From Thermodesulfobacteriota bacterium (GTDB lineage Bacteria; Desulfobacterota; Desulfarculia; JACQYL01), in the NCBI GenBank assembly GCA_963675595.2, contig CAXXLZ010000001.1, positions 160,001 through 224,000 on the forward strand: a DNA stretch of 64,000 bases. Direction: 5' to 3'. Positions 1 to 64,000 of this stretch are shown here, one piece after another. The notes under the pieces were generated by a model. That model was not told the DNA's origin and made no database searches. It saw only the letters and a program-made list of their open reading frames with translations. The translations under genes were made by a program, and so were the position numbers. Position 1 is the first letter of the stretch. Every line of letters starts with the position of its first letter.

Positions 1-3
1 ACT

Positions 4-396
4 TTGCGTCCGGTTGCTGATCTAATTGCAAGGTTGAGCGAGCATCTCAGCTTGTTTCTTTCAGAACCGCTCCGTTGGAAGCCAACAAGCCCGTCAGAAG
101 ACAGTAAGCGAGAGGCCATCGATAGGGTTGAACGCGAGGTTTTTAGGCTGCTTCATGAATTTACATCGGATCGGCTGTTTATCAAGAGAGTAAGCCAATG
201 GAGTCATGCCTATTATGCTCATAGGGGAGCTGGCTCAACAGTGCACAGGGCATATGATATCAGGGATATTTATAACTCTGCAGCGCCTATTCCTGGTGAA
301 ATCCCTACCTCTGATGCCAATAAATTTTTGAATGATGTTAGGCAGTTAGTAAAAGATGCAATTAAGACAGGAGGAGGCAAAATGGTCGCTGCATAA
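4..396 (+). CDS. Hypothetical protein, probably the C-terminal part of a gene running in from the left edge; AT-rich
   Basis: Open frame from the window edge to TAA at 394-396. Visibly more AT-rich than the rest of the window. No recognisable motif. Confidence 0.5.
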   Translation: MRPVADLIARLSEHLSLFLSEPLRWKPTSPSEDSKREAIDRVEREVFRLLHEFTSDRLFIKRVSQWSHAYYAHRGAGSTVHRAYDIRDIYNSAAPIPGEIPTSDANKFLNDVRQLVKDAIKTGGGKMVAA

Positions 397-555
397 GGTA
401 ATTGAGACTTGGGACGAAAGCCGCAAAACCTAAAGCCTGTCATCCATATCAAGTTCGTTCGATATGAATCGGACGAACGGCGACAGGTATGCAGAGAGTG
501 GTTCAGGAAAAGCGAACAGCAGGCTAATATCCGAAAGTACAACAAGAAAATAGAA

Positions 556-715
556 TTTCGGGACGTTGTTGACTAACGTGACAAAATCGATCGGCAGTCA
601 TTTGCCCTTTCATGATGTATTCGAAATGGCGGAAGGCGTTATGTCCAATTGTCGTGCCGTTTCGGCCATGGTGAGGCCGACATTTTCGACCAGCTCTTTG
701 GCCCTGGCCCATGGT
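556..715 (-). pseudogene. Remnant HTH fragment resembling the C-terminus of REP-associated/Y1-type transposases
   Basis: A minus-strand frame not in the ORF track reads ARAKELVENVGLTMAETARQLDITPSAISNTS*, an HTH-like pattern, followed by GTTAGTCAACAACGTCCC. No catalytic region upstream. Family assignment is from recalled pattern only. Confidence 0.35.
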
Positions 716-1067
716 GCCCCTTATCCGGGAGGAGCATTGGAGGGAGGAGGATTTAACGGACAGTTCATTTGTTTGGCTATGCCGATCGACTCGCCTCCCG
801 CAGAAAACGGCCGCGCAAACCTTCCAATGGGTGGCATGAACGTGTCACCATGGTTGAGCGATTGAACTTGAAGCGGCTTGGATAGGACACGGCCGTCTGG
901 ATTCGGTATGGCCGGAGCCATCTTACAGCGAAAGAAGCGGAATCCGTCAATCAGGAATTCCCGTCATTTTTTTGTCCGCTCGATAGGGGCATGGCCGCAT
1001 CCCTCGACGCCGTCCCCCCGCACCCCCTGCCGGGGACCGAAGGCCCCCCGGACCCCCGTTGCGCCTC

Positions 1068-1091
1068 TGCGAATCGCGTACGCGATTCGCA
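1068..1091. repeat. Perfect 24-bp palindrome in a GC-rich REP-like stretch
   Basis: TGCGAATCGCGTACGCGATTCGCA is its own reverse complement. It lies just downstream of the isochorismatase stop. Confidence 0.7.
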
Positions 1092-1147
1092 AAACGAGCA
1101 GCATGTGCCGTCCAACCTATTGAAATACGTAAAGGGGATGTTCCCGC

Positions 1148-1663
1148 TCAGATGACCTCGGTGAACGGCACCAAGGTCACACGCGTTGAGACGGCGTTCA
1201 AGGCGATGTTGTGAATCATCTGGTCAACGGTTGTGCAACAGTCGGGCAGAATAGCGACCTTGTATTTTTCGGCGGACTTGGAGATGGCCGTGTGCGTCAC
1301 GCAATTCTGGGTCATCATGCCGCAAACCAGGAGCTCCGTGATCCCTCGGCTTGAAAGCACTTCCTCGAGGTTCGTCTCAACAAAGGCATCCGCATGCCTC
1401 TTGACCACAACCGGTGCGTCGGGCGCGGCCTGCAAAATCCGTGGATGGATGGCGGCGCCGTCGGTGCCGTGGTTGAAGAACGGGGCCATCCCCTTCTCGG
1501 GATCGGCGATATGTTGGATGTGAATGACCGCGATGCCCTTGCTTTGAGCAGCCTTAACGGCGAGTTCAATGTTTTGCAGTGTGGTTTCCGTGTTCCAGAG
1601 GGGGTATTTTCCCCTGGGGAAGTAATCGTTCTGCACGTCGATCACCAATAGTGCCTTGCTCAT
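1148..1663 (-). CDS. Cysteine hydrolase (isochorismatase family)
   Basis: ALLVIDVQNDYF, K-R-H-A-D-A-F and GMMTQNCV motifs. Start reassigned to the ATG at 1663 (MSKALL). Confidence 0.9.
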   Translation of the reverse strand: MSKALLVIDVQNDYFPRGKYPLWNTETTLQNIELAVKAAQSKGIAVIHIQHIADPEKGMAPFFNHGTDGAAIHPRILQAAPDAPVVVKRHADAFVETNLEEVLSSRGITELLVCGMMTQNCVTHTAISKSAEKYKVAILPDCCTTVDQMIHNIALNAVSTRVTLVPFTEVI

Positions 1664-1865
1664 ATTCGTGTGTCCTTTTCCCGGCAAAAAACGAACGTCC
1701 GGGTCCGGCCTTCGATTCACACTCGCGGCACGGCATGATCCCCACCGCGTCAAACAGTTTTTCAGATATCTTATGTTGATTTCCTATGATTTCTCAATCT
1801 CATGGCGAGGGATGAAGCGCAACGTCGCAGATTGCGCTTTTCAGCAGCCTGGTAGGCAGATATTC

Positions 1866-1895
1866 TTGACGGGGCCCCGGTTCATCGTTTATTTA
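1866..1895 (+). promoter_or_regulatory. Putative sigma70 promoter upstream of the rsgA leader
   Basis: TTGACG at 1866-1871, then a 17-18 bp spacer, then TTATTT/TATTTA. Confidence 0.4.
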
Positions 1896-2271
1896 GAGGG
1901 CCTCCATCAAAAGCAAAAAAAGAGGTCTTTTTGTTTACGAAATCATTGGATCTTGTGTCGATCGTTGCCGACGAGGGGAATATCCTCCCGGTGGCTGATC
2001 GATCCTGATTCCTGCAGTATCCCATCCTGGAAGAGCCGTTCGGTCTTAACCGCCCGTTAGGGACGGTTTCATTCCTTCCGGTTTGTTCCCCAGCAGATCT
2101 CGGATCGAGAATCTACCGCTATTGTTGTCTCCTCTGTCGGCAATTTCGCCTACGTCAAGTTATCGAGCAATGATCAAGAGCACCGGTGGGCTGCGCGTTC
2201 CGCCTTGTGCGGTTTCCTGCGCCGACAAGAACCGGTGAAATAACGGGCAAAGACAGATAGAGGGCACAACA

Positions 2272-3372
2272 TTGAGCGCCAAACAAGATACAAATAGAAA
2301 CGACCACATGGGTCACCTCGCAGGAATGGGATGGACTTCCCATTTTCAGGCACAGGTGGAACACATTTCCAACGACGGGTTTACTCCGGCCAGAGTGGTC
2401 GGGGTGAGCAAGAACAGCTTTCGCGTGAGCGACGGGATGAGCGAACGGCTTGCCGGCCTTGCGGGAAGGCTCAAACATGACGCCGACGGCCTGTATCCGG
2501 TGACGGGGGATTGGGTTCTCGTGACCGACGGGGTGATTTCCAGAGTGCTGGCACGAAGGAACGCCTTATCCAGAGGCGCTTCGGGCGCGCATAACAAACT
2601 GGATGCGCGACCGCAGAAGGAACAGGTCATTGCGGCCAACCTGGATACCGTATTCATCGTCTGCGGTCTTGACCGAGACTTCAACCTGCGCCGCATCGAG
2701 CGTTACTTGACCCTGGTCTACAACTGCGGCCTGAATCCCGTGATCATTTTGACCAAAGCGGACCTTCACCCGGAGCCGGAGCGTTTCATCGGTGAAGTGG
2801 AGGCCGTGGCATTCGGCGTTCCCATACACCTGGTTTCGGCATCGGACGACACGTGTCTGATCGCTCTGGAATCCTATCTGTCTCCGGGTAGGACCACCAC
2901 CATGGTGGGGTCATCCGGTGCGGGCAAATCCACCCTAGTGAACCGGCTCTACGGGAAGACCGTGCAGCGTACGGGCGCCACAAGCACGCATGTGGGCAAG
3001 GGTAAACACACCACCACCTCCCGGGATCTGATCATCATGCCCCGGGGAGGAATGGTGATCGACAATCCCGGGATCCGGGAAATTGCCTTGTGGGAGGTGG
3101 ATCAAGGGATGGAAGCTGCGTTTCCCGAGATTGAAAGGCTGGGACTGGGATGCCGATTTGCGGACTGCAGCCATACTCACGAGCCAGGCTGTCGAGTCAT
3201 TGAGGCGGTCGATAAGGGTGAAGTCTCAAGAGACAGGCTGGAAAACTACCGGAAGATGAAACGTGAACTGGAGTATCAGTGCCTTCGCCTGAACAAGAGT
3301 GCCGACCGGGTGGAAAAGGAGCGCTGGAAAGAGGTCGCCTTGAAGATCAAAGCCATGAACAAAAAGAGATGA
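2272..3372 (+). CDS. rsgA: Ribosome small subunit-dependent GTPase A
   Basis: Circularly permuted GTPase motifs (TKAD, GSSGAGKST, GKHTTT, DNPG) and C-terminal CRFADCSHTHEPGC zinc finger. Confidence 0.93.
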   Translation: MSAKQDTNRNDHMGHLAGMGWTSHFQAQVEHISNDGFTPARVVGVSKNSFRVSDGMSERLAGLAGRLKHDADGLYPVTGDWVLVTDGVISRVLARRNALSRGASGAHNKLDARPQKEQVIAANLDTVFIVCGLDRDFNLRRIERYLTLVYNCGLNPVIILTKADLHPEPERFIGEVEAVAFGVPIHLVSASDDTCLIALESYLSPGRTTTMVGSSGAGKSTLVNRLYGKTVQRTGATSTHVGKGKHTTTSRDLIIMPRGGMVIDNPGIREIALWEVDQGMEAAFPEIERLGLGCRFADCSHTHEPGCRVIEAVDKGEVSRDRLENYRKMKRELEYQCLRLNKSADRVEKERWKEVALKIKAMNKKR

Positions 3373-3411
3373 AGAAGCTGAGATCAGGCATGAGAGGAGC
3401 TCATTGAGATG

Positions 3412-3446
3412 TTTGGGGAACTCTCTTTAAAAAAGGGTTCCCCAAG
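3412..3446. terminator. Hairpin (terminator or REP-like) downstream of rsgA
   Basis: TTGGGGAAC-tctctttaaaaaagg-GTTCCCCAA inverted repeat about 40 nt after the stop. Confidence 0.45.
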
Positions 3447-4285
3447 CCCTTCCCAAACGTTCCGAGTGGGGGCGCCCCGAGCCCCGCGGAAAGACCCGGA
3501 GATGGAGGTTCGACAGGTCAGGGGACCCGTGAGTCCGTCGGGCGAGAGTCACAAACCGGACCGCCGCCTATGACCGAAACCTAAGGTAGTAAGACAAAAA
3601 TAACAATCATTGATTATTGTAATCTATATTTATCCGGAATACGGTCAAAGATTAGAGTATTCTATCTAATTCACAGCTCTTCATTTTTCTTAATAATTTT
3701 CATTGCAGAAGAAGGAGCTCAGCGGTAGTATAGGCAAAAATTTTGTCCCTACTGTCTCAAAGCGAGTCTTATTTGGGTAGCTTCAAGGGATAAAGCGCCG
3801 TGATCCTTAATACCATACATGACTCCTTGCGTTTATCAGCCCCGGTCCCGGGACGATCTCACACCTGCCTGCTCCCATCAATGCTTTGTCCATGAATCCG
3901 CTCAGCGGAGTCGGTTCGACCCGATTGCCCGATCCTCTCTCCGCAAAGCAATATCCGTCCGCCTATTGAGGTACTTCATCCCGGCCGGCCGTTACGGCGC
4001 CGGGTGGTCATAAGCGATCTGTTTCAAGGCGCGCATGCACCGACGCGCGAGCCGTACGAGAGCATGCCTTTACGGTATGGGACCCGGCGGAGTGCTGCGG
4101 GTCCCGCTTGCGATGTCCCTGCGAGGGATGCGGCTCTTATTCGGGAGGTGCGGATTGTTCCCACCGAAAACAAGAGCGGCCCGCCTCTCCCGGTGACTTC
4201 CCGGTAACGATCTCGCTTCACCGTACAAAGATTCAGTCAAAATGATCCTCTAAACGTCGGGCAAGGCAAACAGGGAGGAAGCAGG

Positions 4286-5650
4286 ATGGAGTATTCCTTG
4301 CTGAAAGCGGGCCGGATACGGGGATTCGTTTTCGCTTTCATCACCATCCTGTTGATCTCTTCTTCGGTAGGTGCACAGGGCGGCGATGACGGTGCGATGC
4401 GGATCATTCTGTATAACGCCGAAATCTACACCATGGCCGATGATCCGCCTAAGGCCGAAGCGATACTCATCGACGGGAATCGTATCGAAGCCGTAGGGAA
4501 CAATGAATCGGTCCTGGCTCTCGCCGACGATCATACCGATTTGATCGACATGCAAGGGCGGACCATGTTCCCCGGTTTCATCGATCCTCACACGCATCTG
4601 TTTGAACAGGCCTACGACACGGGATACGACCTTGATTCGGTGCAGCAGGCGGCTTTGGAAGTCGGGGTCACCTCGGTCGGCAGCATGCACGTTACGCCCG
4701 ACCAAGTCCGGGAATTCACGGAATATGCGGACAATGGCGGTATGCGTCTCCGCCTGTATCTTTACCTGATCTACAATGACAGTTGCGGCAACGTGTGGGG
4801 CACTTGGTATGAACAGTACCCGCCGGAAACGGATGTCGCCCCCAAAGTCCGTGTGAACGGAGTCAAAATATTTGCGGAAAAATCTTTGTGCTTCAGTTCC
4901 GATGACTACGAGCCCGTTTTCAGCAAAAGACTTCTCAGGTCTTTCACACCCCGGGGCTTGGCGGAATGGGGAAGCAACCGTGTCCTCTTTACTACCAAAG
5001 AGCTGAAAAATGTGATCCGGAGAGCCACGAATCACGGTTATCAAGTTGCGATCCATGCCATCGGCGACGTGGGTATCAAGGCCGGCCTCGAAGCCGTTGA
5101 ATTCGCACTTAAGCATGCACGCGACAGAAGAAATCGCATTCGCCACATGGTCCTTCACAATCATTTCCTCCCCAACGACCTGCTCCTCCGGTATGCCCGA
5201 AACAACATCGTCGCTCTCGTCGAACCGGCCACCACCTGCCAAGCCGATTACTATCTGGAACGTGTGGGGGAACGCAGCATGAAATTTTTCAAACGCTGGA
5301 AAGACCTTGTCCGGAGCGGCGCTCATGTCGCCCTGGACAGCGACTGGCCCGTGGTGCTTCCTCTTCTGAATCCGATGAAAAAACTCGGCGCCGTTGTGTC
5401 CGGGCGGGCCGGGAGCTGTGAAACGGATGTGCGGCTGCAGACCGTGAGCGTTTCCCGGGGCCTCAAGATGATGACCACGGAGGCGGCCTATGCGTTGCAT
5501 TGCGACGATGACCTTGGAAGCCTGGACATCGGGAAGTCGGCCGACCTGGTGGTTTTGTCGGAGGATCCCCATGAAGTCGCACCCGACGAGATCGGAGATA
5601 TTGAGGTCTTATTGACCATGATCGACGGAACAATCGAGTTTCTCAGGTAA
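4286..5650 (+). CDS. Exported metal-dependent amidohydrolase (Amidohydro_3/YtcJ-like)
   Basis: N-terminal signal-like segment; PGFIDPHTH, AIHAIGD, DSDWP and GSLDIGKSADLVVL motifs; RBS-like GGGAGG upstream. Confidence 0.85.
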   Translation: MEYSLLKAGRIRGFVFAFITILLISSSVGAQGGDDGAMRIILYNAEIYTMADDPPKAEAILIDGNRIEAVGNNESVLALADDHTDLIDMQGRTMFPGFIDPHTHLFEQAYDTGYDLDSVQQAALEVGVTSVGSMHVTPDQVREFTEYADNGGMRLRLYLYLIYNDSCGNVWGTWYEQYPPETDVAPKVRVNGVKIFAEKSLCFSSDDYEPVFSKRLLRSFTPRGLAEWGSNRVLFTTKELKNVIRRATNHGYQVAIHAIGDVGIKAGLEAVEFALKHARDRRNRIRHMVLHNHFLPNDLLLRYARNNIVALVEPATTCQADYYLERVGERSMKFFKRWKDLVRSGAHVALDSDWPVVLPLLNPMKKLGAVVSGRAGSCETDVRLQTVSVSRGLKMMTTEAAYALHCDDDLGSLDIGKSADLVVLSEDPHEVAPDEIGDIEVLLTMIDGTIEFLR

Positions 5651-5839
5651 TTCGGCCCTCGGGCCGGAGAGCGAGCCGGCCATCGGCGGATTGTTTGTTT
5701 GTCTTTACATGTCTTGACCGGGCAACCGCACTGTGAGGGAAGACGATCCACGCTCGGCATCGAAAGAGCACAGGTGTTTGGGGTGAAGACGCTCCTTGGG
5801 TCCGGAAAGAAACAACCGTTGATTCCGAAAGGGATGATG

Positions 5840-8800
5840 ATGAGTGGAGCAAATTTCCGGCCCGTTTGCATTGGCGCGGTTTTGGTAATCGTGAGCTCGA
5901 TATTGTTTGCAAGCTGCAGTTTCGACCTGAGTAGACGTTGGTTGGGCAGGAAATATCTGATACCCGCGAAGCTTGTCGGGTGTAAGAACGAACAGGTATC
6001 ATGCGATATTGGATATAGCTCCGTTTACAATCTTACCATTACGAACAATTTTGAGTCCGGAAAAATATTAGATCGCACTTACGCATGGTATGTTCCAGAC
6101 GTATTAAAAGGAACAACTATGTTCAGAGTTAGCTCAGAGTCAGCATTTGCGTTGGATGCAATGAGTGTAATAACACAAAGTGAAAAATATCATGTTTATG
6201 TTGCGGCTTATGCCGGTAGTATTCCATCGTTTATATTTAGTGATGGGTATGAGCCTGTAACAGACGATAGTGGCAAATATGTTAGTCTTACGAATTTCAG
6301 TAGTGATCATAGTTTAGATCAATCAGTAATGTATGTATACGAAAATGCATCCTATCCTCCTTATGGAAAATGGCACTTTCCTGGATTCTGTTATGGACAA
6401 ACATCTTCACAATGTGAGGGAAAAGAACAATTTTATGCCGTGTTTGTGAAGTGTCCTGTGATATGCACCCCGGACGTGATGAAAAAGGAAAAAAACAAGT
6501 CTTTTACCCTTTGCATATCCGAACATGACGAAGTGAATTATGACCCCGTAGATATAGCTCAGTTAACATGTGATTTGGAAGCATCTCCCGATTATTTTTG
6601 TGAAATAGGTGAGGAGCAGTCGTGGTTTGTCCTGGACGAGCACTGCAGTATCGAGCAAACCTTAAGATCCTACGAGGTCGGGTCGGTGGTGGAGTTCGAC
6701 CCGGTGCGGTCCATCGCCACGATCAAGGTCGAGGACGAGGAATACACGCGGGCCGTACGCGGGGGCCTCGATTTCGAGTACGTGCTGGATGATGAAGTCA
6801 ATCGCCGGATGATCGCCATCAACGTCAACGGCATGGAGGCACGGATCGACGATGTGGAGGACTTTTCCGACATTTCCATGATTTTGCTCGAGCCGTCCAC
6901 GGCCGTGTGTCAGGACGAAACCCCTCCCTCGGGCGAGCCCTGCTCTTTGTACGCCATCGGCAAGAACGATTTTTTCAGCAACGCGAGCGCCTCCTATGAC
7001 GGAGATGTGATCATAGCCACAGGGTCCACGGCGCAACCGATCCAGGTGCGGGTGGATAATCAGGACCGTTCCTTCCACATGGCCGGAGGACCCGTGGTGG
7101 GTACCATCCCCACGGAAGATGGGGACGGCGTCCGGGTGGAGGTCACCCTGGACGTCTACGGCCAAATCGTCAACTTCGCCCCCACGGTGGTTGCGGACCT
7201 GGAATCACACACCAAATCCTCGTGTTCGGACAAGACCAACAAGTCGCCGTTTCAGTTGTACGCTTCCGGGTCTTTCGATGTCTGGGACGACCTGCCCTCC
7301 AACCCCAACCAGTACTTCTGGTACGAAGACTACGGGCTCGTGACGGAGCACCTGTGGGGCCAGGGGACCCACATAACCATTCCGGCGTATTCCATGGGCT
7401 ACGGCGTGCACACCATCACGCTGGTGGTGCAGGACAACTACGGAGTGACGGCCACGGACCGGCTGGAGTTGCAGGTCATTGACGAGTCTTCCCCCAACCT
7501 GACCATTCCCGCGGACATCGTCCGGTTCCTGGTGCCGCCCGAGGAAGCGCCCGTGTACATCGATATCGGCCAAGCCACGGCGAGCGACGGTTGTTTCGGC
7601 TCGCCCGTGGTCACCAACGACGCTCCGCAGGACGGCATGTTCGGGCCCGGTGCCCATACGGTCACCTGGACCGCCGACGACCTTTCCGGGAACGTCACGA
7701 CCAAACTGCAGAAGGTGTACGTATCCCAACCGTACGAAGCGTCCAAGTGTTCGGTGTGGAATATGGACGTGGAGTTACGGGACGCCATCAACCAGCTCAG
7801 GACCGTCATTCGGAATTGTGGCGATCTCCAAGACTGCCTGGTGGACGTGAGCGCATTTACCGGAGCTTTGCACTCCCTCGCGGCCCGGATTCAGCAGGAT
7901 GGAACCGGGGATGCCGGCCTGGACTCCCAGATCGTGGCCAAGCTCGATCAGGCCGGAGGGTTCCTCGAAGGGGCCGAGGCCGATCTTCTGTTGTCCAACG
8001 AGTCGGGTCAGGACGCGTCGACCCTGCGTGCCGGCGCCGTCCAAAAAGTGACGGACGCCTTGGGCGTGCTGGACGGACTGGCACAGCTCCTGTATCCGTC
8101 CGACCGGATCGACGGCGTGTGGAAGGACGGGCAGATCACGACGTCCGCGGTGACCATGAACTTCTATGTCCAGACCTATGCCACGGGCTCCACGCTCATC
8201 ATCGCGTCCCCGGACGGCGACACGGCCTATGCGTTTCTGGATGAGGACGCGTCCGACGGATTCGATGCAAACGATCTGGGCGGCCGGGGCCACCGGTTGA
8301 CCGCCGCGTTTACCGGTAACACCGAGGGAACGGCGACGCTGACCCTTTTGGGCGAAACGCCTAGAACCTACACCCTCAGCCGCTGGTTCGCCGCGTCGGT
8401 GTCCGACGGTCTGTCCGGAATCTACAAAGACTCGCCTTCATCCGCCCAACCCGGCGCCGCAGCGACCACCGTTTCCATGAACGCGTTCGTGCAGAGCTAC
8501 GAAGACTCCTGGATCGCCATCCTTACGCCGGACGCGGTGCATTTCCAGGTGTTCCTCAATCCGGAGAAACGCAGTGGTGCGGACGTGGACGCCATGGGCG
8601 GCGGAGCGCACCTGTACGGTCTTTTTACGGGAGACGGGACGGGCAAGGCCTCCATCGTGTACCCGGACGGCTCGATCGGGCATCTCGACCTCAATCGCTG
8701 GTTCCCGATCTCGTCTTCGGCGGGAATCTCCGGGCGTGTCACCACGGCTTCGGGGACGCCGCTGGCCGGCGTGGAAATGACGTGCAGCGATGTCGATTCC

Positions 8801-10471
8801 GCCGTCACGGACGCGTCGGGGAACTATGCGATCCAGCCGTGTCCGGGCTGGAGCGGCACGGTGACGCCTTCCAAAAGCGGCTGGTTTTTCATTCCCGGAT
8901 CCAGAACCTATGCCGGCCTGGATTCGGACCGGGCGAACCAGGACTATGTGGCGTCCGAATCCCAAACCGAAACGGTTATCCTGTCCGGTTCCGTGACGAC
9001 GGCCTCGATGCAGGGCATCAGCGGGGTTCTAATGACGTTCGGTAACGGTGGAGGAACGGAGACCACCGACGGTCTCGGGGATTACACCCATGAGGTACCC
9101 TACAACTGGAGCGGTACATTGACGCCCTCCAAGGCCGGCTATACGTTCTTCCCATCCTCCAAGACCATTACCAACGCAACCCAAAGCCAAACCCACGACT
9201 TTGTCGGCACGCCTGTGAACGTCGTCATTTCGGGTACGGTCAGTCGGTCTTCCGATAGTGCGCCCCTGTCCGGGGTGTCGATTGCGTACACCGGAGGCTC
9301 CACGGCCACCGACGGCTCGGGGTATTATTCCTTTCAAGTGGCTCCCGGTTGGAGCGGTACGGTAACACCTTCCAAGAGCGGCTACACGTTTTCTCCCGCC
9401 TCCAAGACGTTCAGCAATGTAACCAGCGACCAGACGCAGAACTTCGTCGGCATGGCACAGAACGTCACCATTTCAGGAACGGTGAGCCGGTCTTCCGATA
9501 GTGCGCCCCTATCCGGGGTGTCGGTTGCCTACACCGGAGGCTCCACCGCCACCGACGGCTCGGGGTATTATTCCTTTCAAGTGGCTCCCGGGTGGAGCGG
9601 CACGGTGACGCCGTCCAGGAGCGACTACACGTTTTCTCCCGTGTCAAAGACGTTCACCAACGTAACCGTTTCCCAAACACAGGACTTTGTCGGCACGGTA
9701 CCGGTGATCACCGTCTCGGGAACCGTGTACCAGAATGAAGCGGGCATCGGCATATCCGGCGTCGCGGGGGTCACGATCTCCTATACCGGGGGATCGACCA
9801 GCACAGACAGTTGGGGCTACTATTCCTTTGAAGTGACTTCCGGGTGGAGCGGCACGGTGACCCCGTCCAAAGCCGGATACGATTTCAGTCCTTCCTCCCG
9901 GAGTCTCAGCAATGTAACATCGAATCAGACCGATCAGAATTTCCAGGGCACCACGCAGATGTTCACCATCTCCGGGACCATTACGGCCTCCCCGGGGAGC
10001 CAGCCTTTGTTCGACACGACCGTTTCCTACAACGGCGGCTCCACCACCACGAACAGCTCCGGGTACTACTCGTTTGATGTGCCCTACGGCTGGAGCGGCA
10101 CGGTGACGCCATCCAGGATCGGCTTCAGCTTCAATCCGCCCTCACGCTCCTACAGCAACGTCACTTCGAACAAGACGAACCAGGACTTCGGCGCGGAGTT
10201 GGACATGGTAAACGTTACGGGGACCATCACGTCCTCAACCAACGGCCATCCCATGGCGGGAGTCACGGTGAACAGCACCGGGTCCGGATGGCTGCCGTCG
10301 ACCACGACGGACGCTTCCGGCAACTATCTCCTGATCCTTGCCGCGGGAACCAACGCCGTGGTGACGCCGGCCAAGGCGGGTACGAGTTTTTCGCCGCCGT
10401 CCCGGTCGTATACCAATCTGACCTCGGACCAGACCGGACAGGATTTCGTCGGCGTTCCGGACATCGAATAG
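5840..10471 (+). CDS. Giant surface lipoprotein 1: variable N-domain, PKD/HYR-like Ig domains, tandem GxWK domains, 7 carboxypeptidase-regulatory-like repeats
   Basis: Lipobox-like LFASC after a hydrophobic stretch. HYR-like VTWTADD.GN. Seven ~80-aa repeats (ISG.V...G.Y...GWSGTVTP). Start at 5840 chosen from the AAGGGA RBS and alignment with paralog 2. Confidence 0.85.
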   Translation: MSGANFRPVCIGAVLVIVSSILFASCSFDLSRRWLGRKYLIPAKLVGCKNEQVSCDIGYSSVYNLTITNNFESGKILDRTYAWYVPDVLKGTTMFRVSSESAFALDAMSVITQSEKYHVYVAAYAGSIPSFIFSDGYEPVTDDSGKYVSLTNFSSDHSLDQSVMYVYENASYPPYGKWHFPGFCYGQTSSQCEGKEQFYAVFVKCPVICTPDVMKKEKNKSFTLCISEHDEVNYDPVDIAQLTCDLEASPDYFCEIGEEQSWFVLDEHCSIEQTLRSYEVGSVVEFDPVRSIATIKVEDEEYTRAVRGGLDFEYVLDDEVNRRMIAINVNGMEARIDDVEDFSDISMILLEPSTAVCQDETPPSGEPCSLYAIGKNDFFSNASASYDGDVIIATGSTAQPIQVRVDNQDRSFHMAGGPVVGTIPTEDGDGVRVEVTLDVYGQIVNFAPTVVADLESHTKSSCSDKTNKSPFQLYASGSFDVWDDLPSNPNQYFWYEDYGLVTEHLWGQGTHITIPAYSMGYGVHTITLVVQDNYGVTATDRLELQVIDESSPNLTIPADIVRFLVPPEEAPVYIDIGQATASDGCFGSPVVTNDAPQDGMFGPGAHTVTWTADDLSGNVTTKLQKVYVSQPYEASKCSVWNMDVELRDAINQLRTVIRNCGDLQDCLVDVSAFTGALHSLAARIQQDGTGDAGLDSQIVAKLDQAGGFLEGAEADLLLSNESGQDASTLRAGAVQKVTDALGVLDGLAQLLYPSDRIDGVWKDGQITTSAVTMNFYVQTYATGSTLIIASPDGDTAYAFLDEDASDGFDANDLGGRGHRLTAAFTGNTEGTATLTLLGETPRTYTLSRWFAASVSDGLSGIYKDSPSSAQPGAAATTVSMNAFVQSYEDSWIAILTPDAVHFQVFLNPEKRSGADVDAMGGGAHLYGLFTGDGTGKASIVYPDGSIGHLDLNRWFPISSSAGISGRVTTASGTPLAGVEMTCSDVDSAVTDASGNYAIQPCPGWSGTVTPSKSGWFFIPGSRTYAGLDSDRANQDYVASESQTETVILSGSVTTASMQGISGVLMTFGNGGGTETTDGLGDYTHEVPYNWSGTLTPSKAGYTFFPSSKTITNATQSQTHDFVGTPVNVVISGTVSRSSDSAPLSGVSIAYTGGSTATDGSGYYSFQVAPGWSGTVTPSKSGYTFSPASKTFSNVTSDQTQNFVGMAQNVTISGTVSRSSDSAPLSGVSVAYTGGSTATDGSGYYSFQVAPGWSGTVTPSRSDYTFSPVSKTFTNVTVSQTQDFVGTVPVITVSGTVYQNEAGIGISGVAGVTISYTGGSTSTDSWGYYSFEVTSGWSGTVTPSKAGYDFSPSSRSLSNVTSNQTDQNFQGTTQMFTISGTITASPGSQPLFDTTVSYNGGSTTTNSSGYYSFDVPYGWSGTVTPSRIGFSFNPPSRSYSNVTSNKTNQDFGAELDMVNVTGTITSSTNGHPMAGVTVNSTGSGWLPSTTTDASGNYLLILAAGTNAVVTPAKAGTSFSPPSRSYTNLTSDQTGQDFVGVPDIE

Positions 10472-10560
10472 ACCCGGGCATGGTCCATAGGCATGCCATG
10501 GGATGAAGAACATGGGAATGACGTGCGTGGGAAAACCCCGCGCACGGTGGGGCGTATACG
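10472..10560 (+). repeat. Downstream sequence shared by genes 1 and 4, including a hairpin
   Basis: GCATGGTCC..AGGCATGCC.TGGGATGAAGAACATGGGAA..CGTGCG..GAAAA..CGCGCACGG recurs at 22931-23010. Confidence 0.8.
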
Positions 10561-10921
10561 GGAAGGCCCGGCAAGACGGGAAAGCCGGCTTCCTACTCTA
10601 CGGTGCCTATCTGCCTGGAGCGCCGGGCCGTCCACCGAAACGTAGGACGGCAAAGCCTGCAACCAGCCGCCTCTCGATCAATGGTTTCGCGCCGGTTTTC
10701 AGAAAGGCTCGGCTCCGTTGACTGAGAATAAACTCTGTCCGGTGCGGTCCTTGTGGAAAGGCTTTTCAGAGCAATTGTCCATTTTGACATGGTGAATGCT
10801 TGGCCGATGCGTGCATGCAAAGCGGGAGTCAACATATACATCAACAAGTATAAGGCGTTCCGGGTGGAAAACGTGATTTGATTCCGGGAACCAACCAACT
10901 TTGATTCCGAAGGGAACGATT

Positions 10922-13900
10922 ATGAACGGAAGATTATCTCCAATCGCTCGTCTGGTTGCCGTATTGTCTCTCTTGGGCGCCTTGCCGTTGATGGGATGTG
11001 GAATCGGCTACATCACGCTGAGTACAAGGCTATACGAGCTTACCGCAATGTTTTATCCTTGCTCACCCGAAAACCTACCGTGCAAATTTCAGATAAGTTC
11101 AACTGCCTCTGTAACCGGAGACATTTCGTTGTACACAGATATCGTGGAGGATTTGGGAAAAGATAAGGATAAAGCATATTACGTGTATTACAATCTTGTG
11201 ACGGAAGACAATGACGGGCTTATCGTCGAAATCCCGGATGAGCTAAAGGGCGCTACGGTAATACGGAGTCCAAGTCGTTGGGGTGATAATAGACCGCAAA
11301 ATCTAGTCTTGGATTTTGAAGACGACTTTGAGGCGCTTTATGTGGCGGTTGATAATGAAAACATACCCACATTCATACGAAGCGATACTCGTTACGTGCC
11401 TTACCAACCACAGGGTACGGATGGCGGAGGGTATAGTCAGTCACTGGTTTTGTACGTAGGCGGACAACTTAAACAAATGCGTCTTTACAAATATGACTTT
11501 GGTGACCATGACAAGACCGGCCTCTTTTCGATTCCCGGTGTTTGTTACGGAGGCCAGGAGGGGTGCGACACGTTGAATTACATTGTCTTTGTGCAACCGA
11601 ACAAGCAATGCAGTGGGGTGACGAGTTCCATCCCGGATGCTTTTAACAGATACAGGTTCTGCCTGAAGGCATCGGAGCTGGATTCATTCGATGAAGAGAT
11701 GGCGGCCATGTTGGCGTGTAATGCCAAATACGGCAGTGGTACGGAATTCTGCGCGGTAACCGGCTATGATGAGTGGACCTACTTGGGTTCCGATTGCGAG
11801 TATGACGACGGCGCCGGTTTGAGGACTTTCAGTGGGGAATCCTATGAGGTCGGCTCGATCGTCGAGTTCGACCCGGTGCGTTCCATCGCCACGATCAAGG
11901 TGGAGGACGAGGAATACACGCGGGCCGTGCGCGGTAGTCTTGATTTCGAGTACGTGCTGGACGATGAGATCAACCGCCGAATGATCGCCGTGACCGTCAA
12001 CGGTATGCAGGCGAGAATCGACGACGTGGAGGACTTTTCCGACATTTCCATGGTGTTGGTCGAACCCGCGACGGCTGCGTGCGGGGATGAAAATCCTCCC
12101 TCGGGGGAGCCCTGCTCCTTGTACACTATAAGCGCGAACGATTTTTTCAGCAGCGCGAGCGCCTCCTATGACGGAGATGTGATCGTAGCCACAGGCTACA
12201 CATCGGAACCGATCCATGTGCGGGTGGACGATCAGGACCGGTCCTTCCACATGGCCGGAGGACCCGTGGTGGGCACCATCCCCACGGACGACGGGAAAGG
12301 CGTGCGGGTGGAAGTCACGGTGGACCTCTACGGCCAAATCGTCAACTTCGCCCCCACGTTGATTGCGGACCTGGAATCACACACCAAATCCTCGTGTTCG
12401 GACAGGACCAACAAGACGCCGATTCAGTTGTACGCCTCCGGGTCTTTCGACATCTGGGACGACCTGCCTTCCAATCCCAACGAGTATTACTGGTACGAGG
12501 ACTACAGGCTCGTGACGGAGCACCTGTGGGGCCAGGGGACTCACGTGACCATCCCCGCGTATTCACTGGGCTACGGCGTGCACACCATCACCCTGGTGGT
12601 GCGGGACAACTACGGTGTCACAGCCACGGACCGGCTGGAGGTGCAGGTCGTTGATGACTCTCCCCCCAGCCTGACCATCCCCGCGGACATCATCCGGTTC
12701 CTGGTGCCGCCCGAGGAAGCGCCCGTGTACATCGATATCGGCCAAGCCACGGCGAGCGACGGTTGTTTCGGATCGCCCGTGGTCACCAACGACGCTCCGC
12801 AGGACGGCATGTTCGGGCCCGGTGCCCATACGGTTACCTGGACCGCCGACGACGGTGCCGGAAACGTTACGACCAAATTGCAGAAGGTGTACGTATCCCA
12901 ACCGTACGAAGCTTCCAAGTGTTCCGTGTGGAATGTAGACGTGGAGTTGCGGGACTCCGTCAACCAGCTCAGGGCCGCCATTCGGAATTGTGGCGATCTC
13001 CAGGACTGCCTGGTGGACGTGAGCGCATTTACCGGAGCTTTGCACTCCCTCGCGGCCCGGATTCAGCAGGATGGAACCGGGGATGCCGGCCTGGACTCCC
13101 AGATCGTGGCCAAGCTCGATCAGGCGGGAGGGTTCCTCGAAGGGGCCGAGGCCGATCTTCTGTTGTCCAACGAGTCGGGTCAGGACGCGGCAACCCTGCG
13201 TGCCGGCGCCGTCCAAAAAGTGACGGACGCCTTGGGCGCGCTGGACGGACTGGCACAGCTCCTGTATCCGTCCGACCGGATCGACGGCGTGTGGAAGGAC
13301 GGGCAGATCACGACGTCCGCGGTGACCATGAACTTCTATGTCCAGACCTATGCCACGGGCTCCACGCTGATCATTGCTTCACCGGACGGCGACACGGCCT
13401 ATGCGTTTCTGGATGAGGACGCATCCGACGGATTCGATGCAAACGATCTGGGCGGCCGGGGCCACCGGTTGACCGCCGCCTTTTCCGGCAACACCGAGGG
13501 AACGGCGACGCTGACCCTTTTGGGCGAAACGCCTCGAACCTACACCCTCAGCCGCTGGTTCGCCGCGTCGGTGTCCGACGGGTTGTCCGGAATCTACAAG
13601 GATTCGCCCTCATCCGCCCAACCCGGCGCCTCAGCGACCACCGTTTCCATGAACGCGTTCGTGCAGAGCTACGAAGACTCCTGGATCGCCATCCTTACGC
13701 CGGACGCGGTGAATTTCGAGGTGTTTCTCAATCCGGAGAAACGCAGTGGTGCGGACGTGGACGCCATGGGCGGCGGAGCGCACCTGTACGGTCTTTTTAC
13801 GGGAGACGGGACGGGCAAGGCCTCCATCGTGTACCCGGACGGCTCGATCGGGCATCTCGACCTCAATCGCTGGTTTCCGATCTCGTCTTCGGCGGGAATC

Positions 13901-15658
13901 TCCGGTCGCGTCACCACGGCTTCGGGGACGCCGCTGGCCGGCGTGGAAATGACGTGCAGCGATGTCGATTCCGCCGTCACGGACGCGTCGGGGAACTATG
14001 CGATCCAGCCGTGTCCGGGCTGGAGCGGCACGGTGACGCCTTCCAAAAGCGGCTGGTTTTTCATTCCCGGATCCAGAACCTATGCCGGGCTGGATTCGGA
14101 CCGGGCGAACCAGGACTATGTGGCGTCCGAATCCCAATCCGAAACGGTTATTCTATCCGGTTCCGTGACGACGGCCTCGATGCAGGGCATCAGCGGCGTT
14201 CTGATGACGTTCGGCGGCGGGGGCACGGAAACCACGGACGGTCTCGGGGATTACACCCATGAGGTGCTCTACAACTGGAGCGGTACATTGACGCCCTCCA
14301 AGGCCGGCTATACGTTCTTCCCCTCCTCCAAGACCATTACCAACGCAACCGAAAGCCAAACCCACGACTTTGTCGGCACGCCTGTGAACGTCGTTATTTC
14401 GGGCACGGTCAGTCGGTCTTCCGATAGTGCGCCCCTATCCGGGGTGTCGGTTTCGTACACCGGTGGCTCCACGGCCACCGACGCCTCGGGGTATTATTCC
14501 TTTGCAGTGTCGCCCGGGTGGAGCGGCACGGTAACACCGTCCAAGAGCGGCTACACGTTTTCTCCCGCTTCCAAGACGTTCACCAACGTAACCGTTTCCC
14601 AAACACAGGACTTCGTCGGCACGACGCTGAACGTGGTGGTTTCGGGTACGGTCAGCCGATCTTCCGATAGCGTGCCCCTATCCGGGGTGTCGATTTCGTA
14701 CACCGGAGGCTCCACCACCACCGACGGTTCGGGATATTATTCCTTTGAAGTGTCTCCCGGCTGGAGCGGTACGGTGACGCCGTCCAAGAGCGGCTACACG
14801 TTTTCTCCCGCTTCCAAGACGATCAACAATGTTTCAAGCGACCAGTCACAGGATTTCGTCGGCACCCTTCAGGACGTAACCGTCTCCGGACTCGTATACC
14901 AGAACGAAGCAGGTCTGGGGGTGTCCGGCGTCGCAGGTGTCGTGATTACCTATCATGATTTCCTATACTCGACCGGGTCAGCAACGACTACCGATGGTTC
15001 GGGCTACTACTCGTTCGAAGTGAAATACGGTTGGAGCGGCACACTGATGCCATCCAAAGCGGGATACGATTTCAGCCCTCCGTCCCGGAGTCTCAGCAAT
15101 GTGACGTCGAATCAGACCGATCAGAATTTCCAGGGCGCCACGCAGATGTTCACCATCTCCGGGACCATCACGGCATCCCCGGGGAGCCAGCCTCTGTTCG
15201 ACACGACCGTTTCCTACAGCGGCGGCTCCACCACCACGGACAGCTCCGGGTACTACTCGTTTGATGTGCCCTACGGCTGGAGCGGCACGGTGACGCCGTC
15301 CAGGATCGGCTTCAGCTTCAACCCGCCCTCGCGCTCCTACAGCAACGTCACTTCGGATCAAGCCGACCAGGACTTCGGTGCGGAGTTGGACATGGTAAAC
15401 GTTACGGGGACCATCACGTCCTCAACCAACGGCCAACCCATGGCGGGAGTCGCGGTGAACAGCACCGGGTCCGGATGGATGCCGTCGACCACGACGGATG
15501 CTTCCGGCAACTATCTCCTGATCCTTGCCGCGGGAACCGACGCCGTGGTGACGCCGTCCAAGGCCGGTACGACTTTCTCGCCGCCGTCACGGTCGTACAC
15601 CAATTTGACCTCGGGCCAGAGCGGACAGGATTTTGTCGGCGTTCCGGACATCGAATAA
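10922..15658 (+). CDS. Giant surface lipoprotein 2, paralog of 5840-10471
   Basis: Lipobox LMGC. Near-identical to gene 1 from SYEVGS (nt 11840) onward, with 7 repeats. Ends FVGVPDIE. Confidence 0.87.
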   Translation: MNGRLSPIARLVAVLSLLGALPLMGCGIGYITLSTRLYELTAMFYPCSPENLPCKFQISSTASVTGDISLYTDIVEDLGKDKDKAYYVYYNLVTEDNDGLIVEIPDELKGATVIRSPSRWGDNRPQNLVLDFEDDFEALYVAVDNENIPTFIRSDTRYVPYQPQGTDGGGYSQSLVLYVGGQLKQMRLYKYDFGDHDKTGLFSIPGVCYGGQEGCDTLNYIVFVQPNKQCSGVTSSIPDAFNRYRFCLKASELDSFDEEMAAMLACNAKYGSGTEFCAVTGYDEWTYLGSDCEYDDGAGLRTFSGESYEVGSIVEFDPVRSIATIKVEDEEYTRAVRGSLDFEYVLDDEINRRMIAVTVNGMQARIDDVEDFSDISMVLVEPATAACGDENPPSGEPCSLYTISANDFFSSASASYDGDVIVATGYTSEPIHVRVDDQDRSFHMAGGPVVGTIPTDDGKGVRVEVTVDLYGQIVNFAPTLIADLESHTKSSCSDRTNKTPIQLYASGSFDIWDDLPSNPNEYYWYEDYRLVTEHLWGQGTHVTIPAYSLGYGVHTITLVVRDNYGVTATDRLEVQVVDDSPPSLTIPADIIRFLVPPEEAPVYIDIGQATASDGCFGSPVVTNDAPQDGMFGPGAHTVTWTADDGAGNVTTKLQKVYVSQPYEASKCSVWNVDVELRDSVNQLRAAIRNCGDLQDCLVDVSAFTGALHSLAARIQQDGTGDAGLDSQIVAKLDQAGGFLEGAEADLLLSNESGQDAATLRAGAVQKVTDALGALDGLAQLLYPSDRIDGVWKDGQITTSAVTMNFYVQTYATGSTLIIASPDGDTAYAFLDEDASDGFDANDLGGRGHRLTAAFSGNTEGTATLTLLGETPRTYTLSRWFAASVSDGLSGIYKDSPSSAQPGASATTVSMNAFVQSYEDSWIAILTPDAVNFEVFLNPEKRSGADVDAMGGGAHLYGLFTGDGTGKASIVYPDGSIGHLDLNRWFPISSSAGISGRVTTASGTPLAGVEMTCSDVDSAVTDASGNYAIQPCPGWSGTVTPSKSGWFFIPGSRTYAGLDSDRANQDYVASESQSETVILSGSVTTASMQGISGVLMTFGGGGTETTDGLGDYTHEVLYNWSGTLTPSKAGYTFFPSSKTITNATESQTHDFVGTPVNVVISGTVSRSSDSAPLSGVSVSYTGGSTATDASGYYSFAVSPGWSGTVTPSKSGYTFSPASKTFTNVTVSQTQDFVGTTLNVVVSGTVSRSSDSVPLSGVSISYTGGSTTTDGSGYYSFEVSPGWSGTVTPSKSGYTFSPASKTINNVSSDQSQDFVGTLQDVTVSGLVYQNEAGLGVSGVAGVVITYHDFLYSTGSATTTDGSGYYSFEVKYGWSGTLMPSKAGYDFSPPSRSLSNVTSNQTDQNFQGATQMFTISGTITASPGSQPLFDTTVSYSGGSTTTDSSGYYSFDVPYGWSGTVTPSRIGFSFNPPSRSYSNVTSDQADQDFGAELDMVNVTGTITSSTNGQPMAGVAVNSTGSGWMPSTTTDASGNYLLILAAGTDAVVTPSKAGTTFSPPSRSYTNLTSGQSGQDFVGVPDIE

Positions 15659-15891
15659 ACCTTTCACCTTCGGTTTCGGGAGGTTCGTTGCGTTCTCATC
15701 GCACATGGACCGAATTGTTTCGACTTTGTCCGTTGGCAGCCGCCGTGAACGAAACGGGTTGGTTCTTTTCATACCGGTCCGTAACGACAGCGGCCTTTCA
15801 GGGACTTCACGGAAAACAAAGGGTGTGAACGATTTTATCGGCGTTCTCCACGATTGTTCCAATTTGTGCGGAAAAATAAAGGGAGACAGGC

Positions 15892-18800
15892 ATGGGAAGA
15901 AGAAGCTGTTTTATGACGGGGCTTGCCTTGTTTTTTCTCGGGGTGTTCCTTTCGGGCAACGTCATGGCCCAGTATCAGGGCATCTGGAAGGACGATGTAT
16001 CCGAGCACGCACATAATTTCTACATTCAACATTATGCGACCGGTTCAACCATCGTTGTCTATACGCAGGACGCGCGAACCTTTTATGCGTTTGTATCGGA
16101 CATGGCAGACGAGGAGTTCGATGCGTATTCCATGGATCCAGCCCGAAGCAAGCGATTGAATATCGCGTTCTTATCCGACGAGTCGGGCACGGCAACCATT
16201 ACCGACAATTCAGAGTCATCGCCACAGCCGGTACAAGTGGCGATACGCAAGGAATTCAACGCGATACGTACGCAGCATTCGGGCATATGGAAAGACCCGA
16301 GCAACTCGGTCAACATCTATCTCCAGGAATACGAAACCGGATCCACCATCGTGGTGTTCACGTTCGACGGCCTGAATTATCAAGCCTTTCTGGGGGCCGT
16401 TGACGAGGCGAGTCTTGAAGCCAATAACGTCGCGGATCAGAGCGAAGTGATGACGTTGGATTTCTCCGACATCAGTGCAGCCTACGTACAGGTTTCCTCT
16501 TCGGACATCTCATCCGCGGCTATCCCCAATGGCGGCTTCTCCTATGATATTCTAAAGAAATTTCCGCCCCCTGAATTCGACTACTGTTTCACGGCCAACC
16601 CGCGTTACGGCACGGCTCCGCTGGAAGTCCAGTTTCAAGATGTGTCTCTGCAGCCCGCCTCGTCATGGACTTGGTTTTTTGGGGACGGGGAGACCAGTGG
16701 GGAAAAGAACCCTGTGCACACCTATGCCCAGCCCGGTACGTATAGCGTGTCTTTGGGCCTCAGCTGCCAAGACGGCTTTTTGTTGCTCGTGACCTCTGAT
16801 TACATACATGTTTTTGAAACTTGGGACCCGGTCATATCCGGCACGATCACGGTGGCGGAGGGAGGCACGGGGCTTCCCTACGCCGGCGTCGATTTCAGCA
16901 ACGGCGGCGGATCCTGTACGGCCGACGGCGAGGGATACTACGTTCATCAAACATCCGACGGATGGAACGGAACGGCGACTCCATCTTCCACCGGATACAT
17001 CTTCGATCCGGCGGACCGCACCTATGTTTATGTCACCTCGGACAAACCGGGCGACGACTATGTGGCCACCGGAGTCGAGACGGTAAACATTTCGGGAAGG
17101 GTGACTACGCCCGGAGGGGGCGCGGAGGATGTGACCATCACACTCAGTAACGGCGCCGGGAACGCGGTTACGGACTTCAATGGATACTACAACGTGCAGG
17201 TCCCTAAAGGATGGAGCGGTACCGTTACGCCGTATGCCGAGAACGTCGTGTTTGAGCCTTCCCAACGAGCCTTCACCCAGGTCGACTCGAACCAGGCGGA
17301 TCAGAACTTCCTGGTATATGTCCAAATAGCGGGCCTCATCATCAAGGGTGACGTTACACAACCCTGTGGGGAGTCGCGTTTCTCCACACCCGTCAGCGGC
17401 GTAACAGTGGTTGCCGTCCAGGGGAGCGATACATGGACGGCGCTGACCAATGCGTCGGGGGCGTATGACCTGCGGGTGCCTTTCGGATTTACCGGTGTGG
17501 CTACGCCGGAGAAGGAAGGTTGGGTCTTCTCTCCGGAGCAGCGTCAATATACAAACATTTCCTCCAACGTATCGTCGGATCAACTGAGTGACGGAATAAA
17601 CTTCGTCGGTGTTGTTTACGAACCTTTCCCCGTGTCCGGGCGGGTGACCGATGCGGGTGTCGGCCTCGCCGGCGTAACTGTGGAGTTCGACAACTCGGGG
17701 GGCACCGCCTTGACGGACGGCGACGGCTACTACAGCATGGAGATGGATCCTCTGTGGGGTGGACACATAACCCCGTCTCTGGAAGGGTATACCTTCGTTC
17801 CCCTATTTGCCACATTGGACCCTTATCTCTCTTGTGATTCTACGCATGTCGATTTCGTCGTCACGCCTGAAGCCGAGGTTACCATATCCGGGTATGTTCG
17901 GACCGAGTCGGGCACGCCTCTCGGTGGGGTAGTATTGGACTTTGGGAGCGCCGGGGAGACCCAGACCTTCTTTTCGGGCGCCTATTCAAAGGCGGTCCCG
18001 GTCGGCTGGAGCGGCACGGTGACGGCGTCCAAAAGCGGCTACACGTTTTCGCCCACTTCCAAGACATTCAGCAATGTAACCACCCACCAGACGCAGGATT
18101 TCCTGGGCATGCCCACGACTGTAACCATATCGGGCGTGGTCGGGACATCGTCCGGCAGCCCCATGAGCGGCGTGGGATTGACGTTCAGCGGTTCCGACGG
18201 GACTGTTACGACCACAACGGATGTTTCCGGCCATTACAGCAGGGCGGTGACCTATGGCTGGAGCGGCACGGTGACGGCGTCCAAGAGCGGCTACACGTTT
18301 TCACCCACCTCCAAGACGTTCAGCAATGTAACCGCCGACCAGACGCAGAACTTCACCGGTACGGCGCAGAGCGTCCTCATTTCGGGGACCGTCAGCCGGT
18401 CTTCCGATGGTGCGCCCCTATCCGGAGTGTCGGTTTCGTACACCGGAGGCTCCACCACTACCGACAGTTCGGGGTATTATTTCTTTCAGGCGGCTTCCGG
18501 TTGGAGCGGCACGGTGACGCCGTCCAAAGGCGGCTACACGTTTTCTCCCGCTTCCAAGACGTTCAGCAATGTAACCACCGATCAGACGCAGAACTTCGTC
18601 GGCACGGCGTTGAAGATCGCGGTCTCGGGAAACGTGTATCAGAGCGAAGGAGGGTATGGCTCGTCCGGTGTCGTGGGGGTCACGGTCTCCTATACCGGAG
18701 GCACAACAACGACCAATAGTTCGGGTGACTATTCCTTCGAAGTGAATTCCGGCTGGAGCGGCACGGTGACCCCGTCCAAAGCGGGATATGACTTTGATCC

Positions 18801-19380
18801 TTCCTCCCGGAGCTACAGCAACATCACTTCGAATCAGACCCATCAGAACTACGTGGGCACCGCGCAGACGTTCACCATTTCCGGAACCATCACGGCCTCC
18901 CCGGGCAGTCAGCCTCTGTTCGATACGACCGTTTCCTACAGCGGCGGCTCCACCACCACGAACAGCTCCGGGTACTACTCGTTTGATGTGTCCTACGGCT
19001 GGAGCGGCACGGTGACGCCGTCCAGGATCGGCTTCAGTTTCAACCCGCCCTCGCGCTCCTACAGCAACGTCACTTCGAACAAGACGAGCCAAGACTTCGG
19101 CGCGGAGTTGGACATGGTAAACGTTACGGGGACCATCACGTCCTCAACCAACGGCCAACCCATGGTGGGAGTCGCGGTGAACAGCACCGGGTCCGGATGG
19201 ATGCCGTCGAGCACGACGGACGCTTCCGGCAACTACCTCCTGATTCTTGCCGCGGGAACCAACGCCGTGGTGACGCCGTCCAAGGCCGGTACGACTTTCT
19301 CGCCGCCGTCCCGGTCGTACACCAATTTGACCTCGGGCCAGAGCGGACAGAATTTTGTCGGCATTCCGGACATCGAATAA
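15892..19380 (+). CDS. Secreted surface protein 3: tandem GxWK domains, PKD domain, 10 carboxypeptidase-regulatory-like repeats
   Basis: Sec signal ending VMA-Q. PKD motif SWTWFFGDG...NPVHTYAQPGTYSVSL. GWSGTVTP repeats. RBS AAGGGAG. Confidence 0.88.
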   Translation: MGRRSCFMTGLALFFLGVFLSGNVMAQYQGIWKDDVSEHAHNFYIQHYATGSTIVVYTQDARTFYAFVSDMADEEFDAYSMDPARSKRLNIAFLSDESGTATITDNSESSPQPVQVAIRKEFNAIRTQHSGIWKDPSNSVNIYLQEYETGSTIVVFTFDGLNYQAFLGAVDEASLEANNVADQSEVMTLDFSDISAAYVQVSSSDISSAAIPNGGFSYDILKKFPPPEFDYCFTANPRYGTAPLEVQFQDVSLQPASSWTWFFGDGETSGEKNPVHTYAQPGTYSVSLGLSCQDGFLLLVTSDYIHVFETWDPVISGTITVAEGGTGLPYAGVDFSNGGGSCTADGEGYYVHQTSDGWNGTATPSSTGYIFDPADRTYVYVTSDKPGDDYVATGVETVNISGRVTTPGGGAEDVTITLSNGAGNAVTDFNGYYNVQVPKGWSGTVTPYAENVVFEPSQRAFTQVDSNQADQNFLVYVQIAGLIIKGDVTQPCGESRFSTPVSGVTVVAVQGSDTWTALTNASGAYDLRVPFGFTGVATPEKEGWVFSPEQRQYTNISSNVSSDQLSDGINFVGVVYEPFPVSGRVTDAGVGLAGVTVEFDNSGGTALTDGDGYYSMEMDPLWGGHITPSLEGYTFVPLFATLDPYLSCDSTHVDFVVTPEAEVTISGYVRTESGTPLGGVVLDFGSAGETQTFFSGAYSKAVPVGWSGTVTASKSGYTFSPTSKTFSNVTTHQTQDFLGMPTTVTISGVVGTSSGSPMSGVGLTFSGSDGTVTTTTDVSGHYSRAVTYGWSGTVTASKSGYTFSPTSKTFSNVTADQTQNFTGTAQSVLISGTVSRSSDGAPLSGVSVSYTGGSTTTDSSGYYFFQAASGWSGTVTPSKGGYTFSPASKTFSNVTTDQTQNFVGTALKIAVSGNVYQSEGGYGSSGVVGVTVSYTGGTTTTNSSGDYSFEVNSGWSGTVTPSKAGYDFDPSSRSYSNITSNQTHQNYVGTAQTFTISGTITASPGSQPLFDTTVSYSGGSTTTNSSGYYSFDVSYGWSGTVTPSRIGFSFNPPSRSYSNVTSNKTSQDFGAELDMVNVTGTITSSTNGQPMVGVAVNSTGSGWMPSSTTDASGNYLLILAAGTNAVVTPSKAGTTFSPPSRSYTNLTSGQSGQNFVGIPDIE

Positions 19381-19711
19381 ACTTTTCGTAGAGATTCACC
19401 GGGGAAGACTGTCGAGGAAGTCCTCCCCGGCTCCCTGCAAAACGACCTGAGCCGGTCTTAACGCCTCCGGCGAAGAGGCCGGCGGCGAAAATGAATTCCG
19501 GGAAACCAGGATTTCGGGGAGGGGACGGTCCAAGCGCCTTCGCGGCCTCTAAGGATGATCGCGTTCTCACCACACATGGACTCGACTTTTTCGACTGTGT
19601 TCGTTTGCAGCGGCCGTCAAGGGAATCCACGGAAAACACGGGGCGTGAACAATTTTATAGGCGTTCTCCATGATTGTTCCAATTTGTGTGGAAAAATAAA
19701 GGGAGACAGGC

Positions 19712-22700
19712 ATGGGAAGAAGAAGCTGTTTTATGACGGGGCTTGCCTTGTTTTTTCTCGGGGTGTTCCTTTCGGGCAACGTGATGGCTCAGTACCAGGG
19801 CATCTGGAAGGACGATGTATCCGAGCACGCACATAATTTCTACATTCAACATTATGCGACCGGTTCAACCATCGTCGTTTACACGCAGGACGCCCGAACC
19901 TTTTATGCGTTTATATCGGATATGGCCGACGAGGAGTTCGATGCGTATTCCATGGATCCTGCCCGAAGCAAGCGATTGAATATCGCGTTCTCATCCGACG
20001 AGTCGGGCACGGCAACCATCACCGACAATTCAGAGCCATCGCCACAGCCGGTACAAGTGGCGATCCGCAAAGAATTCAACGCCATACGAACGCAGCATTC
20101 GGGCATATGGAAAGACCCGAGCAACTCGGTCAACATCTATCTCCAGGAATACGAAACCGGATCCACCATCGTGGTGTTCACATTCGACGGCCTGAATTAT
20201 CAAGCCTTTCTGGGATCCATTGACGAGGCGAGCCTCGAAGCCAATAACGTCGCGGATCAGAGCGAAGTGATGACGCTGGATTTCTCCGACATCAGCGCAG
20301 CCTACGTACAGGTTTCCTCCTCGGACATCTCATCCGCGGGTTACCCGGAGGACGGCTTCTCCTATGATATTCTAAAGAAATTTCCGCCCCCTGAATTCGA
20401 CTATTGTTTCACGGCCGACCCTCGTTACGGCACGGCCCCGCTGGATGTCCAGTTTCAAGATTTGTCTCTGGAGAACGCCGCGTCATGGTCCTGGTTTTTT
20501 GGGGACGGGGAGACCAGTTCAGAAAAAGACCCTGTGCACACCTATGCCCAGCCCGGCACGTATAGCGTGTCTTTAGGTGTCAGCTCCCAAAGCGGGTACT
20601 ATTTCTTGGTGGCCCATGATTACATACATGTTTTTGAAACTTCGGATCCGGTCATATCAGGCACGATCACGGTGGCGGAGGGCGGGACGGGGCTTCCCTA
20701 CGCCGACGTCGATTTCAGCAACGGCGGCGGGTCCTGCACGGCCGACGGCGAGGGATACTACGTTCATCAAACATCCGATGGTTGGAGCGGAACGGCGACC
20801 CCGTCTTCCACCGGATACATCTTCGATCCGGCGGACCGCACCTATGTTTATGTCACCTCGGACAAACCGGGCGACGACTACGTAGCCGGCGCTGTGGAAA
20901 CGGTAACCATATCGGGACGGGTGACCACGCCCGGAGGGGGTGCGGAGGATGTGACCATCACACTCAGTAACGGCGCCGGCAACGCGGTTACGGACCTCAA
21001 TGGATACTACAGCGTGCAGGTCCCCAAAGGATGGAGCGGCACCGTTACGCCGTATGCCGAAGACGTCGTGTTTGAGCCTTCCCAACGAGTCTTCAGCCAG
21101 GTCGACTCGAACCAGGTGGACCAGAACTTCTTGGTCTATGTTCAAATAGCGGGGCTCATCGAGACACTTTCCTGCACGCCGTCGCTTGTTCCTATACCTG
21201 CCACCGGTGTGACGGTGGTCGCCGCCCAAGGGAGCGATACATGGACGGCACCGACCAACGCGTCGGGGGCGTATGACTTGCGGGTGCCTTTCGGATTTAC
21301 CGGTGTGGTTACGCCGGAGAAGGAAGGTTGGGTCTTCTCTCCGGACCAGACTGCATATGTGAATCTTTCTTCCAACCAATCCGGTTACTTCCTCGGTTTC
21401 GTATCCGATGCCTACGTCGTGTCCGGGCGGGTGACCGAGGGAGGGGTCGGCCTCGCCGGTGTAACGATAGAATTCAGCAACTCGGGAGGCACCGTCCTAA
21501 CGGACGGCGGCGGCAACTACAGCATGGAATTGGATCCTCTGTGGGGTGGAGTCGTAACCCCGGCTCTGGAGGGATATACCTTCGATCCCCCGAGCGTGTC
21601 ATTTGTTCCCTATCTTCCTTGTGATGTTCCGAATACGGATTTTACGGCCGAGGCTGGAACCGAACCCCAAGTCACCATATCCGGGTATGTTCGAACCGAG
21701 TCGGGCGCGCCTCTCAGTGGAGTTCTATTGACCTTTGGGAGCGCCGGGGAGGCCCAGACCAACACTTCCGGGGCCTATACAAAGACGGTCCCGGTCGGCT
21801 GGAGCGGCACGGTGATTCCGTACAAATCCGACTACTCTTTTTCCCCTTCTTCGAAGACGTTCAGCAACGTTTCGGGCGACCAGACGCAGGATTTCGTGGG
21901 CATGCCCGATTATGTGACCGTGTCGGGCACGGTGGAAACGTCGTCGGGCACCCCCATGAGCGGCGTGGGATTGACGTTCAGCGGTTCCGACGGGACGGTC
22001 ACAACCACCACGGATGCTTCAGGCAATTACAGCCGGCAGGTGTCCTATGGTTGGAGCGGCACGGTGACGCCGTCCAAAACCGGTTACACGTTTTCTCCCG
22101 CTTCCAAGACATTCAGCAATGTAACCGATGACAAGACGCAGGATTTCGTCGGCACGGTACCGGTGATCACCGTCTCGGGAACCGTGTACCAGAATGAAGC
22201 GGGCATCGGCATATCCGGTGTCTCGGGTGTCGCCATCTCCTATACCGGGGGATCAACGACCACCGACGGTTGGGGCTACTATTCCTTTGAAGTGACTTCC
22301 GGCTGGAGCGGCACGGTGACCCCGTCCAAAACGGGATATGATTTCAGTCCTTCCTCCCGAAGTCTCAGCAATGTAACGTCGAATCAGACCGATCAGAACT
22401 TCCTAGGCACCACGCAGATGTTCACCATTTCCGGAACCATTACCGCATCACCCGGAAGCCAGCCCCTGTTCGATACGACCGTTTCCTACAGCGGCGGCTC
22501 CACCAGCACCAACAGCTCCGGGTACTACTCGTTTAATGTGTCCTACGGCTGGAGCGGCACGGTGACGCCGTCCAGGATCGGCTTCAGTTTCAACCCGCCC
22601 TCGCGCTCCTACAGCAACGTCACCTCGGATCAAGCCAACCAGAACTTCGGCGCGGAGTTGGACATGGTAAACGTTACGGGGACCATCACGTCCTCAACCA

Positions 22701-22930
22701 ACGGCCAACCCATGGTGGGAGTCGCGGTGAACAGCACCGGGTCCGGATGGCTGCCGTCGACCACGACAGACGCTTCCGGCAACTACCTCCTGATCCTTGC
22801 AGCGGGAACCAACGCCGTGGTGACGCCGTCCAAGGCCGGTACGACTTTCTCGCCGCCGTCCCGGTCGTATACCAATCTGACCTCGGACCAGACCGGACAG
22901 GATTTCGTCGGCGTTCCGGACATCGAATAG
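19712..22930 (+). CDS. Secreted surface protein 4, paralog of protein 3 with 9 repeats
   Basis: 5' half and upstream region near-identical to gene 3; one repeat fewer; the 3' end resembles gene 1. Confidence 0.88.
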   Translation: MGRRSCFMTGLALFFLGVFLSGNVMAQYQGIWKDDVSEHAHNFYIQHYATGSTIVVYTQDARTFYAFISDMADEEFDAYSMDPARSKRLNIAFSSDESGTATITDNSEPSPQPVQVAIRKEFNAIRTQHSGIWKDPSNSVNIYLQEYETGSTIVVFTFDGLNYQAFLGSIDEASLEANNVADQSEVMTLDFSDISAAYVQVSSSDISSAGYPEDGFSYDILKKFPPPEFDYCFTADPRYGTAPLDVQFQDLSLENAASWSWFFGDGETSSEKDPVHTYAQPGTYSVSLGVSSQSGYYFLVAHDYIHVFETSDPVISGTITVAEGGTGLPYADVDFSNGGGSCTADGEGYYVHQTSDGWSGTATPSSTGYIFDPADRTYVYVTSDKPGDDYVAGAVETVTISGRVTTPGGGAEDVTITLSNGAGNAVTDLNGYYSVQVPKGWSGTVTPYAEDVVFEPSQRVFSQVDSNQVDQNFLVYVQIAGLIETLSCTPSLVPIPATGVTVVAAQGSDTWTAPTNASGAYDLRVPFGFTGVVTPEKEGWVFSPDQTAYVNLSSNQSGYFLGFVSDAYVVSGRVTEGGVGLAGVTIEFSNSGGTVLTDGGGNYSMELDPLWGGVVTPALEGYTFDPPSVSFVPYLPCDVPNTDFTAEAGTEPQVTISGYVRTESGAPLSGVLLTFGSAGEAQTNTSGAYTKTVPVGWSGTVIPYKSDYSFSPSSKTFSNVSGDQTQDFVGMPDYVTVSGTVETSSGTPMSGVGLTFSGSDGTVTTTTDASGNYSRQVSYGWSGTVTPSKTGYTFSPASKTFSNVTDDKTQDFVGTVPVITVSGTVYQNEAGIGISGVSGVAISYTGGSTTTDGWGYYSFEVTSGWSGTVTPSKTGYDFSPSSRSLSNVTSNQTDQNFLGTTQMFTISGTITASPGSQPLFDTTVSYSGGSTSTNSSGYYSFNVSYGWSGTVTPSRIGFSFNPPSRSYSNVTSDQANQNFGAELDMVNVTGTITSSTNGQPMVGVAVNSTGSGWLPSTTTDASGNYLLILAAGTNAVVTPSKAGTTFSPPSRSYTNLTSDQTGQDFVGVPDIE

Positions 22931-22975
22931 ACCTGAGCATGGTCCGAAGGCATGCCTTGGGATGAAGAACATGGG

Positions 22976-23010
22976 AAAGCCGTGCGCGGAAAAACCGCGC
23001 GCACGGCTTC
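22976..23010. terminator. Hairpin between convergent genes (likely terminator)
   Basis: AAGCCGTGCGCGG-AAAAA-CCGCGCGCACGGCTT inverted repeat. Confidence 0.6.
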
Positions 23011-23107
23011 GTGAGGAGGGGCCGATTTTCCGCTCGATCCGGCTGATGCACAGCAGCCGACCGCCGGGTAAGAGTCAATGGTATTCCTGATTGTTTGTCG
23101 GACTACG

Positions 23108-23728
23108 TCAGTTCTTCTCAAGGTAGTCTCGTATGATCCGCTCCGCTTCTTGTTCCAATAAGGGACCGGAAACCGTGATCTTGCGGTCGCCCTGGGAAAA
23201 GATGGGTCTCGCGGGTATTTCCGCCTTGAAACCGGAAAGGGCTTCCAGTCGCTCGGTCGACAACCCGTACACGACTCCGCTGATTCCGGCCATATAGATG
23301 GCCCCACAACACATGGGGCAGGGCTCCGCACTGGTGTACAGGGTGGCCCCGTGCAGTGTCTTGGGGCCGTACTCCCTGGAAACAGCGGCGATCAGGTTGG
23401 TTTCGGCATGATGGGTCGTGTTCTGGTCGGTATTGACCGTATTTCGAGAAGTCATGATAATGCGGCCGTCTTTGACCAGCAGCGCTCCGAAGGGTTCATT
23501 GCCCTCGTCTACGGCGGTTTGGGCCAGGGTGAAGCACCGGCGCATCAGCGAGGCATCGTCCAAGTTCAAGGCCCCGGATTCGCCGGCCTCGCCGGCCGAA
23601 GCCGTCCCGTAAAACGAAAGAACCAGTAGAATCGAAACTCCCAGACGTTTCAGCAGGAGATTCCTTGGGAATCCCCTGGCGGGTTGTCTTTCCGCCGATC
23701 CCGGTTCCTGAGCCGTGTTCATACGCAA
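23108..23728 (-). CDS. Nucleoside deaminase (cytidine/guanine deaminase zinc family) with an N-terminal signal-like segment
   Basis: EPFGALLV, HAE and EPCPMC zinc motifs; basic-hydrophobic-ASA N-terminus. Confidence 0.85.
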   Translation of the reverse strand: MRMNTAQEPGSAERQPARGFPRNLLLKRLGVSILLVLSFYGTASAGEAGESGALNLDDASLMRRCFTLAQTAVDEGNEPFGALLVKDGRIIMTSRNTVNTDQNTTHHAETNLIAAVSREYGPKTLHGATLYTSAEPCPMCCGAIYMAGISGVVYGLSTERLEALSGFKAEIPARPIFSQGDRKITVSGPLLEQEAERIIRDYLEKN

Positions 23729-23760
23729 GCCCCCAATTTTGGTGAGAATCCATTGTAATC

Positions 23761-23933
23761 ATTCACGGGGTGGACTTTTCTATTGGTTGCCCGGGGGAAC
23801 ACCGTTCCCCCGGACCCCCTTCGCGGGTTCCGTCCCTTTCGGGGCGAAGCCGAACTTGGGAATTCCTTTGCCCATTCAGCGGATGTAGGAAACATTGGGA
23901 ATTGGTAAGGCAACCCGGTTTCCCCCCGTGAAT
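23761..23933. repeat. Small inverted-repeat (MITE/REP-like) element, copy 1
   Basis: Ends ATTCACGGGG...CCCCGTGAAT; internal CCGGGGGAACACC shared with the copy at 27129-27201. Confidence 0.65.
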
Positions 23934-23937
23934 ACGC

Positions 23938-24859
23938 GTGCGCCAGGCGAAGCTCTGGCGATCCTGGCGGATGAAAGTTCCGCCCGCGGTAATTGCCTGT
24001 TCACCGCGAAGTCGCCGGCCCGGCGCGCAGGGGTAACCCGAGGCGTCAAGCGGGCCGGAAAAGGCCGTAAGGTCAGATAGAGTGCAGGCCGTAACGCAAG
24101 TGAACTCGCTTCGGCCTCGTTACACGCATGGCGGCGGTGACCTTCCACGTATATGGGGAAACCTGCCAATGGTGCGATGGGAAAACAGGAGCGTCGCACC
24201 ATGCCGCCCGGGGCGTTTGGAGACGGCATGTACTCGAAGGAGCGCCGGGGAACCCGGGAGACCCGGCGGGACGGGCAGGGCGGCAGGTAGCCCGAGTCCA
24301 AACGGCGGCGGGGAATACATAACCCGCTGCACGGTCCCGGCCGGGAGTCGGACTTGCCCATAGTAGCGAAGAAGTCCTGGAAACAGGATGGAGCCAAGGG
24401 GCAGGACTTTGATCGTGTTTCGGACGAATGGAGGAAGAACCGCTTGGACGGAAAACGTCCCACTACGGATCGGGTCAAGCCGGAAAATGGAGTGGCCGCC
24501 AAAGTCTCCCTTCTTCGGATGAAACTGGGCCTCAAGGCCAAGCAAGAACCGGCCACAACCGGTTCCGTCGATTCATGAAGACGAGGAGCCACCGGCGCTG
24601 TCAACACCTGGACGGGCCGTCGCTGTATGCGGCGCTGCGCACGAAAGGGGTGGTCTACCTGCATGAGAAAGCCGTCAACTCCTTGCGAATGCCTTGTCGC
24701 TGAAAGGTCATCGGAGAGCCGGATACGGGAAATCCGCACGTCCGGTTCGACGAGGGGGCGCTGTCGGTAAGTAAGATTAGACGACACGTAGTAGCTGCGT
24801 GCAGCGAGGCGTCACTAAAAGTCGGCCTGAACTCCTTTGCCGTCAGGGCTCTACTCTAC
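23938..24859 (+). mobile_element. Group II intron, internally deleted (RT/maturase ORF mostly lost)
   Basis: 5' GTGCG at 23938. Domain V GAGCCGGATACGGGAAATCCGCACGTCCGGTTC (AGC triad) at ~24716-24748. 3' end CTACTCTAC at 24851-24859. The IEP N-terminus (KVSLLRMKLGLKAKQEP) abuts a domain-X-like C-terminus (RFRRFMKTRSHRR...LYAALRTKGVVYL) in another frame, with no YADD core. Confidence 0.88.
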
Positions 24860-25225
24860 ACAATCCATTTCCCGACCGCTCCCCCGGCATACGGGAGCAA
24901 CCGCCTCACAACCACTCTATTTCATAGGAAGGGAATACGGACATTGCAGAGTCAGGATAGAGCATGAAGTCGGCAAGAGCAACAGGCCATGGATTCGGTG
25001 GGCATTCCATGTATGGAATCAACACCTATTCGCTTGACGGATGAATCGCTGAAGTCCCGGAAGCGTACCCGACTATTGACTACGGGCTCCCGCATAGCGC
25101 GGTTCACGGGGTTGCGTTTCATCCTTCTTTTTCAGGGGGCCGGGTATTGTCCACTCGAACAGCGAACATCGCCTAATGAAGCGAAGAACCGGTCGTCATC
25201 CCGGCTCGTAACCAATGCACCCTCA

Positions 25226-25528
25226 TCAATCCACTGCGGGATAGTGCAGGGACACGGTGAATCGGCCCGAATGGTCGGGGATGTCGAGCCTGAGCTCGGC
25301 TGTTCCGGGCAGGGTGGGGTCCAGGTGCAAGGCATAGGGGTTGCCGAAGACGTCCATGGATGCGGCGACGCCGTGTTGACTGTCGGAGTCCAGGAAGGCC
25401 CACAGTTGCCCCGAGGCTGTGAACACCACCACCAGGCAAGTGCCCGGGTCGTAGTGCCGAACCAAAAGGTGCAATTCGTGGTCCTCCGTTTTCCAAAGAC
25501 CATCGGAAGGCTGCGTGGAAGCCGTCAA
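25226..25528 (-). CDS. Stand-alone ~100-aa GxWK domain protein homologous to the tandem domains of the giant surface proteins
   Basis: DGLWKTEDHELHLLVRHYDPGTCLVVVFTASGQLWAFLD aligns by eye with DGVWKDG...NFYVQTYATGSTLIIASPDGDTAYAFLD. Confidence 0.65.
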   Translation of the reverse strand: MTASTQPSDGLWKTEDHELHLLVRHYDPGTCLVVVFTASGQLWAFLDSDSQHGVAASMDVFGNPYALHLDPTLPGTAELRLDIPDHSGRFTVSLHYPAVD

Positions 25529-25662
25529 TTGGGAATTCCCGTCATTTTATTAACGGGCGAGGCGAGAGGATCCGGCCCCGGCAACGCAGATGAGTTTCTG
25601 CGTTCGAACGCTCGTCCCCAGCTCACGTCGGCACGCCCGTGTTTTTCCAATCCGACCGGACT

Positions 25663-25691
25663 TTGTATATTCGTCTCCTATTTTGTATAAT
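25663..25691 (+). promoter_or_regulatory. Putative sigma70 promoter of the thioredoxin-DUF2284 operon
   Basis: TTGTAT-17 bp-TATAAT, followed by the imperfect palindrome TATTTGATCTAGTAGAATA. Confidence 0.6.
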
Positions 25692-25742
25692 ATTTGATCT
25701 AGTAGAATACTGTTTTATTCCATGCACAGGAGCTGGGAAGAA

Positions 25743-26495
25743 ATGGAAAACAAAATTGTGATTATCGGAACGGAACCGCCGTGTCCTCGGTGTGATTATG
25801 TCACGCGCATGGTCCAAGACATCGTCGCGGAGATGGGGCTTGATGCGTCGGTTCGGCACATTGCCTACACTGGTGACGAGGCGCGCGGGATCGCCGAAAA
25901 ATGCGGGCTTTTACCCGGCACGGCCAAAGATGTCGCAAAAACGGTCGCCGTGACGGTGGATTGGGACAGGGTGTATGCTCTGATTGGAGAAACGTCGCCT
26001 GAGCCGGATCAGGCCTCCTGCTGCGGCACGCCGGGGCAAAGGTGGTCTCCGGCGCTCGACGAGGCGTTACGACCATGCGAAGAGAGGGCCCTGGAGGCCG
26101 GCATCATGATGACGCCCGTGCTGGTGATCAACGGGAAGAGCGTTCATCAGGGCAGCGTCCCCGAACGAGCACAAGTCGTCCAATGGATCAAAGAAGCCTT
26201 TGAAGCGGCGTCCGATACGGGCGAAGGTCGAGACGTCGTGGAGATTCTGGGTGTTGGGTGCAAGAGATGTGATACACTCTATGAAAGAGTCGCATCCGTC
26301 ATAACCGAAATGGGGATCACCGACAGGGTGGCCTTGAAGAAACGATCCGACATCGGCTACTTTGCGGAAAAAGGGGTGACCATGACCCCGGGACTGGTCA
26401 TTAACGGACAAGTCGTGTCCATGGGGCGACTTCCGGATTCCGAGCAGCTTCGCCGCGATATCGACAAATATCTGGATTTGAGTGGGAACAAGTAG
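25743..26495 (+). CDS. Thioredoxin-family protein with two small redox-active disulfide domains
   Basis: IIGTEPPCPRC...GIMMTPVLVING and EILGVGCKRC...GVTMTPGLVING, plus an internal CC. The alternative start is 25722. Confidence 0.8.
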   Translation: MENKIVIIGTEPPCPRCDYVTRMVQDIVAEMGLDASVRHIAYTGDEARGIAEKCGLLPGTAKDVAKTVAVTVDWDRVYALIGETSPEPDQASCCGTPGQRWSPALDEALRPCEERALEAGIMMTPVLVINGKSVHQGSVPERAQVVQWIKEAFEAASDTGEGRDVVEILGVGCKRCDTLYERVASVITEMGITDRVALKKRSDIGYFAEKGVTMTPGLVINGQVVSMGRLPDSEQLRRDIDKYLDLSGNK

Positions 26496-26504
26496 GGAGG
26501 AACC

Positions 26505-27113
26505 ATGAACGGAGACGCCAAAACCATCAATGAGATACTCGAATCGCTGATTCAAACGGCACGCGAAAAAGGAGCGAGCGATGCCCAAGCGGTTTCGGCC
26601 GCGGACGTGACGGTGGATGAATCGTTGACCAATTTCTGCAAGGATTCCGGATGCGAGAACTACGGCCTTGCCGCCTCTTGCCCGCCCCACGTTTCCGGAC
26701 CCGCGGGTTTTAAAGAGCTGCTGAAGGATTACGCCCGGGCGGTGGTGTTCAAGATCGACGCTCCCACCGAGACCCTTCTCTCCAAAGAAAGCCTCAATCT
26801 GTTCCGGTCGCTGCACAAGATCGCGTCCGGTGTTGAAAAGGCGGCCATCGACCTGGGATACACTCGTTCAAAGGCTTTTGCCGGTGGATCCTGTAAGCTC
26901 TTGTTCTGTCCCGATCACCCGGATTGTCCGGTTCTGTCGGACAACGGTGACTGTCGCCATCCGCAAATTGCCCGGCCGTCCATGTCCGGCTTCGGCATCA
27001 ACGTCTCCCGGCTCATGAAGGCGGCGGGATGGGAAATGGACCGGATCACGCGAGAGACGGACCCGGAGGCGGTGAAAATGGGTATGCTCTGCGGACTCGT
27101 GTTGATCGGTTGA
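26505..27113 (+). CDS. DUF2284 family predicted metal-binding protein
   Basis: C...GCENYG..SCPP, AGGSCKLLFC and CRHPQIARPSMSGFGINV motifs; strong RBS GGAGG. Confidence 0.82.
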   Translation: MNGDAKTINEILESLIQTAREKGASDAQAVSAADVTVDESLTNFCKDSGCENYGLAASCPPHVSGPAGFKELLKDYARAVVFKIDAPTETLLSKESLNLFRSLHKIASGVEKAAIDLGYTRSKAFAGGSCKLLFCPDHPDCPVLSDNGDCRHPQIARPSMSGFGINVSRLMKAAGWEMDRITRETDPEAVKMGMLCGLVLIG

Positions 27114-27128
27114 TCATGGAAGTCAGCC

Positions 27129-27201
27129 ATTCACGGGGGGGCCTTTGTATTGGGTCACACCGTCTCCGGGGGAACACCATCACCCGGGATACCCCGTGAA
27201 T
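27129..27201. repeat. Small inverted-repeat element, shorter copy 2
   Basis: Same termini ATTCACGGGG/CCCCGTGAAT and the same flanks (preceded by C, followed by AC) as 23761-23933. Confidence 0.65.
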
Positions 27202-27224
27202 ACCTGTTTAGGTAAGGCCGTCAA

Positions 27225-27980
27225 ATGCCCGACCTCATCCTGACCCTCTGTCTCTTGGGAGCTTTCTCCCTTTTCCCTCTCATCATTCGATTCGGCCGTG
27301 CTTCAATACAGGAGCGATCCCGGTACAAATCCGGGCAGGTCGGCATGTTTATCTACCGTAATCACCTAGTCAAGGGATACGAAAATTATGACGGCCTGGA
27401 CCGTTTGATGAGCAGGATGATGATTCATCGGGACGATACCGGACATATGGTTTCAAGAATTTGCTTCGACCCTTCCGGGGCCATGCTGAAACGCTTTGAA
27501 TACGAAGTGGACAAGAACGGATTGATGACCAAAAAGACTCGGTTTGACCGGGACAATCAAATGTCGTGGTATGCGGTCTATCAATACGACGAAGTTGGAC
27601 ATCGGACCGAGCAGTGCAACTATCATCCTCAGGGTTCCCCTACAACAAAGGTGACTTTCTACTATGATTCACTTGGAGAACGGATCCGGAATGAAGTCTA
27701 TGATGCCGAGGGTCGCCCCATAAAGATCCACATCTATCTGTATGATGAACGACACCGAAGGATAAGGGATCTGACCTTCGATTTAACGGGTGAGATTCTA
27801 GGCGGCACCAAGTATTTTTACGGAGACTCGGGCTTTATCTTCAGAATCGAGTACATCGATAAGAACGGCGGACTGGAGGGTTATAACGAAATTGATTGTG
27901 ATTCCGATGGAAACCGTCTGGTGAAAAGAGATTACGATTCAAGTGGAACTCTGAAATCAACAACAAAATATCTATACTAA
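27225..27980 (+). CDS. Membrane-anchored YD/RHS-like repeat protein
   Basis: N-terminal hydrophobic segment, then ~24-aa repeats of Y.YD..G.......YD..G. Confidence 0.7.
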   Translation: MPDLILTLCLLGAFSLFPLIIRFGRASIQERSRYKSGQVGMFIYRNHLVKGYENYDGLDRLMSRMMIHRDDTGHMVSRICFDPSGAMLKRFEYEVDKNGLMTKKTRFDRDNQMSWYAVYQYDEVGHRTEQCNYHPQGSPTTKVTFYYDSLGERIRNEVYDAEGRPIKIHIYLYDERHRRIRDLTFDLTGEILGGTKYFYGDSGFIFRIEYIDKNGGLEGYNEIDCDSDGNRLVKRDYDSSGTLKSTTKYLY

Positions 27981-28055
27981 CGCAAGATGTCACGGCGGGC
28001 CATAAGCCTCCTTCCTTTGCCTGGTGCCCCGGGTTGGGTTTCGAACCGAATCCAT

Positions 28056-29318
28056 CTAAAACAACAGGCTCCGGGCGCCGACGGCGGGATCATAGGACAG
28101 GGGGGAGTTGAGCCGGATTTCCTTGATGGTCTCCTCTTGATCGAAGCCGTAGGGGTGACTGGACGGTGAGTTTGCATAGTACCAGTCCGCATCGTTTTCG
28201 GCTACGCCCTGTATGTCACGCAATCCCGGCATTTCCACGAACCCGAAACGGTCATGGGAGCGGACCCACTGCCATGCGTATTCCAGAAAGGCGTTGCGCT
28301 CCTCCTTTTCCAGCCGAGCGAACCAGGTCACCTCGTCGCATCCCCAAACGCATTCCGGCTTGATGCACGCTCCTGGAACGTCCCCCGCGTAGCCGTGGTC
28401 GAATTCGACGAGATATAAGGCGCGTGAGGTGTACCGTCCATCCGGTGCTTCGCCGCCTTTGGTCAATCCGTAAACGGCATCCAAGAACCCCATTTCCAGA
28501 ACGCCCTCGTTGGTTTGACTCCCGTCCACTTCTTTCACGCGAAGTGGGTATTCACAGAAATCCAGCAGCAACCTTCCCCCCCGCACAATGCCGTGCGTAT
28601 GCGCATTGAGCAACACCACACCACGGCGCGCGTGCTGTGCGGCATAGTTGCGAATCAGAGTCGCCAGATCCTCCAGATGGGCATAGTCGGAGTCGCACTC
28701 GCACATCCATTCCAATTGCCCCAGGTGGAGTGCTTCAATGCCGGCGCTGATATAAGAGGCGGCCTGGTAGAACATCCACATCCGCGTTTCGAGCCGAGAG
28801 ACGTCGGGGACCGAGGCATTCTCAGGATATCCTTCGATGACCGGACTTTGACAGGAGAAGAGCATGCTCTCATAGTCGAAGTTTCTGCTTTGGACCGGAA
28901 CCTCGAACCACTCGAACACCCAGGAGGGTACGGCCACGTTTTCAACACCGTCGGTCACGAATTCGAATATGGCCGCCTCGAGCAGGATTTCGGGATCTAC
29001 TGCGTGAATCATCTGAATTCTAGCGGGGAGTGCCGCCACTTGGGCGGGAAAAACACTCTCGTTGCCCCAAATGAGTGTGGTGCGTCCCAGAAACTTAGCT
29101 CCCAAATTTGACACAAAGCGGATGTTTTCTTCCAGATATAGGTCTTTTTCGTCCAGCATGTTGGACATGGTTATGGCTCGAGACAGGTAATTGGACAGAA
29201 CTCGACGCCCGATGTTTCCCTGGAATGCGAAAGGGGATTGGGCCGCAACCTCGGCGGGGAAGGCCGACAGAAGAAGGCAGATACAAAGGACTATCCGGGC
29301 GGTGCCGCCGTTCGGCAT
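28056..29318 (-). CDS. Secreted hypothetical protein (possible TIM-barrel hydrolase)
   Basis: Signal peptide ending VAA-Q; long aromatic-rich ORF; no motif I can name confidently. The ORF track start is 29363. Confidence 0.7.
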   Translation of the reverse strand: MPNGGTARIVLCICLLLSAFPAEVAAQSPFAFQGNIGRRVLSNYLSRAITMSNMLDEKDLYLEENIRFVSNLGAKFLGRTTLIWGNESVFPAQVAALPARIQMIHAVDPEILLEAAIFEFVTDGVENVAVPSWVFEWFEVPVQSRNFDYESMLFSCQSPVIEGYPENASVPDVSRLETRMWMFYQAASYISAGIEALHLGQLEWMCECDSDYAHLEDLATLIRNYAAQHARRGVVLLNAHTHGIVRGGRLLLDFCEYPLRVKEVDGSQTNEGVLEMGFLDAVYGLTKGGEAPDGRYTSRALYLVEFDHGYAGDVPGACIKPECVWGCDEVTWFARLEKEERNAFLEYAWQWVRSHDRFGFVEMPGLRDIQGVAENDADWYYANSPSSHPYGFDQEETIKEIRLNSPLSYDPAVGARSLLF

Positions 29319-29538
29319 GAGTCTGGAGGATTCGCACGGTGATCGGTGATTTCGCACCGGCATTTCAGCTCCTCAACCACGGTCGTCTTCAGCGAAGATA
29401 ACGCATTTCTTAACGTTGGAATGCACTTGGGTCAAGGACTTTGCCCAAGATTCAGCATAACGGCCGAGAAGAGAAAAGAAGCCTCCCGGGAGCGGAGCGG
29501 CTCCGTTTCCCCCGGTTCCCCTCGGCTCTCATCGGAGA

Positions 29539-30567
29539 CTATGGGAGATATTTATCCCGCAAAATATCGGCCATGCCTTTTACAGCCGCAAAAGCATTTT
29601 CCACGGTACGTTCCTTGTCCGGGTTGACCAGACAGCAGGTGGCCGGTGAGAGCATGCTTCGAGCCGTCAGTCGCTCTCGATCAATTCCTTTGGACCACAG
29701 GACCTGCCAGACGCTTTCGAGGCGTTGTATCAAGGAAGGAATTCCTTCTCGTGAGAAGAAATCGGTCCCCGTGGGGACGATGCCCCAGACAAGGGCGCCG
29801 CCGCGGTCCAGGAACTTTCGTATGGAGGCCGCATAGGAGGAGAAAATTTCCGCGTTGGTATACACGTCTAGAGAAAGCACATCGAGGTCCAGGTTAAGGA
29901 GGAAATCCCAGTCCGGGTTTCCGCACAGATGGATGCCTCTGGGGCGGTCCACTTGGGAGAAGAATTCATCCAGATCGGCTTTGGCCTTCAAATCCCCATA
30001 CCCGGCCATGGCGGAAAACAGAAATTGCAGCCCCGGTTCATCCACAAACATAAAGGCATTGGCATTGCGCTGTTTGAGCCTCTCCAGTTGCACGTTCAAC
30101 CGTTTGGCCATGAATTCCAACATGAAGGGCCGAACGGTGTCGTCAAAGAGAATGGGGCGTTCATCTTGATCCAGGATGTTGAACCCGAAGCTGATGGGAC
30201 CCTCCAGCTGCCCTCTGATGGCGGGGCGGTCCGACAAGTCGATCTCCAGAAAGCGGTGATATACCGCCGAATAGGTTTCGCTGATGTCGAAAAGGGCGGG
30301 GTCGTCGAATCGCGTCAACGTGGGTTCCAGTTCTTCCATGAACTTCTCCATGGAGAAGTGCAGGGTCCGTTTTTCAACGTTCAGTACGATTCCGGGAAAA
30401 TGTTCGGCGGCCTGCACGTACATATCCTCGTAATAGCTGTAGTTGGGCAACTGGGGCCAAAAGGGCACGTCCAGTGACAGGGCCGTTTCAAGAGCGCGCG
30501 AAACATCCGTATGCGGCATCACCGCCATGGCGGTGGTGAGCAGGTTGCCCGGGATTGTGGAGTCCAT
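29539..30567 (-). CDS. Core (MetE C-terminal-like, MesB-type) methionine synthase family protein
   Basis: MPH...PFWPQLP...EDMYVQ, FVDEP, zinc ligands GIHLCG and SPATCC; single-barrel length. Confidence 0.7.
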   Translation of the reverse strand: MDSTIPGNLLTTAMAVMPHTDVSRALETALSLDVPFWPQLPNYSYYEDMYVQAAEHFPGIVLNVEKRTLHFSMEKFMEELEPTLTRFDDPALFDISETYSAVYHRFLEIDLSDRPAIRGQLEGPISFGFNILDQDERPILFDDTVRPFMLEFMAKRLNVQLERLKQRNANAFMFVDEPGLQFLFSAMAGYGDLKAKADLDEFFSQVDRPRGIHLCGNPDWDFLLNLDLDVLSLDVYTNAEIFSSYAASIRKFLDRGGALVWGIVPTGTDFFSREGIPSLIQRLESVWQVLWSKGIDRERLTARSMLSPATCCLVNPDKERTVENAFAAVKGMADILRDKYLP

Positions 30568-30946
30568 TGGCCGTCCTTTGGAGTTATGGTTGGGTAGTCC
30601 GTTTACGTCGCGCGGGAAGCGGATGATATGATCGAAATAAGTACCACACGAGATGTCCGAAATGAAAGGTCGTTTCGGGAGCCGGCGGGTGGATCGGTCG
30701 GAACCCTCGAAGAGGATGGGGCACTGTGTATCGAAGGCGTTAGGGCGGTTCTCCGGAGTCGGATATCCTCTTTATTCTCGACCCATCGCGGTTTGGTGCT
30801 TGACCGGCACCTACAACTTACCCAAAGTGAAGCGGAAAACATGACATTAGAGACGACATGGAAGTCGAAGGCCGGGTCACCATTCCCGAATCGTGCCGGA
30901 AGCACCGGAATTCCGGCCGCCGGGGGAAAAGGAGTCGCGATCCCGA

Positions 30947-31540
30947 ATGCGTTGTCTGATCGTCAAGGCGCATCCTCTTGCAGACAGTCTGTGTTCCTCC
31001 ATTGCTCGACGAGTTGAGGAGGTTCTCCAAGCAGGCGGCCATGAAGTTACTTTGGAAGACCTCTATGCGGAAGGCTTCCAAGCCTCCATGACGCATACGG
31101 AGAGAGCGAGCTATTACGCGGGTCCGTATGTGTCGGAATCCGTGGCGGTCCATGTGGAACGTCTGCTGTCCGCTCAAGCCGTGGTATTGCTGTTTCCCAC
31201 GTGGTGGTTCGGCTTTCCCGCTATTCTGAAAGGTTGGTTCGATCGGGTTTGGGCGCCGGGCACGGCCTATGATCATTCCGACGGATACGGGCCCATCAAA
31301 CCGAGATTGCACGGTCTTCGGGAGATGCTGGTCGTCACTTCCTTGGGGGCTCCCTGGTGGGTGGACCGGTTCGTCATGCGGCAACCGGTGAAGAGAGTGA
31401 TCAAGACCGCCATCATGGGAACCTGCGCTTCGAAATGCCGATTTCGGATGCTCTCGATCTATAAGAGCGAGTCTCTATCGACGGCAAAAGTGGAGAGGTT
31501 CTGGTCTCGCGTCCAAAAGGCGTTGGCCGGGTGGGAATAA
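30947..31540 (+). CDS. NAD(P)H-dependent oxidoreductase (flavodoxin_2/quinone reductase family)
   Basis: AHP, DLY and FPTWWFGFPAILKGWFDRV motifs. Start reassigned to the ATG at 30947. Confidence 0.88.
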   Translation: MRCLIVKAHPLADSLCSSIARRVEEVLQAGGHEVTLEDLYAEGFQASMTHTERASYYAGPYVSESVAVHVERLLSAQAVVLLFPTWWFGFPAILKGWFDRVWAPGTAYDHSDGYGPIKPRLHGLREMLVVTSLGAPWWVDRFVMRQPVKRVIKTAIMGTCASKCRFRMLSIYKSESLSTAKVERFWSRVQKALAGWE

Positions 31541-31686
31541 AGCCGGCCGATGGAGAATCGAGGTACGCTTCATTTGGAGCGGCGATACTCCGTACTAAGG
31601 CGGTGCCTCAACGGAGTCGTTCCGCTATAGAAGGCCTGATGAAGTCCAGATAGTCGGCCGGCGGGATCTCGTTCGCATGGCCGGTG

Positions 31687-34140
31687 TCAGTTTTCATTCT
31701 TCCCCAAGACTCTATGAATGGCATCGGTGAGTTGATACGTACTGACGGGCTTGGTGATCAACTCGGTTATGCCCAGGTCCCTGGCGGCGACTTCGATGGT
31801 CTTGCCGAGATAGCCGGACATGAGAATGACGGGAATGGATATCCCCGCCTCCTTAAGGGCGCTTATCAGGTCCAACCCGCTGAGCTTGGGCATGGAATAG
31901 TCTGTGACGATGACGTCGAAATCGGCGGGGTTCTCTTTGATCGCCGTCAGTGCGTCTACGCTGTCCGTGAAGGAGGTCACCGTATAGCCGCAATTGACCA
32001 GAATGGACCGCATGGAATCGGCTATGGCGGTCTCATCATCCACCACGGCAACCTTCTCCGTGCCCCTCGTAACCGACTCCTTCGGATGATACGATGGTGG
32101 ATCATCCATTTCTATGGCCGGGATAAGAATATTAAATGTCGTGCCTTTTCCGACCTCGCTGTAGGCCGTGATGATTCCGCCCAGGCTCTTGACGATGCCG
32201 TGCACTACGGAAAGTCCGAGCCCGGTGCCCTCACCTTGAGATTTTGTGGTGAAAAAAGGCTCGAATATGCGATCCAGCAGTTCCGGTTCAATACCGCGGC
32301 CCGTATCCGAGACGCGCAGAAGAACGTGTTTCCCTCGCTTGATATCGGGATGGGTGCGCGCGTAGTCTTCGTCCAGGAAGTAATCTTGGAGCTCCAGCTT
32401 GATGGTGCCGGCGGCGCCCCCAATGGCGTGGACCGCGTTCGTAAAGAGATTCATAACAACTTGGTGCAGCTGGGTCGGTTCGGCCATGACCGCGGAACCG
32501 CAATCCATGTTCGTTTCAATATTGATCGTTGAAGGGATGGAGGCTCGCAGAAGCTTCAGTGTTTCCTTGAGCACCGATTCCGGTAACAAGGGCCTGAGTT
32601 CAAAATCCGTCTTCCGACTGAAGGTGAGAATCTGGCCGACGAGATCACGCGCTCTCTCGGAAGCCGTCAATATCTGGCTGATGTAGTTTTCAACATCCGG
32701 TATGGAATCTTTTTTCATCAGGATCAGCTCGGAATACCCGAAGATCACGTTGAGGATGTTGTTGAAGTCGTGAGCGATTCCACCGGCCAGGGTGCCTATG
32801 GCTTCGAGCTTCTGCGCCTGGTTGAGTTTCTTCTCGAACACGGTTTCAGCGGTAATATCACGTGCTATTTCAAGGTAACCCTGTATGCCGCCTCGATCGT
32901 CTCTGAAGTTCACCAGCATGACATCCAACGTAATGGGGTCCGGGTAGTTTCCGTGCAGCACAACGCGACCGGACCAGGGAATGCCGGCCTCCAGGGAAGC
33001 CCAAATTTCGGACGGCGCTATGTTGTGGGGATTCGTCAGGACAGGCTCCGTTCCAAGGATGTCTTCGACTCTAAGACCGGTAATTCTCTCATAAGCGGGA
33101 TTTGCGTAAGTAATCTTCCGATCCAACCCTACCTGTAAAATGATTTCGTTTGAGTGATAGGTAACTTGTTTCATCATATCCATAAGTTTGACTATTGGGT
33201 TGCTCACTTTGCTGTAAAAGAATACGATTATAATTATTGTAATCAGCAAAAAAATGATACCGCTAATGAAAATGGAAAGCAGTATTCTGTTCACAGGTAC
33301 CATGATTTCGGATTTGCTCTGTGTAAATGCCGTGATCCAACCCGTGGTCTGCACATGGTCGATACCTACGATCATCTTGACGCCGTCGAAAGTGTAGTCT
33401 ACGGCGCCTCTCTTCCCTCCCATAAGTATCTTCATGAGCTCTTCCGACCCGGGCTGATCCAGAAGGTTCAGGTGAAGAATAAATTCTTTCTTGGGATGGA
33501 TCAGAATGAGTCCTTGTGAGTTCATGAGAAAGGCGTATCCGGTCTGACCGAGCTTTTCTTGAGAGATAACATTAACGATAAAATCAGTGGTAATTGCGAT
33601 GGCTATGATTCCGTAAAACTCGTTATGGTCTTCAATCGGGGCGGAGATCACGACAATGGGGTTTTCGGGTGTCGCCTTTCCCCTGGGAAAGTACGGCCCG
33701 CCTACGCATGGGGCGCCTTTCCGCGCGCCGATGAAGTATTCCCGATCAGAGATATCCAGGCCGATCTGTTGAGGGAAAAAAGGGTCTTCTCTGATGATTC
33801 CCTGCCGGTCGGCCAGGAAAATAGTGAAGAACTTCTTGCCTACCCGTCCGTAAATATTTGTCAGTTCCAAGGAAGCAATTTGATAATCCTCCGTTTTCGC
33901 GGCGGCGATCACATCCAGGTCCGATGCAATCGTTTCAGCCAATTTCATTTCCTCACTCAAAGTAGCATCGATTAAGACGGATACATTATTGGCGATACGA
34001 ACGGAATTGGCCTTAGTCATCTCCAACAGGGATCGGGAAAGCTGAATATAGATAATGACTGCTACAAGGGTGAAAGGAATGAAAACGGCGGCTATACCGC
34101 CGAGTACCAATCGGTGCTTTAGGGGAAGGTCCTTAGCCAT
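31687..34140 (-). CDS. Hybrid sensor histidine kinase (dCache-PAS-HisKA-HATPase-REC)
   Basis: Two TM helices flanking a Cache domain; GIAHDFNNIL H-box; GTGLGL G2 box; REC domain with VTDYSMP. Confidence 0.92.
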   Translation of the reverse strand: MAKDLPLKHRLVLGGIAAVFIPFTLVAVIIYIQLSRSLLEMTKANSVRIANNVSVLIDATLSEEMKLAETIASDLDVIAAAKTEDYQIASLELTNIYGRVGKKFFTIFLADRQGIIREDPFFPQQIGLDISDREYFIGARKGAPCVGGPYFPRGKATPENPIVVISAPIEDHNEFYGIIAIAITTDFIVNVISQEKLGQTGYAFLMNSQGLILIHPKKEFILHLNLLDQPGSEELMKILMGGKRGAVDYTFDGVKMIVGIDHVQTTGWITAFTQSKSEIMVPVNRILLSIFISGIIFLLITIIIIVFFYSKVSNPIVKLMDMMKQVTYHSNEIILQVGLDRKITYANPAYERITGLRVEDILGTEPVLTNPHNIAPSEIWASLEAGIPWSGRVVLHGNYPDPITLDVMLVNFRDDRGGIQGYLEIARDITAETVFEKKLNQAQKLEAIGTLAGGIAHDFNNILNVIFGYSELILMKKDSIPDVENYISQILTASERARDLVGQILTFSRKTDFELRPLLPESVLKETLKLLRASIPSTINIETNMDCGSAVMAEPTQLHQVVMNLFTNAVHAIGGAAGTIKLELQDYFLDEDYARTHPDIKRGKHVLLRVSDTGRGIEPELLDRIFEPFFTTKSQGEGTGLGLSVVHGIVKSLGGIITAYSEVGKGTTFNILIPAIEMDDPPSYHPKESVTRGTEKVAVVDDETAIADSMRSILVNCGYTVTSFTDSVDALTAIKENPADFDVIVTDYSMPKLSGLDLISALKEAGISIPVILMSGYLGKTIEVAARDLGITELITKPVSTYQLTDAIHRVLGKNEN

Positions 34141-35176
34141 GGTTCATGAGCTTCCTAAAGGACATTTGCTGCGAGGCCCGTCGTCCGACAGTGACCCTTT
34201 TATACCCGTTTCCCGGAAACACTCCATGCACAGGTAATCGAAAAATCTCCATGAAGAACGTTATCCGTCCGTTCCGCCTGTTCAAGGAGGAGCGGGTATT
34301 CCGTAGGTATCCGCGGGTAGGCGGAGCTTACGGTGTGATAGTAAAAGAATACGTCGTTAAATCTCCTTTCCGTGGCCATTTCACTTAGTATCCTTCATTG
34401 ATAGGGATTCATTCCGGATGGGTTTCACTACCCGTCCGCCAGTGTACTCGCGCAACCAATACTTCGACGTTGGATTGTTTACAATCAACCACCCTATGTG
34501 AAAGGCCTGTTGCTGTCAAACCGAATGCCCCGCTCTGCAAAAGCCTCAAAGAGCATGCGGAGGAGTCGCGCACAACCCGGAGCAGGATGCCTTCAACAAC
34601 GAGGAGAGCCTTCCAAGAGCTCGTGGACGGTTCTTCTCGTTGCTCCACTTTGAACGGGGTGTGGTAATCATTCGTGGGGGAACTCGTCTATTGATAGGAG
34701 GGCAGGCCATAGTGCTTGCCCACAATGCGGCCGAAGGCCCACCTTATCCGCTGTACCCACCGTGCCGGCGGTCCCCCGGTGACCCTGTGAACAAACACGG
34801 AGTGTGGGCCGTCGCCGAGAACGGCCTTTACCCATTGACGGGAGTCCATATCCACATAGGTATCTCGTATTTTCGAGCAGTTCGGACAAATGCGTGGTTG
34901 AATCAGGCCTCGGATTGAGCGCGCAGGTTCATCAACGACAACGAAGGAGTGGAAGATAACAGTGGGGAAACCGAACTGCTGAACCCGGGCGAGATCCTGT
35001 AGGCCGGGACCGGCCGGTTGGATGTGCAAGAGCGAGGGGGACCGCTGGAGCGGCCCTCCTCGTTGAGTTCCACGGGCCCGCAGGCCGTTGTGTGAGCTCA
35101 AGAAGGAGGCAGCGGGCGCGAGCAGAGTTCGGGAAGACGCAGCACCTTTTTCGGACTCGTTTTCACCTACACAAGA

Positions 35177-35578
35177 TCAATCCAGATAGGCCTCTTTGTG
35201 CTCCAGGCCGCCCTCCACATAATGCTTCACGGCCTCATCAATCTTTTCGATGTCCGTAGCCACTACCCTGACGCCGGCGGTGGTGAAATGACGGAAGGCT
35301 CCGGTACCGATCTTGTGCACGATCAACGCCTCGCAATCTTTGAAGGTTTCGAACATGGCGCCGTGCCTGCGTTCAGCCTCCGGACCGAACCCGTGCCGTC
35401 CCTTCTCATCGGTCAGGGGATGGCCTGCTTCTCCTGAGAACTCCGGGTGCCCCGGCTTGACTCTGATTTCCTTGGCGACGACTCCATCGGGTCCCACAGT
35501 CGCCACGAGAATGTAGCTGCTTCCCGCGAAATGCTCGGCAATGTTCTCTTTATCGTGGGTTACGATTGCGATCTTCAT
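35177..35578 (-). CDS. NifB/NifX-family iron-molybdenum cluster-binding protein
   Basis: MKIAIVT...IAEHFAGS, His-rich insert, DCEALIVHKIGTGA. Confidence 0.8.
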   Translation of the reverse strand: MKIAIVTHDKENIAEHFAGSSYILVATVGPDGVVAKEIRVKPGHPEFSGEAGHPLTDEKGRHGFGPEAERRHGAMFETFKDCEALIVHKIGTGAFRHFTTAGVRVVATDIEKIDEAVKHYVEGGLEHKEAYLD

Positions 35579-35842
35579 AACGGATGATCCTTTGTCTGAT
35601 GTTCACGCTTGGTTGTCCGTGCACAGGGGCCGGGGGTATCGGCGACTCTTTCAACAAGACGGTCGAGACGGCCGGTGGTGTGCGTCGACCCCGATGAAAT
35701 GTTTCAGACCTTCTCGCGGCCCGCGGACATGCGGGCCCCTCCCCAACCACCGGCGTCCGACCCGGGATGGTTCGGTTGAGGTTGCGTGGGGGGAGTGAGA
35801 CTCCCCCACGGATGATCAGCCGCGCCTTAGCGTAGAAGAGCG

Positions 35843-37105
35843 CTAGAACTCGACGGCGAGCTGAGTGGTGAACAGATCCCGGGAATCCAATCCGTCGTCG
35901 TTATCGTCGAAGTCGCCGTGGAGATACTCGAAGGACAGGGTGGTTCCCGCGAAGAGTTCCCAGCCGAAAACGGCGCCGAAGTTGGATTCCGGATACAAGC
36001 CGAACAAATCCTTGGAACCTTCATACTTGGCGGCGATTTGGAATCGGTCGAGAAAGCCGTAACCCAGCTCGACATTCCAGGCCGCCGGTTTGGCCTCCCG
36101 ATCTTCCCCGTCCAGCACGGCGAACCCCAATTCTCCGGGCTCGAAATCGCTCAATGCGGTCACGTATTCGAGGTTCAGGCCGAAGGAAGCGTAACTCAGC
36201 GTGAAGTGTCCGGCGAGACCGGGGATGGAGTCTTCGAGGGTATCCACCGCCACCTCATCCTGCAGGGTGTCCGTATCCACCATATTGAACAGAAACCCGA
36301 CGCCCACGTTGAAGGACAGGTCTCCAAAGGAGCCTTCCGGGTTGAATACGTCGATGTTGAAAAAGAGATTGTTGATATGATCGTTTTCTTCCGTGGAAAC
36401 GTCTCCATTGAAGCCGCCGAAGGATGCATAAAGCCAATCGCCGGAATAGCCCACGGCGGCTGCGCTTTCCTGAATTTCACCGATCTCCAGGGTCAACGGG
36501 TCGGACACGAAAAAGGTCTCAAAAGGGGAAAACGGAGGATAGAAACGCCCCGCCAGGAGGAACCACGGGAAGTCGGGTGTGGCTCCCAATGTGATGGTGG
36601 CTTCATCCAGGTCCACGGGTTCCGTGTCGTCCTCCTCCCACAACAGGATCATATGGGCGTTGACGTATTTGTGAACGGCGGCGTCCAATTCGATTTGAGC
36701 GGTGGCCAAGCTGATGTCGCTGCTCTCCTCGTCTTTGGCGTTCTTCTTGGTCAGCTTCTCATATCCGGCTTCCACTTCGACCACGCCGTTGATGGAGACT
36801 CGTTCCGCGAGTTCATCGAGGATGGACCGCATATCCTTCTGGCGCCGACCCACGGACTCGAGTTCCTGCGAGATTCGTTCGTTTTCGGATCGAACCTGCT
36901 CGAACCCCGGGTGCTTCGCGGGGGCTGCTCCTTGAGCCCCTACGCCGCGGCCTTCGAGCATCTTCTCCAATTGTTGCACTCGCTCCTTCATCGTCTCCAA
37001 TTCCCGCATCAGATCGTAATTGGACATCTCCTCGGCGTAAGCCGGGAAAGAAATCAGAGACCCGCATGCGAGCATCAATACCAAAATTCGCACCAACTTC
37101 TTCAT
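35843..37105 (-). CDS. LbtU-family (siderophore/iron) outer-membrane porin
   Basis: Signal peptide, coiled coil, INGVVEVEA, LDEATI, SDPLTLEIGE, C-terminal QLAVEF. RBS GGAGG before the ATG at 37105. Confidence 0.82.
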   Translation of the reverse strand: MKKLVRILVLMLACGSLISFPAYAEEMSNYDLMRELETMKERVQQLEKMLEGRGVGAQGAAPAKHPGFEQVRSENERISQELESVGRRQKDMRSILDELAERVSINGVVEVEAGYEKLTKKNAKDEESSDISLATAQIELDAAVHKYVNAHMILLWEEDDTEPVDLDEATITLGATPDFPWFLLAGRFYPPFSPFETFFVSDPLTLEIGEIQESAAAVGYSGDWLYASFGGFNGDVSTEENDHINNLFFNIDVFNPEGSFGDLSFNVGVGFLFNMVDTDTLQDEVAVDTLEDSIPGLAGHFTLSYASFGLNLEYVTALSDFEPGELGFAVLDGEDREAKPAAWNVELGYGFLDRFQIAAKYEGSKDLFGLYPESNFGAVFGWELFAGTTLSFEYLHGDFDDNDDGLDSRDLFTTQLAVEF

Positions 37106-37155
37106 TTTACTCTCTCCTCCGTTCAAGTTTCTTCCATAGTAAATTTCGACTGTTG

Positions 37156-37169
37156 TTAGACTATCCTCA
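37156..37169. promoter_or_regulatory. Putative DtxR-family operator in the porin leader
   Basis: TTAG-ACTATC-CTCA, one mismatch from TTAG-N6-CTAA. Confidence 0.5.
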
Positions 37170-37237
37170 ACACCGGTTCTGTGTTGCATCCTTTATGAAG
37201 TCGTCAGGTCCTGGTGAACCACCTCCTCTCCGGTCGG

Positions 37238-37320
37238 AAAAAAAGGCGCAAGAGGCTTCATAGGGATAGAAGCCTTCCTGCGCCTTCACTTGCCCCTCCA
37301 TGTATTGGAGCCCTTAAGAC
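37238..37320 (-). ncRNA. Conserved leader RNA/attenuator, copy A (upstream of the porin)
   Basis: GUCUUAAGG-GCUCCA..UGGAG..-AAGUGAAGGCG-stem-CGCCUUUUUUU. TATAAT lies 7 nt upstream. Confidence 0.72.
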
Positions 37321-37546
37321 GATATCGATTATATAATTTAATGATGCTTATACTTCAGGTCGTATATGGATTACATATGACTTTCGGAACGACAGTTATC
37401 GCAAATTTATGCAAATATTGCTCAAGTCATGTACAGTGACATTCAAAACTCGGAAGAGTCGACTATAATACGGATAGAACCTCTTTCTCGGTTTCAATAG
37501 GTTGAATTGCGGCATACGGATGTATCCTGAGTTTTCGGCTCATACA

Positions 37547-37705
37547 CTATTCTTTGTCCTCCGAAGCGGAGGTCGGCTTGCCGCAGCAGGCTTCGCAGCC
37601 CCCACAAGCGCATGACGAGCCGCCTCTTTTCAGATTCGCGGAAAGACGTCGGTACAAATATAAGATCGCAATGGCGACAATGACGATTACAATGATGGCA
37701 TCCAC
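37547..37705 (-). CDS. FeoB-associated Cys-rich membrane protein (52 aa; below the ORF-track cutoff)
   Basis: Hand translation from GTG 37705: MDAIIVIVIVAIAILYLYRRLSANLKRGGSSCACGGCEACCGKPTSASEDKE*. One TM helix plus a CxCxxCxxC cluster, within the feo operon. Confidence 0.82.
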   Translation of the reverse strand: MDAIIVIVIVAIAILYLYRRLSANLKRGGSSCACGGCEACCGKPTSASEDKE

Positions 37706-37915
37706 TTATCAGACCTGTCTTATCGTTATTACCCATTGATGATTTCTTGCGGCCATGTCCGAATACCTTGTCGGCCGGGAATACAAGAGTCGGAGCTTCG
37801 CTCCTTGTTTCCCGGCCGAACGGACGGCCGAGGTTGATGATGCCGACCGCCTCGTTCGTGATAGGCGATTCGTTGGTTGGGGGAGGTTCCGTGATCGGCC
37901 TCTCCGCAAGTTCTT

Positions 37916-38716
37916 CTATTTCATGTCCACGGCCTTGACCCAGATCACCGCGTCCTGGGACAGTTCCTTCCCTTTGTATTCCGTGTCGGGACCCACGCCC
38001 AGAGCGCAAAATCCCCACCATCCCGCTCTGGGAATGCCGAAGGAGAACTCACCGTTTACATTGGCTTTGATGGTCATGGTGACAAAGGCGCTTTGGGGTG
38101 CTTCCACTTGGCCTTTTTCGGCAAAGGCGTTCTTGGCCGGAAGCGGCTCGTGGTTCAGGTATTCCATTTCAATTTCGGCATAGGGCACGGGCTTGCCGTT
38201 GCTTTTGACGATCCCTCTGAAGACGTTGCCGGTCCAGAGGGCGTAAGGTTTGTCCAGAGGGACGATCTCGGCCGGTAAACCGACTTCCGTGTCCCAGTCC
38301 GTGGGAAATCCGCCGGTGTTGACCACCACTTTGGTGATTTGCTGGATATAGCTGTCTTCTTCCGATTCGAAATAGGGCGACGGAACCAGACAGAACACAT
38401 TGTCTCCCATGCCTCGCAGCCTGTAGGTGGTATCGTAGGCCGCTCCTTTATTGGACAGACCGGCCCAGGTAATGGGCCGCAACTTCTGCAGAAGGTCCTC
38501 CTTCTTTCCCTTGCGAACGACGAAGAACTGCTCGGGTTTGCCCATATCCATGGTGTGTCCCGCTTCAAAGGGGTGTGTGAAAACCAGCTTGAGGTCGATG
38601 GTTTGTGCTTTCTCCAGTGCCGCTTCCGGCGTATAAATCATCTGAAAGTGGGCGGATGCGGATCCCGTCAGGCCCATCAACATCAAACCGGTCAACATTA
38701 CGGTGAGTTTCTTCAT
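37916..38716 (-). CDS. DUF4198 periplasmic metal-binding protein
   Basis: Signal peptide followed by mature N-terminal His (ASA-HFQM); EIVPLDKPY; GWWGFCAL. Confidence 0.85.
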   Translation of the reverse strand: MKKLTVMLTGLMLMGLTGSASAHFQMIYTPEAALEKAQTIDLKLVFTHPFEAGHTMDMGKPEQFFVVRKGKKEDLLQKLRPITWAGLSNKGAAYDTTYRLRGMGDNVFCLVPSPYFESEEDSYIQQITKVVVNTGGFPTDWDTEVGLPAEIVPLDKPYALWTGNVFRGIVKSNGKPVPYAEIEMEYLNHEPLPAKNAFAEKGQVEAPQSAFVTMTIKANVNGEFSFGIPRAGWWGFCALGVGPDTEYKGKELSQDAVIWVKAVDMK

Positions 38717-38836
38717 GAATGTAACTCCTTTCTCGATCCTTGTTGTTTTCCGTTTACAGACAGTTTGTTGTGTTTTCGTAAACAGTGATGTTTAGAAAGT
38801 TGATTAGGTGATTAACGATCATTTCGGAGCGATGTT

Positions 38837-39166
38837 CTACTCAAAAATATCCTTTCCGTCTGTCCTTATGATGTGCCCTTCTCCGGCATCGAAGACTACG
38901 GTGTAGTCACCGGAAGGCTTCTTGAAGGTGAATTCGCTGTCTTGATCCATTTTGCCTTTGATCAATACTTTTCCGTTGCCGTCTTCAACTCGCATCTCTA
39001 CGCCGGCGGCCGATGAACCGTCGGAGAAGCCTCCTTCGCAAGTAATTGTGGCGTCCCCATTGTCGTAGCATGAGCAAAGCGGGGTGTGGGCCGAGGCGAT
39101 TCCGGCGGACATCAGCCCAACGATTATAATTGCGATAAGAATCAGTTTCCGTTCCATCATGAACAA
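38837..39166 (-). CDS. Small periplasmic protein (CbiL/NikL-like)
   Basis: Signal peptide, mature N-terminus HTPLCSC, CEGGFSDGS, FDAGEGH. Confidence 0.7.
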   Translation of the reverse strand: MFMMERKLILIAIIIVGLMSAGIASAHTPLCSCYDNGDATITCEGGFSDGSSAAGVEMRVEDGNGKVLIKGKMDQDSEFTFKKPSGDYTVVFDAGEGHIIRTDGKDIFE

Positions 39167-39178
39167 TCCTCCATTTTG

Positions 39179-41647
39179 TTAAACGTATCTTGGTTTATTA
39201 TTGATCAATCCCATCAGGATAGTGAATCCCACCGCCAAACCATAGAAGGCGAACATGGCCTGCAGACCGGACAGGCCCAAGGCTCTTCCGCCGGAGAAGA
39301 CCACGGTCGCAGCCAGCAGCCCCAGCACCATGGGGTAGGCCATGGAGAACAGCATCCATTTGGTGGACCCGGCCTGTAGTTTGACCGTGATGGCGGTTGC
39401 AACGCAGGGAGGATAGAGCACCATAAACAACATCAACGCCAGGGCGTGCAGAGGTGTGAAATCCGTCTCCCCCTCGGCCATACGCTGTTCAAGGGCTTGG
39501 CCTTCCTCCTCTTGTTCGTAAAGCGCTCCCAAGGTGGCCACGCTGCTTTCCTTGGCTGCGAGGGCGCTGAGCAGCGCCACGTTGACTCGCCAGTTGAAAC
39601 CGGCCCACTGCGTAGTGGGTTCCAGCGATTTGCCCAGTCTTCCCAGAAAGCTGTTATCGATGCGCTCCTTGCGCATTTCCCTGAGGAGCCCTTTGCGCTC
39701 TTTGAGCAGAGCCTTGAAGGCTCGATTGACCTTTCGCGCGACCTTGTCCTTGCCGGGTCGGACAATGCCGAAGAAGAGCGGATTCCGCGTTTCGAACCGA
39801 TCATTGACCTCTTCCATGGCCTCCCGGCTTCGGACTCCCATTTGGGCGTCTTTGTACTGGTCCTGGAAAAGAGCTAGTTCCATGAGATTTCCGGGACCCA
39901 GTTTCTCCGCATAGGAGGTGTTTCCGATTTCGTCGAAAAAGGTGTTGAGGACCCTGTCTTTCTCCTGATGGTAATGGACCATCCGTTCGTTGCCGATTCC
40001 CGGAAACTGAAGGAGAACGAAGATGACTACGGCCACGGCGGCCACGATGGTGGTGATCTTCCTCATGAACAGCCACACACGCTCGGCCGCCCTTCCGAGA
40101 ATTCCACGAATCGTCGGCAGGTGATAGGGCGGCATTTCCATGACGAAAGGGGCCGTTTCCTTGTTCTTGAGGACCGTCATGGTCAGTATTTTGGCCACGG
40201 GAAGCACGAAAAAGAGACTGATGGTGGAGATGAAAAACATGGCCCAGGCCTTGTGGGCCGCGAAGTAGATGTTCACCAAAAGGACATACAGCGGCACCTT
40301 GGCCAAACAATTGAGCATGGGAATGATCAGGATGGTGGCCAGCCTGGATCGTTCGTCGGGGATGCCTTTACACGACATCACCCCGGGGACGGCGCAACCG
40401 CCGACATAGATTCCGCCCAGAACCATGGGTAGGGTGGACTGCCCGTGCAGACCGAAACGGTTGAAGATTCTGTCCATCATGAAGGCCATGCGCGGCATGT
40501 AGCCGCTGTCTTCCAGGATGGCGATGAGGCCGAACAGGATGAAGAAGATGGGGATGTAGTTCAGCAAGGCGTTGATGCTGTCCATGAACCAGAGAGCAAA
40601 AGAACGGAGCAGGGGCACTTCGATGAAGCCCGGATCGGGTGTCAGCGACTCCACAAGGCTCCTCAGTTTTGCCAAGTAGGGCCAAGTGTAATTGGTGAGG
40701 TTGTACCCCTGAACCACCGAGAGGTAATAAAGGAGCCAGATGACGCCCACCATGATCAGGGGTCCCAGGATGCGGTGGCACACAAAACGATCGATTTTGT
40801 CGGAAAGAGGGGTCTTCCTCGCCCCTGTGGGTTTGATGCACGATTTGGCGATGTCGTCCGCCGCACGATATCTCCGGTTGGCTATATACAGTTCCGGCAT
40901 CTCGCCGTATCGGGCTTCGAAATCCGCCCTCATCTTATCCACGAATGCCGGAAGGGATTCGGCGTCCGAACAGTTTTCTTCAATCAGCCGTCGGGCTTCA
41001 CGGTCGCCTTCCATGAGTTTGATGGCCATCCATCGAAGGGGATAGTCCGTTGTCGGGAAGGTCAGCGTGGAGAGCCTGTCCACGATGTCACGAAAGAAGG
41101 GTTCCATTTCGCCGTAGTCGATGTTGGCCGCCTTGGTCGTAGTCGTCGCCTCGGAAACGGCTGTAATGGCATCCAGCAGTTCTTTCTTGCCTCGACCGCT
41201 CTTCATGGTGGTGGGGACGACATGGATGCCCAACATTTTGGAAAGCGCCCCTACGTTGATGTCGACTCCGCGTTTTTCCGCGACATCCATCATGTTCAGG
41301 TCCAGAATCACCGGGATGTCCATTTCCAGCAGTTGGAACGTAAGATACAGGCTTCGTTTCAGATTGGAGGCATCCATGACGTTGACGGCCACGGAGGGCT
41401 TTTCGTGCAGGATGAAATCCCGTGAAACGCGCTCCTCGGGCGAGTAGGAAGTGAGGCTGTAGGTGCCGGGCAGGTCGACCACTTCGATCTTGGCGCCGTT
41501 GTGCCTGTACCGGCCGACCATCTTGTCGACGGTGACGCCGGGATAGTTGGCCACGTGCTGGCTCGCACCGGTAAGTGAGTTGAACACGGTGGATTTGCCG
41601 CTGTTGGGTTGGCCGGCAAGGGCCACCAAGCATCTTTGAGCTTTCAC
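39179..41647 (-). CDS. feoB: Ferrous iron transporter B
   Basis: GQPNSGKST, NYPGVTV, DLPGTYS, NMMD, LEDSGYMPR, YPPC and multiple TM segments. Confidence 0.96.
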   Translation of the reverse strand: MKAQRCLVALAGQPNSGKSTVFNSLTGASQHVANYPGVTVDKMVGRYRHNGAKIEVVDLPGTYSLTSYSPEERVSRDFILHEKPSVAVNVMDASNLKRSLYLTFQLLEMDIPVILDLNMMDVAEKRGVDINVGALSKMLGIHVVPTTMKSGRGKKELLDAITAVSEATTTTKAANIDYGEMEPFFRDIVDRLSTLTFPTTDYPLRWMAIKLMEGDREARRLIEENCSDAESLPAFVDKMRADFEARYGEMPELYIANRRYRAADDIAKSCIKPTGARKTPLSDKIDRFVCHRILGPLIMVGVIWLLYYLSVVQGYNLTNYTWPYLAKLRSLVESLTPDPGFIEVPLLRSFALWFMDSINALLNYIPIFFILFGLIAILEDSGYMPRMAFMMDRIFNRFGLHGQSTLPMVLGGIYVGGCAVPGVMSCKGIPDERSRLATILIIPMLNCLAKVPLYVLLVNIYFAAHKAWAMFFISTISLFFVLPVAKILTMTVLKNKETAPFVMEMPPYHLPTIRGILGRAAERVWLFMRKITTIVAAVAVVIFVLLQFPGIGNERMVHYHQEKDRVLNTFFDEIGNTSYAEKLGPGNLMELALFQDQYKDAQMGVRSREAMEEVNDRFETRNPLFFGIVRPGKDKVARKVNRAFKALLKERKGLLREMRKERIDNSFLGRLGKSLEPTTQWAGFNWRVNVALLSALAAKESSVATLGALYEQEEEGQALEQRMAEGETDFTPLHALALMLFMVLYPPCVATAITVKLQAGSTKWMLFSMAYPMVLGLLAATVVFSGGRALGLSGLQAMFAFYGLAVGFTILMGLINNKPRYV

Positions 41648-41868
41648 GAGAGTTCCACCTCTACGAACCGGGCTTCGTTGTGCCTCAGAGTCACGAAGTA
41701 TCCCTCCAACTCCACTTCCATGGGGTCTTCAAGAGGGGCGTTCCGAATGACTTTGAGTTTCAATCCCGGATATACGCCCATATCCAGAAGCCGTTGGCAT
41801 AACCTGTCGCGGACCGCCAGCCTCTTGATGAGGCATTCCGTGCCCGGTCCCATTTGATCCAGCGTCAT
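41644..41868 (-). CDS. feoA: Ferrous iron transport protein A
   Basis: RLLDMGVYPG...NAPLEDP...LRHNEA; overlaps the feoB start. True start is the ATG at 41868. Confidence 0.93.
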   Translation of the reverse strand: MTLDQMGPGTECLIKRLAVRDRLCQRLLDMGVYPGLKLKVIRNAPLEDPMEVELEGYFVTLRHNEARFVEVELS

Positions 41869-41894
41869 GGCTCGATTTCCTTTCCCTGTCGGAG

Positions 41895-41985
41895 AAAAAC
41901 AAAAGGCGTAACCGGGCGCGCACGACGCGCCTGAGATTACGCCTTCACTTCCTTCGCACCGATGGACGGTCGAAGGCCGTAAGAG
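41895..41985 (-). ncRNA. Conserved leader RNA/attenuator, copy B (upstream of feoA)
   Basis: CUCUUACGG-CCUUCG..CGAAGG-AAGUGAAGGCGUAA-stem-UUACGCCUUUUGUUUUU, between the promoter and the feoA RBS. Confidence 0.75.
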
Positions 41986-41998
41986 CAATCTTGCTTGC

Positions 41999-42057
41999 TT
42001 AGATACTTCTATCTGGTAGAGACGCCCCTAATTTACAGACCGGCTTCTTCTTGTCAA
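41999..42057 (-). promoter_or_regulatory. feoA sigma70 promoter overlapped by tandem DtxR-type boxes
   Basis: TTGACA(42057-42052)-16 bp-TAAATT(42035-42030). Boxes TTAG-ATACTT-CTAT (41999) and AGAG-ACGCCC-CTAA (42018). Confidence 0.65.
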
Positions 42058-42369
42058 GATATTTCTGAATGACCCTGAACGTGACTCAACGTTCTTCGCT
42101 GTCCTCCCCACTTTCCGCTTTCAGACGAGAGGCCGACACACGACGGAAGAGATTCCGAGCCGATCCGTCGCCGATCATCGTTCGTCCGATGCAGCTTTCC
42201 AGGCAAAGCCGCCTCAGACACTGTTTGGACCTTATATCGAGACAGCGGAAATCCGCCGCGCATACGCGACCTTCCAAAAGGAGCCGAACCACCGTTTCTT
42301 CGGCGATTTCAACGCGGACGCTCTTTCCGGACGCGGCGTGCATGAAGGACTCAACAGAGCGGATAGGGC

Positions 42370-42735
42370 TCAATTCCGCCGCTTTTTGTCCGAGCAAGGG
42401 CAATTCACACAATTCCCATTGCACCGGCACGGCTCTTTCGGGGGCACGATGACCTTGCTGCCTCTGAGTGCGATTTCGTACCCTTTTTCGCCTTTGAAGA
42501 AGAGCCGATCCGCCGGCAGTCTGTTTTTGTCCAGGTTCCGCCGAAAGGTGCTGCATCCGAAGGGGTCCATTTCTCGAAGGCTGTGGGTGTCTGTAAAGAC
42601 TCGCCCCGTCCCGTCATATTGTTCATGAAGCAGGTTGATCAACTCGCATGCCGAGGTTCCGTCGAAGTCTCCTCTTGTGCTTACGTGCAGGTTCCCGTTG
42701 CTCTTTTTAAATGCGACTCTGAAGTTGGCGCTCAT
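42370..42735 (-). CDS. STAS/anti-sigma-antagonist-like small protein with a C-terminal Cys cluster
   Basis: LHVSTRGDFDGTSACELI...FTDTHSLREMDPFG is STAS-like; tail CRCNGNCVNCPC. Confidence 0.7.
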   Translation of the reverse strand: MSANFRVAFKKSNGNLHVSTRGDFDGTSACELINLLHEQYDGTGRVFTDTHSLREMDPFGCSTFRRNLDKNRLPADRLFFKGEKGYEIALRGSKVIVPPKEPCRCNGNCVNCPCSDKKRRN

Positions 42736-42785
42736 CCTTTTCCTCCGAAACGTCTTTCCGTGATGGATCAGTGGAGACTATCGGC

Positions 42786-44024
42786 CTATGTATTCATATC
42801 CGAAATGGCCTTGGAAACAGCCGTAAGGCTCGAGTTGGCCAGCATATGAACCGGCTTTCGATGCTTCTTTCCAAGATTCTTCACTACGGAGCAGGCCGCG
42901 TGACTGTTACAGTTGATTGGACAGAGGACAATATCGGCTCGTTTCAGACGAACCTCCAGACTCTTGGAGCCGCTTCTCATGTAACCATCGTGATAGTCGA
43001 ACACGCCCCCGTTGTTTTCGATAATATCTCGATAACGGGATTCCATCTTGGTGATTCCTCCTACGATCAAGATTCGCTTCTTGCAGAGATCGAAAGAAGG
43101 GCAACTCTCATCACAACGTTTCATATTTGCAAGTTGCACCATCTTATCCCGATTCTCCCCCACCAGACGGAGGTTCGCTTGGCTCAGACGTTCAACTTCG
43201 GAGGCGAACGCCTCGTTCTTGCTCATGAGCGAATCGATCCGGAGTTGTTGCTTTCGGCAGGTTTCCTCCCACATGGCGACTTCTTCCCTAAGCCTCGCAT
43301 TCTCCCCCTCGATTCGCGAGAGTTCCCTTCGATCGGCTCTCCCGGCGATTTGTTCCTCCTGTCGAACCAGGTTCTTTTCAGCGGAACCCAGACTAGCGGC
43401 CAATTCTTTCCTATCCTTCTCCAGGTGCGCGTTTTCCTTCTGCAAAGCGCGTCTAAGCTTTGCCGCGTCTTTGAGCTCAGTTCTCATGTCTTCCAGGCGT
43501 CGGGCCCGCCTTTCCATTTCTCGGCGAAGTTTCATAACCTGGGTGCCGCTCCAATGCATGGTCATATGTATTTCTCCAAAGATTTCCTTCTTTGCTTCTT
43601 TGGACAACCTAGGGTGAATCGCAGCGGCATAGAGAATCCCCAAGTAATCTCCGGAGGCGAAAGCGGACTTCCATCGCAAAATGAAGTCCTCTTGAGAAAG
43701 TTGGAGCAGTGAGAACGCTTCTTTCCCGAAGTTGCGACTCAGGAAATTTTCCACCTTCCTCGAAAGTCGATTTTCGTCTTCCAAACTTGCGACAATCAGC
43801 TCATGGATTTCGAAAGGAGTCTTGTCTTTGAAAGAATAGCCCGCTCGTTTGAGAAACTGTTTTTGGTCCGCTAAAGGCAGGCACATGCCTACTACGGGGC
43901 ATTTGTAACAGTGTTCGATCTCCCACAGTTTCAGCGGTGTAATTCGGTTTGGTACACGATTTAGATAGGCAAGATCGCCCAATTGATCGTAGGCCTGAAC
44001 AGAAGTTTCATAATCGGTCGTCAT
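42786..44024 (-). CDS. DUF2325 domain protein (N-terminal Cys motif, coiled coil, C-terminal DUF2325)
   Basis: LWEI..CYKCPVVGMC, a long coiled coil, ILIVGG...HDG...ADIVLCPINCNSHAAC. RBS AAAGGA precedes ATG 44024. Confidence 0.82.
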   Translation of the reverse strand: MTTDYETSVQAYDQLGDLAYLNRVPNRITPLKLWEIEHCYKCPVVGMCLPLADQKQFLKRAGYSFKDKTPFEIHELIVASLEDENRLSRKVENFLSRNFGKEAFSLLQLSQEDFILRWKSAFASGDYLGILYAAAIHPRLSKEAKKEIFGEIHMTMHWSGTQVMKLRREMERRARRLEDMRTELKDAAKLRRALQKENAHLEKDRKELAASLGSAEKNLVRQEEQIAGRADRRELSRIEGENARLREEVAMWEETCRKQQLRIDSLMSKNEAFASEVERLSQANLRLVGENRDKMVQLANMKRCDESCPSFDLCKKRILIVGGITKMESRYRDIIENNGGVFDYHDGYMRSGSKSLEVRLKRADIVLCPINCNSHAACSVVKNLGKKHRKPVHMLANSSLTAVSKAISDMNT

Positions 44025-44071
44025 TGATCCGTTCCTTTCCATGTACATAATTATTCAAATCGCCGTTTTAC

Positions 44072-44156
44072 AAAAAAAGGCGTATCTCGATCGTCGATCC
44101 ATCGAGTTACGCCTTCACTGCTTCCTCACTCATCAAGAGAGTGGGAGCCGTAAGAC
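44072..44156 (-). ncRNA. Conserved leader RNA/attenuator, copy C (upstream of DUF2325)
   Basis: GUCUUACGG-CUCCCACUC..GAGUGAGGAAG-CAGUGAAGGCGUA-stem-UACGCCUUUUUUU. Confidence 0.75.
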
Positions 44157-44170
44157 ATCCCGGGACTACA

Positions 44171-44464
44171 TCAATCTGCGTCGATCAGCGTTTGTGTAAG
44201 CTTCTTGCGCAATGCCTCAAGCGTCTTTGACTTGAAGGCCTTTCTGCTTTCCTCCAAGATTTCTATGGCTTCCTTAATTGCGATTTCCAGTTTGACTTCT
44301 CTGGACCGCTTGGGACAGAGACTCAAGAGCGCCAACAGGTCGTTTTCATCCACCCGATTCTCCAAAATGGAGGACATGAGGCGACAATGCATTTCCATGT
44401 TCTCCTGCAACTCTTGGAGATTGGAGTTGAGAGCGTCGAGAATGTCCGTTTTTTCCAAGCCCAT
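44171..44464 (-). CDS. Small helical hypothetical protein, first gene of the iron operon
   Basis: Coiled-coil-like sequence with a basic C-terminus (IKEAIEILEESRKAFKSKTLEALRKKL). ATG 44464 is preferred because the upstream ATG (44497) lies within the operator. Confidence 0.75.
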   Translation of the reverse strand: MGLEKTDILDALNSNLQELQENMEMHCRLMSSILENRVDENDLLALLSLCPKRSREVKLEIAIKEAIEILEESRKAFKSKTLEALRKKLTQTLIDAD

Positions 44465-44468
44465 AATT

Positions 44469-44501
44469 CTAGTCGGTCCTTTTGGTGTTTGAGTCATCTA
44501 A
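44469..44501. promoter_or_regulatory. Tandem putative DtxR-type boxes
   Basis: CTAG-TCGGTC-CTTT (44469) and TTTG-AGTCAT-CTAA (44488), 19 bp apart. Confidence 0.55.
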
Positions 44502-44840
44502 CTTAAATCTCAAAAAAAATGAGGCTCTTCAAATTACTCAGGAGGCCGCCCAAACGTCGTTGCACCGGGGAAGACGACTCCGGGCGCCGGCGAAGGTCGT
44601 GAGTTCGCCGTGGGGTCTGCCTTCAGGCATCGGGCGTCACCTCGCTTCGCTCGCCGTGCATCGGCTTTTCGTCGATGAATCGCCGGGAAAGGATCCCCTT
44701 TGTTGGTTCGCATTTTCCGAATCCCCGAAACCCGCGCCGACTCATTCGAGCGGGGCTCGGCAACGAAATAGTGTGGGCGCCCGAAGTTCCCGTATGAAGG
44801 CGGGAAGCCCTCCTCCACCGAGGACCGATCCTGGCGATGG

Positions 44841-45386
44841 TCAGTCGGCCTTGATGGAATCCACCCGCTGCTTGAACTCACTTGAAAATTCCTCGGTACG
44901 TTCCATACACTTGTCGGCTCTGCGGCCGTGTCGGCGAAACTCTTCGAAATACTGGAGCCAGCTTTTCCCGGCCCGTGGACAGGTTCGGATGAACTCGACG
45001 AAATCCGTCAAACTGTCCAAAGTTTCCGGACTCAGAGTGTGCTCCATCTTACAGGCCTCGGCATCCGCCGTCTCGAAATCGATTTTCAATATCTCGGTGA
45101 GAAACTCACGAAGTATCTCATGCCTTCGCCGCATTTCCCTTCCCACATCGGCTCCGTCCCGTGTCAGTTCCACGTACTCGTATTTTTCATAATGGACCAA
45201 GCCTCGGTCGCTCAGGGTCTTGAGCATGCTGGTGACCGTGGGCATTTTGACATCCATCCGTTTGGCGATGTCCTTAACCCGAACGACTCTCTTTTCCTCA
45301 TCAAGTTCGAAAATCGCTTCCAGATAATCTTCCATGACGGAGGTCAACGGCTTTGCCGCCAGATGATTTGTCTCTTGTGCTACCAT
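44841..45386 (-). CDS. DtxR/MntR-family metal-dependent transcriptional repressor
   Basis: MEDYLEAI, HTH RVKDIAKRMDVKMPTVTSML, RRHEIL, EACKMEH; C-terminal Cys extension. Confidence 0.93.
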   Translation of the reverse strand: MVAQETNHLAAKPLTSVMEDYLEAIFELDEEKRVVRVKDIAKRMDVKMPTVTSMLKTLSDRGLVHYEKYEYVELTRDGADVGREMRRRHEILREFLTEILKIDFETADAEACKMEHTLSPETLDSLTDFVEFIRTCPRAGKSWLQYFEEFRRHGRRADKCMERTEEFSSEFKQRVDSIKAD

Positions 45387-45402
45387 GATGCCGTCCTCAA
45401 TG

Positions 45403-45461
45403 TTAGTATTATAAAACTTACATTGAAGGTACTAATAAACGATTCGGCCCGCGGTTGTCAA
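45403..45461 (-). promoter_or_regulatory. Promoter and tandem autoregulatory boxes of the DtxR-like gene
   Basis: TTGACA (45461-45456) with TTATTA/TATTAG 17-18 bp away. Boxes TTAG-TATTAT-AAAA (45403) and ATTG-AAGGTA-CTAA (45422). Confidence 0.6.
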
Positions 45462-45776
45462 CTTTTTTTACCGTATTTGTAAGCGCGTGAGCTGAAGCAA
45501 CGCGAAGCTCGGGGGAGACGCGGTTCGAACAGGCCGATTCATGCTCGGCCGTGAATGCCCGTCGGATGGGGCGGGAGCCGCAAAAACGGAAGAGTGGCGG
45601 GGTGGGAATATGGGGCAAGGGATCGGCTGTCTTGGTCCAATCCTCTTTCGGCGAACGGAGCTCTCCGCTATGATGAAACGGCTGGAGGGCCGGTTACCAG
45701 GCCGTTGAAAAACGTGATCCGCAGCGTTGCACTCGATCCCTCGTCCCTGCGACGTACTTTTGGGTACGCTTCGCTC

Positions 45777-47074
45777 TGGAATGCCCCCCGATAATTGGTC
45801 CATGTATAATGAGAGTCTGAATGCCCAAAGAACGGAAGGAGACTTTTTGCATGGCCAAGAGAAAGAGACACAGCGCGGAGCAAATCATCCGGAAACTTGA
45901 AGACGCGGACCGTCGTCTGACGGCAGGGCAGACGATAGCGCAGGTTTGCCAATCGCTGGAGGTGAGCGAGGCGACGTACCACCGGTGGCGAAACCAGTAT
46001 GGGGGGATGAAGGCTGAGGAGGCCAAACGGCTAAAAGAACTGGAAAAGGAAAATGCACGCTTAAAAAAGCTGGTCGCCGATCTGATGTTGGACAAGGCAA
46101 TGCTGAAGGATCTTGCGGAGGGAAACTTCTAAGCCCGGCGCGTCGTAGGAAAGCGGTTGATTATGTTCGAAGTGAACATGCCGCTTCAGAGCGTCGGGCC
46201 TGCCGCGTAGCCGGTCAACACCGATCCACCCAACGTTATGAGCCGAAGGAACGGGACGATGAGGTGGAACTGATCAAGGCTCTTCACCGGTTGGTTGGAG
46301 AACATCCCCGTTTTGGATGCCGTAGGATCACTCGGCTGCTGCGTGATGCGGGGTGGGCGGTAAACTACAAGCGAATTCATAGACTTTGGAAAGAGGAAGG
46401 ATTCAAGGTACCTCGAAAAGCCAAGAAGAAACGCTTCCTGGGAGTTGATGCCAATGCGTGCAACAAGCGTAAGGCGGCTTTTGCAAATGATGTCTGGACG
46501 TTGGATTTCATTCATGACCGCTTGGTCGACGGCCGTCAGTTCAAGTGCTTGGCCATTGTCGACGAGTTTACTCGGGAAAACCTGGCCCTGAGGATCAACC
46601 GCTCCATTACGGGTGAAGACGTTTTGAACGAGCTGAGCCGATTGATGGGCGAGCGGGGAGTTCCAACGGGCATTCGATCGGATAACGGTCCCGAATTTAT
46701 AGCCCAAAAGGTGAGAAATTGGCTGAAAGACCTGGGAGTGGGAACCTTTTTCGTCGAGCCGGGAGCCCCTTGGCAGAACGGGTACGTGGAAAGTTTCAAC
46801 AGCCGTTTTCGGGATGAATTCTTGAACATGGAAATTTTCAACAACATCAAGGAAGCGCAGACTCTGGCCGCCAAATGGCGGAAAGTCTATAACGAGGAAA
46901 GACCGCACAGTGCATTGAATTACATGACCCCGGCCCAGTTCGCGGCGAGCCCTTGGGGCCTCGACTCCGCCTCGCTCAGCTCGGCTTCGCCGTGGCCCCA
47001 AGGGCCGGGGATGGAAAACCGCGAGTCATGATAAAACTCTCATAACTCCTGGACCAAAAACTGGGGGCTTGACA
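45777..47074 (+). mobile_element. IS3-family insertion sequence, apparently complete
   Basis: TG...CA ends with imperfect TIRs (TGGAATGCCCCCCGATAATTGGTCCA / TGTCAAGCCCCCAGTTTTTGGTCCA). 4-bp target duplication GCTC at 45773-45776 and 47075-47078. Confidence 0.93.
45851..47031 (+). CDS. IS3 transposase OrfA/OrfB joined by a -1 programmed frameshift
   Basis: OrfA HTH 45851-46132 ending EGNF; slippery G-GGA-AAC at 46120-46126; OrfB DDE motifs WTLDF, SDNGPEF, QNGYVESFN. Confidence 0.92.
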
Positions 47075-47169
47075 GCTCCTCGGGATTTGCGCGCCTTGCA
47101 TCTCATTGTTTTTCGCCGGCCTGCAATAATCCGACTCTTTCTATGGGCTGTTATGGTGGAGGTGTTCCA

Positions 47170-48261
47170 TTATTCGAAGGACCGTGACCAGCTCGGGTCT
47201 GGACCGAGAAGCTCGGCCAGGGCGTTGGAGCCGAGACTTACCAGTGCCCGGTATTCCCGCTCGTTTTCAAGTCTTTTCGTCTTCACCAACGATACGAAGT
47301 ATTCCGGTTCTTCAAGATGCCGCATAAAGAACCTGTTGTAGAGAACGTGCAGCCACGGCATGCCATGCCAGTTGATTTGCAGGTTCGGTTCGCCTGCGAA
47401 GTGTTTGAAATCGTCCTCCCTCCAGTCGAATCGCAGCACCGACGCCGAACCCGTTTTGGTTTCCTTGTTGTACCGGACGACGATGCCGCTCAGGCCGGTG
47501 TAGGTTTGCTCGGAGGTCCTCCAAGGACGGTACCACGGATATTGCATGGTAACGTAGTTTCCTTTGCCCGGTGTCACGTTGAGGGCGTTGATGATGAAAT
47601 CGTCCTGGCAGTACCCGGGCAAGCCCACATAGGTGTAGCTCTCTCCCTCACTCAACGGCAGGTGTTTTCGAATGTACTCCACCGTGAAGTGCCCGCTCGC
47701 CACTCCGACACAATAATGGTCGTGGAAGGCGGCCGCATGCAGTATCTCGTCCGGAGCGCCGTCCGCCCATGCGTTGAGCAGAGTAACGACGGCGAAAGCG
47801 CGTTCGCCGAAGACTTGTTTGAAGAGATCGAAGGATCGGTGTTTTTCCGTGTGGATGTTGATGGGCTCGCTTGCCTCGACATCGGCTCCGTTGATTCGTA
47901 TGTCGGTCGCCAGGAGCTCGTCCTTGGAACGTTTGTGAGCGAAAACAAACCACAACGGCGCGTCGACGCTGCTGTGGACCGAAATGAGATTCGACTTGCC
48001 GGTTGTCGTGCCGGCCGTGGACGCCAGGACGTCGAAAAGAGGCCTCGTGGACACTTCGCCCAGGCGTGTCCACCCGGCATTGGTCAGGCAGGCGACCTCC
48101 GACGTCGGGGCGTCCAGCCCCAATCGCACAAAGGCCGCTCGAACCGCTTCCTTCCCGATCCCTTGAAGATCGGGGACGCCCTCAGGTGAAGCGGCCGAGA
48201 CGGATATTGCGGTAAAGAGCAGAAGGACGGCCGTCAGGCCGATGAGGATTCGGTTTTTCAT
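47170..48261 (-). CDS. Exported FmdE-family protein
   Basis: Signal peptide; AAFHDHYCVGVASG; CQDD; TPGK. Confidence 0.78.
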   Translation of the reverse strand: MKNRILIGLTAVLLLFTAISVSAASPEGVPDLQGIGKEAVRAAFVRLGLDAPTSEVACLTNAGWTRLGEVSTRPLFDVLASTAGTTTGKSNLISVHSSVDAPLWFVFAHKRSKDELLATDIRINGADVEASEPINIHTEKHRSFDLFKQVFGERAFAVVTLLNAWADGAPDEILHAAAFHDHYCVGVASGHFTVEYIRKHLPLSEGESYTYVGLPGYCQDDFIINALNVTPGKGNYVTMQYPWYRPWRTSEQTYTGLSGIVVRYNKETKTGSASVLRFDWREDDFKHFAGEPNLQINWHGMPWLHVLYNRFFMRHLEEPEYFVSLVKTKRLENEREYRALVSLGSNALAELLGPDPSWSRSFE

Positions 48262-48351
48262 AGAATCTTTCCCTCATGATGAACTTGCTTTCGTGGTTCG
48301 ACCCATGATGCGCGTTCGGAACACGAAGTGGATTTCGGCTTCCCTCGCAAT

Positions 48352-48963
48352 TCATTCTTCCGAATACAGTTCCGCCAATGGATCGCGTCCATCGGGGAAC
48401 ATCGCACCGTACGGTTCGAAGCGGCCCGTGTCCCTGACGGTGACGAATCGCATGCCGTTCTTGTTGAGAAGCACCATGAGCGGGTCGGCCGTTGCGGGGT
48501 CCAGGCCTTGATTCGCATCCGTTCCGTGCTCGTCCATTTCAAAGTGTTTCACGCGTCCGATGAGAAGAACGTATTCCTTTTCCACATACTGTCGATGAAG
48601 GCTGCATTCGAGCCATGCGAGGCAGCCTTGTATACCCGGGGGACTCACCGTTTTCGAAGGTCTGGGAATAAGGCCCGCTTCCAAGAACTCATCGACGTCC
48701 GGCGGATAGTGACGTGCCGTAGTCATGACCGCTTCCGCCATGTTCACGGGGGGAACGTTCAAGACGAACTCGCCCGTCTCGCGAATGTTCTTCAACGTGT
48801 CCCGCTTATGCCAAGAGGCTGCGCAGACCAGATCGGTGGACCGCAGAAGCGGTGTGATGTTGGAATAAGGGGCGACGTTTCGAATCCCTTTTCGATCGAT
48901 CGTGCTGATGAGCCCGACAATTTGCGGGAAAGCGAATTCTCGTTTGATCGGTTTCAGTTGCAT
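48352..48963 (-). CDS. Flavin reductase-like (DIM6/NTAB) protein
   Basis: NVAPYS, DTLKNIRETGEFVLN, AWLEC. Confidence 0.87.
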   Translation of the reverse strand: MQLKPIKREFAFPQIVGLISTIDRKGIRNVAPYSNITPLLRSTDLVCAASWHKRDTLKNIRETGEFVLNVPPVNMAEAVMTTARHYPPDVDEFLEAGLIPRPSKTVSPPGIQGCLAWLECSLHRQYVEKEYVLLIGRVKHFEMDEHGTDANQGLDPATADPLMVLLNKNGMRFVTVRDTGRFEPYGAMFPDGRDPLAELYSEE

Positions 48964-49013
48964 GGTTGGCTCCCGGAGAAAGGGGTTTGTCCGATTCCGT
49001 GGTTTGTCCGGAA

Positions 49014-51149
49014 CTACAAAGCTATCCTCAAACCGCCCACGAAAGTAGCGCCGGGCTGCGGATAACCCTCACGTTCCTGGTAGTCTTGGTCGGTGATGTT
49101 CTCTGCGGAGAAGAACGCCTCCCAGCTGCTCCAACGGTTCTCGAAGAATCGATAACGAGCGTTGAAGTTGAGCAACAAATAGGAGTCGAGTTCCATCAAG
49201 TCCGCGCCGGAGAAGTGCTCCCGTGAGTCCACGTAATTGGCGAAAAGCTCGGCCGAGAACTTGTTCTCAAATGCGTATTCGATCCCGATGTTGAACATCT
49301 TCTCGGGGAGGTCCGGTAGTTCGGAAGTCGTTTCGTTACCCGAATCCCAAGGATCGTCGTCCTTGTCGCTGTCCTGATAGGTGAAATTGGCCCAGGCGGA
49401 AAAGCCGTACGGCAGCTTGGCGCCGACTTCCAATTCCACGCCTTGCACGGTCACGTCCCCGATGTTGTAGACGACCTGACCGGTTCCGGGTACGGTCACG
49501 GAGGCTATGTAGTCGTTGATGTCATAGAAATAGTAGCGCAACCTTGTGGTGAGGCTGTCGAAGAAGACTTGTTCCACGCCCAATTCATACTGAAAGGCTT
49601 TTTCAACGGAAAGGTCTGTGTTGAAGAAGTCGGTGCTCCGATTCAGGTACCACCAGAAGTATTCGGGCGAGTTTGGATAGCGGTGTACGATCCCGAAGCG
49701 ACCGTTGACCGAACCGCCGTCCCAAGGACGAAACACGATTCCGATCCGTGGGTCCGCATTGAATTCATCCAGGTCGCTCGGCTGGGCTCCTGCCGGATAA
49801 CCGAAGGCGTCGGGATCAATCTCACAGGCCTTGAACCATTCGGCGCGCACGCCGGCTTCCAGGTCCAGACGGGAATGAATGCGCCACCTGTCCTGTAGGT
49901 AGGCCGCATTGTATTCCAGACACTTGGGCTGGCCTTTGAAGCCTTCCTTGATAAACGCGAAATAGGGGCTGTTGATGGAGGCATTGAAGGCGCTCGCGTC
50001 GATGAAGTCGACCACCTGATCGCCCCAACCGTAACGCCGAATCTCGAACCCCGCTCCAACGGTGTGGTCGCCCAGGAAGAGTTCGGAATCTCCGACGATC
50101 TCCCAGTTCGCGTCTTCCCCTTCGGTTTCGCGTTGGTATATGAGTCTGCCGTCATCCGACGCATAAAAGGATTCGTCCTGATCATGGTTCCACTGCAGAT
50201 AGGAAACGCGCGCATAACCCAATTCAAAATATTTCGCCAGGTACACGTCGAAGAAGTTGTTCTTGTCATGCGCCTCCGTACCGTCTCCCCAGCCGTAGTC
50301 GCCCTCGATGAGTCGGGCGCCCACACCCGGTCCGCCCAATTCACGGGAAACGCTTGTGGGGTCGTCGGAGTCGAAATAGGGGCTGTCGGACATGTTGTAG
50401 GCGGGCATTCCGGTCTTTGCATCGGAGTAGAGACCTCCCGCGCCCAGTTCGAAGTTGAAGGGCAGGTCCAGAGTGAGCTTGCCGAAGAACTGGTTGCGTT
50501 CGAAGTCGTTGTTTCGCAAATACCCGTCGGTTTCGTAGTGGTTGGCGCTCAGTACCCAGCCCACCGGTCCCACCTTCCAAAGATGAGAGAAACGGGTGTC
50601 CCAAGTATCGAAACTGCCGTATGAAGTCCTGATGACGGTATTGGGTTTTTCGACCGGCCGTTTGGTGACGATATTGATGGTTCCGCCCAATGTGTCGCCG
50701 TATCGAGCAGGTCCGGCGCCGCGAATGATCTCGATCCGCTCGACGTACTCCGACGTCAAGACGGACCAGTCCACAGGGCCGGAACCGTAAGAGCCGTCGC
50801 GTTTGAAAGGCAGGCCGTCGACCAGCACGCGGAAGCGGGTTTCATCGAAACCGCGGAGTCTGACCTTTCGGCTGTCCGCTCCGGCGAAAGAACCGCTCCT
50901 GAACTGGATTCCCGCCTGATTACGGAGCGCCTGGACCACGGAGTCCATGATGTCGGCCCGCTCCAGCTCATTTTCCTGGATGACGTTGTCGACATAAACG
51001 GGAATGGCGCCTTCGGCTTTCTTCGCCCAAACGGTCACTTCATCCAATTTGACCGGCGACTCCGACACCGTCTCCGCAGCAGACCGGTTCGCCCAAAGTA
51101 AGCACAGCAGCAATGCCGCCGAGAATGAAATTCGGACCCAGGTTCTCAT
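49014..51149 (-). CDS. TonB-dependent receptor
   Basis: TonB-box-like LDEVTVWA; plug motifs LRGF...VLVDG and ERIEIIRGAG..YG.TLGGTINIVTK; ENITD near the C-terminus. RBS GGAGG before ATG 51149. Confidence 0.92.
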   Translation of the reverse strand: MRTWVRISFSAALLLCLLWANRSAAETVSESPVKLDEVTVWAKKAEGAIPVYVDNVIQENELERADIMDSVVQALRNQAGIQFRSGSFAGADSRKVRLRGFDETRFRVLVDGLPFKRDGSYGSGPVDWSVLTSEYVERIEIIRGAGPARYGDTLGGTINIVTKRPVEKPNTVIRTSYGSFDTWDTRFSHLWKVGPVGWVLSANHYETDGYLRNNDFERNQFFGKLTLDLPFNFELGAGGLYSDAKTGMPAYNMSDSPYFDSDDPTSVSRELGGPGVGARLIEGDYGWGDGTEAHDKNNFFDVYLAKYFELGYARVSYLQWNHDQDESFYASDDGRLIYQRETEGEDANWEIVGDSELFLGDHTVGAGFEIRRYGWGDQVVDFIDASAFNASINSPYFAFIKEGFKGQPKCLEYNAAYLQDRWRIHSRLDLEAGVRAEWFKACEIDPDAFGYPAGAQPSDLDEFNADPRIGIVFRPWDGGSVNGRFGIVHRYPNSPEYFWWYLNRSTDFFNTDLSVEKAFQYELGVEQVFFDSLTTRLRYYFYDINDYIASVTVPGTGQVVYNIGDVTVQGVELEVGAKLPYGFSAWANFTYQDSDKDDDPWDSGNETTSELPDLPEKMFNIGIEYAFENKFSAELFANYVDSREHFSGADLMELDSYLLLNFNARYRFFENRWSSWEAFFSAENITDQDYQEREGYPQPGATFVGGLRIAL

Positions 51150-51210
51150 TTGCTCAATCCTCCATGAACGTGATTTCCGCCTCTCGTGAGGCTTCCGGCG
51201 TTTGCCTTTC

Positions 51211-51297
51211 AAAAAAAAGACCACGAAAGACCGACTCAGGGGAGCCGGACCTTCATGGTCCGTAATGCCATCCTTATGTTGTGGCGCTTCAGATCAG
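51211..51297 (-). terminator. Intrinsic terminator/attenuator between the XRE gene and the TonB receptor
   Basis: GACCAUGAAG..CCGGCUC-CCCU-GAGUCGG..UUUCGUGGUC followed by U8, preceded by an overlapping alternative hairpin. Confidence 0.7.
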
Positions 51298-51834
51298 ATT
51301 GTAGTGAACCAGAAACAACTCGGCGTCTTCGAGCACATCCATACGGTGCTCGTGCAATGCCTTGAAACGGAGCGAATCGCCCGCTTGCAGTTCATGGGAC
51401 CGTCCTCCCACTTCGATCCGTACAAGACCTTTTGAAACGAAACACACTTCCCAAGTGTTTTCATGCAGGTCAGGATCGAAACAGGTCTGGACGCCCGCAC
51501 GCACACATAGATGATACAGCTCGAGGTCGGCATACCTGACTCGAGTACCCTGATAGCCTTCGCGATCAAAAGTTTCGCATCGACCGGTTTCAGCGGTTCT
51601 GGATTCGGCCAGTCCCACCAGTTCGCTGGGAGAAACGTGCAGGACCCTCGCAAGCGCCTCGATGGTCTGCAAAGTGGGGTTCCCCGCATCGGCTTCGATT
51701 TTCAGAACCGTTCCGCGGGTCAAACCGGCCTTCTCGGCCAGTTCATCCGCGCTCAGCCCCCACTTTCTGCGGAGGTTTTTGACGACGCTCAGGTCGCAGG
51801 CCTTGGAATCTTTCCGAGTTCGCTGATCATCCAT
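51289..51834 (-). CDS. XRE-family HTH regulator with a cupin sensor domain
   Basis: LSADELAEKAGLTRGTVLKIE..GNPTL and cupin H...WE..V..G...GDSLRF...H. Confidence 0.9.
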   Translation of the reverse strand: MDDQRTRKDSKACDLSVVKNLRRKWGLSADELAEKAGLTRGTVLKIEADAGNPTLQTIEALARVLHVSPSELVGLAESRTAETGRCETFDREGYQGTRVRYADLELYHLCVRAGVQTCFDPDLHENTWEVCFVSKGLVRIEVGGRSHELQAGDSLRFKALHEHRMDVLEDAELFLVHYNLI

Positions 51835-51932
51835 TAAAGTACGCCTTAGATATATTAAAATATACTATCCGGTCAATGAAAATTTACACTGCGTTCCCGG
51901 CTCAAGGAATCGGCTTGCCGGCGTAGGCGTAA

Positions 51933-52081
51933 CGGGCCGTTGAAAAAAGCGATCCGCGGCGTTGCGCTTCCTTCCTCGTCACTGCGGCGTACTCTATGTA
52001 CGGCTCCTTCCTCGGGACTTGCGCGCCTTGCATCTCATCGTTTTTCGGCGCCTGCGGCAACCGGCCTTTTCCAACGGGCTG
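51933..52081. repeat. ~120-bp dispersed MITE-like repeat, copy 2
   Basis: Matches copies 1 and 3, with a trailing partial end TTTTCCAACGGGCTG. Confidence 0.8.
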
Positions 52082-52254
52082 GTAAGGATAGGTCATAAGA
52101 GGGCGGCTCGACCGGTTCAGGACTTTCGGTACCCTTCCGTCCGGGAAGCGGTTTTCCGGTTCCTCGCCATCGCCGCCGATGATCAACATTTGATATCCGT
52201 ATGTCGGAGAATGGGGCCGTCCGAACGAAACGGAAGCGGCCCCGGATTGCTCGG

Positions 52255-52406
52255 CAGGCCGTTGAAAAAAAGCGATCTGCGGCGTTACGTTTCATCCCTC
52301 GTCACTGCAACGTACTTCTATGTACGCCTCGTTCCTCAGGATTTGCGCGCCTTGCATCTCATCATTTTTCAACAGCCTGCCATAACCCGTCTTTTTCAAC
52401 GGGCTG
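52255..52406. repeat. ~120-bp dispersed MITE-like repeat, copy 3
   Basis: TIRs CAGGCCGTTGAAAAA / TTTTTCAACAGCCTG; abuts the stop codon at 52407. Confidence 0.82.
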
Positions 52407-54659
52407 TCAGCCAAGCTCGGGAGCGGCGGGTTCCAAACGACAGGGCACGTACCGGTGCAACGGCGTTCCAATGGGATCCCGGTGCGTGCTCTTGGTCAAT
52501 CGGTTCACGTTGATGCCGAAGACCTTGCCGTCGTAATCCAGGCCGAAGCCGTGGGGAATGAGCACCGTCCCTTGTCTCACTTGGCGGGTGGTCTGGAGTT
52601 CCCCTGTTTCGCTGCCCGCTTCGGTGGTCACGACCACCTTCAGACCGTCTTTCAGCCCCAATGCCTCGGCGTCGTCGGGGTTGACGGCCACGGTACAAGC
52701 CCGCTTTCCTTCGTTCCATGCCGGATTGCGCATCAACGTGTTGGCGTTGTAGTCCATGTGCCGCCCGGCGTGGAGAATGAGCGGGAATTCGGCGGGCATC
52801 TTCAGTTCCCGAGACTCGCGTTCGGGGTTCAGATTCCGTGCCTGCTCTTCCAGTTCCGGGATGTGAACCTCGATCTTGCCGGAGGGGGTTTTGACGTTGG
52901 ACAGATTGTTTTCCGTGTCTGTTTTGCCGATCCAAAGTCCCTGCGGGGTATCCAGGAGGGCCTGGAATATACGGTCCCCCTGGTCCGGACCCGGTTCGAA
53001 TCCAGCCCTCGCCGCGTTCTCCCGGAAGGACGCAGGGGCGGTCATAAGCAAGCCCCAGAGCGCAGCCAAGTGGGCGCTTCCCCAGGCATGCCCAAGGGTC
53101 TTTGCAAGCACGAAAGGCATGGCTGCTTTTGCCTTGGCTTCTTCCGCCGCCCAACGCATCAGGCGGCTTCCGAACACCGGCCGCGGACCTTGCGCGGCTT
53201 GGATCAGGTCTTGAGGGATGTCCGGCACCAGCCCCAGCCTGTCCGCCAATCGCGTGTAGATCTCACCGGCTTCCAGGCAATCTCCCGGCGTGGGCACGAG
53301 AGGGCGCCGCATCTGGAAAAAGACCTCCGGATAGGTCCAGGGGAAGAAGGTGCCGTCCCAGGATTCGTAAAAAGACCGGCAGGGCAGAACGTAATGAGCC
53401 TCACGCGCGGTCTCGGTCATCACGATCTCGTTGACCACCAACAGGTCGAGACGAGCGAAAGCCTTCTCGTAAGCCTTTGTGTCGGCATAGGCTCTCAACG
53501 GATTGCAGGCGCTGACCACCACTCCGCGGAGACGCTCCTCGTGATCGCTCAGGATTTCCTCGGGCATGACGTTGGGAGGAAAGGAACCCGCGGCGGCGGG
53601 AGGCAGGTTCGTAACCCGAGTCCGCCACGTTTTGGGGTCGCGTTCGTCGCTGTGAAACCCCATGGGCATGAACATTCCGGGTATCACGTTACCGCCGCGA
53701 ACGCCGAAGATGCCGCAGACCGCTCCAAGGAGGTGCAGAAAGTAGGAATTCAGGGTGCTGTGACGGCCCATGTAAATCCCCAGGTCCGGATGCACGCACC
53801 ATCGTTTGGTGGTCAGGAGGCGACAAAGTTCGCGGACCTGTTCGTACGATAATTCGCACACGTCCAATGCGCCGCGCACGTCGAAGTTCTCAAACCATGG
53901 ACGGACCAGGGACCAGCCGTCGACATTCTTATCCAGATACTCGCGGGCTTCCCATCTTTCTTCGAGGATGACCGTAATCATCGCCTTCATAAGTAAGGCG
54001 TCGGTGCCGGGCCGGACGGCCAGGTGGAGGTCCGCCGCCGCCGCGGTTTCACTCTTTCTTGGATCAATCACCACAAGGAGGCGATCCGGGTCCGCACTGA
54101 ATTCCTTGAGCACTTTTCTGGCCCGAGGCATCTGGTGGCTCATCATTCCGTTCCAGCCCCAGGCGACCAGCATTTGCGAGGCATGCTCATCCGGCATGGC
54201 CACGTTGTACTGCTTCCCAAACAGGCGGCCGGTGACCCACCAATGCCCGCTGAACTCTTGCCCGGCCGAGGAATAGTAATACTGAGAGCCCAACCCCCTC
54301 AACAGCCGTAACCCGAAGGCCGCTTCGAAATTTCCCCCTTGAGCGCCGCCTCCCATATAGGCCAGACTTCGAGGACCATGCCGTCGGGCCAATTCCCCCA
54401 GCTTTTCCGCGATCTCATCAAGGGCGTGGTCCCAAGGGATGGGCTCGAATGCGTTTCCCACTCGCTTGAGAGGCGTAGTGAGGCGTTCTTTGGGATATTG
54501 ATGGTAGAGGACGTTGAGGCCCTTGCGACATACGTAGCCTTGGCTGCGAGGATTTTCCTTATCGGGTCGGACCTTGACCATCCGACCGTTTTCCACCAGG
54601 GCTTCCAGACCACAGTTCTGGGCGCACAACACACAAGCGGTTTTGTGCCACGAGTTCAT
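52407..54659 (-). CDS. Molybdopterin-dependent oxidoreductase (DMSO reductase superfamily), cytoplasmic
   Basis: TACVLCAQNCG...GYVCRKG Fe-S motif, VIDPRKSETA, VRPGTD, C-terminal MGD-binding domain; no Tat signal. Confidence 0.88.
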   Translation of the reverse strand: MNSWHKTACVLCAQNCGLEALVENGRMVKVRPDKENPRSQGYVCRKGLNVLYHQYPKERLTTPLKRVGNAFEPIPWDHALDEIAEKLGELARRHGPRSLAYMGGGAQGGNFEAAFGLRLLRGLGSQYYYSSAGQEFSGHWWVTGRLFGKQYNVAMPDEHASQMLVAWGWNGMMSHQMPRARKVLKEFSADPDRLLVVIDPRKSETAAAADLHLAVRPGTDALLMKAMITVILEERWEAREYLDKNVDGWSLVRPWFENFDVRGALDVCELSYEQVRELCRLLTTKRWCVHPDLGIYMGRHSTLNSYFLHLLGAVCGIFGVRGGNVIPGMFMPMGFHSDERDPKTWRTRVTNLPPAAAGSFPPNVMPEEILSDHEERLRGVVVSACNPLRAYADTKAYEKAFARLDLLVVNEIVMTETAREAHYVLPCRSFYESWDGTFFPWTYPEVFFQMRRPLVPTPGDCLEAGEIYTRLADRLGLVPDIPQDLIQAAQGPRPVFGSRLMRWAAEEAKAKAAMPFVLAKTLGHAWGSAHLAALWGLLMTAPASFRENAARAGFEPGPDQGDRIFQALLDTPQGLWIGKTDTENNLSNVKTPSGKIEVHIPELEEQARNLNPERESRELKMPAEFPLILHAGRHMDYNANTLMRNPAWNEGKRACTVAVNPDDAEALGLKDGLKVVVTTEAGSETGELQTTRQVRQGTVLIPHGFGLDYDGKVFGINVNRLTKSTHRDPIGTPLHRYVPCRLEPAAPELG

Positions 54660-54721
54660 GGGTTCTCCTTTGGAGGGCGGCCCCACAGGCTCTCTTCGGA
54701 GACCGCCGCTCCGGCTGTCGG

Positions 54722-56728
54722 CTAAACGATCCTTCTCCCTGCGGCAAAGCCTTGATGCACGGCGTCGAAAGCCAGACCGATGCGAACTGCGTCGCCGGCC
54801 GCCAAGCAGGCAATGCCCTTCTGCTCGAGGGAGGCCTGAAGAGGATTAAAGGAAGTGGCCCCCGTTGCCAGCACCACGGTGTCGCACGGTAGGAACGACT
54901 CCTTCCCGTTCTCGTCCACCTTTACCCCTTCGGAGGTAATCTCCAGGGCCTTGGTACGTTTCTTCAGAGCAACACCTTGACGCTCCAGGTCCTGCATCAT
55001 GGTCCATCGGGTGGTCAGGCCAATGTCTTTTCCGATGACGTCTTCCATTTCAATCACCGTGACCTGTTTCGATCCATGGGTGGCCCATTCGTAGAGGGTT
55101 TTCGGATCCTCGGCCTGGTTGACCAGCAGGAATTTCAGCCCCTCTCCGGAAAGAGTGCCTTTGTCCGCCAAGTACAGAGCGGTCTCCACACCCACCGCTC
55201 CACCGCCGATGACCACCACGCTCCCGCCGGTGAGCACGTTGTCGGCCAATACGTCCCAAGCCTGAACCACATGAGGCGAATCGACACCGGGAATGGGAGG
55301 CGTCAGAGGGGTGGCTCCGGTAGCCAGGACCACGGCATCCGGATTTTCTTGTTCCACCAATGAGATATCCACTTCTTTGTCGGTCACGACCCGGATACCG
55401 GCGGCAACGACCCGGCGGGCCAAATCCTCGGCCAGCTCTTTGAATTCCTCCCTTCCCGGAGGAGCACCGGCAAGCAGAAGTTGGCCTCCCAGGCAACCGC
55501 TCTTTTCGTACAATGTTACGCTGTGTCCGCACCCGACGGCGGCCAGCGCCGCGTTCATACCGGCGGGCCCGCCCCCCACCACCATGATGCGACGGGGATC
55601 GGAACTCGCGGACAGGGCGCACTCCTTCTCATGGCCGGCCTGAGGGTTGCAGAGGCATTCCACCGGCTTTTCCCTGAAGATGTGATCAAAACAACCTTGT
55701 CCGCAGGCTACGCAATGGATGATTTCCGATTCCCGGCCGTTCTTGGCCTTTTCAGGCAATCGGGGATCGGCGAGAAGAGCTCTGCCCATGGCCGCCATGT
55801 CGCACATGCCGTCGGCGATGAGCTCCCGAGCGATGGTGGGATCACTGATGCGGTGACCGGAGATGACCGGTATTCCGACCCGCTCTTTGATGCCCCGGGC
55901 CAGATAGGCGAAGACGCCTCGGGGCACGGAAGCCACAATCTGAGGCACTCGCGCTTCGTGCCATCCCACATTGATGTTGAGAGCATCTACACCGGCTTCC
56001 TCCAATGCCCGTGCGTACGTTTGCAGTTCTTCCCGACCGTTGCCGCCGGGCATGAAATCATTACCGTTCATCCGCACCAGAAGAGGAAATTCGTTTCCCA
56101 CCTGTTTGCGGATCGCCCGGACCACATCCAAGCCGAAGCGCATGCGGTTTTCCAAGGAACCGCCATAGTCGTCCGTCCGTTGATTGGTCAAGGGGGACAA
56201 GAATTCGCTGATCAGATATCCGGTGCCGCTCAGCACCTCGACGCCGTCGAAACCGGCTTCCTGAATACGCCGGGCCGCGGCGACGAACGAGCTTACCACC
56301 TGTCCGATTTCATCGAGTGTCAGTTCCCGGGGCGTTTCGCGAGTGAGACGGGAAGGCAAAGGGGAGGGGGCCACCGGCTGTTGTTTGCCGATCTGACGCG
56401 AAAGAGCGTATCGGCCTGCGTGGTTGAGCTGCACCATACACCGGGCCCCATGGTCTTTGACGGCGTCGGCCAGCCGTCGCAACCCCGGAACGAATCGGTC
56501 GTCATGGGCGCCGATGCCGGAGGGACCGCCGGAGCGTTCGTCCACCGTGGCAAAGCCAACGATGATCAAGCCCGCTCCGCCCTTGGCCCTTTCCGCATAG
56601 AAGTCGATCAGACGGTCGGTTACCTCGTAATCCCGGCACATGACCATGTACATGGCCGGCATGACGATGCGGTTCGAGATGGTCATCCCATTGATCTGGA
56701 TGGGCTGAAACAACGGATCATTCTTCAT
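54722..56728 (-). CDS. NADH:flavin oxidoreductase, 2,4-dienoyl-CoA reductase (FadH)-like
   Basis: QLNHAGR, GYLISEFLSPLTNQRTDDYGG, GWHEARVP, CVACGQGC, two Rossmann motifs. Confidence 0.9.
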   Translation of the reverse strand: MKNDPLFQPIQINGMTISNRIVMPAMYMVMCRDYEVTDRLIDFYAERAKGGAGLIIVGFATVDERSGGPSGIGAHDDRFVPGLRRLADAVKDHGARCMVQLNHAGRYALSRQIGKQQPVAPSPLPSRLTRETPRELTLDEIGQVVSSFVAAARRIQEAGFDGVEVLSGTGYLISEFLSPLTNQRTDDYGGSLENRMRFGLDVVRAIRKQVGNEFPLLVRMNGNDFMPGGNGREELQTYARALEEAGVDALNINVGWHEARVPQIVASVPRGVFAYLARGIKERVGIPVISGHRISDPTIARELIADGMCDMAAMGRALLADPRLPEKAKNGRESEIIHCVACGQGCFDHIFREKPVECLCNPQAGHEKECALSASSDPRRIMVVGGGPAGMNAALAAVGCGHSVTLYEKSGCLGGQLLLAGAPPGREEFKELAEDLARRVVAAGIRVVTDKEVDISLVEQENPDAVVLATGATPLTPPIPGVDSPHVVQAWDVLADNVLTGGSVVVIGGGAVGVETALYLADKGTLSGEGLKFLLVNQAEDPKTLYEWATHGSKQVTVIEMEDVIGKDIGLTTRWTMMQDLERQGVALKKRTKALEITSEGVKVDENGKESFLPCDTVVLATGATSFNPLQASLEQKGIACLAAGDAVRIGLAFDAVHQGFAAGRRIV

Positions 56729-56785
56729 GAGACCTCCTTGGTGATGGGAGATGACTTGCATACGAACTATTTGCTCAAAAAAAGA

Positions 56786-57205
56786 TCACTCTTTCAGGTC
56801 CCGCAGGAACCGCTTCAGCAGGAGCTTTTCTTCCAGGCCCAGGCCGCCCAGGATTTCTGCGTTGGTCCGCTCTCCTTCTTCCACGAGCACGCCGTGAATC
56901 TCTTTGGCCTTGTCCGCCAAGTAAATCCTGACGAACCTCTTGTCCGCGTCGTCGGTTTCTTTTACAATCCATCCCTTTTCAGTCATTCGCTCCAAGATAC
57001 CCGACAACGTGGCGCTGTCCAGCATCAACTGCTTGCCGATATCTCCCGCGGACTGTCCTTCCTCTTCCCAAAGCGCTTCCAGGACCAGATATTGAGCGGG
57101 CGTCAAACCGTACTCGAGAAGTCGTTTCTTCAGCAGCCCATGGGCCCGCTGGTAGGCTTTGGCCAACAAAAAGATGATGCAGTCCTCGTATTGCTTCATA
57201 GCCAT
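56786..57205 (-). CDS. MarR-family transcriptional regulator
   Basis: GLTPAQYLVL...LDSATLSGILERM..KGWI...DKR. Confidence 0.92.
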   Translation of the reverse strand: MAMKQYEDCIIFLLAKAYQRAHGLLKKRLLEYGLTPAQYLVLEALWEEEGQSAGDIGKQLMLDSATLSGILERMTEKGWIVKETDDADKRFVRIYLADKAKEIHGVLVEEGERTNAEILGGLGLEEKLLLKRFLRDLKE

Positions 57206-57538
57206 GGGATAACCCTTTCGTACACAAGAGACTATACTCGACCCATAAACCCGTCAAGCAAAAATGAAGCGCTGTTCGTAGGAATCCAGGCGGTCGGTCT
57301 TGCCTTCACAAGCCGAAGGTCCCGTTCAACGCATGGGATCCGGGATGACCATTCTCAGCGCAGGGTGATGAAGGAGGGGCATTGTTGTGCGGGCGTCGGA
57401 AGACGGTTTGGAGATTCCTCTTCGCGCTTCCGGGATTTTTCGGCTTCCACTCGTGCGCGAAAAGCGTCTCTCTCATTCTCAGAGTCCACAGGTGCTTGAG
57501 AACATTAGGCCTTTTGTGATTCCGCTCTTCATTTGGCG

Positions 57539-57568
57539 TTGACAATCTTTCAGGCTCCACACTAAAAT
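57539..57568 (+). promoter_or_regulatory. Putative sigma70 promoter upstream of the hybrid kinase
   Basis: TTGACA-18 bp-TAAAAT. Confidence 0.55.
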
Positions 57569-57964
57569 CCCGCAAAAATGGATCGCCGTCCGCAGGCGGG
57601 CAGGTGGATGCGAGTTTTGAAAGTGTGAGGCGTACGCTGCGAACCGGCCGAAACCCGGCTGTACCGCCGGATGAAACCGGAGATCGGTCCAAACGTAAAA
57701 GGAGAGGTTTTCCCGTATTACGACGCCTGAAATTGCCGATCATTCCCGACGATATTTTTTCTCTCCTGTCCGCCAAGCAAGACCGGATCGTTCCGGAACT
57801 CGGTCTGAACGAGTCCCGGGATATTCGGCGCCAACGACAACTCAAACCACTTTTTTCTGCGGACGACTTCTCTCGGCCGAATGCGGCTGAACCTGACCGG
57901 AGCGGTGGCGCCCTCCTTCCTCATGCCGAATGATTCATCGGTGCCGGCGTTTGCGTAGAAGTCT

Positions 57965-60796
57965 TTGGCGGTTCCCTATCACGAGGAGAATCCGGTGACC
58001 GGAGAAGGACCGACCTACGATCAGTTGGAAGTCCGGGCGGCCCGAGCCGAGGAGGACCTACGGCTGAGCAACGAAAGATTCTTGAAGGTGTTCAATGCCG
58101 GTCTCTCCTTCATGTACATCCGTTCCATGGAAGATCGGAAACTCATTGAAGCGAATGACGCCTTTCTCCAGTTAGCGGGTTTTTCACGAGAAGAAGTGAT
58201 CGGCCGGACCTTGGTGGAGCTGGGGATTCTCGAACCGAATGCCCAAGAGGCCATACTGGCGGAGTACTCGCGAACCGGGCGGATCAATGATCGTGAGGCG
58301 GAGATCAAATCCGGAACCGGTGGAACCAAACACGTCGTTTTTTCCATGGACGGAATGGAATATGGCGGACGGCCTTGCGTCATCGTGTCCGGGATGGACA
58401 TCACTCGGCACAGGGAGGTTGAAGAGGCGTTGCGCCGCAGCGAGGCCCGGGCCAAACGCAAGCTGGCCGAGCTGGAGGCCATATACGATTCCGCGCCGGT
58501 GGGATTGTGCGTACTCGATCAGGACCTTCGTTTCCTGCGTATCAACAAGAAGCTGGCCGAAAACGACGGCACGTCCCCCGAGGAAGCACTCGGCCGTCCG
58601 TTTCGCGAAATCGTGCCCGGTTTTGCCGACAGACTGGAAGTGCTCTTTCGCCGCGTATTGGACAACGGTGAGGCTGTGCGGAACGTCGAGATCAGCGGTG
58701 AGACGCCGGCTCGGCCGGGAGCCGTCCGCACCTGGGTTGCGGATTATCTCCCCCTTAAAGATGAGCATGGTCACGTGTTGGGCGTCAACGTGGTCGCTCA
58801 TGAGGTGACCGAACAAAGGCGTCTTGAGGCGTCTCTCAGAAAGAGCGAGCACAATGCCCGACAAGCGTGGGAGGAAGCGGTACGAACGGCCGCGGAACTT
58901 CGGGCGGCGCTGGAGTCGGCGTCCGAAGGCGTGGTGTTCTACAGTACGGAAAATAGGATTTCTTATCTGAATCCGGCGGCGGAAGGCCTGATCGGTCTTA
59001 CTCTGAAAGAGGTTTCGGCGATACCTGCTGAAGAGAGGGTTGGTCTGTTTCGGATTAAGAACCCGGACCATAACTGTGTTGAGATTGACGAGCTGGTGAG
59101 CCGACGGGCTCTTAAAGGCGAGGTTCTGGTCAACCACGAATTCTTACTGCTGCCCCGAGGGAGCGATGAATATCGCCACCTTCTTTCCCACGCCGCGCCC
59201 ATCACGCTGGAGGATGGAGAAATCGTCGGGGCGGTTCAGACCTTCACGGACATTACCGAACTCATTCAGGCGAGGGAACAGGCGCGTATGGCCAATGCGG
59301 CGAAGGACCGCTTCTTGGCGAACATGAGTCACGAGCTTCGTACGCCCCTTTCGGGCATTATGGGCCTCACCGATCTTCTAATTCAGCGGCTGCAGAAAAC
59401 GGAGAATCTCCAATATGCACAACTGATCAAAGAATCCGCCGGTTCTTTGAACTCGCTTCTAAGTGAGATTCTGGACTCCAGCAAGATTGCCTCAGGCAAG
59501 CTGACCATTGCTTCACGCCCTTTCAATATCCGAACGGAAATCAACAAAGTCATCAATCTCTATCAAACCAAGGCGGAGGCGCAGGGGATTCACATTGGTT
59601 CGGACCTGGATCCGGACCTGCCTACACTTCTGCTCGGAGACGCCGAAAGATTGGGGCAAGTCCTTCGCAACCTGGTTTCCAACGCGGTCAAGTTTACGGA
59701 TAAGGGGGATATCGAAGTCGGCGCGAAATGTTCTTATGAACCCTCCGGAGAGGTCAACGTCACTTTCCATGTTCGCGATACGGGACCGGGTATCCCTGAA
59801 GATCAGCAGGCCCGCCTTTTTGAAGATTTTTACCAAGTTGAAGATCATCTGACCAAAACGCACTCCGGTACCGGGCTGGGGCTTACCATTGCTCGGGGCA
59901 TCGTGCAGGCCATGGGCGGTCGCATATGGGTGCAGAGCAGCCCGGGGCGGGGCAGCGTGTTCTTCGTCGAAATCGGGTTCCCGGAGTCTGTCGACCAGGC
60001 GGATGCTCCGGAGGAGAAGAGTCCGGAACCGGGCCCGAATGTAAGTAAGGAATTGGCCGTCCTCTTGGTGGAGGACAACAGCATCGTTCAACTGTACATG
60101 CGGAAAATGCTCGAGGACATGGGACACCGCGTCAAGACCGCTCAAGACGGACGAGAAGCCCTGGATGCATTAGAGGCGTTTCGCCCGGACTTAGTCTTGA
60201 TGGACATCCAGATGCCCGTCATGGACGGCTATACAGCCATCCGGGAAATCCGTCGGTCCGACCGGATCCGAAGGGACGTCCTCATTTACGCCCTGACCGC
60301 CTACGCATCGGCGGACGATGTACAAGAAGCTCTGAAAGCGGGAGCCGACGGCCATCTCGTTAAACCGGTGAATTCGGAGAAGCTGAAAATGATTCTATGG
60401 GAGGCCGCCGGGAAACTGGGCCACAAGGAAACGGAAGATTATGAAAAGCGAGTACCGAGGTTCAAAGAGGTACTGGACCTATTCAGCAAGAACGCCGAAT
60501 TCTACTTGGACCTGTGCGATAAGGCAAGAAACGAAATCGTTGGGAAAATGGGAGAGCTCAAGGAAAAGTATCGAGACGGAGACCTTGAAAGGACTGCGGC
60601 CATATGCCATTCCCTGGCCGGCATGGGCGCCACCATCGGTTTCGAAGAACTTTGGCGGGTCGCGGCGGACAAAGAGGCCGAGATATCGGAGGCTGAGGGC
60701 CCCGGCGATTGCGGCGGGCTGGAAGAGATTGAAAGTACGGCCGCAGATGCCGTGGGTTATCTCGATGCTTTGATGGTCCGTCTGGGGAATAAGTGA
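57965..60796 (+). CDS. Cytoplasmic hybrid histidine kinase (3xPAS-HisKA-HATPase-REC-Hpt)
   Basis: FLANMSHELRTPL, NAVKFT, GTGLGL, LMDIQMP, CHSLAG (Hpt). Start uncertain. Confidence 0.9.
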   Translation: MAVPYHEENPVTGEGPTYDQLEVRAARAEEDLRLSNERFLKVFNAGLSFMYIRSMEDRKLIEANDAFLQLAGFSREEVIGRTLVELGILEPNAQEAILAEYSRTGRINDREAEIKSGTGGTKHVVFSMDGMEYGGRPCVIVSGMDITRHREVEEALRRSEARAKRKLAELEAIYDSAPVGLCVLDQDLRFLRINKKLAENDGTSPEEALGRPFREIVPGFADRLEVLFRRVLDNGEAVRNVEISGETPARPGAVRTWVADYLPLKDEHGHVLGVNVVAHEVTEQRRLEASLRKSEHNARQAWEEAVRTAAELRAALESASEGVVFYSTENRISYLNPAAEGLIGLTLKEVSAIPAEERVGLFRIKNPDHNCVEIDELVSRRALKGEVLVNHEFLLLPRGSDEYRHLLSHAAPITLEDGEIVGAVQTFTDITELIQAREQARMANAAKDRFLANMSHELRTPLSGIMGLTDLLIQRLQKTENLQYAQLIKESAGSLNSLLSEILDSSKIASGKLTIASRPFNIRTEINKVINLYQTKAEAQGIHIGSDLDPDLPTLLLGDAERLGQVLRNLVSNAVKFTDKGDIEVGAKCSYEPSGEVNVTFHVRDTGPGIPEDQQARLFEDFYQVEDHLTKTHSGTGLGLTIARGIVQAMGGRIWVQSSPGRGSVFFVEIGFPESVDQADAPEEKSPEPGPNVSKELAVLLVEDNSIVQLYMRKMLEDMGHRVKTAQDGREALDALEAFRPDLVLMDIQMPVMDGYTAIREIRRSDRIRRDVLIYALTAYASADDVQEALKAGADGHLVKPVNSEKLKMILWEAAGKLGHKETEDYEKRVPRFKEVLDLFSKNAEFYLDLCDKARNEIVGKMGELKEKYRDGDLERTAAICHSLAGMGATIGFEELWRVAADKEAEISEAEGPGDCGGLEEIESTAADAVGYLDALMVRLGNK

Positions 60797-60879
60797 TCTG
60801 GAATTCACCAAAGTGGAAAACGTCGATCAAGTGTGTCCCCGTGTTCCGATTCGCAAAAGAATATAAGTTCCTCCTATCT

Positions 60880-61248
60880 TCAATCGACCAATTCGGCAAC
60901 AATGCTGTGTTTCCGTTTGATTTCCATGATGAGCCGATCATATCGTCGAATACGGATCGTCGCCCGTATAATGAGATAGCCGCCCAGGATCAGAAGCAGG
61001 CAGACAAGCACACCCAATGGAACGAGCAAGTGGATGACCTTCTCGATATCATAGTATTTCGAAGTGGCGATGAGGACGCTTAAGACCGAGATGGGCAGAG
61101 CCAATACCGCAATGCCGGTTCTCATAGCGGACAAAGACGTTCTTTTTTCCGCCAGAAGAAGCTGAGCCTCGTTAATGGCGATCGTCGTGTCCTGAAATTT
61201 ATTCTGCTTCAAGTCGTGACCCTTTTCGCTTTCGTTTCTTTTCGTCAT
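60880..61248 (-). CDS. DUF202-like small membrane protein
   Basis: LAEKRTSLSAMRTGIA followed by two TM helices. Confidence 0.72.
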   Translation of the reverse strand: MTKRNESEKGHDLKQNKFQDTTIAINEAQLLLAEKRTSLSAMRTGIAVLALPISVLSVLIATSKYYDIEKVIHLLVPLGVLVCLLLILGGYLIIRATIRIRRYDRLIMEIKRKHSIVAELVD

Positions 61249-61390
61249 GCTTTTTCTTCTTATCCGGGTTGTCCTCAAGCATCAAGTGGAAGCTCCATAA
61301 AACCGGCGTAGGTTGGTCGTCGGGGTTAATAGAGCCCAATTCCTCACGTCTTCCGGAGAAATTGAGGTGACCACACGGAACGGAGGCTTC

Positions 61391-61744
61391 ATGCAGATTG
61401 TGACCAAACGCGTGTACGAGAAGGCTTCCGAGTCCGATGGACGGCGGGTTCTCGTGGACCGGTTGTGGCCCAGAGGCCTGTCCAAGGAAAAGGTTCTCGT
61501 CGACCAATGGGCCAAGGAAGTTTCCCCTTCGAACGAGCTCCGGCAATGGTACGCCCATGATCCGGAGAAATGGGAAGAATTCAAGAAACGATACTTTGCC
61601 GAACTGGACTCGAATCCGAACGCGGTGACAAGTTTCCTGAACGAAATAGGGGAGGGTACGGTCACGTTCTTATACAGCTCCAAAGAGCCCGAACTCAACA
61701 ATGCGACTGCACTGAAGGAATACGTGGAAATCCGGAAAGGATGA
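61391..61744 (+). CDS. DUF488/YeaO family protein
   Basis: KRVYE...DGRRVLVDRLWPRGLSKE...PSNELRQWYAHD...NNA. RBS GGAGG before ATG 61391. Confidence 0.9.
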   Translation: MQIVTKRVYEKASESDGRRVLVDRLWPRGLSKEKVLVDQWAKEVSPSNELRQWYAHDPEKWEEFKKRYFAELDSNPNAVTSFLNEIGEGTVTFLYSSKEPELNNATALKEYVEIRKG

Positions 61745-61870
61745 TCTGTTCTTGCGACTTCCGGCAATGCGCGGCGAACCCCTAAGAAAGTGATACGGAC
61801 CAACGGCCGGCGTGGTCGGAAATTTCTCCCCGTGACGGATGCTGGGTTCAAGACAACCGAGAGCGGGGGG

Positions 61871-63259
61871 CTATGACGGGTTTTCCCCGGTTTGGCTCGG
61901 TTGAAACAAGTTCAGCAACGTTTCGATGAGCTTCGCCGCATCCGCGGTTTTCACCACGTAGGCGTTGACTCCGATTTCCTTCGCCCTCTTTCTGGATTCG
62001 GGGGTGTCCTGGTCGGTGAACAGAACCAGCCGAACATCGCGAAGGGAATCGTCCGCGCGTACCCTCCGGCATACTTCGAGACCGTTGATGATGGGCAGCT
62101 TCGCGCCTATGACCACGGCGTCCGGTTTTTCTTTTCGGATCAACCCAAGGGCTTCGGAACCGTCCGAGGCTCCCATGGGAACAAATCCGGCCCGTTGCAC
62201 CAGTCTCGTATAAAGGCCCAAGATTACCGGGTTATCGTCCACCACGGCGACCCTGCGCATTCGTGAGGGCCCCTGCGGTTTTTCCTCCTCCGCCTGACGC
62301 TCTTCGATCACCAGGAGCATGTCCCCTTCCTCGATCCTGAAGTCGGGATGGGGGTCCAGGCTATCGGTTTCCTTCCGGCGAAGTCCCACTATTTTCCGGC
62401 TCATCTCGGCGGCCACCGTTTCCACGGTGTGCCCCGCCATGCTGGACCCTTCCTGGACCAGAACCCACTGTGAGGTCACGTCCGGCAGCGTAAAAGTGCA
62501 GACGTTTTCGATCTCCCGACTGTCTCCTGTGGCCACAAGCATGTTGCTTGCGATTTGTCGGCCGGCGGTGGCGAAGGGCGAGATTACGTTGTCCGCACCG
62601 GCGCGAAGGAGTTTTCGCTCCGAAGAAGCTTCTTCAGCCCGGGCGATAATGTGTAGGGTTGGATTGAGCTCTCGCGCCGTGAGCGTGATGAACAGGTTGT
62701 CGGGGTCGGAAGGTAGAACCGCAATCAGGCCTCGCGCCGTCTTGATGCGCGCTTCATTAAGAAGCTCCTCGCTGGTGGCGTCGCCGACCAGATGGAGTAA
62801 CTCCCTGGCCTCCAACAGGTCCTTCCGTGAAGCGGCTGAGTCGATGACCACGAAATCCTTCCCGGATTTCTCGAAGTGCTCCGCCGCGGCGATGCCCACA
62901 CGACCGCAACCGCAGATGATGTAGTGTCCCTTGAGTTCGGAAATGAGCTTCTTCATTCTTTTTCTCTCCGATGACGCCGAAGCGATTCGTTCCAGAAAGG
63001 ATTCACCGAGAGCATGGCCGAGGAATCCGATGACGGCGAATCCCGCAGCGATCAGAAACGACGTGAATGCCCGGCCTCCCGGACCCAGCGGACGTACCTC
63101 TCCGAAACCCACCGTCGAGATGGTGATTACCGTCATGTAAAGACCGTCCGTTAGTGAATAACCTTCCAAGACCATGTAACCCGCCGTCCCCATGACCAGG
63201 ACGGAGAAGCAGAGCAGGGAGGCCACGAAAAAACGTTGTCGCGAAGTCATCTTGTGCAT
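61871..63259 (-). CDS. Two-TM potassium channel with RCK (TrkA-N/C) domains and a C-terminal receiver-like domain
   Basis: Filter TISTVGFGE, HYIICGCGRVG, GDAT, TrkA-C, then VAVVDDN...KPDAVVIGAKLP. Confidence 0.87.
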   Translation of the reverse strand: MHKMTSRQRFFVASLLCFSVLVMGTAGYMVLEGYSLTDGLYMTVITISTVGFGEVRPLGPGGRAFTSFLIAAGFAVIGFLGHALGESFLERIASASSERKRMKKLISELKGHYIICGCGRVGIAAAEHFEKSGKDFVVIDSAASRKDLLEARELLHLVGDATSEELLNEARIKTARGLIAVLPSDPDNLFITLTARELNPTLHIIARAEEASSERKLLRAGADNVISPFATAGRQIASNMLVATGDSREIENVCTFTLPDVTSQWVLVQEGSSMAGHTVETVAAEMSRKIVGLRRKETDSLDPHPDFRIEEGDMLLVIEERQAEEEKPQGPSRMRRVAVVDDNPVILGLYTRLVQRAGFVPMGASDGSEALGLIRKEKPDAVVIGAKLPIINGLEVCRRVRADDSLRDVRLVLFTDQDTPESRKRAKEIGVNAYVVKTADAAKLIETLLNLFQPSQTGENPS

Positions 63260-63861
63260 ATTAGTTGGATCATTCCGGAATACAGGTCCCGGCGGAATTC
63301 GGGTTTCAAACCGTTGCGCTCCAGAAGTCCCGCCGGCCCACCTGAAACCAGATATTCCCGAAAACAGCGGTAGTGCTCTTCACCCGCGGCTCGTTCCACA
63401 AGGTGAATCATGAATCGAGCCGGCCGCGCCCGGCGGTCCGCGGCATCACCATAGTCCACGATGACAAGGGCACCGTGATCTTTGATTACTCTTCGGGACT
63501 CTTTGAGAATACGGGATTGCGTCTCACCTCGTTTTTCGTGAAGGGCCAGAGAGAGAACGACCAGATCGAACGTGGCCGCCGGAAAGTGCAGGTCGGATGC
63601 GTCTTCGAGGAAGAAAGGGACGTCCTCGGGTGCGTTTTCTCGCGCGACGGCGAGCATGGCTGGAGACAGGTCCACTCCCATGACCTGGAAACCATTGCGG
63701 TGAAGAAGCGAGACCTGGGTACCGGTGCCGCAGCATAGGTCAAGGACGCGATGTGCCCCGAGATCCCGGCAGACGCGGAGGACCGCTCGGCGGATCGGGA
63801 CCAGGAAAGGTCCCGGGAAGATGTCGTAGAAGGTCGCGATTCGCCGATATGGGTCCCGCAC
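63247..63861 (-). CDS. Class I SAM-dependent methyltransferase
   Basis: VLDLCCGTG, GVDLSPAML, FDLV...ALHE. GTG 63861 follows GGGAG. Confidence 0.87.
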   Translation of the reverse strand: MRDPYRRIATFYDIFPGPFLVPIRRAVLRVCRDLGAHRVLDLCCGTGTQVSLLHRNGFQVMGVDLSPAMLAVARENAPEDVPFFLEDASDLHFPAATFDLVVLSLALHEKRGETQSRILKESRRVIKDHGALVIVDYGDAADRRARPARFMIHLVERAAGEEHYRCFREYLVSGGPAGLLERNGLKPEFRRDLYSGMIQLICTR

Positions 63862-63905
63862 ATTGACTCCCTCGGGGAGGAAGGGAGGAAGGGCTAAAAT
63901 ACGCA

Positions 63906-64000
63906 TCAGCCCAGATAAGCCTTCCGCACTTCCGGATTGTTCTTCAGGTCTTCGGCCGTTCCCTCCATGACGATGCGTCCGGCTTCCATCACATAGGCCC
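63906..64000 (-). CDS. C-terminus of a branched-chain amino acid ABC transporter ATPase (LivF-like), partial
   Basis: Hand translation: AYVMEAGRIVMEGTAEDLKNNPEVRKAYLG*. Confidence 0.85.
   Translation of the reverse strand, partial: AYVMEAGRIVMEGTAEDLKNNPEVRKAYLG

What the first reader, a model, noticed from the sequence alone, without database searches (positions are those of the whole stretch)
37238..44156. Unassigned conserved antiterminator-like RNA motif repeated three times in iron-uptake gene leaders
Seen in sequence: three minus-strand leaders (37238-37320 before the LbtU-like porin, 41895-41985 before feoA, 44072-44156 before DUF2325) share the layout (G/C)UCUUA(C/A)GG-[hairpin of unrelated sequence]-AGUGAAGGCG-[long stem of unrelated sequence]-CGCCUUUU. 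Only the junction strands are conserved while both hairpins vary yet still pair, which is the signature of a structured RNA rather than a DNA duplication. In each copy the 5' strand can pair with the terminator base: CGUCUU/AAGGCG in A, AUGUCUU/AAGGCGU in C, UGC-U-CUU/AAGGCG in B. That helix excludes full terminator formation and leaves a conserved ACGG/AGUG-type internal loop. Copy B lies between its own promoter and the feoA RBS, ~380 bp from the upstream stop, so it is not an ordinary gene-end terminator. Established knowledge: this layout is typical of riboswitches and protein-dependent antiterminators. By eye it does not match the NiCo/czcD, yybP-ykoY, cobalamin or ANTAR consensus. Inference: a possibly undescribed ON-type attenuator controlling iron uptake.
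Basis: partly seen in the sequence, partly recalled or inferred. Interest (0 to 1): 0.9.

Follow-up and report, generated by a model that had tools for sequence, protein, structure and literature searches.

The report
Undescribed leader RNA before iron-uptake genes
Three gene leaders in this window carry a conserved, structured RNA with a built-in transcription terminator that recurs more than a hundred times before ferrous-iron uptake genes of anaerobic bacteria and matches no catalogued RNA family, so it looks like a new RNA switch for iron acquisition.

Summary
All three minus-strand copies lie at the stated coordinates with the stated layout. The genome holds five copies; the two others precede an HD-GYP protein and a secreted Cys-rich protein.

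The motif is a family. They are mostly Desulfobacterota, with up to 8 copies per genome. No Rfam 15 family matches at permissive thresholds, and six literature searches found no description.

The first hairpin (P2) covaries at 9 of 9 pairs and the terminator at 10 of 17. The 5' strand can pair with the 5' half of the terminator. This antiterminator forms in 113 of 126 nascent-RNA folds, while 123 of 126 full-length folds form the terminator. Only a few compensatory changes support the antiterminator.

Of 119 first downstream ORFs, 33 are FeoA and 22 DUF2325. The rest include porins, TonB-receptor, ExbB and HD-GYP proteins.

Best reading: a new cis-acting attenuator, probably a riboswitch and ON-type by architecture, that reports iron status. 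The effector is unknown and a protein effector is not excluded. No expression data exist.

The parts
37238..37333 (-). Copy A of the leader RNA: UCUUAAGG (37319-37312), P2 hairpin (37311-37292), AAGUGAAGGCG (37291-37281), terminator stem-loop with U-run (37286-37238). A -10-like TATAAT ends 8 nt before UCUU, so this leader may start at the motif.
   Evidence: Sequence. CM hit 37239-37333, 54.7 bits, E 4.6e-10. Folds.
35843..37105 (-). LbtU-family siderophore porin gene, downstream of copy A. ATG at 37105, RBS GGAGGAG at 37120-37114.
   Evidence: NCBIfam NF033652, 261.4 bits against a cut-off of 90. Sequence.
41895..41998 (-). Copy B: UCUUACGG (41984-41977), P2 (41976-41951), AAGUGAAGGCG (41950-41940), terminator (41945-41901) followed by UUUUGUUUUU to 41895.
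   Evidence: Sequence. CM hit 41899-41998, 63.6 bits, E 4.6e-12. Folds.
42030..42057 (-). Sigma-70-like promoter TTGACA-16-TAAATT, about 45 nt upstream of the UCUU of copy B.
   Evidence: 10 of 12 matches. This is a consensus match only; no transcription start data exist.
39179..41868 (-). feoA (41868-41644) and feoB (41647-39179), the operon downstream of copy B.
   Evidence: Pfam FeoA 6.4e-18. FeoB_N 6.3e-63 plus Gate, FeoB_C and FeoB_Cyto.
44072..44169 (-). Copy C: 5' flank CGGGAUG, UCUUACGG (44155-44148), P2 (44147-44121), CAGUGAAGGCG (44120-44110), terminator with U-run (44115-44072). It starts about 15 nt after the stop codon of ORF 44171-44497.
   Evidence: Sequence. CM hit 44073-44169, 68.8 bits, E 3e-13. 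Folds.
42786..44048 (-). DUF2325 protein gene downstream of copy C. This is the longest ORF; the likelier start is ATG 44024 behind GGAAAGGAA.
   Evidence: Pfam PF10087 5e-26. Alignment A6. It is the only DUF2325 gene in the genome.
44841..45386 (-). DtxR/MntR-family metal-dependent repressor gene, two ORFs upstream of copy C. It is possible context for control at transcription initiation and is not part of the RNA.
   Evidence: Pfam Fe_dep_repress 1.9e-21 and Fe_dep_repr_C 3.2e-21. The NCBIfam MntR/DtxR hits are below their cut-offs.

Best explanation
The three elements are members of an undescribed family of cis-acting 5'-leader RNAs that control transcription elongation into iron-acquisition genes. 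Family consensus: (ARGGRAUG)-UCUUACGR-[P2 hairpin, variable sequence, often with a bulged G]-A-AGUGAAGGCGUAAC...[loop]...GUURCGCCUUUUUU. As the RNA is made, the 5' strand (G14 and UCUU, often extended by ARGGRAUG) pairs with AAGGCG(UAAC). That segment is also the 5' half of an intrinsic terminator. Together with UAC/GUG pairs, a GG/AA internal loop, a bulged A and P2, this makes one long irregular antiterminator hairpin. Once the terminator's 3' strand is made, the more stable terminator displaces this hairpin unless something holds it. Most likely an effector bound at the conserved internal-loop region stabilises the antiterminator and allows read-through, which is an ON-type switch. Because the regulon is ferrous-iron uptake and related genes, the effector should report the cell's iron or transition-metal status. 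Shown: family membership, the P2 and terminator structures, the gene association, and the mutually exclusive pairings. Inferred: that the competition is regulated, its direction, and the effector. My odds: regulated terminator/antiterminator leader 0.8; effector is a small ligand or ion (a true riboswitch) about 0.5; ON-type about 0.55.
For: Family size and spread. Five copies lie in this genome at E <= 1.3e-8, and the next hit is at E 0.6. In a 401-genome phylum sample, 16 well-formed matches fell in 8 other genomes. In one family 14 of 26 genomes carry it, with up to 8 copies each.

No known family. Searches found no Rfam match on the motif.

Structure. P2 has changes on both sides at 9 of 9 pairs, with 81.5% of cells paired. 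The terminator has such changes at 10 of 17 pairs, with 84% paired. No shuffle of 500 reached the observed values, and slid controls gave 37-53% paired.

Antiterminator. RNAfold of the nascent RNA forms at least 5 of its 7 pairs in 113 of 126 sequences, whereas the full-length RNA forms the terminator in 123 of 126. On 69 CM-derived hits the extended helix is 88% paired, and 6 of 12 pairs show a change on both sides. Individual compensations: L153, U17-A70 to C-G with a matching terminator change; L141 second copy, C16-G71 to U-A; L052 and L190, G74 to A opposite U13 with C124 to U.

Position and context. The median distance to the next same-strand ORF is 42 nt, and 99 of 119 lie within 100 nt. 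Pfam on those 119 ORFs gave FeoA 33, DUF2325 22, OprB porin 5, Plug 3, DUF3450 3, HD_5 2, and FeoB, FeoC and ExbB 1 each. Several of these gene classes (feoAB, porins, an HD-domain protein, an AraC-type regulator, a P-type ATPase, ExbB/TonB genes) appear in the Fur regulon predicted for Geobacter and Desulfovibrio (PMC545781, passages read).

Promoters and candidate proteins. Promoter-like sites lie upstream of copy B and, by eye, of copy E. The two candidate protein partners tested are not universal: CsrA was found in 3 of 5 motif genomes, and DUF2325 was missing from 1 of 6.
Against: There are no expression, termination or binding data. No RNA run is available for this organism.

Most collected instances were retrieved with a pattern that fixes 21 core bases. 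Invariance of those bases in alignment A3 is therefore partly by construction; only the roughly 45 CM-only hits test it.

Covariation for the antiterminator is thin. A metagenome scan for U17 variants found 4 hits (3 distinct), none compensated at A70. Position 15 varies freely opposite an invariant G72.

Copy D of this genome forms almost no antiterminator.

An ON switch for uptake genes needs a signal that rises when iron is short, which argues against Fe2+ itself as the activating ligand.

The locus encodes a DtxR/MntR-type repressor and the genome encodes four Fur-family proteins. Protein-based iron control therefore exists alongside the RNA.

Only 1 of 3 FeoA-domain genes in this genome carries the motif.
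Confidence: 0.6

Rival explanations
1. The RNA and its terminator/antiterminator competition are as described, but the effector is an RNA-binding protein. Examples would be an apo-form Fe-S or metal-binding protein active in iron limitation, or a protein encoded in the regulon such as DUF2325. This is protein-dependent antitermination as with HutP, PyrR, BglG or ANTAR proteins, not a riboswitch.
For: The aptamer candidate is a single irregular hairpin of modest complexity, with no pseudoknot or multi-stem junction (A3 and A5). P2 keeps pyrimidines on its 5' strand and purines on its 3' strand; pairs 24-62 to 27-59 are almost never inverted. That suggests recognition of the helix itself. The 5' flank ARGGAUGU resembles the CsrA SELEX consensus as I recall it. 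DUF2325 genes, Cys/His-rich and of unknown function, sit directly after the motif in 22 of 119 cases, as antiterminator proteins often do. An ON signal in iron limitation is easy to achieve with an apo-protein.
Against: CsrA was not found in 2 of 5 motif-bearing genomes that are 98-99% complete. DUF2325 was not found in G144, which is 99% complete and has the motif before feoA. The AF2 model of the DUF2325 protein (pLDDT 79) has no PDB fold match at E < 0.001 and nothing that points to RNA binding. By record titles the motif occurs in several phyla, which would require a widely conserved or co-transferred protein.
Confidence: 0.3
2. It is an OFF-type metal sensor. Fe2+ or another divalent metal binds the RNA and favours the terminator, so that uptake genes are shut off when the metal is plentiful. 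This would be an RNA analogue of Fur, comparable to the Mg2+ M-box.
For: It is the simplest fit to physiology, since feoAB, porins and TonB-type uptake genes are repressed by iron in the relatives studied (PMC545781). Conserved guanines in internal loops (G21, G22, G66, G68, G10, G11) could coordinate soft metals, as reported for the NiCo class (PMC11672702, section 3.3.4 passage). The base of the terminator stem is unusually conserved in sequence (GGCGUAAC/GUURCGCC).
Against: I found no alternative partner that would sequester the 5' antiterminator strand in a bound state. The UAC/GUG pairs coexist with the antiterminator in one hairpin. The compact layout, with the aptamer's 3' strand serving as the terminator's 5' strand, is that of known ON switches as I recall them. 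The conservation of the terminator base is explained by its having to fit two partners.
Confidence: 0.25
3. The terminated RNAs of about 95 nt are the functional products. They would be a multi-copy family of trans-acting small RNAs, like iron-sparing RyhB/PrrF-type sRNAs, encoded next to iron genes. Read-through would be incidental.
For: Several copies have their own promoter-like site and a strong terminator and would yield a discrete small RNA. There are 1-8 copies per genome. The conserved single-stranded or weakly paired stretches could act as seed regions.
Against: The next ORF lies on the same strand at a median of 42 nt, usually with no room for a separate promoter. Tandem copies (L141) and a copy that runs straight into a ribosome-binding site without a terminator (L025) fit a leader and not an sRNA gene. 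The conserved bases are those involved in the two alternative pairings.
Confidence: 0.08
4. They are ordinary intrinsic terminators or a dispersed repeat (REP- or MITE-like) that share sequence through recent duplication and have no regulatory role.
For: Each copy ends in a canonical terminator. Copy C follows a stop codon by about 15 nt.
Against: The hairpin sequences differ while pairing is kept, with compensatory changes at 9 of 9 P2 pairs across 126 sequences. The conserved parts lie outside and at the base of the terminator. Occurrence is strand-specific and tied to one functional gene set across many genera. Only five copies exist in 6.8 Mb.
Confidence: 0.02

Closest known systems
NiCo / czcD riboswitch (reported to respond to Fe2+, Co2+ and Ni2+)
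   Same: A cis-acting leader RNA tied to transition-metal homeostasis. It is an ON-type transcriptional switch in which the bound aptamer prevents a terminator. It is the only riboswitch class discussed as Fe(II)-sensing in the 2024 metallostasis review (PMC11672702, passage of section 3.3.4 read).
   Different: NiCo is a four-way junction that controls efflux genes. The present RNA is a single irregular hairpin plus terminator before uptake genes. cmscan gives no hit to it or to any other Rfam family.
Fur regulon of Geobacter and Desulfovibrio (protein repressor, DNA operator)
   Same: Overlapping gene classes: feoAB, porins, an HD-domain protein, an AraC-type regulator, a P-type ATPase and ExbB/TonB genes (PMC545781, passages read).
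   Different: Control there is by a protein on a 17-bp DNA palindrome. No such box lies near the window's copies at up to 3 mismatches, apart from one hit inside the DUF2325 coding region. Here the shared element is transcribed, structured and strand-specific.
Small ON-type riboswitches built on a stem-internal loop-stem that overlaps a terminator (for example NAD+-I domain 1, xanthine/NMT1, HMP-PP thiS, Li+ nhaA-I, Na+ DUF1646); all recalled, not looked up
   Same: Compact architecture. Conserved bases are concentrated in an internal loop and in the strand shared with the terminator, and the peripheral hairpin is variable.
   Different: No sequence or structure match to any of them in Rfam 15. 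The gene context differs and the ligand is unknown.
Protein-dependent antiterminator targets (ANTAR, RAT/BglG, HutP, PyrR) and CsrA sites; definitions recalled
   Same: A hairpin that competes with a terminator. The regulon sometimes begins with a candidate regulator gene.
   Different: There is one hairpin before the terminator, not the two hexaloop hairpins of ANTAR. P2 loops vary in length and sequence. There are no GAG or UAG repeats. CsrA was not found in 2 of 5 carrier genomes.

Membership tests
Any Rfam 15 family, including NiCo/czcD, yybP-ykoY (Mn2+), M-box (Mg2+) and cobalamin | Match to the family covariance model at or near its gathering score | tested here: not met
   At gathering thresholds the whole window gives only two group II intron hits elsewhere. 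At E <= 10 on 36900-44500, the only hit that overlaps a copy is Plastid-psbA-2 on the terminator of A (23.5 bits against 55.8, E 0.63). At E <= 1 on 15 homologous loci nothing falls on the motif.
Riboswitch (generic class) | Conserved structured aptamer supported by covariation | tested here: met
   P2 covaries at 9 of 9 pairs. The extended helix is 88% paired, with 6 of 12 pairs changed on both sides. The core bases are near-invariant even in CM-only hits.
Riboswitch (generic class) | Expression platform whose alternative pairing overlaps the aptamer | tested here: met
   AAGGCG(UAAC) can pair either with the 5' strand or with CGCCUU. Nascent folds give the first pairing in 113 of 126 sequences and full-length folds give the terminator in 123 of 126.
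Riboswitch (generic class) | Consistent location in 5' leaders of a functionally coherent gene set | tested here: met
   99 of 119 have an ORF within 100 nt on the same strand. FeoA 33, DUF2325 22, plus porins, TonB-receptor, ExbB, FeoB, FeoC and HD-GYP proteins.
Riboswitch (generic class) | Direct, selective binding of a small molecule or ion without protein | not testable with these tools
   This needs in-line probing, ITC or single-round transcription.
Intrinsic (Rho-independent) terminator | GC-rich stem-loop directly followed by a U-run | tested here: met
   Terminator hairpins of -21 to -28 kcal/mol are followed by 4-7 U in the window copies. A CGCCUU plus U-run (at most 1 substitution) is present in 126 of the 130 collected instances tested for it.
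ANTAR antiterminator target (definition recalled) | Two tandem stem-loops with hexanucleotide loops carrying conserved A1 and G4, the second overlapping the terminator | tested here: not met
   Only one hairpin (P2) precedes the terminator. Its loop varies in length and sequence, and the stretch between the conserved strands runs from 17 to about 40 nt.
CsrA-regulated leader (consensus recalled) | GGA-containing sites, and a CsrA protein encoded in the genome | tested here: inconclusive
   ARGGAUGU is present in the 5' flank of most instances but not all. CsrA (PF02599) was found in 3 of 5 carrier genomes and not in G017 (98% complete) or G144 (99% complete).
Iron-responsive element bound by aconitase/IRP (definition recalled) | Hairpin with an apical CAGUGN loop and a bulged C five pairs below it | tested here: not met
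   AGUG lies on the 3' side of an internal loop or helix, not in an apical loop. The preceding base is A in 120 of 126 sequences, not C.

The most novel reading that the evidence does not exclude
This is a riboswitch class that reads iron status directly. The ligand would be Fe2+ itself, or a metabolite that accumulates when iron is short, for example an unmetallated tetrapyrrole precursor in these siroheme-rich sulfate reducers. It would govern the whole ferrous-iron acquisition regulon (feoAB, porins, TonB systems, DUF2325, HD-GYP) of anaerobic Desulfobacterota and some other anaerobe lineages. In effect it would be an RNA counterpart of Fur.
Probability: 0.4. Interest if true: 0.95.

Novelty: new variant of a known kind. 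Interest (0 to 1): 0.85.

Why it matters
Iron uptake in bacteria is textbook protein-level control by Fur, DtxR and IdeR. The only riboswitch class linked to Fe(II) is czcD/NiCo, which controls efflux and whose metal selectivity is still disputed (PMC11672702).

A widespread leader RNA that marks the Fe(II)-uptake regulon of sulfate-reducing and syntrophic anaerobes would be a new regulatory layer for an essential and environmentally important nutrient. It would give a handle on several unknown regulon members, namely DUF2325, small Cys-rich proteins and HD-GYP proteins.

If it binds a ligand directly, it would also provide a compact natural sensor of iron status. The family is large enough for immediate biochemical testing: more than 130 instances, with cultured carriers that have complete genomes.

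Tried and rejected
1. Known RNA families. cmscan found nothing on the motif at gathering and at permissive E-values, on the window and on 15 homologous loci.

2. Literature. Six full-text searches found no description: DUF2325+riboswitch, 0 papers; feoA+riboswitch+Desulfo, 4 papers, none relevant; 'iron-responsive riboswitch'/feoB; riboswitch+feoAB, 22 papers, none describing such a motif by title or abstract; six phrase variants such as 'feoA motif' and 'feo riboswitch', 0 papers; riboswitch+ferrous iron+sulfate-reducing, 5 irrelevant papers. Supplementary tables of riboswitch-discovery papers were closed and could list it. Subscription papers are not in the library.

3. RNA-seq. No RNA holder was listed for the stretch. 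Read laying was therefore not used, because contigs cannot show RNA ends.

4. Delta-proteobacterial Fur box (TGAAAATNATTTTCA, up to 3 mismatches). It gave 6 hits in the window against 2.4 expected. None lies in a motif promoter; one lies inside the DUF2325 ORF.

5. Targeted covariation test at U17/A70 in metagenomes. It gave 4 hits and no compensation, so it neither proves nor disproves the helix.

6. CsrA and DUF2325 as obligatory partners. Neither is universal among carrier genomes.

7. Structure of the DUF2325 protein. The AF2 model has pLDDT 79.4 and pTM 0.39. Foldseek against the PDB gave 0 hits at E <= 0.001 and only weak receiver-like or flavodoxin-like resemblances for the C-terminal domain. 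This gives no clue to RNA binding.

8. Promoter scan upstream of 123 instances. Only 18 have a sigma-70-like site under my simple criteria, at varied distances, so transcription starts remain unknown.

9. Guanidine-II (ACGR) and IRE (CAGUG) resemblances were rejected, because these bases do not lie in apical loops here.

10. Repeat or duplication artefact was rejected on covariation.

Full report
**1. The observation**

Each copy has (G/C)UCUUA(C/A)GG, a hairpin of unrelated sequence, (A/C)AGUGAAGGCG, a long stem-loop of unrelated sequence, and CGCC followed by a U-run.

The 10-mer AGTGAAGGCG occurs three times in the window without mismatch, always on the minus strand. By my own arithmetic about 0.1 exact matches are expected in 128 kb. 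The tool's shuffle control was run at one mismatch and is uninformative.

Each copy folds far better than shuffles, with z-scores of -4.1 to -4.7.

**2. Not a known RNA**

cmscan against Rfam 15 at gathering thresholds finds only a group II intron elsewhere in the window. At E <= 10 on 36900-44500, the only hit that overlaps a copy is a chance hit of a plastid 3'-UTR model on the terminator of copy A. At E <= 1 on 15 homologous loci from other genomes, nothing falls on the motif.

Six full-text literature searches found no description. Supplementary files and subscription journals could not be searched.

**3. It is a family**

The window lies in a 6.8-Mb genome.

- A composite pattern found a fourth copy (D) before an HD-GYP-type protein.
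- A covariance model found a fifth (E) before a secreted Cys-rich protein. E carries ACGA and AUUG in place of ACGG and AGUG.
- The five hits have E <= 1.3e-8, and the next best is at E 0.6.
- One of the four other genomes of the same order has two copies.
- In a 401-genome sample of the phylum the pattern matched in 15 genomes. There were 7 hits to the reversed control pattern overall.
- Of the 22 matches outside this genome, 16, in 8 genomes, have the hairpin and terminator. Six look like chance.
- By record title most are Desulfobacterales, Desulfosarcina, Desulfonema, Desulfatiglans, Syntrophobacteraceae, Desulfarculia or 'Deltaproteobacteria' MAGs.
- A few bins are labelled Nitrospirota/Thermodesulfovibrionales, Acidobacteriota, WOR-3, Zixibacteria, Anaerolineales, Thermotogota or Altiarchaeota.
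- Five of these outlier bins hold the motif on a single contig each. Mis-binning is not excluded for the short contigs.
- In one Desulfobacterota family the model finds it in 14 of 26 genomes, with up to 8 copies per genome.
- In an even sample of 151 genomes of the phylum it is found in 6. It is therefore lineage-restricted within the phylum.

**4. Structure**

I aligned 126 instances (A3). The first four rows are the window's C, B and A, and then copy D.

A caveat applies. 21 core bases were fixed by the retrieval pattern, so their invariance in A3 is partly by construction.

Outside the pattern the following are conserved:
- a 5' flank ARGGRAUG (G9 in 117, G10 in 111, U13 in 110 and G14 in 121 of 126);
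- A64 (120 of 126);
- C78 (117 of 126);
- the 3' strand of the terminator base.

Covariation results:
- The hairpin P2 has changes on both sides at all 9 pairs, with 81.5% of cells paired.
- The terminator has such changes at 10 of 17 pairs, with 84% paired.
- No shuffle of 500 reached the observed values, and sliding the partners drops pairing to 37-53%.
- P2 keeps pyrimidines on its 5' strand and purines on its 3' strand. It often has a bulged G.

CM-derived hits that the pattern did not select show which core bases really vary:
- position 15 is any base;
- A19 is often G;
- C20 is sometimes U;
- G22 is often A;
- U17, A70, G71 and G72 change rarely.

**5. The alternative pairing**

The 5' strand can pair with the 5' half of the terminator: U18-A69 or U17-A70, C16-G71, U15-G72, G14-C73, U13-G74 and A12-U75. 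In most family members this continues, after a GG/AA mismatch, with G9-C78 and A8-U79.

RNAfold of the RNA as it exists before the terminator's 3' strand is made forms at least 5 of these 7 pairs in 113 of 126 sequences. The full-length RNA forms the terminator in 123 of 126.

The nascent fold is one long irregular hairpin. It runs: antiterminator helix, bulged A69, three pairs U18-G68/A19-U67/C20-G66, a G21G22/A64A65 loop, and then P2.

On 69 CM hits (64 distinct rows) this extended helix is 88% paired, and 6 of 12 pairs have at least one change on both sides. The alignment was not fitted to this helix.

Individual compensations:
- L153 has U17-A70 changed to C-G, with the matching U-to-C change in the terminator.
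- The second copy in L141 has C16-G71 changed to U-A.
- L052 and L190 have G74 changed to A opposite U13, with C124 changed to U.
- The A19-to-G and C20-to-U variants keep wobble pairs.

Evidence against the helix:
- A targeted metagenome scan for U17 variants gave only 4 hits, none compensated.
- Position 15 is not constrained to pair.
- Copy D of this genome has hardly any antiterminator.

The terminator and P2 are therefore shown. The antiterminator is well supported as a potential pairing and weakly supported by covariation.

In the window, copies C and B form the long hairpin (-23.9 and -26.8 kcal/mol).

**6. Where it sits**

Of 119 instances with enough downstream sequence, the first same-strand ORF of at least 60 codons starts at a median of 42 nt. 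It starts within 100 nt in 99 of them.

Pfam on these 119 ORFs gave:
- FeoA 33;
- DUF2325 22;
- OprB porin 5;
- TonB-receptor Plug 3;
- DUF3450 3;
- HU-like 3;
- HD_5 2, Nitro_FeMo-Co 2, ECF sigma 2 and AraC 2;
- FeoB, FeoC, ExbB and P-type ATPase 1 each.

The remainder have no family. Some of those are spurious short ORFs from my simple ORF picker, and six are ORFs of about 70 codons that are rich in cysteine.

In the window the downstream genes are an LbtU-family porin (NCBIfam, 261 bits), feoA-feoB, and the genome's only DUF2325 gene.

Several of the same gene classes make up the Fur regulon predicted for Geobacter and Desulfovibrio: feoAB, porins, an HD-domain protein, an AraC-type regulator, a P-type ATPase and ExbB/TonB genes (PMC545781, passages read). 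In Campylobacter a DUF2325 protein is reported as PerR-regulated (PMC9426514, passages read).

Promoter evidence:
- Copy B has a promoter-like TTGACA-16-TAAATT site about 45 nt upstream.
- Copy E has one by eye.
- In copy A, L082 and L071 a -10-like hexamer ends exactly 8 nt before UCUU. Some leaders therefore probably start at the motif and lack the ARGGRAUG flank.
- My simple scan found a sigma-70-like site upstream of only 18 of 123 instances.

Tandem units occur in L141. One second unit lacks a terminator and runs into a ribosome-binding site (L025).

**7. How it most likely works**

The layout is that of a transcription attenuator. The strand AAGGCG(UAAC) is shared between an early-forming antiterminator hairpin and a later, more stable terminator.

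Left alone, the terminator should win, because the full-length minimum-energy folds form it. Read-through needs the antiterminator hairpin to be held. The near-invariant bases that helix formation does not explain are the natural binding site for whatever holds it: G21, R22, A64, A65, the bulged A69, the U-G pairs, and G10 G11 / A76 A77.

That makes an ON-type switch the most economical reading, at about 0.55. A small ligand or ion is about as likely as not, at about 0.5.

In favour of a small ligand:
- There is cross-lineage conservation of a defined core.
- The peripheral stems vary in length.
- Tandem units occur.
- No universal partner emerged among the two proteins tested. CsrA was found in 3 of 5 carrier genomes, and DUF2325 was not found in 1 of 6.

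In favour of a protein:
- The fold is simple.
- P2 has a strand-specific purine/pyrimidine bias.
- The 5' flank is CsrA-like (consensus recalled).
- An apo-protein would give an ON signal in iron limitation easily.

The biology would be simplest with an OFF switch triggered by Fe2+. However, I could find no bound-state structure that would sequester the antiterminator's 5' strand.

The locus also encodes a DtxR/MntR-type repressor and the genome encodes four Fur-family proteins. The RNA therefore probably adds a second signal to protein control at initiation and does not replace it. Only 1 of 3 FeoA-domain genes in this genome has the motif.

**8. Comparison and novelty**

It works like a terminator/antiterminator riboswitch or a protein-dependent attenuator. 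It is not a member of any Rfam family tested.

It fails the recalled defining features of ANTAR targets (two hexaloop hairpins) and of IREs (apical CAGUGN loop).

The nearest functional relatives are two. One is the czcD/NiCo class, which is metal-responsive and ON-type but is a four-way junction before efflux genes (PMC11672702). The other, at the level of the regulon, is Fur.

I rate it a new variant of a known kind: a new RNA family and regulon using a known regulatory principle.

**9. Verdict**

The feature is real, widespread and, as far as I could check, undescribed. It has a coherent iron-acquisition regulon and the anatomy of an attenuator.

Its effector and direction are open. No expression or biochemical evidence exists (no RNA holder listed). 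Interest 0.85.

Noticed in passing
window 23965-24099 and 24714-24859 (+): Rfam hits to group II intron domains (RF02003 at 63.4 bits; RF00029 at 42.6 bits). A group II intron probably lies about 13 kb from the finding.
   Followed up: no
window 44841-45386 (-): DtxR/MntR-family metal-dependent repressor gene, two ORFs upstream of copy C (Pfam Fe_dep_repress and Fe_dep_repr_C; the NCBIfam MntR/DtxR hits are below their cut-offs). Its operator and its relation to the leader RNA are unknown.
   Followed up: partly
window 42786-44048 (-) and homologues in alignment A6: The DUF2325 proteins of about 415 aa share four parts: a helical N-domain with an invariant CPxxGxC and histidines; two long helices of about 140 residues that suggest a coiled coil; a Cx3CPx4C motif; and an alpha/beta DUF2325 domain with CPxNCNSHxAC. 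The AF2 model has pLDDT 79.4. No PDB fold match reaches E <= 0.001. The protein looks like a metal or Fe-S binding protein of unknown role.
   Followed up: partly
G000:C2:854222-854314 (-) (L001:6222-6315) and G000:C1:705776-705873 (-) (L145:1501-1598): Two further copies lie outside the window. Copy D precedes a 228-aa HD-GYP-type (HD_5) protein. Copy E carries the paired-looking changes ACGG to ACGA and AGUG to AUUG, and precedes a secreted 250-aa protein with a CICRCLC motif and no family hit.
   Followed up: partly
L037, L047, L048, L062, L087, L032 (first ORF after the motif): ORFs of about 70 codons with a shared ...INCRS(C/R)LG... cysteine motif follow the leader directly in six loci. 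They have no Pfam family.
   Followed up: no
window 37494-39166 (-): Between feoB and copy A lie a NikL-like ECF-transporter subunit fragment (NCBIfam hit below cut-off), a DUF4198 protein (2.4e-57) and an unassigned 175-aa ORF. The locus may therefore handle more than one transition metal.
   Followed up: no
window 37320-37333; L082:6661-6674; L071:5255-5268: A -10-like hexamer (TATAAT, TATAAT, TATTGT) ends exactly 8 nt before UCUU in these three leaders. It is followed by similar CGATATCG or ATCGATCG palindromes in copy A and L071. This may be a leaderless-flank subclass or an operator site.
   Followed up: no
L025:1380-1455 (-) and L009 (same arrangement): A second, divergent unit (AAGGGAGGGCG in place of AAGUGAAGGCG) follows the first terminator directly. 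It has no terminator of its own and runs into the GAGGAGG ribosome-binding site of a DUF2325-type gene. This may be a translational variant.
   Followed up: no
window 35177-35578 (-) and 31687-34140 (-): Downstream of the porin lie a NifX/NifB-like Nitro_FeMo-Co domain protein and a hybrid dCache-PAS histidine kinase with a receiver domain. The same Nitro_FeMo-Co family is the first gene after the motif in two other loci.
   Followed up: no
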